DNA of 64,000 nucleotides, from the IMG/VR virus record IMGVR_UViG_3300021440_000013, positions 152,877-216,876 of that record; one strand, written 5' to 3'. Of this stretch, positions 1 to 64,000 are shown in pieces (position 1 is the stretch's first letter; each line of letters starts with the position of its first letter). A program made the translations under genes and the position numbers. The notes beneath the pieces are model-generated. The model was not told the DNA's origin, did not search any database, and saw only the letters and a list, made by a program, of their open reading frames with translations.

Positions 1-665
1 AGCTCAAGCATACCCGTGGTTTTGTTCACCTCACTGACGATCTGAGTATAGTTCAGTTGACTGCGTAGCTGCACCAGTTTTTCAGTCAGTGCAAAGACAC
101 GCTCCATGTCACCAAAACGCTCAATGACTTGACCCACTGGGCGACGTGAGAGAGAAGGGTTGCGTTCATCGAAAAACTTAGCCACATCTTTACGCCAGTC
201 TTCCCGGTCTTTGCGGATCTTCTTATAAAAGTCAGCGTGAGACTTCATCGATTGGCGAATATCGGCATTCGAGAGAAACATTGAAAGCTCAAGGTTATAG
301 TTATCAAGGATGCTTTTTCCATCCTTGATTTCTTTTTCAGTGTGCTGCACCAAGAGCATCAGGTAGTTAATAAGTTTACCATTAAAGCCTTCCGGAACCT
401 GTACAAGCGTTGCGTCGTAGGCAAGGTAATTGAAATCTTTGCTTTTATGCAAAACATCTTTAAACAAAGCTGAGGAGAGCTGGCTCTCAGCACCTTTTTC
501 AGACAACTGAGTCAGGTTCGGCAAGAACGAGGAGATCACCTTGACGCTCTTGGGTACAATGCGTTTAAAAAGTCCAAGGACATCCGCCCCCACAGCCGAC
601 TCAACCACCATACGGTTCATAAGTGAGTCAAAACTCACATCGTCAACAGATTCTTGAATAAGCAT
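1..665 (-). CDS. partial virion structural/head protein (runs off window start; phiKZ gp153-like position)
   Basis: Read manually from ATG at 665: MLIQESVDDVSFDSLMNRMVVESAVGADVLGLFKRIVPK...VPEGFNGKLINYL, open as far as translated; divergent from the recombinase gene. Confidence 0.5.
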   Translation of the reverse strand, partial: MLIQESVDDVSFDSLMNRMVVESAVGADVLGLFKRIVPKSVKVISSFLPNLTQLSEKGAESQLSSALFKDVLHKSKDFNYLAYDATLVQVPEGFNGKLINYLMLLVQHTEKEIKDGKSILDNYNLELSMFLSNADIRQSMKSHADFYKKIRKDREDWRKDVAKFFDERNPSLSRRPVGQVIERFGDMERVFALTEKLVQLRSQLNYTQIVSEVNKTTGMLE

Positions 666-816
666 AGCGTTTCCTTCATTAACTAAAACAGGGAGAGAGT
701 CATTTTCGATCACAGGTTAGTAAAAACATCAACAGCGCTGTCATACTATGTCGAAGGCTTCGTGTTTATAAGTCTCAAATTTTAGCTGTATCTGACCTCT
801 TTGGAGATCCTTCAAT

Positions 817-2277
817 ATGCGTCCTCAGTTCCGTCTTCCGCCCCCTGTGATGATGTCAATTAATACGGGTGCGCTTCTCGATATCCCAACAGGCAAGTTT
901 ATCAAAGGCACGCATGACCAGCGTGTGCTTTTAGCGGGCATTGGAAACATTACGGGTTTGGTTGGTCCGGGCAACTGCTTTAAGACGACGGTCATGCGGT
1001 ATATGATCCTCTCGGCGCTGGCTAAACTCTACGGGACCGTGCCTGAGATCTTTTATAACTCCTACGACACTGAAGTTAATACCCAAGAAGAACGCGCCCG
1101 TCACCTCTCACACCAGATCCCAGGCTTTGAGAATATCAACCTTCATGACGAAGGGATCTGGCAGATGACTAACCGCGCTGTTTACTCTGGGAATGAATGG
1201 TTTACGGAACTTAAAAAATATCTCTCTGAAAAGGCTTCTGATAAAAAGGCAGCACGCTTTGAGACCGCTTATCTTGATAGAGATGGTGTCTCACCCTTAA
1301 AGGTGATGACACCCTCCTTCACTGACATCGACTCATTGACGCACTTCATGACCTCTGATGTTGAGAAGATCTTGGATACCGTAGAACTGGGGGATTCTGC
1401 GGGCAACACGATGTATATGCGCCAAGGTCTTGCCAAAGCAAAGCTCCTGATGGAGATGCCTTCGGTTGCCGCATCGTCTCTGAATTACTTTTTGTTTACG
1501 GCACACATCGGCAAAGAGATTTCGATGCCCTCGGCGCCCGGCACACCGCCTCCGCGTAAACAACTTCAACACATGACGGGTGGTGAAGTGATCAAGGGCG
1601 TCACCAATAACTTCTTTTACCTGCTTCACAACTGCTGGTTGATCAATAGCGCACGTCCGTACACTAACCAAACTACCAAAGCGCCCGAGTACCCCCGCTC
1701 ACAGGGCGATGAGCGCGCAGGCGATCTTGATCTCTTTATTGTCACGATGCGGCAACTTCGTGGTAAGAACGGTACCAGTGGGTTTAACATCGAACTGCTC
1801 GTCTCTCAAGCGGATGGTGTGCTCGCTTCGCTCTCTGAATTCCATTATGTGAAGAAGTCCAACCGCTTTGGCTTAGAAGGCAATGACCGCAGTTATTCGT
1901 TGGCACTCTACCCTGAAGTGGCGATGAGTCGAACAACGGTTCGGCAAAAGCTTCGTGAGGACAAGAAGCTTGCGCGGGCCATGGAGATCACCAGCCAGCT
2001 TTGTCAGATGTATGAATATCAGCGTGATCTTCTGGATACGCTGATGGAACCTGAAGCGCTGCGTAAAGCACTCGAAGCGAAAGGTTACGACTGGGATTGG
2101 CTTTTCGAGAATACCCGAAGCTGGCATACACTTAACGACGAAGTCCATCCGCTTTACCCGCTCTCAACGCTTGATCTGTGCCGCATTGCCCGTGGTGAGT
2201 ACCACCCATATTGGTTATGTGTTGATAACAAAACCGTTAAACCCGAATACGCTAAGAAAAAACGTCAACTCACGTAA
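817..2277 (+). CDS. uvsX: RecA/UvsX-like recombinase (phiKZ gp152-like)
   Basis: INTGALLDIPTG N-terminus, Walker A GPGNCFKTT, YDTE, Walker B-like DIDSLT; 486 aa. Confidence 0.8.
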   Translation: MRPQFRLPPPVMMSINTGALLDIPTGKFIKGTHDQRVLLAGIGNITGLVGPGNCFKTTVMRYMILSALAKLYGTVPEIFYNSYDTEVNTQEERARHLSHQIPGFENINLHDEGIWQMTNRAVYSGNEWFTELKKYLSEKASDKKAARFETAYLDRDGVSPLKVMTPSFTDIDSLTHFMTSDVEKILDTVELGDSAGNTMYMRQGLAKAKLLMEMPSVAASSLNYFLFTAHIGKEISMPSAPGTPPPRKQLQHMTGGEVIKGVTNNFFYLLHNCWLINSARPYTNQTTKAPEYPRSQGDERAGDLDLFIVTMRQLRGKNGTSGFNIELLVSQADGVLASLSEFHYVKKSNRFGLEGNDRSYSLALYPEVAMSRTTVRQKLREDKKLARAMEITSQLCQMYEYQRDLLDTLMEPEALRKALEAKGYDWDWLFENTRSWHTLNDEVHPLYPLSTLDLCRIARGEYHPYWLCVDNKTVKPEYAKKKRQLT

Positions 2278-2288
2278 GGACATCAGTC

Positions 2289-2681
2289 ATGGAACCGAAC
2301 ATTCAGCAGGACGAAGCGTCCGAAAAGATCGTCGAACTCTTTAAAGGTCCGATGCGCTTTTATAACACGGATCGACAAAGTGACGAACTCGATCTCGTTA
2401 AAGAGGTGCGTCAACGTCTTCTTTCCCTGGGCCTTGAAGATAAGCTCCAAGAAGGTTTTGATACCAACCGCTTCATTTTGGAAGCGGTCGATAAAAACTC
2501 CCATGTGCAGCAGTTTTTGTTAAACCGCTACCTCACCATTCAGTTTATGGCCTCTCAGGAAGACACTGCCGTTGAACGCTATGCGCTCATGAACGAAGTC
2601 AATCCCAGTGACTGGCTTACCGTTTTTGAACAACGTATCCTGCCGGCAGTGGTTAATCTTGATTTGCCAGTTAAGATCTGA
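2289..2681 (+). CDS. hypothetical phage protein
   Basis: 130 aa ORF, AAGGA SD, in operon. Confidence 0.7.
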   Translation: MEPNIQQDEASEKIVELFKGPMRFYNTDRQSDELDLVKEVRQRLLSLGLEDKLQEGFDTNRFILEAVDKNSHVQQFLLNRYLTIQFMASQEDTAVERYALMNEVNPSDWLTVFEQRILPAVVNLDLPVKI

Positions 2682-2689
2682 GAGACGCC

Positions 2690-3358
2690 ATGCCTAAAAA
2701 CCGTCAGAAGGCCGAAGCCTTCATCCTTAAGTGCTTAGAAGAAATCCTTCCCGGAAACAGTGACGTCGAGAATTACAAAAACTACTTTGCATCTTTGTCC
2801 GATAAGGCGTTTGACGCCTACATGGAAGGGCTTAAAAGTGGTGAAAAGTTCTTGACACTCACAGCGCCTAACTTTGGTAAGACCAATCTTTCTCTGGAGA
2901 GAAACTTTGCCATCGCCGATAAACTAGGCCACAACTTCTTTCAACGCCTCTGGATTAAAGGTGAGGGTGAGGTGCCCACACACCTCACCCCGATCCCTTA
3001 TTTGGTTGTACTGATGCCCTTTCGGGTGGCCTCACAAAGACTGGATAAGAAAAAATCGATCCCTAAGACTTCGCGTGTCATTAACGCCTTGACAGGTCAG
3101 GCAACCGGTGAATCCAAGGGCGCCAGTATCTCATACCCAGAAATCCGTGTATGTGCCGCTATGGGTTTAGAGTCAACCATGGTCGAGCTCATGAAGTATC
3201 GCGGCGGGGACGTACGAGGTAACGCAGCTTTTAACGCGTCGCTCATGCGTTCAGGTCGGGCCAACATGGACACCCTCAAACATTTTGCCAGTGGTGTCGA
3301 ATCCACCTCGAGGCTCAAAACCTTTCTGACTGCGTGCCATTTATCCAACACCCTTTAA
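2690..3358 (+). CDS. virion RNA polymerase beta C-terminal subunit (phiKZ gp149-like)
   Basis: LTGQATGESKGASISYPE corresponds to the beta TQQPxxGKAxxGGQRxGEME region; ELMKYRGGD; size and position match. Confidence 0.8.
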   Translation: MPKNRQKAEAFILKCLEEILPGNSDVENYKNYFASLSDKAFDAYMEGLKSGEKFLTLTAPNFGKTNLSLERNFAIADKLGHNFFQRLWIKGEGEVPTHLTPIPYLVVLMPFRVASQRLDKKKSIPKTSRVINALTGQATGESKGASISYPEIRVCAAMGLESTMVELMKYRGGDVRGNAAFNASLMRSGRANMDTLKHFASGVESTSRLKTFLTACHLSNTL

Positions 3359-4093
3359 ATGACCATGGCTGAATTTGAAACCGCCACGCTTTATGTCGAA
3401 CTGGATGCGCTTTTTGATACGCGTATGGTTGTCTTAAAGAGCTTTGGTTTAGACGCGATCGAAACGCATGTACCCCGTGGCTACTACACCCGCGTGATCG
3501 ATAGCTTTGGGGACATCACGCTCGAAGCCTTTGAAGAACGCTACGCTAAACGAAACATCAACACCCTGCGTGAGGCGCTCATCACACCGGTGGCGGGCCA
3601 TATCTACGACTTTGCCAGAAGGACGTTGATCGCGTTGGTGTCGTCTCCATTTAGACGACAACCTAAAGTCTTCGTTAACACCTACCCCTACCAGCTTGAC
3701 GAAGTCTCAGCAGCCTCTATTGTTGAGGGGTTAAAGATCGTGACGAAAAACACGATCGACATCGAAGTCGCGTATCTGCCACTTGAAAAGATCACTCCGC
3801 AGTATGTGAAGGACAACTACATCCAGATGGTGATGTATTCATACTGGGAGTGGTTAGAGACCCATGCCAAAAACAAAAACTGGGAGACCACACGCTGTCC
3901 AGAGATAACCCTCATTGGTCCCCGCGTGATAAGGTCAATGAGTGCGCTTCGAGACGCTAAGGTGCGCGATGTCTTTGGTGTGGTTGAAACATACAGCCGT
4001 GTATTTGTTAAACTTCAGTTGTACCCGGTTAACTTTTTCAGTGCGGATGTCACACGCATCAAGGAGCGTTTAAAAGAAAAAAGTGCTACGTAG
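3359..4093 (+). CDS. conserved jumbo-phage hypothetical protein
   Basis: 244 aa, abuts the previous gene; N-terminal LYVELDALFDTR. Confidence 0.65.
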   Translation: MTMAEFETATLYVELDALFDTRMVVLKSFGLDAIETHVPRGYYTRVIDSFGDITLEAFEERYAKRNINTLREALITPVAGHIYDFARRTLIALVSSPFRRQPKVFVNTYPYQLDEVSAASIVEGLKIVTKNTIDIEVAYLPLEKITPQYVKDNYIQMVMYSYWEWLETHAKNKNWETTRCPEITLIGPRVIRSMSALRDAKVRDVFGVVETYSRVFVKLQLYPVNFFSADVTRIKERLKEKSAT

Positions 4094-4145
4094 ATCAATG
4101 ATGACGACTGAGCCTTTGAGAGCTCAGTCGTCATCAGGTCGTTAT

Positions 4146-4559
4146 TCACGTTTGAGTAATATCCTCGATCGTCAAGGGAAGCATCCCCACGTCCATCTCA
4201 CCCGGCACCACATTGCTCGGCTTAATCGAACCAGGAAGCTGGCGCTTATCACTTGCAACAGGAACATGTTCCGCAGGGCGATAAGAAGCCAGCGCTTTAC
4301 CGACCAGGGTGGTAAGGTTGGTGAGGCCCTGTTCGGTCTTAGAGGCGACCTTGATCTTAGCGCGCGTGAGCACTTCGCCGTCGAGATCTTTCATTAACGC
4401 CAGCGCTAACTTTTGATCCTCATTAGTAACGGGGGGTTTTCCGTCCTTGATAAGGCTGGTGAGCATCATGGTTCGGATTCGGCGATTGTTTAAAAGGATG
4501 CTGGTGTCTTCACTATTAAAGACAGTGTCCTCTTCAGCATTTAAGTTGGCGTGTCCCAT
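4146..4559 (-). CDS. hypothetical phage protein
   Basis: 137 aa, AGGA SD upstream, fills the gap between + genes. Confidence 0.65.
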   Translation of the reverse strand: MGHANLNAEEDTVFNSEDTSILLNNRRIRTMMLTSLIKDGKPPVTNEDQKLALALMKDLDGEVLTRAKIKVASKTEQGLTNLTTLVGKALASYRPAEHVPVASDKRQLPGSIKPSNVVPGEMDVGMLPLTIEDITQT

Positions 4560-4592
4560 TTCCTATAGTCCTGTTTTAATGTTAGTCTTAAC

Positions 4593-4610
4593 CACATATA
4601 TCTAACATGA
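4593..4610 (+). promoter_or_regulatory. putative phage promoter motif (CACATATATCT)
   Basis: Member of a recurring AT-rich motif found upstream of + strand accessory genes. Confidence 0.45.
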
Positions 4611-4638
4611 GCCCTTATCTATAAGGAGAATAAAAAGC

Positions 4639-5100
4639 ATGTTTAAAGGACTCTTCGCACGACTTTTCTCTAAGGAGCCCGAGCTCAGTCCGATCGAAGA
4701 AAGTGTTGAACGCTTTAAAAAGTATTACCATCTTGAGCGTTCGATCTATCGAGATATCCGTGAAATCCAAGTCCTCTATCCCAGTATTACGGACTACATC
4801 AAGGAGTTAGAAAAGCTCATCTACGCATTCATTGAGCATAAACACTACACCGGACAGATCGGTGAAATCACCCTCATTAGACGCAGAAACTTTTACACTG
4901 ACCAGAAAGGCTTCTTTGTTTCACCGCAGGATTACCACCGACGCTTTATCGATCTTGCGATTGAGGTTTTAACGTACTACCATGCTGCCGAGAGCAGCGA
5001 GCATCAAGATGGACTCACGCAGTCCAATCTTTACCGTGCACTACCACTGATCAATAACCTGATCGTGCTCAGCCAGACACTTGAGGTCTTAGAAGCCTAA
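4639..5100 (+). CDS. hypothetical phage protein
   Basis: 153 aa, AAGGAG SD. Confidence 0.7.
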   Translation: MFKGLFARLFSKEPELSPIEESVERFKKYYHLERSIYRDIREIQVLYPSITDYIKELEKLIYAFIEHKHYTGQIGEITLIRRRNFYTDQKGFFVSPQDYHRRFIDLAIEVLTYYHAAESSEHQDGLTQSNLYRALPLINNLIVLSQTLEVLEA

Positions 5101-5150
5101 TAGACCGTCCCCACTACCCCTCAAAGATCGACGCGAGGAGGATATACACC

Positions 5151-5846
5151 GTGCAACATCGCAAACATCGACTCATACCGTATGGGCAGCGAATCAAATC
5201 AGGTCCCGTAGGCAGTGTTTTATGCAATCTCTTTAGGGGACTTCTTGCAAGCGCAGGTGTCGATCAAGACAGCTATTCGCGTCTTGTCGAGCGTTCTGCC
5301 CAGCGTCCTATGAAGGGTGAGAGTCCCTCGAGTATCGTTGGGCTGGGAAAAGAACTGATGAGAGAGAGTATCACTTGGAAGACCTTTTTAAGAGGTCTGG
5401 AGTTCGTTAAGATTAAGAAGTTCGAATTCATTATCGCGCTTTACCTCGAAGATGGACGTGAACTTCACTTTGCTGAAGCCTATATGCTCAACCAGATCAC
5501 TTCACAGGGCGTGATCTTGTCCAATATCTTTAAAGCCTTAATTGGTTCAGGGGTGATGGATATTACCAAACACAGTGATCTGATGGCGCGCTATTTAGGG
5601 AACGCGTGTGCCAACATGGATCGCACGAAGCGCTCAGCAGCTAGAGCAAGTCTCACCAAAGAACTTTTCAAACCCACGATGACGTGGAAGAGTTTTGTAA
5701 AGGGGATGGTTTATCTTTCCGCCGTGCGTGTTGAGATTACCTTAAAAGCCTACCCGCTCTTTGGTCGTCAAGCAGAAGTGCTTGGTGCTAGAGAGGTGAT
5801 TAACCTGTCTGACTTTAAGGACGATATCGATGAAGCCTCAGAATAA
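5151..5846 (+). CDS. hypothetical protein with two tandem copies of one domain
   Basis: KELMRESITWKTFLRGL and KELFKPTMTWKSFVKGM; GAGGAGG SD. Confidence 0.7.
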   Translation: MQHRKHRLIPYGQRIKSGPVGSVLCNLFRGLLASAGVDQDSYSRLVERSAQRPMKGESPSSIVGLGKELMRESITWKTFLRGLEFVKIKKFEFIIALYLEDGRELHFAEAYMLNQITSQGVILSNIFKALIGSGVMDITKHSDLMARYLGNACANMDRTKRSAARASLTKELFKPTMTWKSFVKGMVYLSAVRVEITLKAYPLFGRQAEVLGAREVINLSDFKDDIDEASE

Positions 5847-6312
5847 GGCGCTGCCTGCTGTGATCTACTCGGCTTTTATGGCCGAGTACGATACACTTTC
5901 AGATGAAAACAAAACACTCATTAAAAACTGGCTTACTGAGCTTAAGCTGGTAGGCATCTCGAACTATTTTACCAATGAGTGTCAGGCGATCTTGGTTAAG
6001 CAAATCGCCGAGAACCAGCTCCTCAGGACCTTTTTGTTAAACCACACCGAACGGGTGCACGTGCTCAGTCTTTTTGCTGAGGAGGTTGACCAAGACTGGT
6101 TTAACCAAGTTATGGAGACGGTCACTAAGTTCCGTCTCCAACTTTCACTAAACTGCGTTTTGCCTGAAGCCGCCTCAGAGAGTCTTTACATACCCACGAG
6201 CGAGCTGAGGACGTTGATTAACAATAATCCATGGATCCTGGATCTCTACCTCATGCTCATCACGGATGGGGTCTTCGATCACATGGAAGAAGTTCAAAAC
6301 AAATCCGCTTAA
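5830..6312 (+). CDS. hypothetical phage protein
   Basis: 160 aa, overlaps the previous gene end. Confidence 0.65.
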   Translation: MKPQNKALPAVIYSAFMAEYDTLSDENKTLIKNWLTELKLVGISNYFTNECQAILVKQIAENQLLRTFLLNHTERVHVLSLFAEEVDQDWFNQVMETVTKFRLQLSLNCVLPEAASESLYIPTSELRTLINNNPWILDLYLMLITDGVFDHMEEVQNKSA

Positions 6313-6327
6313 TACGACGAGATAGAC

Positions 6328-7149
6328 ATGGAAAAAAAGAACCTGCGTGATCAACTGACCGAGATCAAAGCCCATACGTACCGTTTTCCAGCCAATCCCA
6401 ATATGCGTAAAGAAGAAGGGGTTGATCACATCAACCTCTACTGGAACAGTCAGCATGAGCTGGGCCGCTTTCTCTCTCTTTCGGAACAAGGTTATTTTAG
6501 CACCCCGGTGCTCGGTAGCTTTAAATCGCTCTCAACAGTCATCCAGTTCTTAGGTGCCGAGAAACGCGACGACAGAATTCGTCGCCTTGGGGGCAATCAG
6601 CTTCGCAACTATGTGAAACATCACTGCGGTGGTTTTAATCGTGCTCGTATTCCGAATGGGCGTGCGGTACTGATGCATACGGCGTATCTGCGTCTCATTC
6701 AGAATAAAAAGATGTTTAAGCTTTTCAAAGAATGCGAGCTGGCTTTCGATAGCTACCATGTCATTGAGAGCGGTCTTCGTATCCGAGAAGACGATGCGGT
6801 GTGGCTCTCCAAGGGCTATGAAGAAATCCGTCAGGCGGTTAAAGAAAACCGAGAGCCCGACTTTCAGTTTCTCTTCGACAAAGGTGAGCGTTCGGTTTAT
6901 GAGAGCGTGGTTAAGCTACTCTCCGAGGGTAAGACCGAGGTTCGTATTCCTGATCTGGCGGAGTTCATCGCCACCTATCGTCCGCTTGAGATCGGCACGA
7001 CGGCGTTTGATCCATCCATGGTGGGTAATATCGACATGCTCGAAGAACCTAATAATGTGGAGACTTCTCCCACCTCTTTCTCCCCCGATCGTGAAGAGGG
7101 TGTGTTAGCTAACACACCCGTGGGTGATACGCTCCAGCCTCTGGCATGA
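6328..7149 (+). CDS. conserved large-phage protein of unknown function
   Basis: EGVDHINLYWNSQHELGRFLS resembles an N-terminal motif common in large myophages. Confidence 0.6.
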   Translation: MEKKNLRDQLTEIKAHTYRFPANPNMRKEEGVDHINLYWNSQHELGRFLSLSEQGYFSTPVLGSFKSLSTVIQFLGAEKRDDRIRRLGGNQLRNYVKHHCGGFNRARIPNGRAVLMHTAYLRLIQNKKMFKLFKECELAFDSYHVIESGLRIREDDAVWLSKGYEEIRQAVKENREPDFQFLFDKGERSVYESVVKLLSEGKTEVRIPDLAEFIATYRPLEIGTTAFDPSMVGNIDMLEEPNNVETSPTSFSPDREEGVLANTPVGDTLQPLA

Positions 7150-7186
7150 GTTTTCTCCTTGTGGTTAGTTAGGGTAATGCTGCGTT

Positions 7187-7222
7187 TAGCTAGGGGGTTA
7201 CGGCCCCCTAGCTATCTTTTTT
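7187..7222 (+). terminator. intrinsic terminator-like hairpin
   Basis: TAGCTAGGGGG-TTACGG-CCCCCTAGCTA followed by a T-tract. Confidence 0.7.
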
Positions 7223-7273
7223 GTTTGTTGTTTAAAAATAAGGTGACAAGACTTTATACGGAGTTTATGCGCC

Positions 7274-8311
7274 ATGGCAACCGCTACGAAACGTTTTACC
7301 TCATACGACCGCGAAACCAACGTCTCAACCGCTGCGTTTGACTCCACGGTCGATGGTTCGATTTTCAATAGTCCTGAGAATGCGCTTAAAACTGCAAACA
7401 AAAACCTCGAGGATCTCATCGCCTCATCGATGAGTGAGATCGAAGATCAGAAGGCGGCCATGGAAGCGGCCTTCTCTGATGAAATCCGCAGCGTTAAGGA
7501 TATCACCTCTCAGGTTTCTGATCTCAGTAAGTTACCCAAAGCGAAGCTCGATGAGTTCTTGGGGGGTTTAGCAGGAGGGAATGCTTTCTTGCAAAAATCC
7601 CTCAATGGACTTTTGCAAAAGTGTTCAACTAAAGGACTTAGCGCCGGACTTCCGGGCAAACCTTTTGATACGTCGATCAACTGTGGATCTGGGAAACTGG
7701 GTCTTGGCGCAACGGGTGGAACAAAAAGCTGTAACGCTGGCTCCTATAGCGATGTCCTAAATAAGCTCACCGGGGGTGAATATGTCTCGGGCTATAAGGA
7801 CATCAATAGTGCGCTTCGGAATCTGATGTCTTTATCGGGCCTTGGCTACGATTTAGGCATGTGTGGTGTCTTTGGTGCTCTGGCAGGCAATCTACCGACT
7901 GACGCCCTTTCTAGGGCCTCTGCGGGGCTTTTAAGCTCACTGGGCGCAGCAGGAAACCTAAACGGCTTTCTTGACGTTGCAAAAAGCTCAGTGGGGCTCT
8001 CACCCCTGCTCGTTAACCCCGGTGTCCTGACGGGTTTCGTAGATAACTTTACCCTACCGGGTAATGTGGGCGCAAATAAGTTTCTAGAAACAGCGGAGCG
8101 CTCCTTAGGCGGTATGGAACTTCTCAACGAGTCATGGTTTAACAACCCAGAGAGTGGGGCACTCTCATGGGGCGTGATGAACGAGAAGTCCGAAGACCTC
8201 TACAGCTGTTTCGATACAAAACTCACCGACAACAGTTTCTCGGAAGCGGATCTGGATATCGTCTTGGGTGACGATATGGATTTCATGATGGGGAGTTATT
8301 TGATGGCGTAA
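7274..8311 (+). CDS. putative virion structural protein
   Basis: 345 aa, G/A/S-rich, next to tail genes. Confidence 0.5.
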   Translation: MATATKRFTSYDRETNVSTAAFDSTVDGSIFNSPENALKTANKNLEDLIASSMSEIEDQKAAMEAAFSDEIRSVKDITSQVSDLSKLPKAKLDEFLGGLAGGNAFLQKSLNGLLQKCSTKGLSAGLPGKPFDTSINCGSGKLGLGATGGTKSCNAGSYSDVLNKLTGGEYVSGYKDINSALRNLMSLSGLGYDLGMCGVFGALAGNLPTDALSRASAGLLSSLGAAGNLNGFLDVAKSSVGLSPLLVNPGVLTGFVDNFTLPGNVGANKFLETAERSLGGMELLNESWFNNPESGALSWGVMNEKSEDLYSCFDTKLTDNSFSEADLDIVLGDDMDFMMGSYLMA

Positions 8312-8315
8312 AAGA

Positions 8316-8347
8316 CCAAGAGGAGGGCCGTAAAGCCCTCCTCTTGG
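8316..8347. terminator. bidirectional hairpin between convergent genes
   Basis: CCAAGAGGAGGGC-CGTAAA-GCCCTCCTCTTGG. Confidence 0.7.
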
Positions 8348-8349
8348 AT

Positions 8350-10491
8350 TTATTGGCGTGTTCCGTCGATAACAGACGCACCTTTAACCAACGTGTTTGC
8401 AGCACCATAAAGCGCGCCTGACAAACCAAATGTCAGGTCGTTAATAAAGCCGTCAGTAACGGCGTTTTTAAAGACCGCTGTGTGGTACGCAGGACTGGTG
8501 CTAAATTGTTTAAACTTCAGAATCTGTTTAGTCATCCGAAGCTGTGCCATCGGCAGCGGGTAGATTTGACTATAGATATCCATGCCAGCCAATACGTTTA
8601 AATAATCGGCTGCGATGTTATCGTCGTCCATCGTCATGTCTTTACTGAACATCCCACTGATCCCGCCGCTTGACATGGGCATGTGCATGATGGTTGAAAG
8701 ATCCACGATGTTAATACTCACATCCAGCGCCAGTGCTTGACCTTGCGTATCGAACGCAAGGTTAGACGTTCCGCGTGTAATGCTGATGGATTCAATCATT
8801 GCAAGCTTTGACTGAAGACGACCACGGTCAAAGATCTGGCAATAGAACGGTGACGTATAGGATTGCTTGCCGGTTGATCGAGGGATCGATCCCGCTAAAA
8901 GCATGTAAAAAGGAATCCAGATATTAATCAACCGAGAGACAGGGTTGTTGTAAGGGCTGATCAACTGAATTTTGTAGCTCGCTCTTGGAAGCGACGCCGA
9001 AGAGCTTTGCCAGTGCTTAGGGATGTCCATATAGCCGGAGCCACCCAGACCTGCCACAAGGCCCGAAAAGCCCAGCGTCACCCCATCGATGGCACCCGTG
9101 ACAAGGTTGGCTGCCGCGCCGACCATGTTTTGAATTGTCTCACCAAGCACATTGCCATCGGCAAGACTAAAGCGCGCTTCTTTAAACTGCGAAGAGATCC
9201 CGTTCAGTTTCTGAGAGATTTCAGATTCACCCACAGTGTTACCGAAGGACTCACTCATCGAGCCCGTGTGATCGACCCGAAACACAGCAAACTGAGAGCC
9301 GTCACGAAATTCCGCGTCAGCGTATTTCTTAAGGCTGTCCATGTAACTGCCTTCGGTTTTTTGTACACCGGGTTTCTCGGAAGTCAAATCGACACGAGGA
9401 TCGAGCTCTTGTTTAACTTCGTCAGACTCTTTTCTAAAGTAATCTCCTACCGTCATCATTTCGTTTAAAAACGCCATGAGGGTTGGTTCGCCTCGATTGT
9501 CACTGACCCAGCTTGTGTGGGTGCCTTCGCCCGTGTTGTCACGGCGCAGATAGCCCTCGAAGTCCGTTGCGGTCCCGTTGTTTAAGTGGGAGAAATCACT
9601 CATAAAGAGTTCGTTGGCCATGCGTTGGGCTCTGTTAGCCAACGCATACACATCGAAATAACTGGCGCCTCGGAAGATATCCGGCATCAAGGCTGAGATC
9701 TCTTCTAACTGATCTTTATCGATCTGATAGGGTTGACCCAGTCTTTGTTGATCTTCGCTTGAGAGAAACTTCTTAAAGACCCCCGTGTTTACCGCGTGGT
9801 TATTAACCAGTAGGTTCACCATTGACCAGTACATGTGCATCGCGGGTTTAAGCGTAAAGAATTTGCTGCTCTCACGCCCCATGAGCCATCCGATCGCTTT
9901 GCCGATCGCCACACCAACCGTGACGACCGGGAACGCTACCAGCGCCAGAACACTGCCCGCGATCTTACCGGCCGTGAACCATGCGTCGGGTGCTCGGCCC
10001 GTTCTAGCCATGATGATCTGTTCGTGATCAAAGGCTTTAAATAAAAAAGAAAGCAGCGAGTTAAACTTAGGGACACCAAAGCGTAAAAAGATGCGCTGAG
10101 AAGGATCGTCGATTCCTTCACTATAGGCCCGACCCATCCCATAGTTGCCTGAAACGTTTGTGAGTGAAACGGCATTTCTGGCTTCACGCATATTGTTACC
10201 CACGCGACGTCCGGGCACACGGATGTCGCTGTAGCGTGTCCATTGAGGGCGTGGGTTGATTCCGATATTGCACCCTAGGCGACCATCGGTGAATTTAGAA
10301 GAAGCACTCGACCAATAGCGGTTCTTAATATCGCTACTGATGCCGAGCTCGCCATCTGGAACCATGAACGCAACTTTCAACCAGCTTTTATCGAGCGGTT
10401 CATTGTCATCGGTGGTGTGATCCGTTGGGGCGATGGGTCGTCCGTTATACTCCATGTAGCTGGGGTCGATCTTTGTGGTGAGGCTTGCCAT
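8350..10491 (-). CDS. tail tip/baseplate protein (phiKZ gp182-like)
   Basis: ~713 aa from ATG 10491 (GGAG SD); directly downstream of the gp181-like gene; FGVPKFNSL, IPKHWQSSS, SITRGTSN. Confidence 0.6.
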   Translation of the reverse strand: MASLTTKIDPSYMEYNGRPIAPTDHTTDDNEPLDKSWLKVAFMVPDGELGISSDIKNRYWSSASSKFTDGRLGCNIGINPRPQWTRYSDIRVPGRRVGNNMREARNAVSLTNVSGNYGMGRAYSEGIDDPSQRIFLRFGVPKFNSLLSFLFKAFDHEQIIMARTGRAPDAWFTAGKIAGSVLALVAFPVVTVGVAIGKAIGWLMGRESSKFFTLKPAMHMYWSMVNLLVNNHAVNTGVFKKFLSSEDQQRLGQPYQIDKDQLEEISALMPDIFRGASYFDVYALANRAQRMANELFMSDFSHLNNGTATDFEGYLRRDNTGEGTHTSWVSDNRGEPTLMAFLNEMMTVGDYFRKESDEVKQELDPRVDLTSEKPGVQKTEGSYMDSLKKYADAEFRDGSQFAVFRVDHTGSMSESFGNTVGESEISQKLNGISSQFKEARFSLADGNVLGETIQNMVGAAANLVTGAIDGVTLGFSGLVAGLGGSGYMDIPKHWQSSSASLPRASYKIQLISPYNNPVSRLINIWIPFYMLLAGSIPRSTGKQSYTSPFYCQIFDRGRLQSKLAMIESISITRGTSNLAFDTQGQALALDVSINIVDLSTIMHMPMSSGGISGMFSKDMTMDDDNIAADYLNVLAGMDIYSQIYPLPMAQLRMTKQILKFKQFSTSPAYHTAVFKNAVTDGFINDLTFGLSGALYGAANTLVKGASVIDGTRQ

Positions 10492-10513
10492 TCTTTTCTC
10501 CAATCATTAAAAC

Positions 10514-10544
10514 CGTGAGGAGGGGTCTAAAACCCCTCCTCACG
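10514..10544. terminator. intergenic hairpin, GAGGG family
   Basis: CGTGAGGAGGGGT-CTAAA-ACCCCTCCTCACG, no long T-tract. Confidence 0.55.
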
Positions 10545-10551
10545 TGCTCGT

Positions 10552-13500
10552 TTACATCGTTCTTCGCATATCAAGGGCGGATGAGCCAGACTTATCCTTG
10601 CGACCCAGGTTGATTCTGTCCTGTTCTTTCGGAGAAGCTTTTTCATCGCCTGCTTTAGCAGCCTTAGTGGTGGCACTTACAACCGTAGCCATCATCTCAG
10701 CCACCTTTTCAACCTTGACATTACTCAGGATCTCACGCAGCACTACCAACGATTCTTGTTGGATACCAACAGATTTGTCTAGCGCTGTACTTAATGACCC
10801 AAATCCAGCGGCCATGCCTTCGCCCGACTCAGTGCGTCCGGTGCTAACGACCCCCGGTGTGCGGTTGTCTAAGAAAAGCCCAGAGCTAGAACTCTTAGGT
10901 TCTGGCGCCTTCTTTTGCCCCGCTGCGGGTCCGGCATTAGCAACCGCTGCTTTTTGAGCCGATACCTTTTCACCTGCCATCGGTGTACTGATCGGACTCT
11001 GAGCTGGATCGATATCAAGACCAGGTCCTTTACTTGGCGCCGCGGAGAGACCTAGCGAGCCAGTGGGTGCTTTGACACCGTAGCGGCTTGATTTCTCATT
11101 AAGCTTGGCGCTTAAGTTATCGTAGACCTGTTTAACGGTGAGGGGTTTACCATCTTTGTAAAAGATGTTTTGATTCTTCGAGGCCGGGCCTGGAAAACGA
11201 TTCGCTGCAATCGCGTCAGGCGGCATGGAAAGAAATGCTTTTGCGCCACTGGCCCCTAAGAAATGCGCCAGGTAAAGGTCAGTCAAATTTGGATTTGACT
11301 TGACCGGTGCGATGACTTTCTTATTCTCCTTAATGTATTCAGCGGCCATCAAACTTGACGCTTCAACACTAAACGGAGACGCCGTCTTCTCTAAGCCATA
11401 CTTAGAAGAATACTTAGAAACCATCGAATCCCAGGTTGACCGAATGAACTGAAAGAGTCCCGCGGCGGAGCTTGTTGAAGCTTTGGCTTGGGGATTCATG
11501 TCTGATTCAACCGCAGCAAACGCCTGCATGAGAGCCGGGTCCTCACCTGCACGTTTGGCGTGCGATGCGATCTGGGCTTTGATGTCGCCACTTGCGCCAT
11601 TTTCAGCGCTGGCGGTAGTTGCTTTCCCGCCGGTGGAGGCGGGTTTCTCTTCAGCGTCAGGTGGAGGAAGATCGTTGGTCGTTGAGTTAGCGGCAGCGGT
11701 ATTTTGCGCCATTGACAGTTTAGCATCTTTGGAAGGAGGCGTTCCTGCTTTGGCGTTTTGATCCGAGGCTTTCTTAACCGCAACGGCAGTATCGACCGTG
11801 TTGGTCGAAGTCGTTTCAGCTTTTACCGCTTCGCTAAATTTAGGCGGAGGGAGCACCTGATCTTTTGCGGTTTGCTGTAGATTAGACGCTACGGGCGAGG
11901 GCGGGGCATTGAGTAGACCCAGTGCAACGTCTTTGTTACGCCGACCCTTTGCGCTGTTAGCCATGCTACCGTATCCGGCGCCACCACGCATGACACCCGC
12001 GCTGATCATGGCGTCTCGCAACTGACCATTAGTTTTCGCTTCCGAAGGGTTCTTTTGGATCCCTGCGGGCTCTACGTGCCAAGGTTCTTGCCCCACGGGT
12101 CTGGTGAAACCATACTTCTTCATCAAGCCCAGTTTGTCAAGCTCGTCAGCGATCTTTGAATCGATGTCGAGCGCTAAACCAAACTCATGAAGCGAGTTGC
12201 CTGGCGCCGCAGCTCTATCGCCATACTTACGCTTCATCTCGACTTGTTCTTCGTAGGTGCGTACACCCGAAGTGACAAGGATGCTCTTGCCTGTATTCTT
12301 TCCATACTCCTCAGCCATCCCTAAGAAGAGCTTGAGCATGGTTGGATTAAGGCTATCGATGTTGATACCCTTTTTCTCAAACTTAACGAACTGGCGACCT
12401 GCTGTACCCTCCAAGGGTGCGCCTGGCGCCATCGCGACTTTACCCGCTCCGCCTACAAGACTCTTTTCTTCACTGCCTTGCTCGCGCGCTGTGGTGCTGG
12501 CTGGTGCCGCACCACCATCTTCACTCTGGGTGGCCGTCTGTACCTGGGCTTTATTCTGCTCAGCGTTCTTACGGCGCTCCTCTTCGACCTTCGCTTTTTG
12601 AGCTTGGTCGATCTGACTCTCTTTTTCTTTGTCTTTAAAGACGCCGAAGGTGAGTTTGTCAAAGAGCGTTTTAGCAACCGATGTCGCGGTTGTTTCACCG
12701 AGCTTTGCAGGAGGCAGCGTTGCTTTGGTGTCTTTCGGTTTATCCGCTTTCGCCTTAGCGATCAACGCTTCGATGCTGTCCTTGACAAACTTGTTGTCCA
12801 AAGAGAGCTGGCTTAATGCTTTAACCGGAGAGGTGTCTTCATCATAGGGGCCACTTTCAAAACCAACGAGTTCGAGATACTTGATCCGATCGTCCGGTTT
12901 AAACTTAGCCACCTCTTTGAGCTTGGCTTTGTTATTGACCGCATAGAGCGCGGTCATGTGTGTCAAGAAGAATGGCTTAAAGCGTTTATCGAACCAACGG
13001 CTAAACTTCTCGCCTTGCTCAGTATCTTCCTTGTCAATCTTAAAGAGCTCAAGGAGTTCTTCAGATTTGACTTTCTTATCATTGATATAGGCTTTACCGT
13101 TATCGTAACCGACACGCCCATCTTCAAGATACGCTTCCAACATGAACGGGTAGTAGTTATACTGATCCACGCTCTGATTGTAACCAAAGCCATATTGGTT
13201 TAAGCGGATGCGTTCAAACTCATCCGCGTTGTTACGCGTCGCGTATTGGTAGAGTTTATAAAGTCCATAGCCGGCACCTGCTATCGCTGCCGCACCTAAA
13301 ATCACTGGGCTGCTGATCACGGAAGCAACGGCCCCTATTGCACCACCGGCTACGTTTAACGCACCCATGGCAAGGCCAGGTAGGGCGCGTGTCAACGCAA
13401 AGCGCCCTAGTCCTAATGCACCCTTGCCGGCAAGCTTAGCGGCACCCCACGCGCCTTTACCAGCAAGCTTGGCTACGCCTCCCACTCCCTTAACCAGTGC

Positions 13501-16500
13501 ACCTGGCGTCATCGCGAGAAGTTTACCCGCTAAACCCATCACGCCGCCAAGACCTTTAGTGATCAAGGAGAAGAGTCCACCAAAGCCCGTCATCGCCATT
13601 TTGAGGCCATTTCCAAGCAAATCCATCAGTCCTGTACCGCCCTTATAGCGTGCGGTCAGATCTGCTTGAGCGCCTTCTTTTTGGCGAGATGCTTTGAGTT
13701 CAGCTAACTTTTCTTCACGCTCTTCAATACTTCCGTCACGTGTACCACTTCCATCGGTGTCGTTCCAAGCACGCTTGGCCGAATCGATCTTTTGCTTAAC
13801 ACGTTTAAGAAGAGAAGGTTTCTTTTCAACTTGAGGTTGATTTTCGGGTGTGGCTGCCGCAGCACCTTTTTCTCCACCCTTTAAAAACCCGCCAATACTA
13901 CTTGCAAGTCCACCCGCCATAGCGGCACCGGTCCCTAATAGACCGCGTGCCTTACCCTGCGCTAACTTAAAGCGACTTGGTTTGGCAGGACCCATCTGGT
14001 CTGGAAGTCTAGGCCCCACGAAATCACCTGGACTCTGAGCCTTAGGGGTCGACCAACTCGGTTGCTTGAATCGATCCTTGGCAGCTTGAATCATCGCATC
14101 GATACGGTCCTGATACGTCTCGTTGGGTTGTAAGTCCGATATCCCTCTGTCAATCGCATCTTTTTGTCGAGCACCGGGATATATCGGTCCAACAAACTCA
14201 TCTGGTCTCTGGGTCTTGGTAGCGGTGTGTTTTGTTTTTAGCGCGCTGTACTGGTATTTGGCTTTATTGAACAAGCCTTTCTTTTTGTCACCCGGCTGCA
14301 TCGGACCCACAAAGTCTTCCGGTGTTCTACCCAAAAGCTTGTCTCCGAGTTCGCGTCCCTTGCCTTTTAGGTCAGTGAAGTTTTCTTTATTCTTAAAGAA
14401 ATCCATTCCACGAGAGAGAAGTGAGCCTGAGCTTGTTCCGATTGCAGCAGTGCTGACTCCAGGCTGCATCGGACCCACAAAGTCCTTTGCGACCTCTTCA
14501 CTGACAGCACCACCTTTACCAAAACCAAAGAAACCCTTGATCTTGTTCTTGAGCTCTGCGGTCTTTTCTTTGATCTCAGCCGACTTGATGGCTACTTCGT
14601 CCTTAGCTTCCTTTAAAACCTCGTTCAGGTTCTTAGGCGCTTTGTCGACAGGACCGCCAGGCGGCGTTACCTTGAGCTTGGCAGATTCACGCTTCTTAAT
14701 GCGTTTTAACACATTCACACGCTGGTTAAGCATGATGTCGCGGATATCGAGCAAGACCTCGTAAGTATCCTTGGCGTATTTATTTTCACCAAAGTTGATA
14801 CCAAACTGACCCCAGTCGGTGGGTTGATCCCACCACTCTTTGATCTTTCCACCCATTGAGAGCGACTTATCGGTCAGGACATTAAATCCTTTTCTAGCTT
14901 TATCTCCTACCCACGCAGCCGCCTTGGTCGCTAGACGGATGACGTTGGTGACGTTTCCACGGATCTTATCACCATAGCGATCATAGAGACCCTTGGAGCG
15001 TTCTTCAAGACTCAGGATGATGTTACCCACCGAGTCAACGATATCGCCCTTAGCCTTATTGAGCTTATCCATCGTGTCAAGCACTTCGCCCGTGACCGCG
15101 TCACGATAAAAACCCGCCTTGAGTTTAACGGCACGAATAACGGGTTCTACGCCATCAGGCAAGTACAGGTCTTTGGCTTCATTAAGCTTATCCCCAACCC
15201 AACCAAAGACTTTACTCACCTTGTCTTTGATGAACTTTAAACCATTGGGAAGTCCTTCGGTTAGAAAAGACTTCGCGCTATCGAAGACGGTGCTTGAAAA
15301 AGATGCTGCTTTTTCATAGAGCGTGCTAAACGCTTTACGCGTACCGCTCTCTTTATCGGTGAGTTGGTCTTTAAGAAAGTCTTTTGCTGAGGTGAAAAGA
15401 CCCTTGGCTTTCTCGGTTTTCTCACCCGGTGTAAAGAATTCTTTAAGCGCCTCGATTGTGCTTGAACCGGCTTTAAATCCTAGGTCCATCGTGCCGCGCA
15501 TGATCGAAGTAATCATGCCGCGGAAAGTGCCATCGTGAACAAGTTGGTTTGGAATAAAGCCACCCGCACCCTGGCCACCGCTTTGCACAAGCTCACTGGC
15601 CAGCTTTTGCTGTTCGGTAAGCAGCTTTACCGTGTCAGCGGTATCTTTTTGGATCTTAGCGAGGAGCTCGTTGGTGAGCTCCTCTGCGCTCTTACCCTTG
15701 GTACGGTGACGTGAAGAGCTCTTGGGTGTGGTTTCCGGCGGTGCGGCGTCACGTTTAAAAAGACCTTCGACCTTCTCACCCAAATGTTGAATGGAAGCCA
15801 TCAAGGCGCCATTCATACTTTGCAGATCGATCATCTTGCCCTTTGGTGCAACCTCTTCACCTAGGTTCTTACGCACCTCCTGAGCCATGGGTCCTGAGTG
15901 CTCTTGATCATCGCCCTTACCCGCCTGATAGTTCCAGTTAAAGAGCTTGGTCTTTTTAATACCTTCGTAGGCTTCCCTTGGATTAAAACGCTTAACCTTG
16001 TCAAAGAAACCCTCTTCTTTGTCGGGTTTAGACTTCTGTCCAAAGTAGCGTGCCGCCAAGTCTTTATAATCCTGACTCCCAGGCGCACCCTTAAAGCGAT
16101 CACTGACCGCCTGGAGGAGTTCTTTTGGGTTAAGCTCTTTGATCGCTTCTTTAACGTTGATGTCCGAACGAATAAAGGCGCTGTCTTCCATGAACTTGGC
16201 GTAAGCTTCTTCATCGATGTCGTACTTGCCGTCATCACGCTTTTTCGCTAAACCTTTCTTAGCGATTAGATCGCCATAGCCCGCCTTTTCAAACCCAGCG
16301 ATGGTTTTATCAGACGAAGGTGTCCTCTTACGGATGTCCTTGATGGCTTTAGTCAGTGTGTTAGCATCGCGGTTTTTAGTATCGCTTTGCTCGCTTGAGC
16401 GAAGCTTATATTCAATTAAGTCTTGGAGTTCATCTGAGAGCTGTCCGAACGAAGGGGACGAGAGGATCGAATCAGGATCAAGTGGGTTATTACTATCCCG

Positions 16501-18162
16501 ACTCAGCCTTGATAAGAATCGTTTAAGCTCGATGATTTGGTCTTCGTCGAGGTTTTCATTTTCGGTAAAGAGTTCGACGGCTTTTTCGACTATGTAGTTA
16601 TAGCCGGATCTCTGGATATGGGAGGCAAGGTCTTTTTCAACCCGCGCCCCCATGTCCGTTTCACTGGTGAATTCCTTACGCTTAAAATCGTATACCTGCC
16701 GGTCGGCTTGATTTCGCCCGGTTCTTAACATGACGATTTCGCGGTGAATGTTCGCCAGGTGCCCAGGGATAATGTCGGTTAGACTGATGTGTGCTTTGGC
16801 ATCAAAACCCATCGTAGGGTTATCGAGCTCATCGAGATTCGTCTCAGAACCAATACTTCGACCCGGATCCCTGTCCGTGAAGTTATCCATGAGCATGTCA
16901 AGGGCACGGAAGAACTTACCCTTAGCACCAACCTCGTTGGTTTTGTCAACCCAGTTTTGAGACTGCCTTAGTTTCTCGATAGCGCCTGCTGGGTTGTTAG
17001 CAATATTGGCAAGGCCGGCAAACTTCTCCTGGATGACCGAGTCATCACCACCGATCTGTTTGATCCGTTTAGCCATCACGTCGCGAAACCATTCCGCGAT
17101 GTTGGCACCCGCCGTTGCGCCAAGCATCTCGGCTTTTGACATGGGTTCCATACCCATGTCAACCATCGATGCGTTCATTCCATCCAGCATCTCTTTAGCG
17201 TCAATGGCGCTGTCAAGCTGCATGTCGGCCGTATCGAGCGCCGAAGTAAAGCCAGAAACTGTCTGACGCGCAGTTTCTTTAAGGCGGTCCATACCTTTTT
17301 TCAGGAAGGACTTATCGCCATAGAGCGACTCAATAAACTTTTTCTTACTGACTTCTTTAAAGCGCTCGCTTTCGGTGATCTTTACGTACTCTGGCATCGC
17401 GGTGTTTTTAACCACCGCTTCCAGTTGCGTTTGGAAAACTTTGAAACTGGCCTGAGCTTTTGAGAAGTGTTCTTTTTGTGCAAGCAGCGAACGAATCTGA
17501 AGTTCAAGCGACTTGCGTTGAAAGCGCTGGTTGGTGTTAACCGTATATTGCGTCTGAATGGAGAGGCTACGCTCCATCGAGCGTTGCAGATCGAAGTTGG
17601 CATTAAAGCGCTTAGCACCGATGCGGTCTCGAATCAGGTCTTTGGCGTTATCGAGCTTACCTTGTTCTTGCTGCTGCTCAAAGACCCCTGCAAGCGACAT
17701 CGCTACCGCTTGTTCTTCTTGGTTAGGGACTGTGTTCTGCTCACCACCGATGTCTATGCCACCCCAGCGTGCGATTTTCTCAGTCAGGCTTTTAAGGCGC
17801 TTAGCACTCTCTGGAACAAGCTGGTTAATCTTGGCGGTAACACGCCCGACACGGGGCTTTATTTCTCTTACCGTCTCATCGTATAGTTCGTACATCCCGG
17901 TGGTGAGCTCACCGGTTGCATCTGCCACTTCCCCGTAGCTATCAGGGAGCGTTTTGCGAAGGGTGTCCTTTACAAACTCTGGGCTAACCACCGCGTCTTT
18001 AACGCCAGACACGGTACCCATAAAGACGTTGCCAATGACACCACGCGCTTTTTTCTTACCCGTGGCTTCCTGATTAAGCTCGCCATCAATTTCATTCTCG
18101 AAGTCGAAATTAAAATCTGTATCAAACTCCGGAATATCCGAAACCAGCTCCTTCTTGGCCAT
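10552..18162 (-). CDS. giant tail (tape-measure-like) protein with lytic transglycosylase and M15 peptidase domains (phiKZ gp181-like)
   Basis: Likely start ATG 18162 (GGAGG SD). SLT motifs AAVESDMNPQA...AAGLFQFIRSTW...YLAHFLG (~11100-11585); M15 motifs SGVRT...PGNSLHEFGLALD...EPWH (~12065-12380). Confidence 0.85.
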   Translation of the reverse strand: MAKKELVSDIPEFDTDFNFDFENEIDGELNQEATGKKKARGVIGNVFMGTVSGVKDAVVSPEFVKDTLRKTLPDSYGEVADATGELTTGMYELYDETVREIKPRVGRVTAKINQLVPESAKRLKSLTEKIARWGGIDIGGEQNTVPNQEEQAVAMSLAGVFEQQQEQGKLDNAKDLIRDRIGAKRFNANFDLQRSMERSLSIQTQYTVNTNQRFQRKSLELQIRSLLAQKEHFSKAQASFKVFQTQLEAVVKNTAMPEYVKITESERFKEVSKKKFIESLYGDKSFLKKGMDRLKETARQTVSGFTSALDTADMQLDSAIDAKEMLDGMNASMVDMGMEPMSKAEMLGATAGANIAEWFRDVMAKRIKQIGGDDSVIQEKFAGLANIANNPAGAIEKLRQSQNWVDKTNEVGAKGKFFRALDMLMDNFTDRDPGRSIGSETNLDELDNPTMGFDAKAHISLTDIIPGHLANIHREIVMLRTGRNQADRQVYDFKRKEFTSETDMGARVEKDLASHIQRSGYNYIVEKAVELFTENENLDEDQIIELKRFLSRLSRDSNNPLDPDSILSSPSFGQLSDELQDLIEYKLRSSEQSDTKNRDANTLTKAIKDIRKRTPSSDKTIAGFEKAGYGDLIAKKGLAKKRDDGKYDIDEEAYAKFMEDSAFIRSDINVKEAIKELNPKELLQAVSDRFKGAPGSQDYKDLAARYFGQKSKPDKEEGFFDKVKRFNPREAYEGIKKTKLFNWNYQAGKGDDQEHSGPMAQEVRKNLGEEVAPKGKMIDLQSMNGALMASIQHLGEKVEGLFKRDAAPPETTPKSSSRHRTKGKSAEELTNELLAKIQKDTADTVKLLTEQQKLASELVQSGGQGAGGFIPNQLVHDGTFRGMITSIMRGTMDLGFKAGSSTIEALKEFFTPGEKTEKAKGLFTSAKDFLKDQLTDKESGTRKAFSTLYEKAASFSSTVFDSAKSFLTEGLPNGLKFIKDKVSKVFGWVGDKLNEAKDLYLPDGVEPVIRAVKLKAGFYRDAVTGEVLDTMDKLNKAKGDIVDSVGNIILSLEERSKGLYDRYGDKIRGNVTNVIRLATKAAAWVGDKARKGFNVLTDKSLSMGGKIKEWWDQPTDWGQFGINFGENKYAKDTYEVLLDIRDIMLNQRVNVLKRIKKRESAKLKVTPPGGPVDKAPKNLNEVLKEAKDEVAIKSAEIKEKTAELKNKIKGFFGFGKGGAVSEEVAKDFVGPMQPGVSTAAIGTSSGSLLSRGMDFFKNKENFTDLKGKGRELGDKLLGRTPEDFVGPMQPGDKKKGLFNKAKYQYSALKTKHTATKTQRPDEFVGPIYPGARQKDAIDRGISDLQPNETYQDRIDAMIQAAKDRFKQPSWSTPKAQSPGDFVGPRLPDQMGPAKPSRFKLAQGKARGLLGTGAAMAGGLASSIGGFLKGGEKGAAAATPENQPQVEKKPSLLKRVKQKIDSAKRAWNDTDGSGTRDGSIEEREEKLAELKASRQKEGAQADLTARYKGGTGLMDLLGNGLKMAMTGFGGLFSLITKGLGGVMGLAGKLLAMTPGALVKGVGGVAKLAGKGAWGAAKLAGKGALGLGRFALTRALPGLAMGALNVAGGAIGAVASVISSPVILGAAAIAGAGYGLYKLYQYATRNNADEFERIRLNQYGFGYNQSVDQYNYYPFMLEAYLEDGRVGYDNGKAYINDKKVKSEELLELFKIDKEDTEQGEKFSRWFDKRFKPFFLTHMTALYAVNNKAKLKEVAKFKPDDRIKYLELVGFESGPYDEDTSPVKALSQLSLDNKFVKDSIEALIAKAKADKPKDTKATLPPAKLGETTATSVAKTLFDKLTFGVFKDKEKESQIDQAQKAKVEEERRKNAEQNKAQVQTATQSEDGGAAPASTTAREQGSEEKSLVGGAGKVAMAPGAPLEGTAGRQFVKFEKKGINIDSLNPTMLKLFLGMAEEYGKNTGKSILVTSGVRTYEEQVEMKRKYGDRAAAPGNSLHEFGLALDIDSKIADELDKLGLMKKYGFTRPVGQEPWHVEPAGIQKNPSEAKTNGQLRDAMISAGVMRGGAGYGSMANSAKGRRNKDVALGLLNAPPSPVASNLQQTAKDQVLPPPKFSEAVKAETTSTNTVDTAVAVKKASDQNAKAGTPPSKDAKLSMAQNTAAANSTTNDLPPPDAEEKPASTGGKATTASAENGASGDIKAQIASHAKRAGEDPALMQAFAAVESDMNPQAKASTSSAAGLFQFIRSTWDSMVSKYSSKYGLEKTASPFSVEASSLMAAEYIKENKKVIAPVKSNPNLTDLYLAHFLGASGAKAFLSMPPDAIAANRFPGPASKNQNIFYKDGKPLTVKQVYDNLSAKLNEKSSRYGVKAPTGSLGLSAAPSKGPGLDIDPAQSPISTPMAGEKVSAQKAAVANAGPAAGQKKAPEPKSSSSGLFLDNRTPGVVSTGRTESGEGMAAGFGSLSTALDKSVGIQQESLVVLREILSNVKVEKVAEMMATVVSATTKAAKAGDEKASPKEQDRINLGRKDKSGSSALDMRRTM

Positions 18163-18213
18163 TTTTAGATAGCCTCCCATAATGTAAAGTTTAGCATCCA
18201 AAGGATCTTCGCT

Positions 18214-19653
18214 ATGAACCTTTTAGATACGGTCCCATTTAACCTGAGTCTTCTAATTCTCACGCCCGAGAATACACGTGGACTTGGGCAAGTCAAAGTG
18301 CTCGATGTTTTCTCAGCGGCCAGTAAGAACTTTCACAGTGACGGTCTTTTTAGTATCGAGACCTTTGGTAAGGTAGGGGGTGAACGCCGTAGCCGCCTCT
18401 ATGGTTACATTAACCTTAATGTGCCAATCTTTCACCCTGTGCTCTATAAGAGCTTGATTGGGCTAAAGGAGCTCTACGCGCAGATCATGGCGGGTTCTGC
18501 CTACGCCAAATTTGATCCAGTAACAAAAGACTTTGAAGCAGCCTCAATCACCGACGGTGAAACAGGCTACGCGTTCTTTGTCAGGCATTTCCAAGCGCTT
18601 CAGTTTGAGGAGCGTAAAAGTACGTCGCGTGAGTTCGCGATCAAGCTCATTAATAAATACCGCGATAAGGCTTTTATTGATAAACTCATTGTGCTTCCTG
18701 CTGGATTACGTGACTACACGATCCAGCCCAACGGTAAGCCTGAGGAAGATGAGATCAATACCCTGTATCGCAAGGTGCTCTCCAATGCTACGGTCATTGG
18801 GACTCAGTCAAAGAGCGATCTGACCCATATTGACTCAACCCGTTATGGGCTTCAGAATGCGGTACAGGAGGTCTTTAGTTACATCGTGAACTTGCTTGAG
18901 GGGAAGGGTAAGTTGATCCAAGGCTGGTGGACTAACCGAAACGTTCACAACAGCACACGCAATGTGATCACAGCGATCGTCCCCAAGTCTAATGAACTGG
19001 GGGACGAACACACCATTTCCCCAAACCACACCGTCGTGGGGATCTATCAGCAGATTCGTGCGATTTTTCCGATCTCGATCAATCTGATCCGTGAGATGGC
19101 GGGTATGGTTTTTTCAGGTCCTAATAACCCAGCGCGGCTAATCGATCCAAAAACACTTCTAGGTGAGACGGTCTCGATTGATCCGGTTCATTTTGATGAG
19201 TGGATGACCCAGGAAGGGATCGAGTCCATTTTAAACCGTTTTGAGATCGAGGCGCTTCGACACGACGAAGTTAAGGTGGGTGGACATTACTTCGCTCTGC
19301 TTTACAATGACGGTAAACGCGTCAAACTCTTTCACGGCTTGCAAGAGCTGCCAGATGGGTTTGACAAGGCATTCGTTAAACCGGTTAGCTATGCAGAGCT
19401 GTTCTACTTAGCGGTCTATAAACGTGTCAGGGAGATCCCTGCGTTTGTGACACGTTACCCCGTGATCGGCTATGGTGGTATCTACCCAAGCTTCGTCTAT
19501 ATGAAAACGACCACGCACAGTCAATCTTTGCGTGTTTTAGATGACGCGTGGCAAGAAAGTGGCGATGTCGCTAATGAGTTCCCAATTCGCGGTGTACCTT
19601 TCGTTAATTCACTGAGTGTCTCCGGAGCCCACTTAGGCCGGCTCGGGGCTGAT
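18214..19653 (+). CDS. virion RNA polymerase beta' subunit (phiKZ gp180-like), exon 1
   Basis: DGLFSIETFG, GYINLNVPIFHP, LPAGLRD, TRYP; ends at LGAD, the start of the catalytic motif. Confidence 0.9.
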
Positions 19654-20072
19654 TGACAACGAGTGTAATAATTGATGCTAGAGTTTAGCATCTCGTTGTT
19701 TGTCCGATTTTGTAGAAATGCAAAATTGATCCTCCTTTAACTGCTGGAACCCACTAAAGCTGTGTCACCACATGCGTCACGAAAGTAGACGTAGACGGTT
19801 TAAAAACGACATGGATGATCCGATTGACTCGGTGAAATGGGGAACCGTGGAGTGAAACACTCCCTTTAGCAGCCAAGCTCCTAAGGCGTAAGCTATGGAG
19901 AAGGTTCAACGATCAGCCCTTAAGCAAGGGGTAGGCTCAAGCGAGCCGAAACGGGGAGCACCTGACCGGTTGATGCCGAAGGTGAAGATATGATCTGTTC
20001 TGCATGCAAAACATGCAGCGTATGCGGGTAATGCTGCGGGGAGAAGGGTAGCGTCTTTTCTTGAACAACAAG
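19654..20072 (+). ncRNA. group I intron (419 nt, no ORF)
   Basis: Exon ends in U and intron ends in G; removal restores GAT TTC GAC GGG GAT = DFDGD. Core elements AACTGCTGGAA (19739), AGCAGCC (19868), GGTTCAACGATCA (19903), GAAGATATGATCT (19984); P7 GATCA/TGATC. Confidence 0.9.
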
Positions 20073-20240
20073 TTCGACGGGGATGTCATGTCGTTTGTAC
20101 CGGTGATGACCGATGAGTCTATCGCAGAAGTTACGAAACTCTTGGCCAGTCGCGACTACTATGTGGGTGTCGATGGCAAGATGGTATTTAGCTCTTCTAA
20201 CGATGTCTCTGAGTTGGTTTTCTCAGAGATGACCAGTTAA
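20073..20240 (+). CDS. virion RNA polymerase beta' subunit, exon 2
   Basis: FDGDVMSFVPVMTDESIAEVTKLLASRDYYVGVDGKMVFSSSNDVSELVFSEMTS*; spliced product 535 aa. Confidence 0.88.
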   Translation, partial: FDGDVMSFVPVMTDESIAEVTKLLASRDYYVGVDGKMVFSSSNDVSELVFSEMTS

Positions 20241-20246
20241 GGAAAA

Positions 20247-20786
20247 GTGGTTAAAATGAACCCAGTTGTTTTAAAGAACACACTTTGGAATGCGCTGGCA
20301 AAGTTTCTTCTTAGAAAGAAACTTGCCGCCATCACCAGTAATCGAGGTATTGAACTTGATCGTGACGAGAAGATCGTCATTCGGTCGTTTGAAGGCACCG
20401 CTATTAAAGGTCCTGATAAAGGGTTTTTTAACAAGTTGATCTGGACCTTCTTTTTAAATGAACTTGACGGAGTCATTGGGGATGCTCGGTGGAACCCTGA
20501 GCGTAAAGACACACTTCTGATCCGTCTTAAATGGTGGTTTAGAAATCCGTGCCATAACTTCACGTGGCATGTAATCGGATTTGCCCAGAAGCTGAGCACT
20601 CGGGTCGACTTCCAAGCCGAAGACGGACCTGGGTGGAATTACGCGATGACCCTCATCAAAGGTCTGGATGATAAGTTTACACTCTACCCCTACTTTCTTT
20701 ATCTTTCTTCTAAGATAAAGTTTTACATCGGGTGGCGTGGCCGTGGAACCTTCGGAATTAAGTTCAACATTAAGACAGGTGAGTAA
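20247..20786 (+). CDS. hypothetical Trp-rich protein
   Basis: WWFRNPCHNF and FYIGWRG motifs; lies between the two RNAP genes; start may be ATG 20256. Confidence 0.6.
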   Translation: MVKMNPVVLKNTLWNALAKFLLRKKLAAITSNRGIELDRDEKIVIRSFEGTAIKGPDKGFFNKLIWTFFLNELDGVIGDARWNPERKDTLLIRLKWWFRNPCHNFTWHVIGFAQKLSTRVDFQAEDGPGWNYAMTLIKGLDDKFTLYPYFLYLSSKIKFYIGWRGRGTFGIKFNIKTGE

Positions 20787-20789
20787 ATT

Positions 20790-23700
20790 ATGAAACCTAT
20801 TTTTAAGGTACTTTATCGGGCAGAGGGTATTCGCTACAGCGATCGGCTTTTGAACCTCCCGCAGTATAAGCTGACGCAGTTTCCACGAGGGTCTCTTTTT
20901 CACAGCGTCGATTACACGCATCTACACCCAGACGTAGAGGCTGCTCAGCCCTATTTCACGGGTTATAGCAAGAAGATCTTGGTTGATCATCTTACGCACT
21001 ATGAGGCTCTTAAAGGCCCCGCTCGCCAAATCACCTTCAACATCAATCAAGCCACACGGACGTGGCGTCAAAGCCACCGTGCTCTCTGGAGTGAGCTTGA
21101 AGCGCCGTATCGTACAGAGCAAAATCCTGACGCACTCATTGTCGTAAACTACGGTTATCTGGACAAAGCCCACATTTACCAAAAGGTGCAGTTGGCAGAA
21201 TATTACCGCTGGTACAATCTCTTTGATACGCTTTACCGAAAAGTCAACGAGATCGCCGCCGTAAGTGATCGTCATCAGTTCTTGTTTTATCCTTTGCCAA
21301 AACTATTACAAGGCCGGGCAATCCTTCAGAAGTTTGAAAAAGAAGGCGAAGGCTCAATTCGAACGGTGTCGTTCTTTGGCCAAGGTGGAGATGCCAGTTA
21401 TCTCTTTTTGGACCTTTGGAAATGGTTAGGTGTTAAGCACCGCGCTAATAGCCTTTTATCACATATCTATCCGAAACATTACGCCAAAGTCAACTTGATC
21501 TTCCAGGGTAGTTCAGGTAATCAAGTTTGGATTAACTTGGGGTATCTGAACAGTTGGATCAAGGGTCAAGAAAACGCAACCGAATTTAACAGTGTCACGC
21601 AGTTTGATGCGGAGTTGATCCAAAAACTCTACCTTCGAATGGCGATGAGTTTGAACTCGGTGGTGACTGAGCCTGAAGTGCTGCCCGATGAAGCGGTTGA
21701 AATCAACCAAAGTGTCCCTGTGCCGAAGGTTTCTGAAGAACCTTCGGCAGGTAGCGTTGACGAAACCAGTCTTGACACCGAGAGCGCGGCGCTTCCCAGT
21801 GACGAAGAAGAGAACCCCAACGCAGGACAATCACTCCTTCGAGTCAACCTTAAAGCAGGCGCTAAAACCGAGGTGGCGGCGCTGGATAAAAAGAGCGATG
21901 AGCTTCCCGTTGAGGACCTCACCAAACTCATGCTCGATGAGCTTGAAAAAGACATGGAGGCACTGGATCGCATCAGTCTTGTTCACCTTAAGAATAGTGG
22001 TGAAAAAATGGATGCGACAGGCGGTCCGGCGGTTGAAATCACGCTGGATAGCCGTAGTGTAAGAGAAGAAGTTTATAAGACACTGAGCGCTGAAGAAGCG
22101 CTTAAGAGCCGTATCCGTGAAGACGCTGAGGCGAATCTCATTACCGCTTCGGATTACCGTAAGTATGAAGAGGCGATCAAAGCGTACCAAGAAAGCCCTG
22201 ATCCTTACGGTGGAAAAGAGCCGCGCATTAAAGCGATGGTGATTAAACCCGAAGAACTCATCATCACTCCCGAAGAAAGTAAGATCGTCTTGACGAGCGC
22301 AACGCCTGACACCACAATGGGTGAAAGCACGCTGAAGACGTTCGATAAGAAATACATTCGAACGGTTCACCGTAAGGACATCTTACAAGCGATCGACGCG
22401 ATCCAAGGAACCGGTGTGGTGATCCGTAACCACGAGGTGGAAATCCGGCATAGCGTCCTAGGTGTGTATGAGCACCACCGACTTGAAATCAAACCGATCG
22501 ATGGTGCGCCGTCCACGCTTCAGTTTACGCTTCCTGTGGTCGAGGAGGACGGCACCTTTACAGCAGGAGGAAACAAATACCTTCTGCGTCGTCAACGGGT
22601 CGACAACGTTATTCGTAAGATCGCGCCTCAGATCGTCTCGCTCTCGACCTATTACGGTAAGACGTTTATTCAAACGTCGCCTAAGATGTCAAGCAGCAGT
22701 CTAGTCTGGCTCTTTAGACAGATTAACCTACAGGCGCTCTCGGGTGAAGGCCTTATCAGAGACGTTAACCCAGGCAATGCGTTTGATAACGATTACACCG
22801 CACCGTACATCTATAACGCACTTGCCAGTGAGTTTGAATCGATGAGCGTCGGAGACATTAAGCTCATCTTCGATCACAAAGCCGCAAGGAAGCTTCTTAA
22901 CGAAGGCCAAGGGTATCCGCGATCTTTGTTTGCAGATGGGGCTGTGTTTTGCGGTGTGGACAGCAAGGGGAATTATATCCGGGTTGACCGCGATAATCAC
23001 TTTCAGCGCTTTAGTGACAAAGGGGTGGAGGAGCTCGGTGATTTTGCCAGCTTGGCTAAGCTGGATGTCGAAAAAGCACCGATCGATTTTGCTGAGATGC
23101 GGGTGTTTTCCAAGTATGTGCCTGTGGGGCTCATCCTTGGCTACTATGTGGGCTTTAAACGCCTTATCGCGCTTCTGGACGAGCCGTACCGTGTGGTTGA
23201 GGGGCGTAAGAATAAAGGCTTGGCGCCTAACGAATACGCGGTAAGTTTCCAGGATGTGAGCTACATCTTTAAAACGACAGACCGCGTTAGCACACTGATC
23301 CTCTCAGGCTTTATGGAGTATGAAAAGATCATCAAGATGTTTGAGGCTAAGGAGTTTGACCATAAAGAAGTCTATCTCAACGTCTTAATGGCGAAGAAGA
23401 TGAGTGCCATCTATGTGCGTGAGCTCGACATGATGGAGTCGGCCTTTATTGATCCGATTAGTCGTGAGATCTTGGCTGAGATGAAAGAGCCGACCAGCTT
23501 TATTCCGCTGCTGGTAAGAGCCGTAGAACTCCTCACTACGTTTGAACACCCTGCATCGCAAGACCGCTCTGCTATGCGTGACCGGGGCTATGAGCGTTTT
23601 GCAGGCACGATCTACAAAGAACTGACCCAGGCGGTTCGGCAGTTTAGGAATAAGAATCTCGTAGGGCGCTCTAAGGTCGATATGAGTCCGTTCCAGATCT

Positions 23701-25151
23701 GGAACGCCTTAATGAAGGACAATTCCTTAAAGATCGTTGAGGACACCAACCCGATCCAGAGTTTAAAAGAACAGGAGGTCATCACCTTTACCGGCACAGG
23801 AGGTCGTAATAAAGACACGATGACCAAAGAGACGCGCGCGTATCACCCGAACGATGTGGGTATTCTGTCTGAGTCGACTGTCGACAGCACCTCTGTGGGG
23901 ACCATCGCGTACCTCTCTGCAAACCCGAACATCAAAAATGTTCGGGGTATCGCAAAAGATGAGAAGGTCTTTAACCCGACGACGATCCTCTCAACCAGCG
24001 CACTTTTATCACCCGCCGCAATGAACGACAATCCCAAGCGTGTTATGTTTATCACCACGCAGCATTCGCATACGATCGGCTCAAGTGGCTATAAGCAACC
24101 TCGACTCCGAACAGGGTATGAGTTTGTGATTGGGAAACGGACTCCGAAGCTCTTCTCTAGCGCGGCTGAAGAAGACGGTGTTGTGCTGAGTATTGCGGAA
24201 AAAGGCATGGTGGTGCGTTATGCCTCAGGTAAAGAAGTAGGTCTTGAATTAGGTCGACTTCACGGTAAAGCAGAAGGAACGGTGTACCCTCATGATCTCG
24301 TCACCTCTTTAGCAGTCGGTGCTAAGTTTAAAGCAGGCGATATTCTTAGCTATAACACCAAGTTCTTTGAGCCTGATTTTATAAACCCCAAAGAAGTGGT
24401 GCTAAAAGTGAACGATGTCGTCAGAACCGCGTTCATGGAAAACAACTTAACACATGAAGACTCGTGCTCGATTTCTCAGAGCCTGGGTAAGCGTTTTGAA
24501 ACCGAGGTGATGAAGGTTAAGTCATACGTGGTGAAGTTCCAACAAAACCTTCTCGAAGTCATTAAGCTGGGTGCTCGGGTAGACCCAAAGACCGTCTTGA
24601 TGATCATTGAGGATGAGATCACCGCGAACACCGGTGCGTTTAGCGAAGACAGCTTAGCGACACTTAAACGCCTTTCAAATGCTGCGCCTAAGGCTGGCGT
24701 GATGGGTATCGTTGAAAAGATCGAAGTGTTCTATCATGGCGACAAACGTGACATGACGGCGTCGATCAAAAAGCTCGCCGATAAATCCGATCAAGACATG
24801 GCTCAAGCGGCTAAGAGTGTCGGTAAGCCCGTTGTTTCGGGGCGTGTTACCGACGAATATCGCGTGGCGGGTTCTCCGCTTGAACTCGATTACGCTGAAG
24901 TGAAAATCTACATCTCCGTTAAAGCGGGTACGGGCGTAGGTGATAAAGCGGTCTTTGGTCATCAGATGAAGTCGACGATCGCCGAAGTGATGGCCGAACC
25001 GATCCATACCGAAGCGGGTGAGATCGTAGAGGCGACGTTTGGTTACCGCTCTGTGGCTAACCGCGGTGTTCTCTCTCCTTCAATCATTGGCACCACCATC
25101 ACGCTTCTGGATGTGGTGGGTAAGAAAGCGGTTGAGCTTTACGAAGCATAA
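20790..25151 (+). CDS. virion RNA polymerase beta subunit (phiKZ gp178-like)
   Basis: 1453 aa; GGNKYLLRRQRVD, HEDSCSIS, GVGDKAVFGHQMKSTI (beta GDK...H.K motif). Confidence 0.9.
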   Translation: MKPIFKVLYRAEGIRYSDRLLNLPQYKLTQFPRGSLFHSVDYTHLHPDVEAAQPYFTGYSKKILVDHLTHYEALKGPARQITFNINQATRTWRQSHRALWSELEAPYRTEQNPDALIVVNYGYLDKAHIYQKVQLAEYYRWYNLFDTLYRKVNEIAAVSDRHQFLFYPLPKLLQGRAILQKFEKEGEGSIRTVSFFGQGGDASYLFLDLWKWLGVKHRANSLLSHIYPKHYAKVNLIFQGSSGNQVWINLGYLNSWIKGQENATEFNSVTQFDAELIQKLYLRMAMSLNSVVTEPEVLPDEAVEINQSVPVPKVSEEPSAGSVDETSLDTESAALPSDEEENPNAGQSLLRVNLKAGAKTEVAALDKKSDELPVEDLTKLMLDELEKDMEALDRISLVHLKNSGEKMDATGGPAVEITLDSRSVREEVYKTLSAEEALKSRIREDAEANLITASDYRKYEEAIKAYQESPDPYGGKEPRIKAMVIKPEELIITPEESKIVLTSATPDTTMGESTLKTFDKKYIRTVHRKDILQAIDAIQGTGVVIRNHEVEIRHSVLGVYEHHRLEIKPIDGAPSTLQFTLPVVEEDGTFTAGGNKYLLRRQRVDNVIRKIAPQIVSLSTYYGKTFIQTSPKMSSSSLVWLFRQINLQALSGEGLIRDVNPGNAFDNDYTAPYIYNALASEFESMSVGDIKLIFDHKAARKLLNEGQGYPRSLFADGAVFCGVDSKGNYIRVDRDNHFQRFSDKGVEELGDFASLAKLDVEKAPIDFAEMRVFSKYVPVGLILGYYVGFKRLIALLDEPYRVVEGRKNKGLAPNEYAVSFQDVSYIFKTTDRVSTLILSGFMEYEKIIKMFEAKEFDHKEVYLNVLMAKKMSAIYVRELDMMESAFIDPISREILAEMKEPTSFIPLLVRAVELLTTFEHPASQDRSAMRDRGYERFAGTIYKELTQAVRQFRNKNLVGRSKVDMSPFQIWNALMKDNSLKIVEDTNPIQSLKEQEVITFTGTGGRNKDTMTKETRAYHPNDVGILSESTVDSTSVGTIAYLSANPNIKNVRGIAKDEKVFNPTTILSTSALLSPAAMNDNPKRVMFITTQHSHTIGSSGYKQPRLRTGYEFVIGKRTPKLFSSAAEEDGVVLSIAEKGMVVRYASGKEVGLELGRLHGKAEGTVYPHDLVTSLAVGAKFKAGDILSYNTKFFEPDFINPKEVVLKVNDVVRTAFMENNLTHEDSCSISQSLGKRFETEVMKVKSYVVKFQQNLLEVIKLGARVDPKTVLMIIEDEITANTGAFSEDSLATLKRLSNAAPKAGVMGIVEKIEVFYHGDKRDMTASIKKLADKSDQDMAQAAKSVGKPVVSGRVTDEYRVAGSPLELDYAEVKIYISVKAGTGVGDKAVFGHQMKSTIAEVMAEPIHTEAGEIVEATFGYRSVANRGVLSPSIIGTTITLLDVVGKKAVELYEA

Positions 25152-25155
25152 AACC

Positions 25156-25189
25156 TAGACTAGGATGGGCCTAAACCCATCCTAGTCTA
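25156..25189. terminator. intergenic hairpin
   Basis: TAGACTAGGATGGG-CCTAAA-CCCATCCTAGTCTA right after the RNAP stop. Confidence 0.6.
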
Positions 25190-25272
25190 AATCTGATGAA
25201 GACTGCGCTTATCTATTTAAGAAAGGCGTACTTGAACCCTGTTTTATTTCTTTAAAATGGAGAGATGCTAAA

Positions 25273-25473
25273 ATGGCAACTGTTAATGAGAAAACGCATG
25301 AGACGGCCTTGATCCTGGCCAACGTCGGTGCTGTCGCAACTGGTATCGTTAAAAAGATCAGCGGCAACGATATCAGCACTGCGGTAAATGGCTCGCCGGT
25401 GACGGCCGAACTGATCCAGAACCTGGTTTATCGCCGTGTGGCTATCGCGGCTGAAAAAGAACTCAACGCCTAA
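25273..25473 (+). CDS. small hypothetical protein
   Basis: 66 aa, GGAG SD. Confidence 0.65.
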   Translation: MATVNEKTHETALILANVGAVATGIVKKISGNDISTAVNGSPVTAELIQNLVYRRVAIAAEKELNA

Positions 25474-25491
25474 AAGAAGGAGCATCAAGAC

Positions 25492-26994
25492 ATGATTAAA
25501 CGCGAAGTTTATCTGGGCGCAGTTCCTGTTGCCAACGAACTTAAAGAAAAGAACATCCACGTGATCGCGGTCGATGGCTCGCCTTTGGCTGAGCTGCTCG
25601 ATCTGTCAACGAGCATCGTTTCTGTTCAAACGACGGATTTGCCGCGGGTGCTAGCCAATCCGAGTACCCGTAGTGACAATCAAATCTTCAGCGACGAGCA
25701 GCGGGCAGGTGAAGTTGAATCGGTCACGGCTAACTTCGATGGCCAAAGCCAACACTCTTTGAAAGTGGCGGCGCTGGTTGACGACATTGCGCCGTATGTC
25801 ACGAGCCATATTTCTTTGGCACGTAACACGGTGGTGCCGATCATCACGGATCTCTCTAACAAACTTCAAAAGTTTATCGAGACGGCTCGTCCGATCGATC
25901 CGTCCAGTCTTTTCAAGATCAATAAACGCAGCCTGCCAGCTATTTTGCAAGACGAGTCCTTCATGGGTGAAGGACTTGAAAACTACGCCTCGAGTCAACA
26001 TGGCTGGGTGAACTTTAACCTGCGTTTGGAGGTTGTTGAGGATGAGAACTTCTATCTCTCTTTGATGAACCTCTCGAACGATCGGCTTAACACGCTCTTG
26101 GGCGACTGGATCCGTACGCTCGATAAAGACTTTTTGAAAAACGTCTTCTCGGTTAACTTCGGTAACAACGCCATCACTGCTGGGTCAATCGTTCAATACG
26201 CGCTGGGTGAGCCGGGCGCTACGCTTGATGCGTATAACGCTGTGGATATCGCTTTGGCTGTTTACATCATGGGTAACCGCATGATGGTCGATGTCCAGCC
26301 GACGCAAGGCGTGCCTTTGACGAAGTATAAGAGTGAACTACGCGGCGTCATTGATTACGCCGGTACGATCATTCATAAAGCGATGCGTACGATCAAGCGT
26401 CAGTTTGAATCGAACGTGATGGTCTCTCGACTCGTGATGAGTGAGCGCTCGGTGACGGTTAACGCCGCGCTCTATACGTCGTGGTTAGAAAGTGGTGGGT
26501 GCCCAGAAGCGATTCTCGGGATGGTGGCTTCGGGTCAAGTCCAGTACGAAGTCTCTGCGATCGAAGAGAAAAAAGAAGAGCTGTGTCGCTACTGGGAGAA
26601 TTACGTGATGCTCTCCCAGACCAATATTCGTGAAGAACTGCGTAAGCGTTTTGCCGCTTACGCAGAGAGCGAAGTGCTTCAGGGTCTCAGTGAACTCACC
26701 GAGGTGGAAAAAGAATACGTCTCCACGCACTCAAGCCATATGGCCAAGGTCGCTGAAAACGTCAAAGCGGAACTGGCGCACTTTAGCCATCGTTTGATGG
26801 ACGATGTGCCGCATTTGGCGCTACATCTGATCGCACGGGCACGCTTTTACTTCACCTCGAGCTATCTGATCCTTAACGAAATGGTCGAGGTCTCCAAAGC
26901 CAACCCGGACATTGAGCCGCGTGAAGCGGCATTGTTGGCGGTGATCGCCTATATCACCGAATACATGACGACGCAGGTGCGTTTCGTTCGGTAA
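25492..26994 (+). CDS. conserved jumbo-phage protein (phiKZ gp177-like position)
   Basis: 500 aa, AAGGAG SD, between RNAP beta and the protease. Confidence 0.6.
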   Translation: MIKREVYLGAVPVANELKEKNIHVIAVDGSPLAELLDLSTSIVSVQTTDLPRVLANPSTRSDNQIFSDEQRAGEVESVTANFDGQSQHSLKVAALVDDIAPYVTSHISLARNTVVPIITDLSNKLQKFIETARPIDPSSLFKINKRSLPAILQDESFMGEGLENYASSQHGWVNFNLRLEVVEDENFYLSLMNLSNDRLNTLLGDWIRTLDKDFLKNVFSVNFGNNAITAGSIVQYALGEPGATLDAYNAVDIALAVYIMGNRMMVDVQPTQGVPLTKYKSELRGVIDYAGTIIHKAMRTIKRQFESNVMVSRLVMSERSVTVNAALYTSWLESGGCPEAILGMVASGQVQYEVSAIEEKKEELCRYWENYVMLSQTNIREELRKRFAAYAESEVLQGLSELTEVEKEYVSTHSSHMAKVAENVKAELAHFSHRLMDDVPHLALHLIARARFYFTSSYLILNEMVEVSKANPDIEPREAALLAVIAYITEYMTTQVRFVR

Positions 26995-27710
26995 TGAAAC
27001 TCATCCGTAACGCCGGGAAGGTTCTTAACGCACTAACGGATCTTCCCGGTAAACCCGTTATCGCCAAGGAGGCGATCACGATCCAGCTTCCAGTGCGCTT
27101 TAAAGAAGTGGATCTCTGTAAGATAGGTGAGCAGACCTATGCTTATGGGCTATTTGTGATGATCCTTGACTCTGGGGATTACGCGCTCATGAACGTGAAC
27201 GCGTATCTTGAGCTAGGTCCGTCACACGTCGAAATCTCAAAAGTCGATGAGACGGAGTATTACAACTTTCGTTTTGAGGCAGGCGATGTGCTCTTTAGGA
27301 CTAAGGAGCTCGTGTGCCGGGCTAACCTGATCTATAAGGCTATCGAGGAGTTTGTCTTCAAAGGTAAGGCGCCGTGGTACGTTGAATATGAAGACATGGG
27401 TAAGATCTTCGATACCGCCAAGCATCACGCGAAAACCACCGCAAACATCATGCCAACGGTCGTGGAGTTTATGGCGGCTTATATTGCGCGAAAGAAAGAC
27501 GATCGAGTGAAGTTTATTCGAGAAGGCGCAGAGAGCTACGATGATTTTACACGCAAATATCTTGAATGGGTGCCTATGCGTAGCGTCTATTGGTCAGCAC
27601 CTGGCACCGTTAATAAACTAGCAGGCGCCTACTTCTCAGACGGTGTCGTGAGTGCGTTGGTTAATCCAAGCACTAAGACCGAGAATATCGAGGGTATCTT
27701 GAGGGCTTAA
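26994..27710 (+). CDS. conserved jumbo-phage protein (phiKZ gp176-like position)
   Basis: 238 aa, TAATG overlap; GKAPWYVEYED, NKLAGAYF. Confidence 0.6.
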   Translation: MKLIRNAGKVLNALTDLPGKPVIAKEAITIQLPVRFKEVDLCKIGEQTYAYGLFVMILDSGDYALMNVNAYLELGPSHVEISKVDETEYYNFRFEAGDVLFRTKELVCRANLIYKAIEEFVFKGKAPWYVEYEDMGKIFDTAKHHAKTTANIMPTVVEFMAAYIARKKDDRVKFIREGAESYDDFTRKYLEWVPMRSVYWSAPGTVNKLAGAYFSDGVVSALVNPSTKTENIEGILRA

Positions 27711-28478
27711 ATGATGAACGGAAAAGTTTACTTCACGGCAACGAAGTTGTCGATCTTTAAAAAGGAAGGTAAGTTACTTCCTGATGAAAACGGCTACTAC
27801 GAACTGGTGGTAGGTGGGCTTAATACCTACAACAACACTGGGGCGTGGTATTACACCATCGAGGGCGTGCGGGAACTCTTTGGTCCAGGCAGCATCTTGC
27901 ACCGACGTATCGCCAATGGTTGTCTTAGGGCGGAAGTGAATCACCCTAAGCAAAAGCCAGGTGAGTCCGCCGAAGCATTCTTTAATCGGATGCTTGACAT
28001 CGATCTCAATAACACCTGCGCTCACTTTAAGGAAATCTGGCTTGATGAGGAGTTCGGTAAGAAGAACCCTCAGTACAAGAACCCGAACCTGGTGGCGATC
28101 ATGGCGAAGGTGAAGCCAGCGGGCCCCAAGGGCCAGATGCTTCAAGAATCGCTTGATAACCCCAGTGAGAATGTCTGCTTCAGTATCCGTGCTCTGGCTG
28201 ATGAGGGCTATGTTGGTGGTAAGCGTCTGAGGGTATTAAAGGAAGTCGTCACCATCGATTACGTCAATGAAGGTGGAATCGTGGTCGCCTCCAAGTGGGA
28301 TTCTCCCGCCATGGAAAGCATCGATGACAGCGCACTTCTTGAGATCACACTTAAGACCATTGAGAAAGCTAAGGTAGGTGAATCATGTCTTGCTACCGAG
28401 GCTTCTCGTGAACTCGTTGAGTATGTAGAAAAGAAGTATTTCAAAGCGACAAAACCCGCGGTCTGGGCAAACTGGTGA
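27711..28478 (+). CDS. prohead maturation serine protease (phiKZ gp175-like)
   Basis: AEVNHP (His), CFSIRA (Ser), TIDYVNEGGI (Asp). Confidence 0.85.
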   Translation: MMNGKVYFTATKLSIFKKEGKLLPDENGYYELVVGGLNTYNNTGAWYYTIEGVRELFGPGSILHRRIANGCLRAEVNHPKQKPGESAEAFFNRMLDIDLNNTCAHFKEIWLDEEFGKKNPQYKNPNLVAIMAKVKPAGPKGQMLQESLDNPSENVCFSIRALADEGYVGGKRLRVLKEVVTIDYVNEGGIVVASKWDSPAMESIDDSALLEITLKTIEKAKVGESCLATEASRELVEYVEKKYFKATKPAVWANW

Positions 28479-28511
28479 TGATGTGGAGTGACCTAACGTC
28501 ACTCCACATCA
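28479..28511. terminator. intergenic hairpin
   Basis: TGATGTGGAGTGAC-CTAAC-GTCACTCCACATCA. Confidence 0.6.
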
Positions 28512-28544
28512 CGCTGCTCTTTTTAACTTTACCGGGATAACCCT

Positions 28545-28946
28545 ATGAGTGCGCTCACGATTGTTCGTGTTAATGCGCTTCCGCTCCAAACGGAAGCGAA
28601 CACGCTCTATCTCGTAAAGAAAACGGATACCTTATTCGATCTTTACGTCACAAGTTCTGACGGACTCTCTGTTCGTCACGTTGCAACCCAAGAAGACGTT
28701 CTTACCCAAAGCGTTCTCTTTTCTCAAACGCCACCTGCTCTTCCACAGGCTTCCCGTTTGTGGTGGAACACGGTCGAAGGTGTTCTTTACATTCAGTACG
28801 ATGATGGCGATAGCGTAAACTGGGTTGAAGCTAATCCTGCTCCTCTTTACCCGGAATTTGGTGGTACGGGCTCATCGAACACGATGGCGCGTGCTGATCA
28901 CAACCACGACGAGACGTATGTCACGATCGGCATCCATCAGTGGTGA
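28545..28946 (+). CDS. putative fibre-associated structural protein
   Basis: LWWNTVEGVLYIQYDDG...WVEANP and MARADHNH motifs typical of phage fibre proteins. Confidence 0.55.
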   Translation: MSALTIVRVNALPLQTEANTLYLVKKTDTLFDLYVTSSDGLSVRHVATQEDVLTQSVLFSQTPPALPQASRLWWNTVEGVLYIQYDDGDSVNWVEANPAPLYPEFGGTGSSNTMARADHNHDETYVTIGIHQW

Positions 28947-28952
28947 TCAAAG

Positions 28953-30074
28953 ATGCTTAAATTTCCAGTTTCCCCCATTGAAGGTCAGATCTACACGTAC
29001 GACAATGTGCGTAAGTACATTTATTCGGCAGGGCGTTGGAAGGTCTACTCTAACAACTACGTCTTGGCGGTGGAAAACGTTAACTTTGCCAATGAGCCCT
29101 ATGTAGACGCTAAGGTGGGTGCCGAAGCACAGCGGGCTAACCAAGCCATTGCTGAAGGCGATACGGCAACGCTAACCAGTGCCAAAGCCTATGCCGACAC
29201 TAAGATTGTCAACGACCCGAGTGTTTATGAGGCGTTGATTTCTCAAGGTGACGCTGCTACACTGGCGAGCGCTAATGCTCACTCAGATACGCAAGCGGCC
29301 AATGCACTTCAAGCGGCCCAAACCTACTCGGATGCCCTGGTTGCGGGTCAAGACATCAAGAAATCGGTCACGGTTGCAACGACGCAGAACATCGCTTTGT
29401 CTGGTGTGCAAACGATCGACGGCTACGCGTTGTCTGTCGGCAACACGGTCTTGGTTAAAGACCAGGCCAACGGCGCACAAAACGGCATTTATGTCGTGGC
29501 TGCCGGTGCGTGGGCGCGCAGAAATGATGCCGACACCTCTGACAAAGTCACCACGGGTCTTACTGTCACCTCTGAGCAAGGCAGCAGCAATCATGACACC
29601 ACCTGGGTCCTCACGACCAAGGATGTCGTGCTTGGCACTTCACCCCTCTCCTTTACGATCTTTGGCTCGTCGGTCTCGGTTGACAACATCACTTTGCGTA
29701 AAACCGACAACGTTGTGTCGGTGAGTCCTTCGGTTACACCGTACGACATCGGTGCGTATGTGAATGGTAAGCCTAACGCGGCGGATGTCATCACGCGCAT
29801 CATTTGTGTTCGGCCCTTCAATCTTCCGGCTAACCTAACGGGTAGTCACGCCAACGCAAGTACCCCGCCCAGTTTTCCCGCTGTCTTTACCATCAAGAAA
29901 AACGGAGTTTCGATCGGGTCGTTCCAGTTTGCGGCAGGCGCCGGTAGCGCTTCATTTACTTTTGCTGCCCCGGTTTTCTTTGCCACAAACGATCTGATCA
30001 CCGTCCACTCTCCTGACACACAAGACGCTACCCTTGCGGATATCGCCTTTACGTTCATGGGGAATCTTCAGTAA
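28953..30074 (+). CDS. putative tail fibre/decoration protein
   Basis: AKAYADTK-type coiled repeats; VATTQNIALSGVQTIDG...VLVKDQANGAQNGIYVVAAGAWARRNDAD domain. Confidence 0.7.
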   Translation: MLKFPVSPIEGQIYTYDNVRKYIYSAGRWKVYSNNYVLAVENVNFANEPYVDAKVGAEAQRANQAIAEGDTATLTSAKAYADTKIVNDPSVYEALISQGDAATLASANAHSDTQAANALQAAQTYSDALVAGQDIKKSVTVATTQNIALSGVQTIDGYALSVGNTVLVKDQANGAQNGIYVVAAGAWARRNDADTSDKVTTGLTVTSEQGSSNHDTTWVLTTKDVVLGTSPLSFTIFGSSVSVDNITLRKTDNVVSVSPSVTPYDIGAYVNGKPNAADVITRIICVRPFNLPANLTGSHANASTPPSFPAVFTIKKNGVSIGSFQFAAGAGSASFTFAAPVFFATNDLITVHSPDTQDATLADIAFTFMGNLQ

Positions 30075-30083
30075 GGGGGAGGT

Positions 30084-30500
30084 ATGCTCTTTGGAAACTC
30101 AAAGCTCGCCAATAGTCTTCTAAACGCCATCTTAACGGAAGGTGCTTTGTCGACGATGGGTCAGTGCTCCATCTTGGTGTATAAAAACACCATCCCGACT
30201 GATCAAGCAGCACTTAGTTTCGATCCAGCAACACGAAGCGCCGATCTCCTGGGCACGTTTACGAACTCTACGTTCAGTGTTACGGGTAACGCCATCTCAC
30301 TTAAACAGCCGCCCAGCGCCATCACGACGCCTGTGGCCGGCACGGTGACATGGGCGTATATCAAAGGTGCTAATAGCGTTGGCTTTATTGTGGATGTGGG
30401 GTTGGCTGGAAGCTACTCGCCGCTTATCTTAGACAAGCTTGTTTGTACTGCGGGTGGATCTCTAACCGTGGTTGAAGCGGGCATGAGTCTTGTGTTCTAA
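30084..30500 (+). CDS. small virion protein, paralog type A1
   Basis: VYKNTIPTD, AGTVTWA. Confidence 0.6.
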   Translation: MLFGNSKLANSLLNAILTEGALSTMGQCSILVYKNTIPTDQAALSFDPATRSADLLGTFTNSTFSVTGNAISLKQPPSAITTPVAGTVTWAYIKGANSVGFIVDVGLAGSYSPLILDKLVCTAGGSLTVVEAGMSLVF

Positions 30501-30514
30501 GAAGGAGATGTGCT

Positions 30515-30967
30515 ATGTCAGTGATAAAGATAACGGGGTTGTCTAGCGCACTTTTGAATAGTGCGCTCAGACAAAGTCTGGGGATAAACGTGAACGGCTA
30601 TGCTGCGTTTACGGGCATCTACCAAGGCAGCCCGCCCAACATTGTCGATGTGGTTAACAACGTCACCACCTTTAGGGCGAGTGACCTACTCTGGTCTTCT
30701 GAGGGCAGCGCTAACACTGTTCTGCCGCTTGGCTACCAGTTGAATGGTGATGGTTTTTTTTACCCGAAGAAACCCGGTATCGCCGGATGGTTTCTTTGTG
30801 CGGGGATTGATAAAGCGACGCGCAACATCATGTCGTTTATCACTGGGCGTGTTTCTGAAAGCGGTGGTGATGGGGATCTTATACTTTCGAGCACAACACT
30901 CGAAAGTAATAATAAGTATCGTATCCATCAACTCAAACTCAATATCCCGTACTCCTTTACCTACTAG
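30515..30967 (+). CDS. small virion protein, paralog type B1
   Basis: IYQGSPP, FRASDLL, GIAGWF, GGDGDLIL, YRI. Confidence 0.6.
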   Translation: MSVIKITGLSSALLNSALRQSLGINVNGYAAFTGIYQGSPPNIVDVVNNVTTFRASDLLWSSEGSANTVLPLGYQLNGDGFFYPKKPGIAGWFLCAGIDKATRNIMSFITGRVSESGGDGDLILSSTTLESNNKYRIHQLKLNIPYSFTY

Positions 30968-30970
30968 GGG

Positions 30971-31441
30971 GTGTTTTTAATGGCAGTGATTTCAAAATCG
31001 CTAACCGCCGCGTACCTCATATCGCTTAGAAATAAGCTTTTGTTTCCGGTTAATGCGGCGGGTATTAAGCTGTGTATTGGGGAGATGCCGACAGACGCTG
31101 AGATTGAAACCCTCACTCAGTCAAGTAGCCGCATCACCGACAATGTCGCAGTGACGATCAACACCACGGGCCTCACCTCGAAGTTAAAGGATACGGCGTG
31201 GCCGCCCACTTACGCTTCGGACACACTTCCAAGTAACCCCAAGGCGTTGTCTACCAAAGTTGGAAAAATTGGATGGTGTGTTTTTTACCACACCAACCCC
31301 AGCGTGGTAGTTATCGGTGACGTCACGTTAACGAACGGCACCGGACTTGTTAGTGTCGATGCGCTTGACGTGGTTGTAGGCACGCCTGTTACTCTTACCA
31401 ACATCGCCATTCAGGTTAAGAGGTGGAACAGTGAAGCTTAA
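30971..31441 (+). CDS. small virion protein, paralog type A2
   Basis: LCIGEMPTDAEIETLT, GKIGW, VGTPVTLTN. Confidence 0.6.
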   Translation: MFLMAVISKSLTAAYLISLRNKLLFPVNAAGIKLCIGEMPTDAEIETLTQSSSRITDNVAVTINTTGLTSKLKDTAWPPTYASDTLPSNPKALSTKVGKIGWCVFYHTNPSVVVIGDVTLTNGTGLVSVDALDVVVGTPVTLTNIAIQVKRWNSEA

Positions 31442-32027
31442 ATATAATACCGCAGCTTTTACGGATTTACTCACCTATGCAACTGAAGGGGGTGAGGTCA
31501 GTGTGGCGGGAGTTCCTGCGAAATATTTCTGTGGACTTAACGGAGGTTTCTATATCGGAACCAACGGCACGGCTGTGGGTTTTGTTAAATCACTTATCGG
31601 AACCGGATGGGGTTGGATAACCTCGGTACGGGGTCTTTGGATCTATAAAGGTGTCCCACCCACGCTCGGTGAACTTGAAACGTACATCGCAGCGGCGCCA
31701 GTGAAAGTGACAGCGACGGACATCTTCCGGTATAGCGACCTTCTTATCAAATACACACCCCTTACGCAGTCTGTTACAAACACGTCGCTGATTCATAGTT
31801 TTAGTCCAAGCACAGCGACAGCATCAGGCCAAGCATCGTGGTTTATTATCGGTGTCTATGCTGATAATTCGAGCGGTGTTGCTCTTCCCTCATATCTGAT
31901 CATGGGTACCATAACGGAAAGTGCGGGGGGTGGCGACATTGAACTGGCTGATTTAAATATCGTCTCCGGCACGCAGTACCGCCTTCCTCCCTACGAACTT
32001 AAATTCCCTTCTAAACTCTCAAGCTAA
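31431..32027 (+). CDS. small virion protein, paralog type B2
   Basis: IYKGVPPT, FRYSDLL, GQASWF, GGGDIEL, YRL. Confidence 0.6.
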   Translation: MKLKYNTAAFTDLLTYATEGGEVSVAGVPAKYFCGLNGGFYIGTNGTAVGFVKSLIGTGWGWITSVRGLWIYKGVPPTLGELETYIAAAPVKVTATDIFRYSDLLIKYTPLTQSVTNTSLIHSFSPSTATASGQASWFIIGVYADNSSGVALPSYLIMGTITESAGGGDIELADLNIVSGTQYRLPPYELKFPSKLSS

Positions 32028-32042
32028 CAAAGGAAGTAAAAA

Positions 32043-32486
32043 ATGATCACCTCTAAAGGCATGGCCTGCTCGCTGCTTCAGTCGTACCTGATGTCTCTTC
32101 GCACCGTTCAAAGTGCATCAGGGCTTCTTTTGTGTGTCGGAACGCCTCCGACTGACGCCGAAGTCGATACGCTGACCGCTGCTTCCACGATCGTCACGAG
32201 TAATCTGGCATGCACGTTCGATATGACCGGGTTTACCTATGCGCTTAACAACACTACGGAGTTTCCGCCACGTTATGTGCTCTCGGGCTATCCCTACACC
32301 AACACAAAAACTTCCGCCAAAGCCGGCACGATCACCTGGGGTGTCCTCTCAAATGCGGCATGGGGTATTGCAGTGATTGACGTCACGCCTACTAATGGCG
32401 GCGGCATCGTCGAAATCAACACTCCGACTGTCATCGTAGGTACGCCGGTCACGCTCACCAACTGGTCGGTTAAGATCGATCGTTAA
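32043..32486 (+). CDS. small virion protein, paralog type A3
   Basis: LCVGTPPTDAEVDTLT, GTITW, VGTPVTLTN. Confidence 0.6.
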   Translation: MITSKGMACSLLQSYLMSLRTVQSASGLLLCVGTPPTDAEVDTLTAASTIVTSNLACTFDMTGFTYALNNTTEFPPRYVLSGYPYTNTKTSAKAGTITWGVLSNAAWGIAVIDVTPTNGGGIVEINTPTVIVGTPVTLTNWSVKIDR

Positions 32487-32505
32487 TCTTTTTAAGGAGA
32501 AATAT

Positions 32506-33036
32506 ATGTCTGCTCGTTTTCCTCTTGCTACGTTGAACTACCTGCTCCGTACTGCGGGCGCTCCTTCTTCCACGATGGGGGGTCTTGCAGCGCCGTCTAA
32601 GGGCGTCAATAGCGACATCATCCGGATTTATAATGCGGCAGTCCCGGTGCGTGGTCTCTTTATCTTCAAAGGCGTTCCGCCCACTAAAACGGAGCTTGAT
32701 GCTATCGACAACACCGTCTATACGACGGTTGCCACTTCGTTCCGTTACGCTGACCTGCTGCTTCAGTTTGCACCAAGTGTTGCACCCCAGTACGTTGAGG
32801 ATAAAGCGCTCTTTTCGATGCCGCCGGCTACGCCGATTCGCTCGGGTACGGCCTCGTGGTTTATCTTCGGTGCCTTTAATAACAGTGGCGTCACGGAAAC
32901 CCACTCATACATCATGGGTACTGTGGCAATGGACGGAAGTGGCGATCTGAACATCCTTGACACCAATATCGATTCGACGAAGCTGTATCGATTCCCTCAG
33001 TTTGCGTTCCAGGCTCCGAAGAAGTTTGTCTTTTAA
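32506..33036 (+). CDS. small virion protein, paralog type B3
   Basis: IFKGVPPT, FRYADLL, GTASWF, GSGDLNI, YRF. Confidence 0.6.
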   Translation: MSARFPLATLNYLLRTAGAPSSTMGGLAAPSKGVNSDIIRIYNAAVPVRGLFIFKGVPPTKTELDAIDNTVYTTVATSFRYADLLLQFAPSVAPQYVEDKALFSMPPATPIRSGTASWFIFGAFNNSGVTETHSYIMGTVAMDGSGDLNILDTNIDSTKLYRFPQFAFQAPKKFVF

Positions 33037-33059
33037 CCTAAACCACTGAGGTGATCTGT

Positions 33060-34271
33060 ATGCCACTCATCACAGTGGTGCCACAGAGTCGATATAAAAC
33101 AATCGACTTAATAAACCAGGGTGAGATAACACTCACCCCTTCGTTTACTAACTACCGCTATACCAACCTGTTTCCTGTGTCGCTCTCCAAAGACGCAGTG
33201 GTAAACTATCTGGCGTTAAATAGCCAAGACACACTGGTTAAAAACGTCAGTATGGGTTCGGGCAGCAGTTATAGCCTAGGTAGTGATATTGCCACGCTTT
33301 CGAGCTTAGCAACACTACGTAATGGTGATGTCTTTACCCAGTCGAGTGAGATCGTTCTCAATAAACCCAGTGCGCTGATGGGAAATGCCGATGTGTTTAG
33401 TTTTACAAACGACATCGTTCTCAATAAATCAAACGCAATCATGGGGGGTGGAGGTGTTTTTAATCTTACCAGCGACATAACGCCAGGATCTCCATTTGTG
33501 GTCTCAGGGGGTGCGGGAGAGTACAGTCTTTCGTCACCTGGGATAGCGGTTGCGCCTGCGGTCTTGATGGACGATGCACCCACGTCGTATCCGGCTGATC
33601 GAGACACCACTGATCCGTATCTTTACACCAACAACGTTCTTTTGACTGACTTTGAAGGTGCGAACGGAAGCACAAGTCTCACTGATGCGTATGGAAAGTT
33701 ATTTTCCAATAGGACTGGCTTTAGCCTAAGCACAACCAAATCAAAGTTTGGCTCGAGTAGTGGGTACTTTAACGGCGCCACCTATCTTGAAACTCCGCAA
33801 TCAGCACAAGACTATGCTTTTGGAGTCGGGGATTTTACCATCGAGTTCTGGTTTAACACCCCGGCATTACCTGCGTCTGTAGCATGCTTAGTCGATGCGC
33901 GAGACGACAGAACCGGAACGAACGGCTTTTTTGCATACTACCAGTCTAATGGTGTATTCGGTGTATCAGTCGATGGTGGCGCTACTGTTTATCCCACCGC
34001 TATTATTACGGCTAATAAATGGTACCACCTCGCGGTGGTGAGAAACGGAGGGGTTTTACACACATATATTAACGGCAATTCGATTGGGTCTATTGAGTAT
34101 AAATCCAACATGACAGCGCGATCGATGGTGTTTGGAACAGTAATGACCATCAAGACCGGAGGGAGCGGCTGGGAGTTCTACGGCTACATGGATGCACTGC
34201 GTGTTACCAAGGGCGTTGCGCGCTATGTTCATGCGTTCACGCCACCGACGGTTCCATATCCACTTCCTTAA
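33060..34271 (+). CDS. LamG/concanavalin-like lectin domain virion protein
   Basis: SKFGSSSGYFNG, GDFTIEFW, WYHLAVVRNG, GYMDALRVTKGVARY; ~21-aa repeats in the N-terminal half. Confidence 0.8.
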   Translation: MPLITVVPQSRYKTIDLINQGEITLTPSFTNYRYTNLFPVSLSKDAVVNYLALNSQDTLVKNVSMGSGSSYSLGSDIATLSSLATLRNGDVFTQSSEIVLNKPSALMGNADVFSFTNDIVLNKSNAIMGGGGVFNLTSDITPGSPFVVSGGAGEYSLSSPGIAVAPAVLMDDAPTSYPADRDTTDPYLYTNNVLLTDFEGANGSTSLTDAYGKLFSNRTGFSLSTTKSKFGSSSGYFNGATYLETPQSAQDYAFGVGDFTIEFWFNTPALPASVACLVDARDDRTGTNGFFAYYQSNGVFGVSVDGGATVYPTAIITANKWYHLAVVRNGGVLHTYINGNSIGSIEYKSNMTARSMVFGTVMTIKTGGSGWEFYGYMDALRVTKGVARYVHAFTPPTVPYPLP

Positions 34272-34293
34272 TTTGTAATTGCACTTATCATCA

Positions 34294-34325
34294 CAGACAG
34301 GAGGGCCGCAAAGCCCTCCTGTCTG
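34294..34325. terminator. intergenic hairpin, GAGGG family
   Basis: CAGACAGGAGGGC-CGCAAA-GCCCTCCTGTCTG. Confidence 0.65.
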
Positions 34326-34343
34326 ACTGTGTTTTTAAAACAC

Positions 34344-34368
34344 TTCAGTCATATATATTCTACTTGAC
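34344..34368 (+). promoter_or_regulatory. putative phage early-type promoter
   Basis: TTCAGTCATATATATTCTACTTGAC, 24/25 identical to 63425-63449. Confidence 0.6.
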
Positions 34369-34416
34369 TACATAACGCAAGTAGATTTCTTACTCTGATC
34401 TAAGGAGACATGGATC

Positions 34417-34614
34417 ATGCGGCCTATTGTGTTTGTGGAAGTCTTTAGTGAATGCATTGATCTATTCACTGAGGATGAGGTTGTTGAGCTTCAGCGTTTT
34501 GTCGCTGAAGCTCGTGACATCCGCGTCGTGATGACGCTAAAGGCGTTGGTGACAACCCACCGTCTTGGTGTTGAGAAGGCCATCGCTGGCCTTAAAGAAA
34601 CTGTCTGTATCTAA
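34417..34614 (+). CDS. small hypothetical protein
   Basis: 65 aa, AAGGAG upstream. Confidence 0.55.
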   Translation: MRPIVFVEVFSECIDLFTEDEVVELQRFVAEARDIRVVMTLKALVTTHRLGVEKAIAGLKETVCI

Positions 34615-34625
34615 AAGAAAAGACC

Positions 34626-34868
34626 ATGGACGATTTCATTACCTTTATCTACGTTACGAGCATGCTCGTAACAGCTGTTCTCACCACTCTTGGCACCACC
34701 GAGGGAGAACTTAAAATAAAGAAAAAATACCCGGATATTAAAGATAAGGCGGTAACGCGCCTTGTCATTCTGTCAAACGCAGTTACGGTGTTCATGCCGG
34801 TTTTTAACACCGGCATGGTGTTCTTTGCTGCCTGGCTTGTCCTTAAGAAAGTAAAAGAAAGGAGTTAA
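34626..34868 (+). CDS. small membrane protein
   Basis: 80 aa with two or three hydrophobic segments. Confidence 0.6.
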   Translation: MDDFITFIYVTSMLVTAVLTTLGTTEGELKIKKKYPDIKDKAVTRLVILSNAVTVFMPVFNTGMVFFAAWLVLKKVKERS

Positions 34869-34870
34869 CC

Positions 34871-35147
34871 GTGTCGTACGTCGCAGTAAAAAGTCTTTAA
34901 ATGTGTTTTCTGCGGCGTAGAAGAGGCGGAGCAGATCGACCAGTGAAGCTCGATCTGGGATCAGTTGGTCCACGAGACACCTGACATGGCAGTGCTCGAA
35001 GAAAACGGCACTAATCTCTGGAGGCTCGGTAAGGTGTGTGACGCCTGCTGTGAGCGAGGCAAGCCGTACAAAAAAGACGAAATCGCTGAAAGCTTTTTCG
35101 ATCAACTCATCAACAAAGACTTTTTATTGATCAAGGAGAAACTGATC
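34871..35147 (+). pseudogene. possible disrupted Zn-finger protein gene
   Basis: GTG 34871 after AGGAG; removing one A from the A5 run joins to KCVFCG; in-frame TGA at 34944; then VCDACC in the same frame. Confidence 0.35.
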
Positions 35148-35255
35148 ATGCGTAATCTTCTCAAGAACGGGAACGGTTTTATCCGTTCCGTAGTTATCAT
35201 CATTGCAGCTGGAGTGGTCTGGACCTACCAGATCGCTCAGTTGATCGGGGGCTGA
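35148..35255 (+). CDS. 35-aa membrane peptide
   Basis: Own AAGGAG SD; MRNLLKNGNGFIRSVVIIIAAGVVWTYQIAQLIGG. Confidence 0.45.
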   Translation: MRNLLKNGNGFIRSVVIIIAAGVVWTYQIAQLIGG

Positions 35256-35518
35256 TATAAAGCCCCCGTGGACTTGTTTAAAGGCCCTACAGGCGATTTA
35301 AATAAGGAGGGGCTGCATACCCCCTCCTCGCTTTTATTTTTTATCTAGGACTGTTTCTAAACCTTCTATGGCGATATATATCTTAACTGAATCATAGTGT
35401 AATGGTTGCACTTCTTTAGAGTCTCTTCCAAGCTTGAGAGATTTAAAGGAAGATTTTATTTTACAACCTTAACATTGTGGTCAAGCTGACCTTTTTATAA
35501 ACACTTAAGGAGTCCCGT

Positions 35519-35971
35519 ATGTCCAAGCATGAAGTGAATCAAGACGCTGTCGCTTTGATCAAAAAAGCCATCGCTGGTGTTGAAACCGGTGTCTTTGCCG
35601 AAACCGAAAAAGGCTCCGCAGCGACCCAGGTCATGGATCTGTACGAAGTGACCGATCACATGCTCAATCAGACCAACAAGTTCTTGACCGGCTTTAACGC
35701 CGCGGCAACCCAAGCTGTGGGTGAAGCTGCCATCAGCGCCATGGAAAGCGATGCGGACCTGAAGACCGTGTCTGGTGACCTGCATGTGCCGCACATGGGT
35801 TCGATCTCGATCTCGGTCGAGCGTGAGCGTCCCAACACGATCAAACCGGAGCTGGGTCCCACGAAAGGCTCTGTCATCAACAAGATGGAGTTCACTTCCA
35901 ACAAGGCCAACGCAGGTCAACTCAAAGTGGCCCGCGAAGCGATCAAGAGCCTCGCCAAAGAAAAGCTCTAA
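35519..35971 (+). CDS. hypothetical protein, probably highly expressed
   Basis: 150 aa, AAGGAG SD, C/G-ending codon bias, promoter-like motif near 35370. Confidence 0.7.
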   Translation: MSKHEVNQDAVALIKKAIAGVETGVFAETEKGSAATQVMDLYEVTDHMLNQTNKFLTGFNAAATQAVGEAAISAMESDADLKTVSGDLHVPHMGSISISVERERPNTIKPELGPTKGSVINKMEFTSNKANAGQLKVAREAIKSLAKEKL

Positions 35972-35997
35972 GCTTTTTGATGTAAAAAGATGATATT

Positions 35998-36036
35998 AGA
36001 GAGGAGGGCGTTAAGCCCTCCTCTCTTTTCTTTTTT
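35998..36036. terminator. bidirectional terminator-like hairpin
   Basis: AGAGAGGAGGGC-GTTAA-GCCCTCCTCTCT plus T-tract, between convergent genes. Confidence 0.75.
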
Positions 36037-36044
36037 GATCTAAA

Positions 36045-36914
36045 TTAGATCACGTTTCCAACTTTCTTATCTGCCACACTGGTTACCGACTCGGAATACC
36101 CGCGGGTCACGGCTCCCACATCGGCTGCCACAGACTTGATGAAGGACTCACGAATCTGCGGGTTGGCAAAGGTCGTGTTGATCCCGTCGAGGATCTCTTG
36201 GCCATAGGCGCGCGTACCTTCGTTGATGAAGGTAAGCGACGTGAACTCCAAGGAGAGCTCTTTAATGGACAGCGACGAAGTCTTGTCCATCTTGCCTTCG
36301 ATCGGGCCCGTGCCTTGCGGCCACACGTTGGTCGAGATCCAGGTACGGATTACGCGCTTACCCGTGGGGTCCGGCTCGATAAAGGCGATCGTGCCGCCAT
36401 ACCAGTCAGCCAGGTTATCCGACGGACCGCCTCCTTCAAGGGTGGCGGTCAACGGGATCTTGGTCTCAGGATGCATCAGACCATACATGATCCAACGCTC
36501 CAGGAACTGCTGGAAGACGTTGCCGTATTTATCCACCAGGCCAAACGAGAGCGTCGAGCGCTCACGCTTTACATCGGTGAACTCTTGGAACATTTCACCT
36601 GCACCGCCAAAGGCATGTTCTGCCACATCGACCGTCAGGCCAGCCTTGAGGCCCTCGATAGTACGTGCATGTTTTTCGACCATGCACTTCCAGGCCGCGA
36701 CCCATTTGGCCGGATCAGGCATTTTCTGGAAGAACTCAGGTGATTCGAGAACGATCGGAATCAGGTTACGCGGAACGTAAGCTTGGGCAGAAACCCACTC
36801 AGACGGATTAGTAGCCCAGCCGAACTGACCACCAAAGGTCGGGTCGAGCTGGGGATTATCATTCCCCGTAGACCAAGCCTTAGCGCCCAACAGGGCTTCG
36901 GTAAGACGTGCCAT
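36045..36914 (-). CDS. tail tube protein (phiKZ gp30-like)
   Basis: 289 aa directly downstream of the sheath gene; GGQFGW, FIEPDPT, NVWPQGTG. Confidence 0.75.
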   Translation of the reverse strand: MARLTEALLGAKAWSTGNDNPQLDPTFGGQFGWATNPSEWVSAQAYVPRNLIPIVLESPEFFQKMPDPAKWVAAWKCMVEKHARTIEGLKAGLTVDVAEHAFGGAGEMFQEFTDVKRERSTLSFGLVDKYGNVFQQFLERWIMYGLMHPETKIPLTATLEGGGPSDNLADWYGGTIAFIEPDPTGKRVIRTWISTNVWPQGTGPIEGKMDKTSSLSIKELSLEFTSLTFINEGTRAYGQEILDGINTTFANPQIRESFIKSVAADVGAVTRGYSESVTSVADKKVGNVI

Positions 36915-36945
36915 AGTGTATTACTCCTTGATCTTGTTGATGGGT

Positions 36946-39024
36946 TTATTTGCCAGCGTAGTCTTCCATGCGACGGGCGACCACGTAGGCGGTCATTACC
37001 GTCTTCATGCCGTTGGCGTAGATATCCACCGGAACCGTCCAGGAGTAGTTACGCACTTCATCGAGACTCGTGAAATACGCACGCGGAACAATCACGAAGC
37101 GTGCATCGAAACGACCCCGCACTTGCTCAGAGATGTAATCGTTCACCCGCTTGGTAAACTGCGCTGCCGTCAGGTGAGAAACACCCGAGAACGTCCGGTG
37201 TGCCTTATGCAGGATCTTGTTCAGCTGGATGATCGCGCAGGCCGTCAGGTAGCTGGTCAAGACCGACGTGTCGTCGCCATAGACCGTTTTCACCGCTGGG
37301 AAATAGAAGCTGGTCCGATCGTAACGCGATACCCAGTTGAGGCCGGCGTCCCAGTTGCGGTTACGAACGCTATCGGGCACCCAACGGGTTGAGATATCGG
37401 TCTGTGCTTCCACGATCGAGCCCGGATAGCCGTCAAAGTTCTGACCGTTTTTCCAGACACCGTTACCCGCGCCCATGTAGGTCGAGGATTTCAGCAACAG
37501 CTCATAGGTCAGCGGCACCGCCTGAGCCACCTGCGAGCCACGCACCGTGCCCACCGAGCCTTGGATCACACCGCGGAACACCGGCGTACCAAAGTAGGTC
37601 GACTCCGGATGCAGGGCCAGGCGCGATTGCAGGGCGGCCGACACAGAGTATTCTTCCGAGGCACTCAAGGCACGCTCACCGAACTCATTGGGCGAGAGAA
37701 CCACGAAGGTGTCCTTACGCTCAGCCAAGAAGTTGATCAGCTTGTACTTGGTCTCCAGAGGGAAACCCGAGTCGTAGATGTGGCTCTCGACGTGATAAGC
37801 CAGATCGTTCAGCTCGTCGTTCGGGTTCGTGTAGCGCTCCATGTACGCACCGACCAAGTCAGCCAGCACTTGGTTGGTCATGGTGCCGTCCGAGCCACCT
37901 TGTGCGTATACGTTGGTCGAGGTGGAAAAACGCACCGTGTTAACCGCATCGGTAAAGATGTAGCTGTGATACGGCACACCTTGACTCGACACACCGGTCA
38001 CGAAGTTAAAGAGGTGCTTATCGCTTTCGTCGGAACCAAAGTCGCTATCACCGTCGATAAACGGTGCTTCGGCGGCTTGGAACTGGGTCAAGAGCAGATC
38101 GATGTTATCCTGATAGACCTTCATCCGACCAAATTCACCATACGCTTTGGCATAGTTGAGATCGGTCAGGTTCTCGTAGGCCTTGATGGCCCGCTCGCCG
38201 ATGTAAAGGCGTGCGGTCGTGAGCGGATCTTTGACCCCTTCTTTAAACGTAACGGTGATCTGTTGTTCGCCAAAGAGGGTTTCCACAGGTTCAGCGGAAC
38301 CCGTCACCGCGTTTTTACGCACGACGGAGAAGGAGTAGGGGTAAGCCTTTTCCCGCGCCATCAGCTTCGTGGGAAGCTGAGGCGTGTTATCAGCCGTCTG
38401 TGCCCAGAGGCGAATACCAGCCAGATTACCGCTCTTGCCCACAAAGTTGTGCTCAAGCTCAAAGATCGGATAGCGCTGGGATTGAACGCCCGTGGCCGGA
38501 TCGACCTGATCACCCGGTGTAATCGACAACGCACCAAAGTTATCTTGCGCCGCTTGGTTGGCGTAGTTGTCAACCACAAACTTAACCCGGTAGCCCGGAG
38601 TCTGACCCAGTACGATCGGGTCATTGGCAACGTCGAGCTTGATCGAACCGTCGCTGTTTCTTTCGTACAGATCGACTTGGGTCGGCAGTACGTCGAGCCA
38701 TGCACGCAAAGTGGGCTTGGGACCCGCATCAAGCGGGACCATGCGCACAAACATCGCGGCGTTACCTTTCGAGTTTGCACCATTGGCAAACAGCGTTTGG
38801 TGGGTGAAGTACGGCGAGAGCTCGGCAAAAGTCTCATCACCATACATGAGCTTACGCTCGTTACCAACCAGAAGTTCTTCGGTCACAGGCCCTTTCTGGG
38901 CGAAGATAAAGAACTTCGGAAGATGTTGTGGAATTTCTTCAGGTGCACGGGCATACGGCAGGGTACTTTGATCCTGAGTGCCGTAATCCACGACCCCTGG
39001 CGCGCCGTTGACAATCGTCTTCAT
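36946..39024 (-). CDS. tail sheath protein (phiKZ gp29-like)
   Basis: 692 aa; PQHLPKFFIFAQKGP, GGSDG, YDSGFPLETK, HPESTYFGTPVFR. Confidence 0.85.
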   Translation of the reverse strand: MKTIVNGAPGVVDYGTQDQSTLPYARAPEEIPQHLPKFFIFAQKGPVTEELLVGNERKLMYGDETFAELSPYFTHQTLFANGANSKGNAAMFVRMVPLDAGPKPTLRAWLDVLPTQVDLYERNSDGSIKLDVANDPIVLGQTPGYRVKFVVDNYANQAAQDNFGALSITPGDQVDPATGVQSQRYPIFELEHNFVGKSGNLAGIRLWAQTADNTPQLPTKLMAREKAYPYSFSVVRKNAVTGSAEPVETLFGEQQITVTFKEGVKDPLTTARLYIGERAIKAYENLTDLNYAKAYGEFGRMKVYQDNIDLLLTQFQAAEAPFIDGDSDFGSDESDKHLFNFVTGVSSQGVPYHSYIFTDAVNTVRFSTSTNVYAQGGSDGTMTNQVLADLVGAYMERYTNPNDELNDLAYHVESHIYDSGFPLETKYKLINFLAERKDTFVVLSPNEFGERALSASEEYSVSAALQSRLALHPESTYFGTPVFRGVIQGSVGTVRGSQVAQAVPLTYELLLKSSTYMGAGNGVWKNGQNFDGYPGSIVEAQTDISTRWVPDSVRNRNWDAGLNWVSRYDRTSFYFPAVKTVYGDDTSVLTSYLTACAIIQLNKILHKAHRTFSGVSHLTAAQFTKRVNDYISEQVRGRFDARFVIVPRAYFTSLDEVRNYSWTVPVDIYANGMKTVMTAYVVARRMEDYAGK

Positions 39025-39061
39025 GAAACAATCCTCTCTTTAGAAGAAGTGGAGAACAAGA

Positions 39062-40060
39062 ATGAGTTACTACAGAACAAGCTATGAAACAAGTGTCGGC
39101 AAGATCTTCAACATGAAAGAACTTGATCGATCCCTTCGTGAAGCATTGATTACCGGCGGTCTGAGCAGCCGGTCGTTTGGTGTGGAGAGAGTCGGAACTC
39201 AAAAAGCGGTCTTTGTCATCGGGGGTTCTGCTGACGAAAACCAAATCCCGCCCTTCGTTCACCCCTACTTGATCGAGAATTTTAAAGGTGAAGACATTCT
39301 GGTGACAGATATCCGCCTTTTCCGCTCTACGAATCAAGAGTACATTTCGGAGCGTGAGTTTGAGGCAGCGGTTCGTAATAAGACCGAATACGCTCTCTCG
39401 AAGGCGCGCGCCATATTGAGCCTGCTCTGGCTCGATCCGGCCGAGTTTGAAAGACTGCGTGCTCGCTTTCAGTTCGCTGGGACGGTTTACGCCTCCTGGC
39501 TCTCTCAGGCCATCACGCGTGCTTATGCCCTCGACTTTCAAGACCAGACCACGATCACTGCGGTGGGGATCTACTTTTACCACACCCTCTTTAGCAAAGA
39601 AAACCGACTTACCGAGAGAGCGCTCGAAATAGCAGTCATCCATACCATTAAAGCAACAAAATTACCAGCCCAAGAAGTTTACACACTTTTTGAGAGTTTG
39701 GGTGATATTCGCGATATCTCAGAATACTGCGTGAAAGTGCAAAAGGTTGTTGAGAATATCCGCTTGAAAGATTTTAATCTAGCGATGCTTCTCACACTGG
39801 TGAGAAATACGTGGTATGGTACCAACGCCAAAGACCTTCTCTCAGTGGCGCTTGAGCACCCACCGACCTGGATCGCGATCGTCTTCTCCACCCTGACCGA
39901 ACGCAGCTACAAAGGCTCGACGCTCTTTAAAGTGATTGAGTTTAGTGCGCGGCGTGGTAATTCAGATGAGTTCCGAATGAACTTCCTGGAGCTCTTGAAA
40001 AGTAGTGCGCTCGCACTTGAAACCATCGACGAGGAACTCGTTTTTCCCGAGTTTGAATAA
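39062..40060 (+). CDS. virion structural protein (phiKZ gp28-like)
   Basis: 332 aa, divergent from the sheath gene; IPPFVHP, VALEHPPTW. Confidence 0.65.
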   Translation: MSYYRTSYETSVGKIFNMKELDRSLREALITGGLSSRSFGVERVGTQKAVFVIGGSADENQIPPFVHPYLIENFKGEDILVTDIRLFRSTNQEYISEREFEAAVRNKTEYALSKARAILSLLWLDPAEFERLRARFQFAGTVYASWLSQAITRAYALDFQDQTTITAVGIYFYHTLFSKENRLTERALEIAVIHTIKATKLPAQEVYTLFESLGDIRDISEYCVKVQKVVENIRLKDFNLAMLLTLVRNTWYGTNAKDLLSVALEHPPTWIAIVFSTLTERSYKGSTLFKVIEFSARRGNSDEFRMNFLELLKSSALALETIDEELVFPEFE

Positions 40061-40063
40061 ACC

Positions 40064-42658
40064 ATGTTTAGCTACCTCAGAGATCACGCCGTAGCCAATG
40101 TGTGGTGCTCTCCTGAGCAAGATAATCAGATCATTGTCAGTGCTCAGCGTATCACACGCCATGGGGGTGAGCTTGTCTCATTTCCGATCATGACCAGCCG
40201 GATCGCCTTACCCAAAAAAGACCGGCGCTTTCACGTGTATCAAATTGGTCAAGCGCATCCGTCGATCCTTGGGCTATTGCCCAAGAATCCAAGTTGGGCA
40301 CTCCAAGAATGGAAGCCTTTCTCGGAGGCGGTTGAAAACCTACCGCTGTTTTGTGAGCTCTATACGGACGATGGCGCACGCATTGCGCTACACCGTTCGT
40401 ACTACATGTATACGAACCAAAGAGCGCTGATCTTTGCGGTCGATATCTCCGGCACGAGCTGGACCGATTACGACGTCGATAAAATCTATCTACGACTTTA
40501 CACCAATGCGTTTTATGAAGCGCTTGAGAGTGATCAGCTTCTTGATAACACCCGGTGTGAAGGCGGTCAGATCTATCAGCTTAGTGATATCCTTCACTAC
40601 CAGTCACGCGTAGGGTACTTTCGAAATAAAGCCGAAGGACAGACCTTATGTTTTGTAAACGGCGTTCATGTTGATGCGATCGATCTCATCACCACCCAAA
40701 TTGGTGATGAGGTTGAGATTGTTTACGATGCATCGATTAAGCGCGTGGTCGATTTAAAGGTGAGTTCACTTAACACTTTTCAAAGTGAGCTTGACTCGGA
40801 GTATAAATATCTGGTTCATTACCCAGGTGGTGATGAGCAGATTATCGAGTTTAGTGACGATCTTGACATTTACATTGTCAAGAAAGAAGGGGTTCGTTTT
40901 AAAGGTCGAATCTACCATAAGAACCGATCGAACGCAGTCAGGATGGTGACTCACCACGACTATAGTGTCTCCGTGAGTCACTTTCGCCATATCGCTGAAC
41001 GTTTAAGTGAAGAGGTGCTGGGCGAAGTATTTGATCTCGATGCGTTGACACTCAGGCTTTATATCCGTAGAAGTGGGTTTTCAAGACCCCTTGTGTTTGA
41101 TCACAATCGCATCTTTGAGCTTTATAAACTCCCTGAGGCAGAACGCCTTCGCGCCATGGTTGGGGTGAATAGCTTAGTGCCGGAGTGGACAGCGACCCAG
41201 CTTGAAAACTCTGCGTATGTGAAACTGATGCGAGCCTCTTACAATGAAATCGACATCTCGTTGATCGAAGACGCGTATGGCTATAATGCCATCGCGAAGA
41301 TCTTGGGGGATGGACCCATTGCTGTTAAAACGCAAGGTCAAGCCCGCTACGCCCCGCTTCCAATGGGTGCGTATGAAAGCTCTACGATCTTTGAGTATGA
41401 CGTCGACGGCTACCTCTTAGGGTTTAACCATCACCCGATCGGCACGAACTATTACCCGATCTATCTTGGCGCCACCCATATTGAGCCGGTGGTGGGCCTT
41501 GGCGCTAAAGAGACCTCGGTCTATGTGGGTCAGAACAACCTTCCGATTCCCGATAAGTTTAGCTATCGGGTCTACATGTGTTATCTGGTTGACGGCCTAA
41601 TCAACAATGAATGGCGTGATATCACAGGAAGTGAGCTTTATACGGTTGAGAACAACCGACTCATCTGGCAAAACCTTGAGCGTGACCAATGGCTTATGGT
41701 CAGAACGGATGAAAAGTTCTTGGCGTACGGGTTCGCTTTAAACCAAACCGATGGTCTTTTGTATTTTGATCTCTCGGAAGTGGTGGGGGGTCTTGAACAA
41801 GCGATGCGCGTTCCGATGGGAGACCTCGACATCTGGCTAAATGGTCGCTCTTTAATCAGAGATCTCGATTACACCGTTGAGATGCCACGGGTCCATATTT
41901 TTAATAAGCAGTATCTTGCCCAGCCGGCTTCGAGCACCCCTCAGCATGTTGCAGTGCGTTTTACGGGCTTTGCTTCCAAGGACCTTAAGCTAAAAGACGC
42001 TGAGGACTATGGGTTTGTTGAACACGGCGTGTTGTCGAACAACCGGCGTTTTGATGTACGGGATGATAAGGTTTTAAGAATCACGTTAGATGGGGCGCTA
42101 AAGAGTCGTGAGGCGCTTAAGTTTTCCGAGACCACGTTAGGTGTAAGTGTGGTTAACGCGTTTAATGGTGCACCGTATCAGATCAAAGACGTCGTTGTTC
42201 CGCTGCGTGGCTATACGGAAGATGAAACCTACGCGCTTCGAAGTAAAAGTGAGGCGGTTGACAAACGGGTGGAGGATTACCTGAGTATCCTCCTACCCGA
42301 GCCCGTTCGAAACGCAGTCAGTGCGGTGCCTCACCGCCATGTGCTGTTCAGTCCCTTTATCAGCCACTGGGTCTCGATCCTGCGTTCTGGGGAGTTTGAT
42401 AAAACGCTGATTGAAAAAGAACTCAGTGAGATGGACGTGATTGAGCTGTGTCAACCGTTTGAGTATTTGCTTAAAAACGATCCCCTCAACGAAGCGCTAC
42501 AGATGCAATATGGGTATGTTACGATACATCCCACGCTTGACGCTACGCACCTGAGTGTCGATCTTTACACCTATCGCTTCTTAAAACAGGTGGTCTCTCT
42601 TTATGGTCGTGGGCATGTCGAACTCTCCACGCACCTTGTCATTAATCTAGGAGGTTAA
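40064..42658 (+). CDS. virion/baseplate structural protein (phiKZ gp27-like)
   Basis: 864 aa; NVWCSPEQDNQ, RMVTHHDYS, WLNGRSLIRDLDY. Confidence 0.7.
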   Translation: MFSYLRDHAVANVWCSPEQDNQIIVSAQRITRHGGELVSFPIMTSRIALPKKDRRFHVYQIGQAHPSILGLLPKNPSWALQEWKPFSEAVENLPLFCELYTDDGARIALHRSYYMYTNQRALIFAVDISGTSWTDYDVDKIYLRLYTNAFYEALESDQLLDNTRCEGGQIYQLSDILHYQSRVGYFRNKAEGQTLCFVNGVHVDAIDLITTQIGDEVEIVYDASIKRVVDLKVSSLNTFQSELDSEYKYLVHYPGGDEQIIEFSDDLDIYIVKKEGVRFKGRIYHKNRSNAVRMVTHHDYSVSVSHFRHIAERLSEEVLGEVFDLDALTLRLYIRRSGFSRPLVFDHNRIFELYKLPEAERLRAMVGVNSLVPEWTATQLENSAYVKLMRASYNEIDISLIEDAYGYNAIAKILGDGPIAVKTQGQARYAPLPMGAYESSTIFEYDVDGYLLGFNHHPIGTNYYPIYLGATHIEPVVGLGAKETSVYVGQNNLPIPDKFSYRVYMCYLVDGLINNEWRDITGSELYTVENNRLIWQNLERDQWLMVRTDEKFLAYGFALNQTDGLLYFDLSEVVGGLEQAMRVPMGDLDIWLNGRSLIRDLDYTVEMPRVHIFNKQYLAQPASSTPQHVAVRFTGFASKDLKLKDAEDYGFVEHGVLSNNRRFDVRDDKVLRITLDGALKSREALKFSETTLGVSVVNAFNGAPYQIKDVVVPLRGYTEDETYALRSKSEAVDKRVEDYLSILLPEPVRNAVSAVPHRHVLFSPFISHWVSILRSGEFDKTLIEKELSEMDVIELCQPFEYLLKNDPLNEALQMQYGYVTIHPTLDATHLSVDLYTYRFLKQVVSLYGRGHVELSTHLVINLGG

Positions 42659-42663
42659 ACGCT

Positions 42664-44331
42664 ATGGCGGTACTAGGTACAGACGGGGTTGCCCCGGTCT
42701 ATAGTCCAGATGAAGTCTGGAAAATGTGGAGTATCAACGACATTTGGCAGGGGATTGATAACGTAGGGCGAAGCCGTTATGTTCCAAAGCTCAAAGACTA
42801 CGTGGTGGACCCCGACACCTTCGAGACATGGATCGTTGATGCGCTCGATCCTGTTACGCTTAAACCCACGCTGCGTCAGATCCGTCCGTATGGGATGGCG
42901 TTTGATTTGTCTGAGGACGATGTGCTCTTTGGCGTGGGTCCTGGACCCGACGCGGAAACCTATCGGGCGTTCTTAAACGACAGCGTGTTTCCTCATACGC
43001 TGTGTATCGATCAGCGTTTAAAGATCAACGGAACCATGAGTAGTTATGCCAAGGTCTTTCTGGGGTCAAACACCAGTGAGACAGGCGAGGTGATTTCCAA
43101 GATCTACGACGCCAGTGGTAACTTTATCTCTGAAAACGTTCCTCTTGAGCTGGTGGCGATCAGTAATATCGCCACCAATCACTCCGTTAAATCCGTTAGA
43201 CGTTTTAACGTGACCAAAAAGATCCCGAACAATGAACGCGTCACCGTCGTCATCTACGCGGACGATGGACATGTCGTCTCACGCCGACAGCTGCTTATCG
43301 AAAACACCGACACCATTCAAGACCTGAACCGTTCCAGTAAATACATCACGGACATCTCGCTCGAATGTATCTGGCTGTCTCGCACGAATGTCGATCAGAT
43401 TGAATATCCGCTCAACATTCCGATGGATGCTCTGAACATGGTGGGGGTGGTGCATTACTCCGATGGCACGAGCCTGCGTCTACCGGTGGATGGTGGTAAG
43501 TTTGCGATGCTGGGTCTTGAGGGGCGTCTCTCGACAATCCTAGGTCAACCCCATGACTTGGTTTTGCGCTACCTAATGAGTGACGGTGAACTGGCGTTCG
43601 CGTCAACCGGGGTCAATGGACGCTATATCACCAAGCCCTTTAAGATCGTTACGACCAACCCGAACAACTCAATCGCGGTGAAGTTGTTTGGCTATCCCTT
43701 CTGGGAGGGTGCGAACTTTGGCTATCGGATGCGGTTCTGGCTGCTTAATGTGGCACGGAACATTAAGTTCGAGGTGACGCCCTACGTGCGCTTTAGTGAA
43801 AACACAGGCGCCTATGACCCTAAGCTCTATGGCTACTTACAGCGAAAGTCCGTCTCAATTAACCTGCGTGATGTCTCGGGCGCCTTTATCCCGTTTAACC
43901 ACACGCAAGTGATCGACATCGTTTTGAATAACCCACCGAGCGATGAAAAAACCCCGGACTGGATCGTCGCCACCGAAGGCGGGGACAGCTATCCTCGCTA
44001 CGGTACTGGTGTCTATGGCACACGAATCGGTCAGCAGGTAAATTTCAAGGGGGATTATACCGAACTTAGCCAGTGGCTTAACGCCTACTACTGGCTGACT
44101 AAACCCTTGGTCAACACACTGACTGAAAACGAAGCCCCAACACCCACGCACTTCTCAGTGATCTACGGAGACCGTGTAACGGAATGGGCGATGGCGCAGT
44201 GGGATCAAAACCTCAACATCACTGAAACACTCAGTACGCCCTCAACGGCGGTGATCCGTTTCTTTAAACGCACTTCTCAAGGCGATCAACACCTGAGCTT
44301 TGCGGCTGTCCCCATTAAGACCGTTCTATAA
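42664..44331 (+). CDS. virion structural protein (phiKZ gp26-like)
   Basis: 555 aa; position between the gp27-like gene and terminase. Confidence 0.65.
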   Translation: MAVLGTDGVAPVYSPDEVWKMWSINDIWQGIDNVGRSRYVPKLKDYVVDPDTFETWIVDALDPVTLKPTLRQIRPYGMAFDLSEDDVLFGVGPGPDAETYRAFLNDSVFPHTLCIDQRLKINGTMSSYAKVFLGSNTSETGEVISKIYDASGNFISENVPLELVAISNIATNHSVKSVRRFNVTKKIPNNERVTVVIYADDGHVVSRRQLLIENTDTIQDLNRSSKYITDISLECIWLSRTNVDQIEYPLNIPMDALNMVGVVHYSDGTSLRLPVDGGKFAMLGLEGRLSTILGQPHDLVLRYLMSDGELAFASTGVNGRYITKPFKIVTTNPNNSIAVKLFGYPFWEGANFGYRMRFWLLNVARNIKFEVTPYVRFSENTGAYDPKLYGYLQRKSVSINLRDVSGAFIPFNHTQVIDIVLNNPPSDEKTPDWIVATEGGDSYPRYGTGVYGTRIGQQVNFKGDYTELSQWLNAYYWLTKPLVNTLTENEAPTPTHFSVIYGDRVTEWAMAQWDQNLNITETLSTPSTAVIRFFKRTSQGDQHLSFAAVPIKTVL

Positions 44332-44339
44332 TCAATCAT

Positions 44340-44372
44340 AGAGAGAGGGGGCTAAAACCCCCTCTCTCTTTT
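44340..44372. terminator. hairpin, GAGGG family
   Basis: AGAGAGAGGGGG-CTAAAA-CCCCCTCTCTCT-TTT. Confidence 0.7.
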
Positions 44373-44380
44373 GAAAACTT

Positions 44381-44405
44381 TTCAATCACACACATATTAC
44401 CTGAC
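44381..44405 (+). promoter_or_regulatory. putative phage promoter motif
   Basis: TTCAATCACACACATATTACCTGAC; core resembles the phiKZ early consensus TATATTAC. Confidence 0.5.
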
Positions 44406-44447
44406 ACTAACGTCAAAAAGATTAGTCTTATATTAAGGAGAAACAAA

Positions 44448-45332
44448 ATGGACATCCGTAACATTTTGCCGTTTTTACGTAGAGAGCAAGCAGTACAGCC
44501 TATTAATAAGGTCGCCGTAGTGATCAACGTTGCCAATCACGCCAGCCTCATCGCTGGCGTGCTTTACGTGCTTCTGGCAAAGAAGCACTCCGGCAAGGAA
44601 GTGACATTAATCGATGTGCGTGACCCGATCGCGTCGGACCAAGACCTCTATGTCTGGATGAACTCCGGTACGTTGAGCCAGTTCAAAGAATACCACCAGA
44701 GTGCGTTGGGTGTGAGCCAGGACCTTGAAGAAGACAAAACCTGGTACAAATACATCAGCGCTAAAAGTATCTTCTTGCTTCCGAATCTTTCCAAGGATCG
44801 CGACATCGATAAAAACACCGTGGGTATCGCGCTTACGCATGGTTTTAAGGAGGGGTTCTTTCCACAGGAAGAATACGAAGCCTATATGCGCTACGCTGTG
44901 TTAACCGAGAAGTTTGATTCAGACAACATGGATCAAACTGAGGCCTGTTTGTACTACGATACGCTTCAGCAGGCATATTACCCCTACATGGGGTATGAAG
45001 TTAAGATTGAGGAAATTCGGCTCTGTGATCCGAGTAAGGAAGAGGTTGAGCTTTTTACAGCTCAACAATCTGAAATCAATCGGGCGATCGCCCGGAAATA
45101 CCGCGTGATTAATCTGGGTGGTAAGTCGTTTTACTACATCACGACCATGGGTAAAGACGTCCATGGCCTGATCCGAAGGATTCGTCTGGCTAAGAAGGAC
45201 TTCATCCACGTCTCTGCGGGTAGCTACGGAAACGTCATCTACGCATCAAGTAACCTACCACTAGGCTTTAACACGGGCAAAGGTGTACTGAGTCTCACTC
45301 CGGTTAATGAGCCCTTGCGTCAATATAAGTGA
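44448..45332 (+). CDS. hypothetical protein
   Basis: 294 aa, AAGGAG SD. Confidence 0.7.
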   Translation: MDIRNILPFLRREQAVQPINKVAVVINVANHASLIAGVLYVLLAKKHSGKEVTLIDVRDPIASDQDLYVWMNSGTLSQFKEYHQSALGVSQDLEEDKTWYKYISAKSIFLLPNLSKDRDIDKNTVGIALTHGFKEGFFPQEEYEAYMRYAVLTEKFDSDNMDQTEACLYYDTLQQAYYPYMGYEVKIEEIRLCDPSKEEVELFTAQQSEINRAIARKYRVINLGGKSFYYITTMGKDVHGLIRRIRLAKKDFIHVSAGSYGNVIYASSNLPLGFNTGKGVLSLTPVNEPLRQYK

Positions 45333-45335
45333 TTT

Positions 45336-45378
45336 AGATAGAGGGGGGTTTGAGACCCCCCTCTATCTTTTTTTCTTT
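45336..45378. terminator. bidirectional terminator-like hairpin
   Basis: AGATAGAGGGGGGT-TTGAG-ACCCCCCTCTATCT plus T-tract. Confidence 0.75.
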
Positions 45379-45694
45379 AAAGTGCTAAAAAAGCCTGATG
45401 GTGCATATAGTGCATGCAGGCTTCACGTTTATAAAAGGCTCGCATCTCAACAGTCCTTCTATCTAAGTCACCTGTGTCAAACAGCATATTCATGGCGTTA
45501 GTTACATCGCCAAGCTCAATTTCAAGTAACTCTCGATTTGTTGGACTTTCGACATAGCTTGGGTCTTTTCCACCATAGCCGTGTCTAAGGATGTTGCCGA
45601 TCGCCTGGACGGCCTCACCCAGCTCTCCGACTAGATACGCCAGGCGTTCTGCTTCGCTGACACTTAAGCGATTAAAAGGTTTTTCGTCATCCAC
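45377..45694 (-). CDS. MazG-like NTP pyrophosphohydrolase
   Basis: EAERLAYLVGELGEAVQAIGNILRHG...EIELGD (ExxE...ExxD). Confidence 0.7.
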   Translation of the reverse strand: MDDEKPFNRLSVSEAERLAYLVGELGEAVQAIGNILRHGYGGKDPSYVESPTNRELLEIELGDVTNAMNMLFDTGDLDRRTVEMRAFYKREACMHYMHHQAFLAL

Positions 45695-45706
45695 GAAAAG
45701 ACTACC

Positions 45707-47917
45707 TCAATAAAGATATTGGTTAAAGTTACCGAACTCTTGTGCGTAAATGTCTTGCACCGTGTTCTTACGGGTGTTTCTGTTTCTTTCTTCACGCAAC
45801 TTATGGATCAGGTCATCGGCTGAAATGACCTTACGGTCAGTCTCACTTAACTGGGATAAGGCGCGTTCCAGATCAAATTCTAATCGCTTTGCCACGTATT
45901 CGTCACGTTCCTCCTTAAGCACCAAAGAAAGTCTTTCTACATCAAGCCGAGCTTTATTAAAGACTTCTTGATCGTAGCTTGAGACCGCTTTTAAATCCAT
46001 CCGGTATGTCGGATTATCTGTCAAGATTCGATTTGGTTCGATCCCGTAGTGTTTGAGGTTTTTACCCAGGGAGAGAAGCCAATACGATAAGAGCCAAGCG
46101 ATCACCAAGTCATCGTGCTCACCTTCACCATGATCAACCCGGCCATTACGGATCTCTAAGCCAAGGATCTGTAAAATCAATGCTCTGTCTCGTGTTAACG
46201 AGCCGGTCATGCGTGCCGCCGCACTGAGCGTACGTGAGTATAGATCGGTTCTGCTCGTCGAACCAGAGCCGCTTGTCGCCCAGCCAAACTGCTTCTTGTA
46301 CTTAATGAATAAGTTTTCTCTTGAAGAAAATGGGTTCTGGATCTCTTTAAAGCGCTCGGGATACTCATCGGCCAACTGGACCACTTGGTTAAAGATCCGT
46401 CTAAATGGATCCACACCCTCGTTAGTCAAAAAGAGAATGATGTAGTCAAGAATCGCCGCACCCATAGATCGACGTTCACAGATTAGAAGAACATTCAAGT
46501 GCTTCATCAGAAAGTTAGCAACCCACTTAGCGAAAACGATCAAGTTTCCCTCAGAGATATCGGCCGCCATCGCGACTTCACCGGTGTAAACGTTTCTTAA
46601 AACCACACCGACCGAGTCTTGACCCACTTGTTCAGAAGGGTCCACAGAAAGAATATGGGGCGCCTGGAGCAACTTACCGACCAGTTCAAGTTCTTTGTAA
46701 TACCAGCGAAACGCGTAAGCATCATCGCTGTCGATATGGATATACGGGTCAAGTATTTCGCTATTACGGATGCCTTCTGCCGTTTCTTGAGAAAACGGCG
46801 AGAAGGTCGAACCCGAAGGCCAGCGATTTAGAAAGTCCGCCTCAATCTGAACTTGATCTTCTTGGGCAGATTCACGCAACCGGTCACGTAGCCATGCGTC
46901 TGATTTACCGAGCTGTCGGTGATTAAGGGTGCAGTTCACCCGTAGGTCTCGACCATTACCCGCTTTACGCACCAAGTCGTGTAGCGCATGCTCATTTAAA
47001 GCATCAAAGAACCCTTCGTTCCATTCAGCGCACGATTGCATGAAGTTGTAGGCATAGCGTCCTTCGGGTGTGTCGCGCTTTCCTGAAGTCGTCATAAAGA
47101 TGTTCCCATAAGGGTCACCTTTCATCTGCGCCACTTCACGCGCAGCCAGGGTAGCGGCCAGCATCACAGGAACCGTGATGGATGAGTTTGCAAGATAAGC
47201 AAACTCATCCGCAATCGTAATCGGGGACGTCATGCCTCGACCCACGAGGTCAGCGAGCTTAGGTGAGCGGTTGGGTACGTAAAGTTTGATCGAGTTATCA
47301 AGCGAACCGATTTTAAAGACTTCGGTGTTGCCTGGATCTCTAAACGTTCTTTGTTTTAAGTAATCGGGCAATGAAAGCTCGATCGCTTTTAGGCGATCGA
47401 CCTCGCGGCCACGAAGCTTCTCGTCTTTTGTGAGATAGGATATTTCGGTTTTCGTTAAACGGATATTGATAAGATACGTCAAAAGGTGGTCAACACCGAA
47501 CGTTTTACCGGTCTGACGAATCATGATCAGCAGCACGAGCACGTGGTTAAAGAACAACCAGAATGTCGCCATCACACCACGGTTAGCTTGAAAAAGGATC
47601 GGGAACTCGTTTGAGCCCGCAGGATCTCGCGCCAATTCCCGGATATGGTAAAAGAAGTTTCTCTTACTCTCTAGTGCAACCCGAATCGCCATCTCAGGGG
47701 TGATGTTTGGATCAAACGGATCAACCCCTTGTAAACCCGCGTCATGGAGTTGAAGAGGCCACAGATGGTTCTTTACCCCCATCTCACGTAAAAGTGCCGA
47801 ATAGCGAACGAAAGACTGGTTCTTTGTTTCATAGTCAACGATCACGCCTTGATTCTCAGGCTTTTCCCAATCGCTTGCAAAAAGTATCGTCATGATAAAG
47901 TTAGGTAGGTTGAGCAC
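45707..47917 (-). CDS. terL: terminase large subunit (phiKZ gp25-like)
   Basis: Walker A MIRQTGKT, Walker B TIADEFA, TTSG, nuclease SVDPSE and HDDLVIAW. Confidence 0.9.
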   Translation of the reverse strand: MLNLPNFIMTILFASDWEKPENQGVIVDYETKNQSFVRYSALLREMGVKNHLWPLQLHDAGLQGVDPFDPNITPEMAIRVALESKRNFFYHIRELARDPAGSNEFPILFQANRGVMATFWLFFNHVLVLLIMIRQTGKTFGVDHLLTYLINIRLTKTEISYLTKDEKLRGREVDRLKAIELSLPDYLKQRTFRDPGNTEVFKIGSLDNSIKLYVPNRSPKLADLVGRGMTSPITIADEFAYLANSSITVPVMLAATLAAREVAQMKGDPYGNIFMTTSGKRDTPEGRYAYNFMQSCAEWNEGFFDALNEHALHDLVRKAGNGRDLRVNCTLNHRQLGKSDAWLRDRLRESAQEDQVQIEADFLNRWPSGSTFSPFSQETAEGIRNSEILDPYIHIDSDDAYAFRWYYKELELVGKLLQAPHILSVDPSEQVGQDSVGVVLRNVYTGEVAMAADISEGNLIVFAKWVANFLMKHLNVLLICERRSMGAAILDYIILFLTNEGVDPFRRIFNQVVQLADEYPERFKEIQNPFSSRENLFIKYKKQFGWATSGSGSTSRTDLYSRTLSAAARMTGSLTRDRALILQILGLEIRNGRVDHGEGEHDDLVIAWLLSYWLLSLGKNLKHYGIEPNRILTDNPTYRMDLKAVSSYDQEVFNKARLDVERLSLVLKEERDEYVAKRLEFDLERALSQLSETDRKVISADDLIHKLREERNRNTRKNTVQDIYAQEFGNFNQYLY

Positions 47918-47962
47918 TCACTCTATACATAGGTCTAAAAAGCTTTTAAACGCGTTTTGAGC

Positions 47963-47997
47963 AGACTAGGGTGCTGGACGAACCAGCACCCTAGTCT
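47963..47997. terminator. intergenic hairpin
   Basis: AGACTAGGGTGCTGG-ACGAA-CCAGCACCCTAGTCT. Confidence 0.6.
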
Positions 47998-48002
47998 AAG
48001 TA

Positions 48003-48452
48003 TTAATGTGCTCTTACATAGCTTCTAAGCACGTCTATAAAGACCTCGATGATCACCTCCGGTTCTCGGCTCTCATCCTTCAATCGATTAAAACGGCCAT
48101 TGATGAAGAAAAGCTTTCCGTTTAAAAGATTGATTTCTTTTTGAGTCTCACCGGCGTGCGTAGCCACCTTAGCCACGTAGCTCACATAGGCGTCGGGTGT
48201 TAGCGTACCTTTTTTCAAAACGAAATCCATACACTCGAGCCGATACAGCGAAATGGTGCTCTCAGTCCACCCAAAAAGACGCACATTCACTTCTTTAACC
48301 AAGACCGCTCTTTCTAAGTGCTCCGCATCATAAAAACGAATGCCGTTCAGATAAAGACGGAGGCGAAACAAAAGCTCTCTAAAAAACACCATCATTTCCT
48401 TACCCGCCTCCCTAGAAACTTTTATAGCATAAGCCATACTCCACTTCACCAC
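48003..48452 (-). CDS. hypothetical protein
   Basis: Up to 149 aa; true start may be downstream (MMVFFRE) after GGAGG. Confidence 0.55.
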   Translation of the reverse strand: MVKWSMAYAIKVSREAGKEMMVFFRELLFRLRLYLNGIRFYDAEHLERAVLVKEVNVRLFGWTESTISLYRLECMDFVLKKGTLTPDAYVSYVAKVATHAGETQKEINLLNGKLFFINGRFNRLKDESREPEVIIEVFIDVLRSYVRAH

Positions 48453-48465
48453 ATCTAAGAAAACG

Positions 48466-49686
48466 CTAGTGTTTAGAGGACAGCGTGAGTGCTCGCAAAG
48501 TCACATAAAGAATGACGGCGGTGCGGGTTGCCATACCGAGTGAGTTATTCGTCTTTCCGTTTGCGGCCTTAATGATCGCTTCGCCTTCCTTACGGATCTC
48601 TAAAAGTTCTCTGTCACTTGAACGGGTCGAGAGGTAAAGATTCTTTAACGTGGTTAAAACACTCGGGTAGTCTTTAAGCTCACTACTTCCTGTTTCATTA
48701 AGAAGATGGAAACTGTGAACGACCACCAGACTTAAAAAAGTGTCGATTCGGTTGTGCCACTTTGGATCGTTGTAGCTCTCAGAGATCCAGCCCAGCGTAT
48801 GAGTCAGCATTCGGTTGCTGGTGTTGGCGTTGATGTCGATAACGACACTCACGAGCTCAGGCTTTACAAAACTGAGTTTATCCATCACACACTGGCGCGT
48901 TAACGTGACGTATTTTTCAACAGAGTTGATTTTCTCACGCATCACCTCTTCGCCTTCGACGTCGAGCATGGTTGCCGAAGTTGAACTTACGCGAGAGCCT
49001 TCTGTATAGGTCTTGTGAAAGACCGCGTAGTAGTTCTTATACAGATCGCGGATGCGATTCTCACTGTCGGAGATCGCATACGTGACACCCATGTCGTCCT
49101 TAAAAAGAAGAAGGGTGTTGTAATGGATCCCCTTGGGGTCTATAAGCTCCTTGGCGCGATATTCCATCACCGCCTTCCATGAGCCTACCCGTTTGATCAA
49201 AAACTTGTTAGAGAGCTCGCCATAGGCCGCCTGAGCGATCCGTGGATCGGCTGGGAAATGGAAGTAATCACTCTGACGAATCGCGATACAGCGATAGAAA
49301 AAGACCAACGCTAAATCATAAACACCCCGGTCTTTTTGACTGGGTGTCAGTTTTGAGCTCGTCAAAACCCGATGGATCATGTACATCAGCGTTAAGTTTA
49401 ACGCATCCGAGGTGATCTTGAATTCTTGTACGATGGTCGTGACGGTCTTAAGTGCCCTTTCAAGCTCCGTATAATCAACGTCCGCTACGTCTTTGTAGAA
49501 TTTAAGCGTATCCGCTACCCGAAAGCGGATCGCGTGAACACCAATTAAGTTACTTCCAAAGAACTCTAGGTGTTCACTGTTTCGATTCACAAACGCGACC
49601 TGGTATTTATATACACGGTCAATAAAGCGTTTATCAAAGACGGTCTCTTTAAACTGCTCATCCAAGACCTCTTGTAGCGTGATCAT
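48466..49686 (-). CDS. conserved jumbo-phage protein (possibly virion-associated)
   Basis: 406 aa; HLEFFGSNLIGV, LSNKFLIKRVGSW. Confidence 0.65.
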   Translation of the reverse strand: MITLQEVLDEQFKETVFDKRFIDRVYKYQVAFVNRNSEHLEFFGSNLIGVHAIRFRVADTLKFYKDVADVDYTELERALKTVTTIVQEFKITSDALNLTLMYMIHRVLTSSKLTPSQKDRGVYDLALVFFYRCIAIRQSDYFHFPADPRIAQAAYGELSNKFLIKRVGSWKAVMEYRAKELIDPKGIHYNTLLLFKDDMGVTYAISDSENRIRDLYKNYYAVFHKTYTEGSRVSSTSATMLDVEGEEVMREKINSVEKYVTLTRQCVMDKLSFVKPELVSVVIDINANTSNRMLTHTLGWISESYNDPKWHNRIDTFLSLVVVHSFHLLNETGSSELKDYPSVLTTLKNLYLSTRSSDRELLEIRKEGEAIIKAANGKTNNSLGMATRTAVILYVTLRALTLSSKH

Positions 49687-50309
49687 TTCAACTTCCCTCT
49701 CAGGTGATCGAGCGCAAGGTCCGTGGTGTAAAAGACCCTGGTGCCACCGTTCTTTGCCAGATCTTCCAGCAAAGCTAAACGCCGGATCGATTCGGTGGTA
49801 AGCGTTCGTCCATACACCCCTTCGATCGCGATGATATAATCTTGGTTGGTGTGGCGAATAATCTCGTTAGAGATCTTGACGATCTCTTCGGTATTAAGAA
49901 GGTCAACCGATCCGCTATAGACGCCGATTTGGATATCGGCGTGATCGCTTTCATCGTGCTCAGCGTGCTTAACCAGCTCGTCCGCATTAATCATCGCCGC
50001 AAAGCCTTCAATTGCAAGCATCTGGTTGAGTGCGTCGGTAAAGACTTTACCCACCGGTCCGTCGATCTTAACGACGATGTCTTTCCCAGCATGCGCTGAC
50101 ATCGTCGTGCTCTCATCGGGATTCGCGGCATCGACGGGCTTCGCGGTGGCCTCGGCAGACACGGGCTCGGGCGATTCGGCCTCGCGCGCGCCTATATGTT
50201 TCTCAAATGCTTCGTGTTGTTCCGCCTTCACTGTCGTTTCGTCGGAGATACTTTGATTCTCATCCGTGATTTTCGTTAATTGCTTTTTACTGATTTTAAA
50301 GATACTCAT
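49683..50309 (-). CDS. hypothetical acidic protein
   Basis: 208 aa, ATGA overlap with the next gene; DGPVGKVFTDALNQMLAIE. Confidence 0.65.
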   Translation of the reverse strand: MSIFKISKKQLTKITDENQSISDETTVKAEQHEAFEKHIGAREAESPEPVSAEATAKPVDAANPDESTTMSAHAGKDIVVKIDGPVGKVFTDALNQMLAIEGFAAMINADELVKHAEHDESDHADIQIGVYSGSVDLLNTEEIVKISNEIIRHTNQDYIIAIEGVYGRTLTTESIRRLALLEDLAKNGGTRVFYTTDLALDHLRGKLK

Positions 50310-50383
50310 GGTTTTTCTCTTTCAGTCATGTAAGGTGCGTTTCTCATTCGATCTCACCTTTAGCTTAAATACTACCGATCAAT

Positions 50384-50645
50384 CGAGAGAGGATAGCTCC
50401 AAAGGCTATCCTCTCTCGTGTTAGATGCGTGTTTAGCTGTCTTTTTAATGGTAAATTTATTTTTATCATACTAATACTATGGAAGTTTTGGTTTATATAG
50501 CACTTAAGGGGCTCCGCCCCTTAAGTGCTTAAGTTTATCTCTGTCATGACTCTCTTCCTGTGGGGAAGCTCGTCCTGAGAGTGGTATCTAGAGTCATGGC
50601 ACTTATCTCTAAACCCCTGCCTACGCTCGCTACGCTCGCCTACTA
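50384..50645. other. structured non-coding region between divergent transcription units
   Basis: Hairpins 50384-50418 and 50499-50529, inverted repeat 50542-50601, tandem CTACGCTCG x2 near 50621-50638. Confidence 0.55.
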
Positions 50646-50810
50646 ACTACTGTCCAAATTATATACAAAATGTGAGAACTTTTTTACTCACCCTAAAAAG
50701 TCGATGGGCGCATCCTCTTTCAAGGTTAAAAATAATCACATACATCATTCTTGTAGAGCACGTAAAAGAACAACAAGGAAGACACTTATAAATGTTAAGG
50801 AACATACACC

Positions 50811-51632
50811 ATGGAACACCTCCATTTCTTCTTCCGGAACCAACCGGTTGAACTTACGCCAAGCGCTCGAAGTCAGATCGCTTCATCGATGTCACTGACC
50901 CGTGTCATCCATAACCACTTTGTGTTGAAGTATCAGCACACTCATTTCAAAGACCTCGATCAGATCGACTTTAGTGTCGAGAGTATTGAGGAGTACCTTG
51001 GCATCTTAGGGGAGCTTGAAAACTTTGAGATGCTCCAGTATCAAAGTAAAGAGACCCTTAAAAACATCGCGGTCCTGATAAGCCTGACGTGGGAAGATGC
51101 CGTTGTACGTAAAAAGATCCCTCGCTTTCAAAAGCACCGGGATGAAGGCTACCTTCTTTATTCGTCCATGGATGACTTTCGCATCGAGGCAGACACCCTC
51201 AGTGTTTTTGGACTTGAACCCATCGAACTCCCCAAGGCTTCGATCAAGCTTGCCGGTGAGCCGACCCTCGTTCTTTTCCGAAGACAAAAGAACGAGGAGT
51301 ATTGGGTGACCATTCTGTATGAGCGTCCAAGACCCTTTACCCAGGATTACGCGCCTCTAGAAGTTCAGGAATCTGGTGAGGAGATCCGTTCGCGCTTGCA
51401 AGAGGCTCAGATCACACGAGCCCAGTTGTGGCGAATCTCTGGAAAAAGTAAGAGCCGGGCAAACTGGCCAACTGAGGGTAAAGTGAGTCAGTTAAGACTT
51501 AGGGTCCTTAAGACTATCACGCGTACCCGATCGCCTGTCAAAACAGAATCGGAACCTAAACCCTATGACAACCGAGAGTACGAACGAAAAGGCGTCACTG
51601 AAAGCAGATGTCGATTTAGAACTGCTGCATAG
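50811..51632 (+). CDS. TnpB-derived protein lacking RuvC/Zn-finger
   Basis: ELTPSARSQI...TRVIHNHF, IPRFQK, LAGEPTLVLFRRQKNEEYWVTILYE follow the IS605 OrfB N-terminal pattern; no DLG, no CxxC, no DRDxNA. Confidence 0.55.
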   Translation: MEHLHFFFRNQPVELTPSARSQIASSMSLTRVIHNHFVLKYQHTHFKDLDQIDFSVESIEEYLGILGELENFEMLQYQSKETLKNIAVLISLTWEDAVVRKKIPRFQKHRDEGYLLYSSMDDFRIEADTLSVFGLEPIELPKASIKLAGEPTLVLFRRQKNEEYWVTILYERPRPFTQDYAPLEVQESGEEIRSRLQEAQITRAQLWRISGKSKSRANWPTEGKVSQLRLRVLKTITRTRSPVKTESEPKPYDNREYERKGVTESRCRFRTAA

Positions 51633-52599
51633 AACGGATGTGGTTCGTAATAATCTAAGGGAACTTCATCAAGTCTCAGATTTAAAGCTTGATATGTCTC
51701 CCGAGGAGGTAGGTATCTATCTCTCGAAGATCTTACGCATCGCCAGTGCAGCCAAACAACTCTATTACATGCCGGAGCGCTTTGAGAAGCCGATCGAGAC
51801 GCTCTGTAACATCGCCGATGTGCTTAGCTTGATCTCTAAGCACATCGGTAGTAGTGTCGTTAGACTCATTAGAACAAAAGAAGACACACTTCAATTTACG
51901 GTTGAGTTGATTTATAAACTCATGACGTATGAAGAGCGTAAGGTGCTACGCGACCTTACGCATCTAAGTGTGCGTGAAGAAAAACTCCCTGACACCTCTT
52001 TACGTTTTACGATTGAGACTTTTTTACTTGACCCCCTGACGTTTACGGATGAGGTCAGTAAGGTGTTAAAGCTTTTAGTATGGCTCGATGAGAAAGAAAA
52101 AGATTCTGAACATCAAACGGTGGTTAAACGGTCTATTGATGAGTTTTTGACAATGATCGAAAATTCTAACATGATCGAAAACAATCTTTATAGTAAAACC
52201 AATCTACGCTATGTCCAACCCCTTCCGCCTGAGAGATCTGTGTGGGAGTTTGACGGAGAACGTTTTGTAGTGGTGTGCGTCGCTATGCTTTTTAAAGCCC
52301 CAAAAGAGAGTCAGCGCACCTTGATCGTTTTTCAAGGAAAAGACGGCGTGATCGCTGCCGTCTCAGTGACGTATTGGAATGAGCACTTTGTGCGCGTTGC
52401 TGTTGAGGTGCCGCACGAAGAACCTGGCGAGCCTCCTAAGTCAGGTGAGGAATATATTGGACCTGAGGGTGAGTTCGTACATATCTATGACGTTGTCACT
52501 CGGCGTAGTGGTGAGCGTGTTGTCATCCACGGGGGGCGTGAGGGTGAGCCCCAAAGAACGACCCCGATCCATGAGTTTTTAGGGTTTAAGAAGGTGTAG
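51565..52599 (+). CDS. hypothetical protein
   Basis: 344 aa; helical N-terminus, two small beta-rich C-terminal modules. Confidence 0.6.
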   Translation: MTTESTNEKASLKADVDLELLHRTDVVRNNLRELHQVSDLKLDMSPEEVGIYLSKILRIASAAKQLYYMPERFEKPIETLCNIADVLSLISKHIGSSVVRLIRTKEDTLQFTVELIYKLMTYEERKVLRDLTHLSVREEKLPDTSLRFTIETFLLDPLTFTDEVSKVLKLLVWLDEKEKDSEHQTVVKRSIDEFLTMIENSNMIENNLYSKTNLRYVQPLPPERSVWEFDGERFVVVCVAMLFKAPKESQRTLIVFQGKDGVIAAVSVTYWNEHFVRVAVEVPHEEPGEPPKSGEEYIGPEGEFVHIYDVVTRRSGERVVIHGGREGEPQRTTPIHEFLGFKKV

Positions 52600-52628
52600 T
52601 CTTTTTTAATGTAAGAAGGAAAGTTAAG

Positions 52629-53621
52629 ATGAGTGAAAAGAAGACGGTTCGGCTTTATGCGTGCGGCGGGGCAGCTGTCAATATCGCTAAACCGCTTTAT
52701 GTGACCAGTCAAGGCACGGAAGCAGGTTTCGCTGAGTTTAGCGTGACGTACGTCGATACGTCACGCTCGAACATCGGTAACCATGCCGAGGATGCTTTTT
52801 ATTTGATTCAGGGTCAAGGCGATACGGTCGTGGATGGCTCCGGGAAGGTGCGTGAAACGAACTACGCGGCTTCATCACTTGCCGTTCCTGATATCCTGCA
52901 TCAGTTTAAGCCCGCTGATTTGAATATCGTGCTGCATTCGGCATCGGGTGGCAGTGGCAGTATCCTGGGCCCTATCCTTGCCTCTGAGTTAATCGCCCAA
53001 GGTAAGAACGTCATCGTGATGATGATCGGTTCAACGACCTGCGAGCAAGAGATCCGTAACACGATCAACACGGTGCTCTCGTATCAGGGCATCAGTCAAA
53101 AGCGCAGTAAGCCCGTTAACGTTTTTTACTTTGAAAACGGCCATACGGGCTCGATGCGTGAAAATGACTCAACTGTTCTCATTTACCTGATGATTTTGGC
53201 GGCAGCCTGGTCGGGTAAGAACCTGGGCCTCGACTCCAAAGACCTGGAGAACTTCCTTAACTACGATCGGGTCTCAAAGTACCCGGCAGCGCTCACCGGC
53301 CTTATCATTCGCAGTAAAGGCGAGAAGATCGAGTTTCAAAAAGGTCAAGCGATCTCGAGCGTGGTGTCTTTGATTCGCGATAGTGAAGATCCGCACCCTG
53401 GTATGGTGGTAGGCTATCACTCGTACGGCATCCTTTCGGAAGCGGCCTCGATGGCAATCAAGCTTCCCAGCCCGATCCATCTTTGTACGCTGCAAGGTTT
53501 CTTTGCCGAAATCATTTCTCGATTGCAAGCCGCGCTTGCTTCAGCGGAAGAGCTTTACCGCGTCAATCAGGTTGCTCAGGTTAAGGTGACCAACGCGCAG
53601 GACGACGGTCTCGTTCTTTAA
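52629..53621 (+). CDS. phuZ: phage tubulin PhuZ
   Basis: LYACGGAAVNI, DTSRSN, DGSGKVR, tubulin signature SASGGSGS, C-terminal DDGLVL. Confidence 0.92.
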   Translation: MSEKKTVRLYACGGAAVNIAKPLYVTSQGTEAGFAEFSVTYVDTSRSNIGNHAEDAFYLIQGQGDTVVDGSGKVRETNYAASSLAVPDILHQFKPADLNIVLHSASGGSGSILGPILASELIAQGKNVIVMMIGSTTCEQEIRNTINTVLSYQGISQKRSKPVNVFYFENGHTGSMRENDSTVLIYLMILAAAWSGKNLGLDSKDLENFLNYDRVSKYPAALTGLIIRSKGEKIEFQKGQAISSVVSLIRDSEDPHPGMVVGYHSYGILSEAASMAIKLPSPIHLCTLQGFFAEIISRLQAALASAEELYRVNQVAQVKVTNAQDDGLVL

Positions 53622-53630
53622 AATCAGTAA

Positions 53631-53658
53631 GAAGGAGGGCCCATGTCCACCCTCCTTC
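53631..53658. terminator. hairpin, GAGGG family
   Basis: GAAGGAGGG...CCCTCCTTC after phuZ. Confidence 0.55.
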
Positions 53659-53670
53659 GTAACTAACGGA

Positions 53671-54030
53671 GTGTTTATCATGCGGCTTGAAGTTATTCGT
53701 GAAACGTTTCCTGGTTTTTATACCGAGGAGGTTGAAGTGCTTAAAGAAGATCGAGAACCGTTTGGACGGATCTATTTTTATGATCGTGCCGCTAAATGCG
53801 AAAGCTACGGTTCAGTTTTAACCCACCACACCAATGGAAGCCTGACCGTTATTGACACGCAAGGCTTTTTCCATGTGTTGACCGAATCCCACACGCTCTC
53901 TGAGACGAACAGACTTCTTTACGTAACCGCATGCTCAACCGAAAGTAAAGCACGTGCTGGATACAACCCACACGCCGCATCCATTAAACACGACACCTCG
54001 CTACTCGAGATGCTCGACGCTGGGCTCTGA
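53671..54030 (+). CDS. hypothetical protein
   Basis: 119 aa ORF. Confidence 0.55.
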   Translation: MFIMRLEVIRETFPGFYTEEVEVLKEDREPFGRIYFYDRAAKCESYGSVLTHHTNGSLTVIDTQGFFHVLTESHTLSETNRLLYVTACSTESKARAGYNPHAASIKHDTSLLEMLDAGL

Positions 54031-54051
54031 CTAGAAGTTGGTTCTTTAGCG

Positions 54052-54414
54052 ATGATTAATTTAAACGATATACGGCTAGGGCATCAAAAAGAAATCTGGC
54101 ACCCCTGCGTAAGGCAGGTTGGTTTTCGATCATTTCCTTCTGCTAAACGCCTAAGTGTGCTGGAAGTCGTTGTAGACGAAAACTTTTACATCCTAAAGGT
54201 TTTTGATGACGTTGCAGGTAAGTACACGCTTGCTTTAGATACGGCCAGTGGCATGGTGGATGACTTTTATTACACCGAAGATGCGGCGCTCAAGATTTCA
54301 ACGATAGGTTTTTATGAGAAGCGCTTTGAAGCGGAAAGACGCCCTCTTCCCTATCTGGGTCTGAGTGTGCTCGGTCTTTTAATTGTCATGAGCCTTTTAG
54401 CGTTGACAAAGTGA
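54052..54414 (+). CDS. hypothetical protein with C-terminal membrane anchor
   Basis: YLGLSVLGLLIVMSLLAL. Confidence 0.55.
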   Translation: MINLNDIRLGHQKEIWHPCVRQVGFRSFPSAKRLSVLEVVVDENFYILKVFDDVAGKYTLALDTASGMVDDFYYTEDAALKISTIGFYEKRFEAERRPLPYLGLSVLGLLIVMSLLALTK

Positions 54415-54417
54415 TTA

Positions 54418-54445
54418 AGAGAGGAGGGCTAAAACCCTCCTCTCT
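54418..54445. terminator. hairpin, GAGGG family
   Basis: AGAGAGGAGGG-CTAAAA-CCCTCCTCTCT. Confidence 0.6.
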
Positions 54446-54603
54446 CAGTATGTCTTTTAAAAGCCTATAGAGGCTGTTAGACGCATTATTTTAAGCTTTC
54501 TGATACATAGCCTACCATCAGAGACTTTTTCCCACAGAAAGGCTTTTCCTATGGAAGCTTCGGTCACTTAAATCTTACATGTTATACGCCTAGGAGAAGT
54601 TCT

Positions 54604-55302
54604 GTGTTTAACCCTCACCAAACGCTGGAATATAAGTCACTCTCAGATGTGATCTCTGAGGTGCGTGATGTCTTTATTCTCGACATCACCCAGTATTGTT
54701 ATTACCTCCCAACTCACTTTACCGACATCCTTAATCCTGAGCCGTTGGGTGTTTACGCACCGAATCGATTAAAGCCGGTCTTCTCGTTTGAAAATGGGCA
54801 AGCGTACTATACAGCAAACGCCTATAAGGCAAGACAGGCGCCCGATATCTGGAACTTTGAGACGTTTATCAAATCGAGCTCACCGATCTACTCACCACAA
54901 GGAAAGTTTCTTTGCCAAGCACCCTCGCTTGCCCCTTACTTCTTTCAACAGAAATGTTCGTATAATTACGCAGCGATGCACGTGGCTTTTATTTTGATCT
55001 ACGAGATGTTTAGCCATCTACACAGCCAGACCTATATCGGAATAAATCTACCCATGAGCGCACTTAGGCTAGAGCGTTATGTTAAGCCTGAGTACCTGCA
55101 AGCCGTTTTAGATGAACGGATAAGTCATCCAGGTCACGCCACCATCGCTGCTGAGGCGTATAACTTCATTGGACGCGATCGCTACTCCAATTACCGCTTG
55201 AAGTTCGAAAACACAACACTCATCATAGAAAAAGGAAATGATTACCGTGTTGTCGAATATTATCGGAGACTCTTCGATGAGCTGGAATCACAAGGTTATT
55301 GA
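54604..55302 (+). CDS. conserved jumbo-phage hypothetical protein
   Basis: 232 aa, AGGAG SD; C-terminal IIEKGNDYRVVEY. Confidence 0.65.
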   Translation: MFNPHQTLEYKSLSDVISEVRDVFILDITQYCYYLPTHFTDILNPEPLGVYAPNRLKPVFSFENGQAYYTANAYKARQAPDIWNFETFIKSSSPIYSPQGKFLCQAPSLAPYFFQQKCSYNYAAMHVAFILIYEMFSHLHSQTYIGINLPMSALRLERYVKPEYLQAVLDERISHPGHATIAAEAYNFIGRDRYSNYRLKFENTTLIIEKGNDYRVVEYYRRLFDELESQGY

Positions 55303-55732
55303 GAAACCACCTGCCGCAATCATTGTTGATTTCTCGGAAATCATTTATCGATACACACCCCAGACCTCGTTTAAGTCATATCTTTTTAACCGAGTGGTAC
55401 CGCTGGTAAACCTGATGCGGGTCTTCGGGGTAAAGGATATCATTGAATCTGTCCTCATTTTAGATTACGATAATCCAGAGTGTCGCTTTGCTGTCTGGGA
55501 AGTTCTGGAACATAAATACTGGAATACTAACATGGACTTCTGGGATCACACGGAATCCGTCGAAACACTCAGTATCATAGTGGACCTTGTTGTCGAAGAG
55601 GTCGATACGCACATACGGGACACCTTGACCCCACATAACCTCTCGTCGGAGTACGCGAGCTATCTTTTTCACCAGTGGGTTGGGGCAGGCGCGGCCTTAC
55701 TTACACACCGCTACGCTGAAACGACTCTCTAA
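55238..55732 (+). CDS. hypothetical protein
   Basis: Up to 164 aa; start may be at MSWNH. Confidence 0.6.
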   Translation: MITVLSNIIGDSSMSWNHKVIEKPPAAIIVDFSEIIYRYTPQTSFKSYLFNRVVPLVNLMRVFGVKDIIESVLILDYDNPECRFAVWEVLEHKYWNTNMDFWDHTESVETLSIIVDLVVEEVDTHIRDTLTPHNLSSEYASYLFHQWVGAGAALLTHRYAETTL

Positions 55733-55749
55733 TAACGGAAAATAAGGAC

Positions 55750-56160
55750 ATGCTCTCCTATCTTCTAGCTCGTCTAAACCTCACGGTGAGTTCACTTGCT
55801 CTGGTGGACATCATGAAGCAAAATGGCTTAGATCTTGAGCATGTCTCCCAAGACCTAACCGAAATCGTTCAAAACGATGCGTGGTGCAAAGCTTTTGAAG
55901 AATCGTTTCTCTTTGACCTAAGTGAGCTTGTTTTACTGAGTGAGTTTGAATATGATCTTCTTACCCTTAGAGAAGAGTTTAGAATTCTTCTCGATGAAAT
56001 TCGCCATGCATTAAAACTCCACAACGTCAAACAGATCGGAAAGATCGTTTCGATCCATCTGCAACTTCCCGACACGATTATCGTAGAGATCTTTACTGTA
56101 GAAAGAACATATGCCACGCGTCATCGTAGGTCTCGATTACTACGGAACTCATTTCTATAA
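55750..56160 (+). CDS. hypothetical protein
   Basis: 136 aa, AAGGA SD. Confidence 0.6.
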   Translation: MLSYLLARLNLTVSSLALVDIMKQNGLDLEHVSQDLTEIVQNDAWCKAFEESFLFDLSELVLLSEFEYDLLTLREEFRILLDEIRHALKLHNVKQIGKIVSIHLQLPDTIIVEIFTVERTYATRHRRSRLLRNSFL

Positions 56161-56512
56161 CGACGTTGTCCAATATTGCTACCGCACAGGACAGCCTCAG
56201 AGTCAAGAGTCGTTTAGTCGAATCTATAAAGAATGCATCAGCCAGGTTACTGCTCGCCTTAGCGTGGACTTCGAGACCTTCTTAGTCAATCTAATGGAAC
56301 TGCCTTATTGGAAACTTATTAATTACACACCGAAGGAAGAGTGTGTGGTTTTTGATGAGGTTTTTAAAAATGCCGTGCGTGCCTTTGGTATTTGTTTGTG
56401 GAACAGCATGTACACAAACAAGGTTCTTTACCCCAATTCACACTTTCATCTAGAGTCCTGTTCTCAGATCCTGGTGATCATTGTGATTCACACTGACGCG
56501 GATTATGTTTAA
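56111..56512 (+). CDS. hypothetical protein
   Basis: 133 aa ORF in operon. Confidence 0.6.
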   Translation: MPRVIVGLDYYGTHFYNDVVQYCYRTGQPQSQESFSRIYKECISQVTARLSVDFETFLVNLMELPYWKLINYTPKEECVVFDEVFKNAVRAFGICLWNSMYTNKVLYPNSHFHLESCSQILVIIVIHTDADYV

Positions 56513-56524
56513 GGAAAAATACAT

Positions 56525-56914
56525 ATGTATAACCTTGGTGTTACGTATTCGTTTAACACACGCAGCCCGGTCTTTCTGAGTGCGCGTATTGAGCGCGCTA
56601 AGCTCAAATCGATCGTAGATGTGGACATCGCACGTAAGTTTGCACCGATCGATCAGATGCATGCTCAGGTCTACCCGTCCCTTCCGCCGGGTACGCCCAA
56701 TAACCCCGCGGCTACGGAATATCTGGTCTTTGAAGCGTTGAATAAGTCGACCATCGTTTTTGCTAAGACGTGGATCGAAGAGAGCTCACTCCAAGTCATC
56801 GAGTATGTCTCGATCCATGTCGAGATCCCTCGAGCGAACATCACCGACGTTGAACTCGTCAGGCGTGCTCTCTCAGCGGCCAACATCAAAGATTTTGTTA
56901 TCACATCAAACTAA
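56525..56914 (+). CDS. conserved jumbo-phage protein
   Basis: 129 aa; YSFNTRSPVFL, HAQVYPSLPPGTP, WIEESS. Confidence 0.65.
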   Translation: MYNLGVTYSFNTRSPVFLSARIERAKLKSIVDVDIARKFAPIDQMHAQVYPSLPPGTPNNPAATEYLVFEALNKSTIVFAKTWIEESSLQVIEYVSIHVEIPRANITDVELVRRALSAANIKDFVITSN

Positions 56915-56947
56915 ACGAGGAGTGTGGTCTAAAGCCACACTCCTCGT
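56915..56947. terminator. intergenic hairpin
   Basis: ACGAGGAGTGTGG-TCTAAAG-CCACACTCCTCGT. Confidence 0.55.
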
Positions 56948-56961
56948 ATGAGGCACCCACC

Positions 56962-57387
56962 ATGGACTGTGTGCGCTACATCATTTTTGACGCCGGACCT
57001 GTTTTAAAAGGAGACCCTGTCTACGGATTGATCCGTGTTCAAGACATTCTCTCGAGTTCGATTCATTTACGAAACTTTCTAGAACTTTATCCCGTTAACT
57101 TCGTCCTGGAGTCTGTTTTTGTTTCGATCTTTCTACACACTCCGTGCGTAGTAGAAGACCTTATCGACCGAATGACAGACGAAGAACATTACGAAGCGGT
57201 TCTTTTGATTGAGCAGCATCCCAGTCTTCTTCATGAACTTGAAAAATACACCGACGCCCTCAAAACAAACGTGATCACGACACTTGTTCAGACACTTAAA
57301 CCCTACGGCTTAGAAGGAGAATATCACTTCTACACCGTGAAAGCCTGGGTGAGCGCCACACTCATTCAGCTTGAATACTATAAATAA
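56962..57387 (+). CDS. hypothetical protein
   Basis: 141 aa, GAGG SD. Confidence 0.6.
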   Translation: MDCVRYIIFDAGPVLKGDPVYGLIRVQDILSSSIHLRNFLELYPVNFVLESVFVSIFLHTPCVVEDLIDRMTDEEHYEAVLLIEQHPSLLHELEKYTDALKTNVITTLVQTLKPYGLEGEYHFYTVKAWVSATLIQLEYYK

Positions 57388-57481
57388 AAATCTTCAGAGA
57401 CAGGCTTTTACGAGCCTGTCTCTATGGTTTTTGTTGCCAAATGTGGTATCGGTTAGAACTAACCAAGAGGTATTTTTTTAT

Positions 57482-59605
57482 ATGAGTCAGAACAGCTTTC
57501 TACTGCCAGAAGAGGCCTACACACGCGCCATCAACCCCGTTGCCGATTGGGTTAAACAAATCGCGTTTTACGCCTCACGCATGACGGGCAAGCCTTTCGA
57601 AGCCTGCCGCCAGCATTTGATCAAGAAACTTAAGAGCGGAGCGATCCCGTTTAAAAACCCAACTGTCGTGCATTTTAAACGCGCTGAAAATGGTGACACA
57701 GAGAAAACCACCACGCCCCTCACGCAATATATCCAGGGAACGATCAAGGACAATGAGGTTCTCGCACCGACCTTTACGACATACCTACACCCCAGCGTCA
57801 AGCGCTCGGTGATCGTTGAATACCTCGACATCAACGTGGCCCAGCGCAAGGTCTATAAAAAAGCTTCTCAGAAATTTGAAGCCGAGGGCGATATCGGTAA
57901 GTTTAAATACTACCACAACGCTCAGGATTCAGCAAAACGAAGAAATAACTCGGTCTCTGGCGGCTTTGTTGCTAAAGGAAGTGTGATTGAAAATAAAAGT
58001 GCACACTCTACGCTTACTTCCACGACACGCTCCATCGCGTCTCTTTCAAACGCATCGAACGAACGACTCATCGAAGGTAACCGACATTACTTTACGTTTC
58101 AGATCGCGCTAAACAACATCATCTCGATTGCCACCGAGGCAGACAAAGAATGTGTTCAAAACGCCGTCGAGACCTTTGGTCTTGTTTACCCGAGCATAAA
58201 GGACGTGATGGCGTGCATAAAACGCTCCACCGACTTATATTGGCGGGACACGAAGGCGCTCTTAGAAATCGAGAAGTTTGTTAGTGTACTGACACCGGTT
58301 GAGCGGGCTGCGGTGGTCTACACGGGCGATCTGTACCATATCCGTGTCTTTAACGATGCTTTTGCTAGGCAGTTTTTAACAGACCTTTCAAAGAAAGGTG
58401 ACACCACACCCGTTGACGACCCTGTCGGAAAGATACATAAGACTGACGAGCAGATCGTTAACTACGCGCATCAAATCTATATCTCAGGTTTAGAGGGGGT
58501 GGGTAAAGATTACAGTAAGATCTCTGAGGACGATCGCTACATTGTTGTAAACACGTGTCTAAACATCGAGCAGACCATTGAGCGGTATAAGCTCTTTTTA
58601 GAAGCTTTCTTTTTAACGAAGAACTCTCCGTGTACGATCGCAACGATCCCAAGTATGATTCGTCGTAGCGTCGTGTTATCGGACACCGACTCGACGATGT
58701 TTTCTGTCGATAACTGGGTCGATTGGTACTTCGGGACGCTGCGTTTTGATGACGCAGCGTACGCGCTCTCTGGTGCGATCATGTTTATGGCAACCCAGGC
58801 GATTGCGCATATCCTTGCGATCTTTTCTGCGAACATGAACGTTGAGCGTTCTCGCCTCTTTACCTTAGCGATGAAGCCGGAGTATGTCTTCCCGGTCTTT
58901 GCGCAGACCTCCGTTGCAAAGCATTATTACACCGCCATTAAGGTTAAAGAAGGATCGGTCTATAAGGGGATTAAGATGGAGATCAAAGGCGTCCATATGA
59001 AGGACTCCTCGGTACCCACGACCATCATTAAATCCGCTGCCGAAGAAATGCGTGCCATTATCGATTCGGTAATGCGTAATGAAAAGCTTAGCTTGAAAGC
59101 GATGCTTGCTAAGGCTTCAGATATTGAAAGGGAGATCACACGCTCTATCGATGCCGGTGAAGTGACGTACCTAAAGAAAATCAAGATCAAAGAAAAGACC
59201 GCCTACAAAGATACAGAAGAGCGCTCTCCGTACCAGTATTACGTAATGTGGCAAAAATGCTTTGCGTCAAGCTATGGTGATGCGCCCAAGCCTCCGTATC
59301 AAGCAGTGCGCCTTCCGCTTAACATCGCCAGCCAGACTGCACTAAGGGAGTGGATCGTTCAGATCGAGAATCCCGCGGTTAAAGAAGCGTTGGGCCACTA
59401 TTTTAAAGACACGGGAAAAGGGCCTGTGCGGTCTTTCCCTGTGCCGATTGCGCATTGTTCGATGCATGGTTTTCCGCCTGAGCTAAAAGCTGTGCTAGAT
59501 ACACGTAAGATCATTTTGACACTGACTAAGTCATACCGGAACATTTTGGAATCACTAGGCTTTTTCTCAAAACGTGACATGCTTTTAATCGAACAAGGAT
59601 ATTAG
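57482..59605 (+). CDS. family B DNA polymerase, C-terminal part of split enzyme (phiKZ gp50-like)
   Basis: Motif B QDSAKRRNNSVSG, motif C LSDTDST, AKHYY, EIKGVH; likely ATG at 57482 after AAGAGG. Confidence 0.85.
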   Translation: MSQNSFLLPEEAYTRAINPVADWVKQIAFYASRMTGKPFEACRQHLIKKLKSGAIPFKNPTVVHFKRAENGDTEKTTTPLTQYIQGTIKDNEVLAPTFTTYLHPSVKRSVIVEYLDINVAQRKVYKKASQKFEAEGDIGKFKYYHNAQDSAKRRNNSVSGGFVAKGSVIENKSAHSTLTSTTRSIASLSNASNERLIEGNRHYFTFQIALNNIISIATEADKECVQNAVETFGLVYPSIKDVMACIKRSTDLYWRDTKALLEIEKFVSVLTPVERAAVVYTGDLYHIRVFNDAFARQFLTDLSKKGDTTPVDDPVGKIHKTDEQIVNYAHQIYISGLEGVGKDYSKISEDDRYIVVNTCLNIEQTIERYKLFLEAFFLTKNSPCTIATIPSMIRRSVVLSDTDSTMFSVDNWVDWYFGTLRFDDAAYALSGAIMFMATQAIAHILAIFSANMNVERSRLFTLAMKPEYVFPVFAQTSVAKHYYTAIKVKEGSVYKGIKMEIKGVHMKDSSVPTTIIKSAAEEMRAIIDSVMRNEKLSLKAMLAKASDIEREITRSIDAGEVTYLKKIKIKEKTAYKDTEERSPYQYYVMWQKCFASSYGDAPKPPYQAVRLPLNIASQTALREWIVQIENPAVKEALGHYFKDTGKGPVRSFPVPIAHCSMHGFPPELKAVLDTRKIILTLTKSYRNILESLGFFSKRDMLLIEQGY

Positions 59606-59621
59606 AGAAAGGGGAATAAAA

Positions 59622-60815
59622 ATGTCAGGTTCCAAAAAGAACCTGATCAACTACGGTTTTAAGTATCGCTTGTATCCAAGCCATCGCCAGCGCGATCAGA
59701 TCGAAACCCTCTTTGCGGGTGTGCGTCGAGTCCATAATGACTACGTCACACATACCAAAGAGAGCACTGGTCTAGATCACGAAGCCGTCAAACAGTCACG
59801 CCGCCTCACGATCAGGAGTCTGGCGCAGCTCCCTAAGCGCGTGCTTGAAAAGACCCACCAGCTTTTGCAAAATGCTTACGCTAAAGCTGTAAAGCGTAAA
59901 AGACATCTTCCCCAGTTAAAGTCTTGGAGAAGTTTTCAAAGCGCACACTTTGACAAAGGACTCTACGCCATCCATAACGATGGCGTAGAGTTTAGTGGGA
60001 TCGAAGGACGGGTTCGTACGTGTTTTCATCGAGAGATGCTGCCGGGAAAGATCCGCGACTGCTGCTTAAAACGAGACAAGCTTGGCCGATACTTCGTGAG
60101 TTTTAAGCTCACGGTAAGACCGTTTAAACGATCAGGTAATAACGCAGTGGGTGTTGACTTAGGTCTTAAGAGCTTCGCCGTGTGTTCGGATGGGTTTGTA
60201 TTTGAAAACCTAAAACTCAAAAAACGAGCTCAACCTCACCTTCAAAAACGATATGAAACACTAAGGGGAAAGACCGCCGGTTCAAAGAACTTCAATAAAA
60301 CACTCCAAAGCATCCGTAAGCTAGAAGAAAAGGTCGCACAACGTCGACGTCATTATTTTCATGTTTTAACCGCAAAACTCATCCGTGAGAATTGTGTGAT
60401 CGGGCTCGAAGCGCTCGATATCGCCAGAATGATGACTAAGGACGGGAAGCGTAAACTTAAAATCGAAGACGCGGGCTGGGGTTTGTTTAGGAAAATGACG
60501 GTTGAAAAAGCCCGTATCTCAACAGGCACCGCGGTGGTTTTGGCACCACCTGAGTATCCGTCGACTCAGACGTGTTCAGTCTGTGAGAACAAGAGTCCCA
60601 CTAAGATCGCACTGGGTGTGAGTCAATGGCGGTGTCCGTTTTGCGGAACCCACCACGATCGTGACATGAACGCAGCGAATAATCTACGCACCATGGCAGT
60701 TCGCTGGAACACACATCTCAGAAGCAGTATGAAGGGGGTGCGGGTTCTTATAGGTGACCCAAATAGATGGGCAGTCGATTACCACTCTATGGATTACTAC
60801 AACGCCACGTACTGA
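59622..60815 (+). CDS. tnpB: TnpB-family RNA-guided endonuclease (IS200/IS605 OrfB-like), catalytic residues intact
   Basis: FKYRLYP, RuvC-I VGVDLGLK, RuvC-II IGLEAL, CSVC...CPFC Zn finger, RuvC-III HDRDMNAANN. Confidence 0.93.
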   Translation: MSGSKKNLINYGFKYRLYPSHRQRDQIETLFAGVRRVHNDYVTHTKESTGLDHEAVKQSRRLTIRSLAQLPKRVLEKTHQLLQNAYAKAVKRKRHLPQLKSWRSFQSAHFDKGLYAIHNDGVEFSGIEGRVRTCFHREMLPGKIRDCCLKRDKLGRYFVSFKLTVRPFKRSGNNAVGVDLGLKSFAVCSDGFVFENLKLKKRAQPHLQKRYETLRGKTAGSKNFNKTLQSIRKLEEKVAQRRRHYFHVLTAKLIRENCVIGLEALDIARMMTKDGKRKLKIEDAGWGLFRKMTVEKARISTGTAVVLAPPEYPSTQTCSVCENKSPTKIALGVSQWRCPFCGTHHDRDMNAANNLRTMAVRWNTHLRSSMKGVRVLIGDPNRWAVDYHSMDYYNATY

Positions 60816-60820
60816 GTAAG

Positions 60821-64000: not shown

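Follow-up and report, generated by a model that had tools for sequence, protein, structure and literature searches.

The window analysed here (64,000 nucleotides) covers the final 64 kb of an IMG/VR contig of 216,876 bp, which comes from a divergent PhuZ-encoding jumbo phage from an uncultivated clade. The phage PhuZ has only ~34 % identity to any deposited phage by tblastn, a search that gave matches in 174 jumbo-phage records. Two genes 5′ of phuZ lies ORF273, the gene of interest. It is the head of a rightward block of genes, from which a leftward block diverges across an intergenic region of ~500 bp (Table 1). The open frame had been placed exactly by the first-pass annotation of this DNA, which also noted a Shine-Dalgarno sequence. 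The last 22 codons of ORF273 overlap ORF344. The block beside ORF273 contains a 406-aa phrog_2921 gene, which is annotated as 'virion structural protein' in several relatives.

The window also carries an intact TnpB gene, called the resident TnpB below. Pfam assigns it the domains OrfB_IS605, TNB and HTH; it matches NCBIfam guided_TnpB (E 3.7e-54) and keeps D179, E263, D348, C318, C321, C338 and C341, which are invariant in a 36-sequence TnpB alignment. Its position is fixed after the DNA polymerase, and it co-occurs with the short gene (ORF273 or its relative) in the three phages that show both regions. The ωRNA-like array that follows the resident TnpB is readable in the window's phage only. 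The array scaffold occurs exactly three times in the entire 217-kb contig, and the variable segments have no match elsewhere in the window.

Table 1. Features of the ORF273 locus and of the resident TnpB locus (positions are those of the window)
Feature	Position	Strand	Basis or remark
Divergent control region, ~500 bp	50310..50810	.	Conserved non-coding blocks in alignments of 4 and 7 syntenic loci
Hairpin	50385-50417	.	Conserved block in control region
Hairpin, generic motif	50500-50528	.	Control region; same motif in >130 unrelated contigs
Stem-loop	50542-50601	.	~60 nt, close clade only
Conserved motif	~50728-50748	.	All seven syntenic loci
Shine-Dalgarno-like AAGGAA	50797..50802	+	8 nt before ORF273 ATG; AAGGA kept in close relatives
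ORF273, nuclease-less TnpB derivative gene	50811..51632, stop included	+	273 aa, ATG start; ORF list and sequence
Complete TnpB REC lobe, residues 1-175	50811..51335	+	AlphaFold2 model, structure match, hhalign
WED strand β1	Residues 3-13 of ORF273	+	AlphaFold2 model
REC helical bundle	Residues 17-100 of ORF273	+	AlphaFold2 model
WED β-barrel	Residues 113-174 of ORF273	+	AlphaFold2 model
Linker replacing RuvC-I strand, residues 176-182	51336..51356	+	N-terminal alignment stops at G177, C-terminal alignment resumes at ~187
Helix 183-210, basic variable loop 211-218, basic helix 219-238	51357..51524	+	Confident helices in model
Disordered, poorly conserved tail, residues 239-273	51525..51629	+	pLDDT below 50; length varies in family
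ORF344, 344 aa, no known family	51565..52599	+	Overlaps ORF273 3′ end; neighbour kept in closer relatives
phuZ (phage tubulin)	52629..53621	+	phrog_4733, E 1.3e-77; third gene of rightward block
Resident intact TnpB	59622..60815	+	D179/E263/D348 and four zinc-finger Cys present
Three tandem ωRNA-like units, ~215 bp each	60816..61425	+	Directly 3′ of resident TnpB

Likeness to the TnpB recognition lobe

Direct searches with ORF273 alone against Pfam, PHROGs, NCBIfam and PDB sequences gave only a sub-threshold HTH_26 match. This Cro/C1-type HTH was rejected, as it scored 14.3 bits against a cut-off of 22 and was seen in one of the 27 members of the short family. Helix-turn-helix geometry was rejected as well, the model having two long helices and no helix-turn-helix. 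By BLASTP, ORF273 and the resident TnpB are 24 % identical over 164 co-linear residues, with an E value (0.11) that is not significant. When the alignment of the short family is compared with that of TnpB by hhalign, the probability is 99.3 % (E 4.3e-20), and ORF273 residues 12-186 are laid on TnpB 16-177. A local TnpB HMM gives an E value of 1.5e-9, and the reciprocal HMM matches (E about 1e-9 to 1e-10) are restricted to positions ~13-170. Among the 27 family members, 19 match phrog_506 (TnpB), covering only profile positions ~3-185 of 403, and seven match Pfam HTH_OrfB_IS605; the resident TnpB matches phrog_506 over positions 4-374.

Several residues are invariant in both families. R31 and N35 of ORF273 correspond to R35 and N39 of TnpB, P104 to P97, and Y164 to Y157. 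The R..N pair lies in REC α1, and the P.F motif and the Tyr lie in WED. The ISDra2 TnpB structure paper does not discuss a role for the R..N residues.

An AlphaFold2 model of ORF273, built with the 27-sequence alignment, has a pLDDT of 85.8 and a pTM of 0.80. From the N- to the C-terminus it consists of a β-strand, a helical bundle, a β-barrel, a pair of long helices and a tail that is disordered. The defining arrangement of TnpB, an OB-fold WED with the REC bundle inserted after β1, is thus predicted for ORF273. The best match among solved structures is ISDra2 TnpB (8bf8_A; Z 14.8, rmsd 3.0 Å, 163 residues). Another ISDra2 TnpB chain, 8ex9_A, whose resolved part is WED/REC alone, gives Z 14.0, with a Foldseek TM of 0.75 and an rmsd of 3.4. 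The remaining strong structure matches are essentially all TnpB, Cas12 (Cas12f, Cas12k, Cas12n) or Fanzor.

The nuclease half of TnpB is missing from ORF273. In the profile alignment, TnpB G177 is the last position covered, which leaves it two residues short of D179 of RuvC-I (V-G-V-D-L-G), and no acidic residue is conserved in the short family at the positions aligned with RuvC-I. The ORF273 model has no β-strands after residue 174, and the five-stranded RNase-H sheet is therefore absent. None of the 27 members matches the Pfam OrfB_IS605 domain or has a CxxC of the TNB zinc finger, and ORF273 has a single Cys. No RuvC remnant was found in any frame downstream of ORF273. With the RuvC-I strand, the RNase-H core, the D-E-D triad and the zinc-finger TNB all lost, the ORF273 product cannot cut DNA. 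A split gene, with ORF344 as the missing NUC lobe, was rejected (hhalign probability 0.05 %), and no further TnpB-like ORF that might supply a nuclease lobe was found. A complex prediction for ORF273 (1-242) with ORF344 scored 0.22, below the 0.32 mark, a value that counts neither for nor against an interaction of the two.

Between the REC lobe and the C-terminal helices, about 10 residues of the RuvC-I strand region appear from the alignments to be deleted. In the second helix, 219-238, R229 is invariant across the short family and the net charge is +1 to +7 in 27 of 27 members. Compared alone with the TnpB profile, the C-terminal part gives an hhalign E value of 0.068, which is not significant. 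The match is co-linear, to TnpB 187-252, and scores 15.5 against 9.1 for the reversed control and 10.5 +/- 1.8 for column shuffles; three of 300 shuffles reach 15.5, none of them co-linear (empirical P about 0.01). The near-invariant G189 of the family aligns with the Gly of TnpB 'SDG', and R229 aligns with the TnpB-invariant R242, the Arg of 'R.DFLHK'. VIA-align ranges extend to model residue 243 and chain residue 254-256. Helices 183-238 are probably a relic of RuvC α1-loop-α2, for which there is moderate support. The simplest reading, also moderately supported, is a ~10-residue deletion of the RuvC-I strand plus a truncation just before RuvC-II.

The first-pass annotation had noticed an OrfB/TnpB pattern at the N-terminus, the absence of RuvC-I, RuvC-II, the Zn finger and RuvC-III, and a basic helix left after WED. 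The pattern is real, its motifs being residues invariant in both families; the absences are borne out by the end of the alignment, the lack of late β-strands and the lack of CxxC; and the basic helix corresponds to the helices at residues 183-210 and 219-238. The likeness to TnpB WED-REC that it had expected from profile and structure searches was found by hhalign (99.3 %), Z score (14.8) and Foldseek TM (0.75).

Inheritance of the short family

An exhaustive profile search gave 24 representative clusters at 50 % identity, all of 225-276 aa. The family alignment consists of 27 short proteins, and a profile word-index search with it found no further members. Among 50,697 deposited phage records searched by megablast and tblastn, there was no family member, only N-termini of genuine TnpBs. 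Nor did HMMs find one in the syntenic regions of RTH11, FLC9 and RP12, which are the closest cultured phages.

Orthologues of ORF273 at 94, 82 and 60 % identity are full length, and stops or frameshifts were not found in orthologues. The dN/dS of ORF273 is 0.13 relative to lineage L001 and 0.20 relative to L002, which is within the range of the neighbouring ORF208 and above PhuZ, the polymerase and TnpB. ORF273 is selectively maintained under purifying selection, and is therefore not a pseudogene; conservation and dN/dS in related phages were among the checks that the first-pass annotation had proposed.

The short gene occupies the same slot in seven of the seven lineages with readable context, down to ~20-27 % identity. 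In the slot, the 406-aa phrog_2921 gene comes first, then a gene of ~200 aa, an intergenic region of ~490 bp and the short gene, which the next ORF overlaps or abuts. The slot is followed by phuZ wherever the contig reaches that far. In L006 and L008, one or two extra genes lie between the intergenic region and the short gene. This synteny shows that the short gene is immobile and has been passed on vertically with the phuZ block, as its first or, in some lineages, second or third gene. Where short genes are ~21-27 % identical, PhuZ keeps 57 % identity and the 406-aa protein 63-68 %. The fast evolution of ORF273 is also compatible with an arms-race role. Within the close clade, ORF344 shows divergence similar to that of ORF273.

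The relation to the resident TnpB was examined with a tree of REC lobes. In it, a single bipartition (support 100/99) sets the 27 short proteins apart from 36 TnpBs; as the TnpBs were sampled only from the neighbourhood of the resident TnpB, a single origin of the short family is consistent with the data, not proven. The resident TnpB falls among the TnpBs, and the REC lobe of ORF273 is not nearer to it than to the other TnpBs sampled. Recent truncation of the resident TnpB as the source of ORF273 was rejected by the tree and the 24 % identity. The first-pass annotation had spoken of a 'second' TnpB gene; rather than a copy of the resident TnpB, ORF273 belongs to a separate family, which is old and appears to be monophyletic.

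Control region and search for a guide RNA

The intergenic region upstream of ORF273 is unusually well conserved and contains several non-coding blocks (Table 1), and we infer a link between this control region and the ORF273 protein. The hairpin at 50500-50528 is GC-rich, and none of the >130 unrelated contigs that share its motif carries the short gene. With so many unrelated occurrences, the motif is not locus-specific. The stem-loop at 50542-50601 is short and not ωRNA-like. It is weakly supported, with two compensatory pairs, both from one sequence, and a fold z-score of -0.33. No consensus structure was found across the seven upstream loci on either strand. A promoter-like motif had been noted near 50735; a motif at ~50728-50748 is indeed conserved in seven of seven loci, but no sigma-70-type promoter was matched on the + strand upstream of ORF273. 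The upstream motifs do not recur as promoter elements elsewhere in the window.

The canonical place for a TnpB or TldR guide, the 3′ flank, is occupied in the ORF273 family by an overlapping ORF in six of seven lineages (20-68 nt), and the ORF follows after a 4-nt gap in L005. No conserved or covariation-supported structure was found at the 3′ end of ORF273 or downstream. An Rfam scan of the window gave no match, the upstream region has no similarity to the TnpB-adjacent array, and there is no extra copy of the array scaffold in the 217-kb contig. Taken together, these results do not support a cis-encoded guide for ORF273.

Possible functions and known systems

We regard it as almost certain that ORF273 is TnpB-derived, nuclease-less and functional. 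Its product is probably a non-catalytic nucleic-acid binder. The charge of the REC lobe, which is near-neutral across the family (-6 to +6), counts against that reading. In TnpB, WED and REC hold the TAM duplex, and the RNA scaffold is held by WED together with RuvC α1 and α2, the α1-loop-α2 making contact with stem 1 of the ωRNA and with the triplex; the RuvC domain is needed for the heteroduplex channel and for half of the RNA surface (PMC10097598). Lacking that domain, the remnant may have a weak or altered hold on nucleic acids. The only protein part that the gRNA orders in the binary complex of TldR is α1/α2 (TldR preprint, Wiegand et al.).

The overall explanation that we favour, with a chance somewhat above even, is an anciently domesticated nuclease-less TnpB derivative that serves as a site-binding regulator of phage DNA or expression. 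In this scheme, a short motif in duplex DNA would be recognised by the WED-REC cleft, with the basic C-terminal helices serving as clamps on the nucleic-acid backbone. The protein would occupy specific sites, for example in the divergent control region heading its own operon, and this occupancy would modulate phage gene expression or DNA transactions. The genes that intervene after the control region in L006 and L008 count against binding at the head of its own operon. More specifically, a protein-only or RNA-assisted DNA-site binder acting as regulator is a tentative proposal, at best evenly balanced. Of a protein-only or loosely RNA-assisted site reader and an RNA-guided TldR-like factor, the former is slightly favoured. 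An RNA cofactor is possible for ORF273, although the canonical place encodes none.

The foremost alternative is a TldR-type RNA-guided repressor, which would take an omegaRNA-like guide from elsewhere, such as the TnpB array in trans, bind complementary, TAM-flanked DNA and block transcription. We consider it unlikely. The origin lineage and nuclease loss of ORF273 parallel those of TldRs, WED is kept, and so probably are α1/α2, the helices that the gRNA orders in TldR. The resident TnpB co-occurs in the three phages with both regions visible, and ωRNA arrays are known for exapted TnpBs (PMC10691335). However, an ORF stands in the canonical 3′ position in place of a gRNA, and neither an Rfam match, nor similarity of the upstream region to the array, nor a further scaffold in the 217-kb contig was found. 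The RNase-H core, which forms the heteroduplex channel and sandwiches the pseudoknot (PMC10097598), is absent. The REC lobe shares only 24 % identity with that of the resident TnpB, to which it is not phylogenetically close. Moreover, the short family spreads far past the sub-clade known to carry TnpB. Guide scaffolds are usually specific to their own protein. Use of the array RNAs in trans is conceivable, given that the position of the resident TnpB is unchanged among the three phages that show both regions, but it is disfavoured by the low identity, the lack of REC-lobe affinity and the wider spread of the short family. The first-pass annotation had likened ORF273 to TldRs and suggested that it might use the array RNAs in trans. 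The analogy is not supported, given the loss of the RNase-H core and a 3′ flank that is an ORF without conserved RNA structure, and trans use is not supported either, the REC lobe being no nearer to the resident TnpB than to others.

A bolder version holds that ORF273 is the smallest natural RNA-guided DNA binder, with ~240 folded residues, a REC lobe plus α1/α2 clamps, and guides from elsewhere. This is a long shot. The three-unit array beside the immobilised TnpB could then supply ωRNA-type guides, with which the protein would direct gene expression or the handling of DNA while the jumbo phage infects its host. If true, the RNase-H core would be dispensable for guide loading and target binding.

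It is also improbable, to about the same degree, that the fold has been re-used without nucleic acids, for instance as a structural or scaffold component of virions, of the phage nucleus or of the PhuZ spindle, perhaps with the ORF344 product as partner. The gene does sit between the block with the 'virion structural protein' (phrog_2921) and phuZ, it overlaps ORF344 and diverges similarly in the close clade, and the charge of its N-terminal lobe is near-neutral. Against such a role stand the retention of TnpB-wide invariants (the R..N of REC α1, and the P.F and Tyr of WED) and the conserved basic helices.

Slightly less probable still is a decoy or dominant-negative role, in which an empty REC lobe competes for TAM/PAM sites or guide RNA, either restraining the phage's own TnpB or blunting a host Cas12/TnpB-type attack (anti-defence). 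The architecture is that of the target-recognition half of an RNA-guided nuclease, an intact TnpB co-occurs, and the gene is retained despite rapid divergence (21-27 % identity vs 57 % for PhuZ). However, the fixed slot and vertical inheritance across a deep clade resemble a core function and not an accessory anti-defence function, and ORF273 has no co-evolutionary closeness to the resident TnpB. PhuZ-encoding (chimallivirus-type) jumbo phages shield their DNA from DNA-targeting nucleases, which also counts against a decoy. Finally, a decaying TnpB fragment or a chance resemblance, as the BLASTP E value of 0.11 alone and the lack of direct Pfam, PHROG, NCBIfam and PDB-sequence matches might suggest, is excluded for practical purposes by the dN/dS of 0.13-0.20, the absence of stops and frameshifts in orthologues, the depth and constant length of the family, the strong profile and structure statistics, and the lack of a RuvC remnant in any downstream frame.

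The domesticated site-binding regulator that we favour can be set beside three known groups. Canonical IS200/IS605 TnpB (ISDra2; 8h1j, 8bf8, 8exa, 8ex9) shares with ORF273 the WED+REC fold and the REC α1 and WED invariants. However, TnpB has a NUC lobe (RuvC + TNB), a 3′ ωRNA and a transposon context, all of which ORF273 is without. No ωRNA, transposon ends or mobility accompany ORF273, whose synteny is fixed in seven lineages, and functionally it does not count as a TnpB.

TldRs resemble ORF273 in their descent from TnpB, loss of the nuclease and immobilisation (Wiegand et al., bioRxiv 10.1101/2023.11.30.569447, 10.64898/2026.09.22.753285). In both, the gene has a new conserved neighbourhood, and some TldRs are phage-encoded too. 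Both keep REC and WED, and ORF273 probably keeps α1/α2 as well. Like a TldR, ORF273 is a TnpB descendant with an inactivated RuvC that is associated with non-transposon genes, here the phuZ block. The differences are in what is left of the protein and its RNA. TldRs preserve the overall TnpB fold, with a folded degenerate RuvC and an RNA-binding interface, whereas ORF273 has lost the RNase-H β-sheet, including the RuvC-I strand, has only a probable α1-loop-α2 relic in place of the RNase-H core, and has only about 240 folded residues. The gRNA of TldRs is immediately downstream; none was found adjacent to ORF273. Although TldRs are the closest in working, ORF273 is not to be filed as one.

The inactive relatives of Cas12 (Cas12k of CAST V-K, Cas12m, and sigma-factor-associated dCas12f/TnpB) use the same scaffold for binding without cutting (PMC10691335, PMC13472631). 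Cas12k chains give the longest structural alignments with ORF273, 200-210 residues including the C-terminal helices, at an rmsd above 5 Å. Unlike ORF273, all these relatives still have the entire RuvC-fold domain, together with a guide RNA locus or CRISPR array, and none is REC-lobe-only.

The changes described in surveys of inactivated TnpBs and TldRs are decay of the active site and truncation at the C-terminus, and do not include loss of the RNase-H core as a whole (PMC10691335; TldR preprints). Our literature search returned no description of a REC-lobe-only TnpB derivative or of such a jumbo-phage gene. What is new, then, is a ~250-aa REC-lobe family at a fixed slot in an uncultivated jumbo-phage clade, a more radical exaptation of TnpB. 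It adds a candidate regulator to the little-understood phuZ block of these phages. It also raises the question of what a TnpB/Cas12 REC lobe can do on its own; recognition of a TAM-like motif, retention of an RNA and a decoy role are among the options. Should specific DNA or RNA binding prove true, ORF273 would be a very compact natural binding module. While the known exaptations (Cas12 effectors, Cas12k, TldRs and sigma-factor-associated dCas12f) keep a RuvC-fold domain, the ORF273 family consists of the recognition lobe essentially alone, long kept under selection as a fixed viral gene.

Control region and neighbours of the short gene

The order of the non-coding blocks in the divergent intergenic region beside ORF273, the short gene that encodes a nuclease-less TnpB derivative of 273 aa, is constant across phages whose proteins are just 20-60 % identical. 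Hairpin 1, GGTAAA..., hairpin 2 and a structured block are followed by TCGYT-CGYTCG, TAACTAC, ATATA, GTGAAAA and CCACATACATC, and among close relatives hairpin 1 (50385-50417) carries compensatory changes. Both operons probably have their control region here. The motif TAAGGGGCTNCGCCCCTTA is a widespread GC-rich stem, present in 13 viral-contig and at least 120 metagenome-contig stretches, none of which encodes the short-gene family (225-276-aa relatives of ORF273); the stem is possibly a common terminator.

Positions of the features discussed, in the window and in related or comparison loci
Feature	Locus	Position	Strand
Motif TAAGGGGCTNCGCCCCTTA	window	50503-50525
Motif TAAGGGGCTNCGCCCCTTA	L010-L142
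Divergent intergenic region	window	50310-50810
Divergent intergenic region	L001	4023-4476
Divergent intergenic region	L002	4950-5444
Divergent intergenic region	L003	2313-2818
Divergent intergenic region	L005	1-512
Divergent intergenic region	L006	4647-5133
Divergent intergenic region	L008	1667-2125
ORF344 (344 aa; overlaps 3' end of short gene)	window	51565-52599	+
406-aa neighbour gene (phrog_2921)	window	48466-49686	-
Resident TnpB and tandem units	window	59622-61425
~267-aa gene near phuZ, RTH11	L143	6036-6836	opposite
~267-aa gene near phuZ, FLC9 gp13	L144	2430-3233	opposite
~267-aa gene near phuZ, RP12 ORF016	L145	2750-3553	opposite

ORF344 matches nothing in Pfam, PHROG or NCBIfam. Among the closer relatives it is retained beside the short gene; L008 has a 159-aa gene there instead, and the L006 gene in the corresponding place gives a poor alignment. 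Complex prediction of ORF273 (residues 1-242) with ORF344 gave a score of 0.22 against a mark of 0.32, which is evidence neither for nor against pairing. The phrog_2921 neighbour, a good synteny anchor for the short-gene region, has counterparts in 291 deposited jumbo-phage records, among them those of phiKZ-like phages, EL, OBP and Goslar; a few of the records annotate it as 'virion structural protein'.

The resident TnpB and its array

The resident, intact TnpB of the window looks immobilised and domesticated. Its D-E-D and Zn-finger residues are intact, its dN/dS is 0.075, and in all three related phages seen (window, L001 and L146) it is located after a divergent family-B DNA polymerase, directly in the window and L146 and with an intervening 143-aa ORF in L001. 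What looks like an omegaRNA array lies 3' of the gene in the window: three tandem units, spaced by 218 and 212 bp, each combining a conserved scaffold of ~150 nt with a variable segment of ~29 nt and a T-run. The variable segments have no match elsewhere within the window; those of units 1 and 3 are themselves small hairpins.

Candidates in cultured phages

The closest cultured PhuZ phages, RTH11, FLC9 and RP12, each have one ~267-aa hypothetical gene close to phuZ. The three proteins are without HMM similarity to the short-gene family, and their genes may be positional analogues of the short gene or unrelated to it. Two uncharacterised BFVD entries match the predicted structure of ORF273, A0A1S6L3E0 of Erwinia phage vB_EamM_Yoloswag (325 aa) and A0A386K639 of Dickeya phage vB_DsoM_JA11 (362 aa). 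Both matches are limited to ~180-190 alignment columns, the REC-lobe (WED and REC) part, and these proteins may represent additional reduced forms of TnpB carried by phages.
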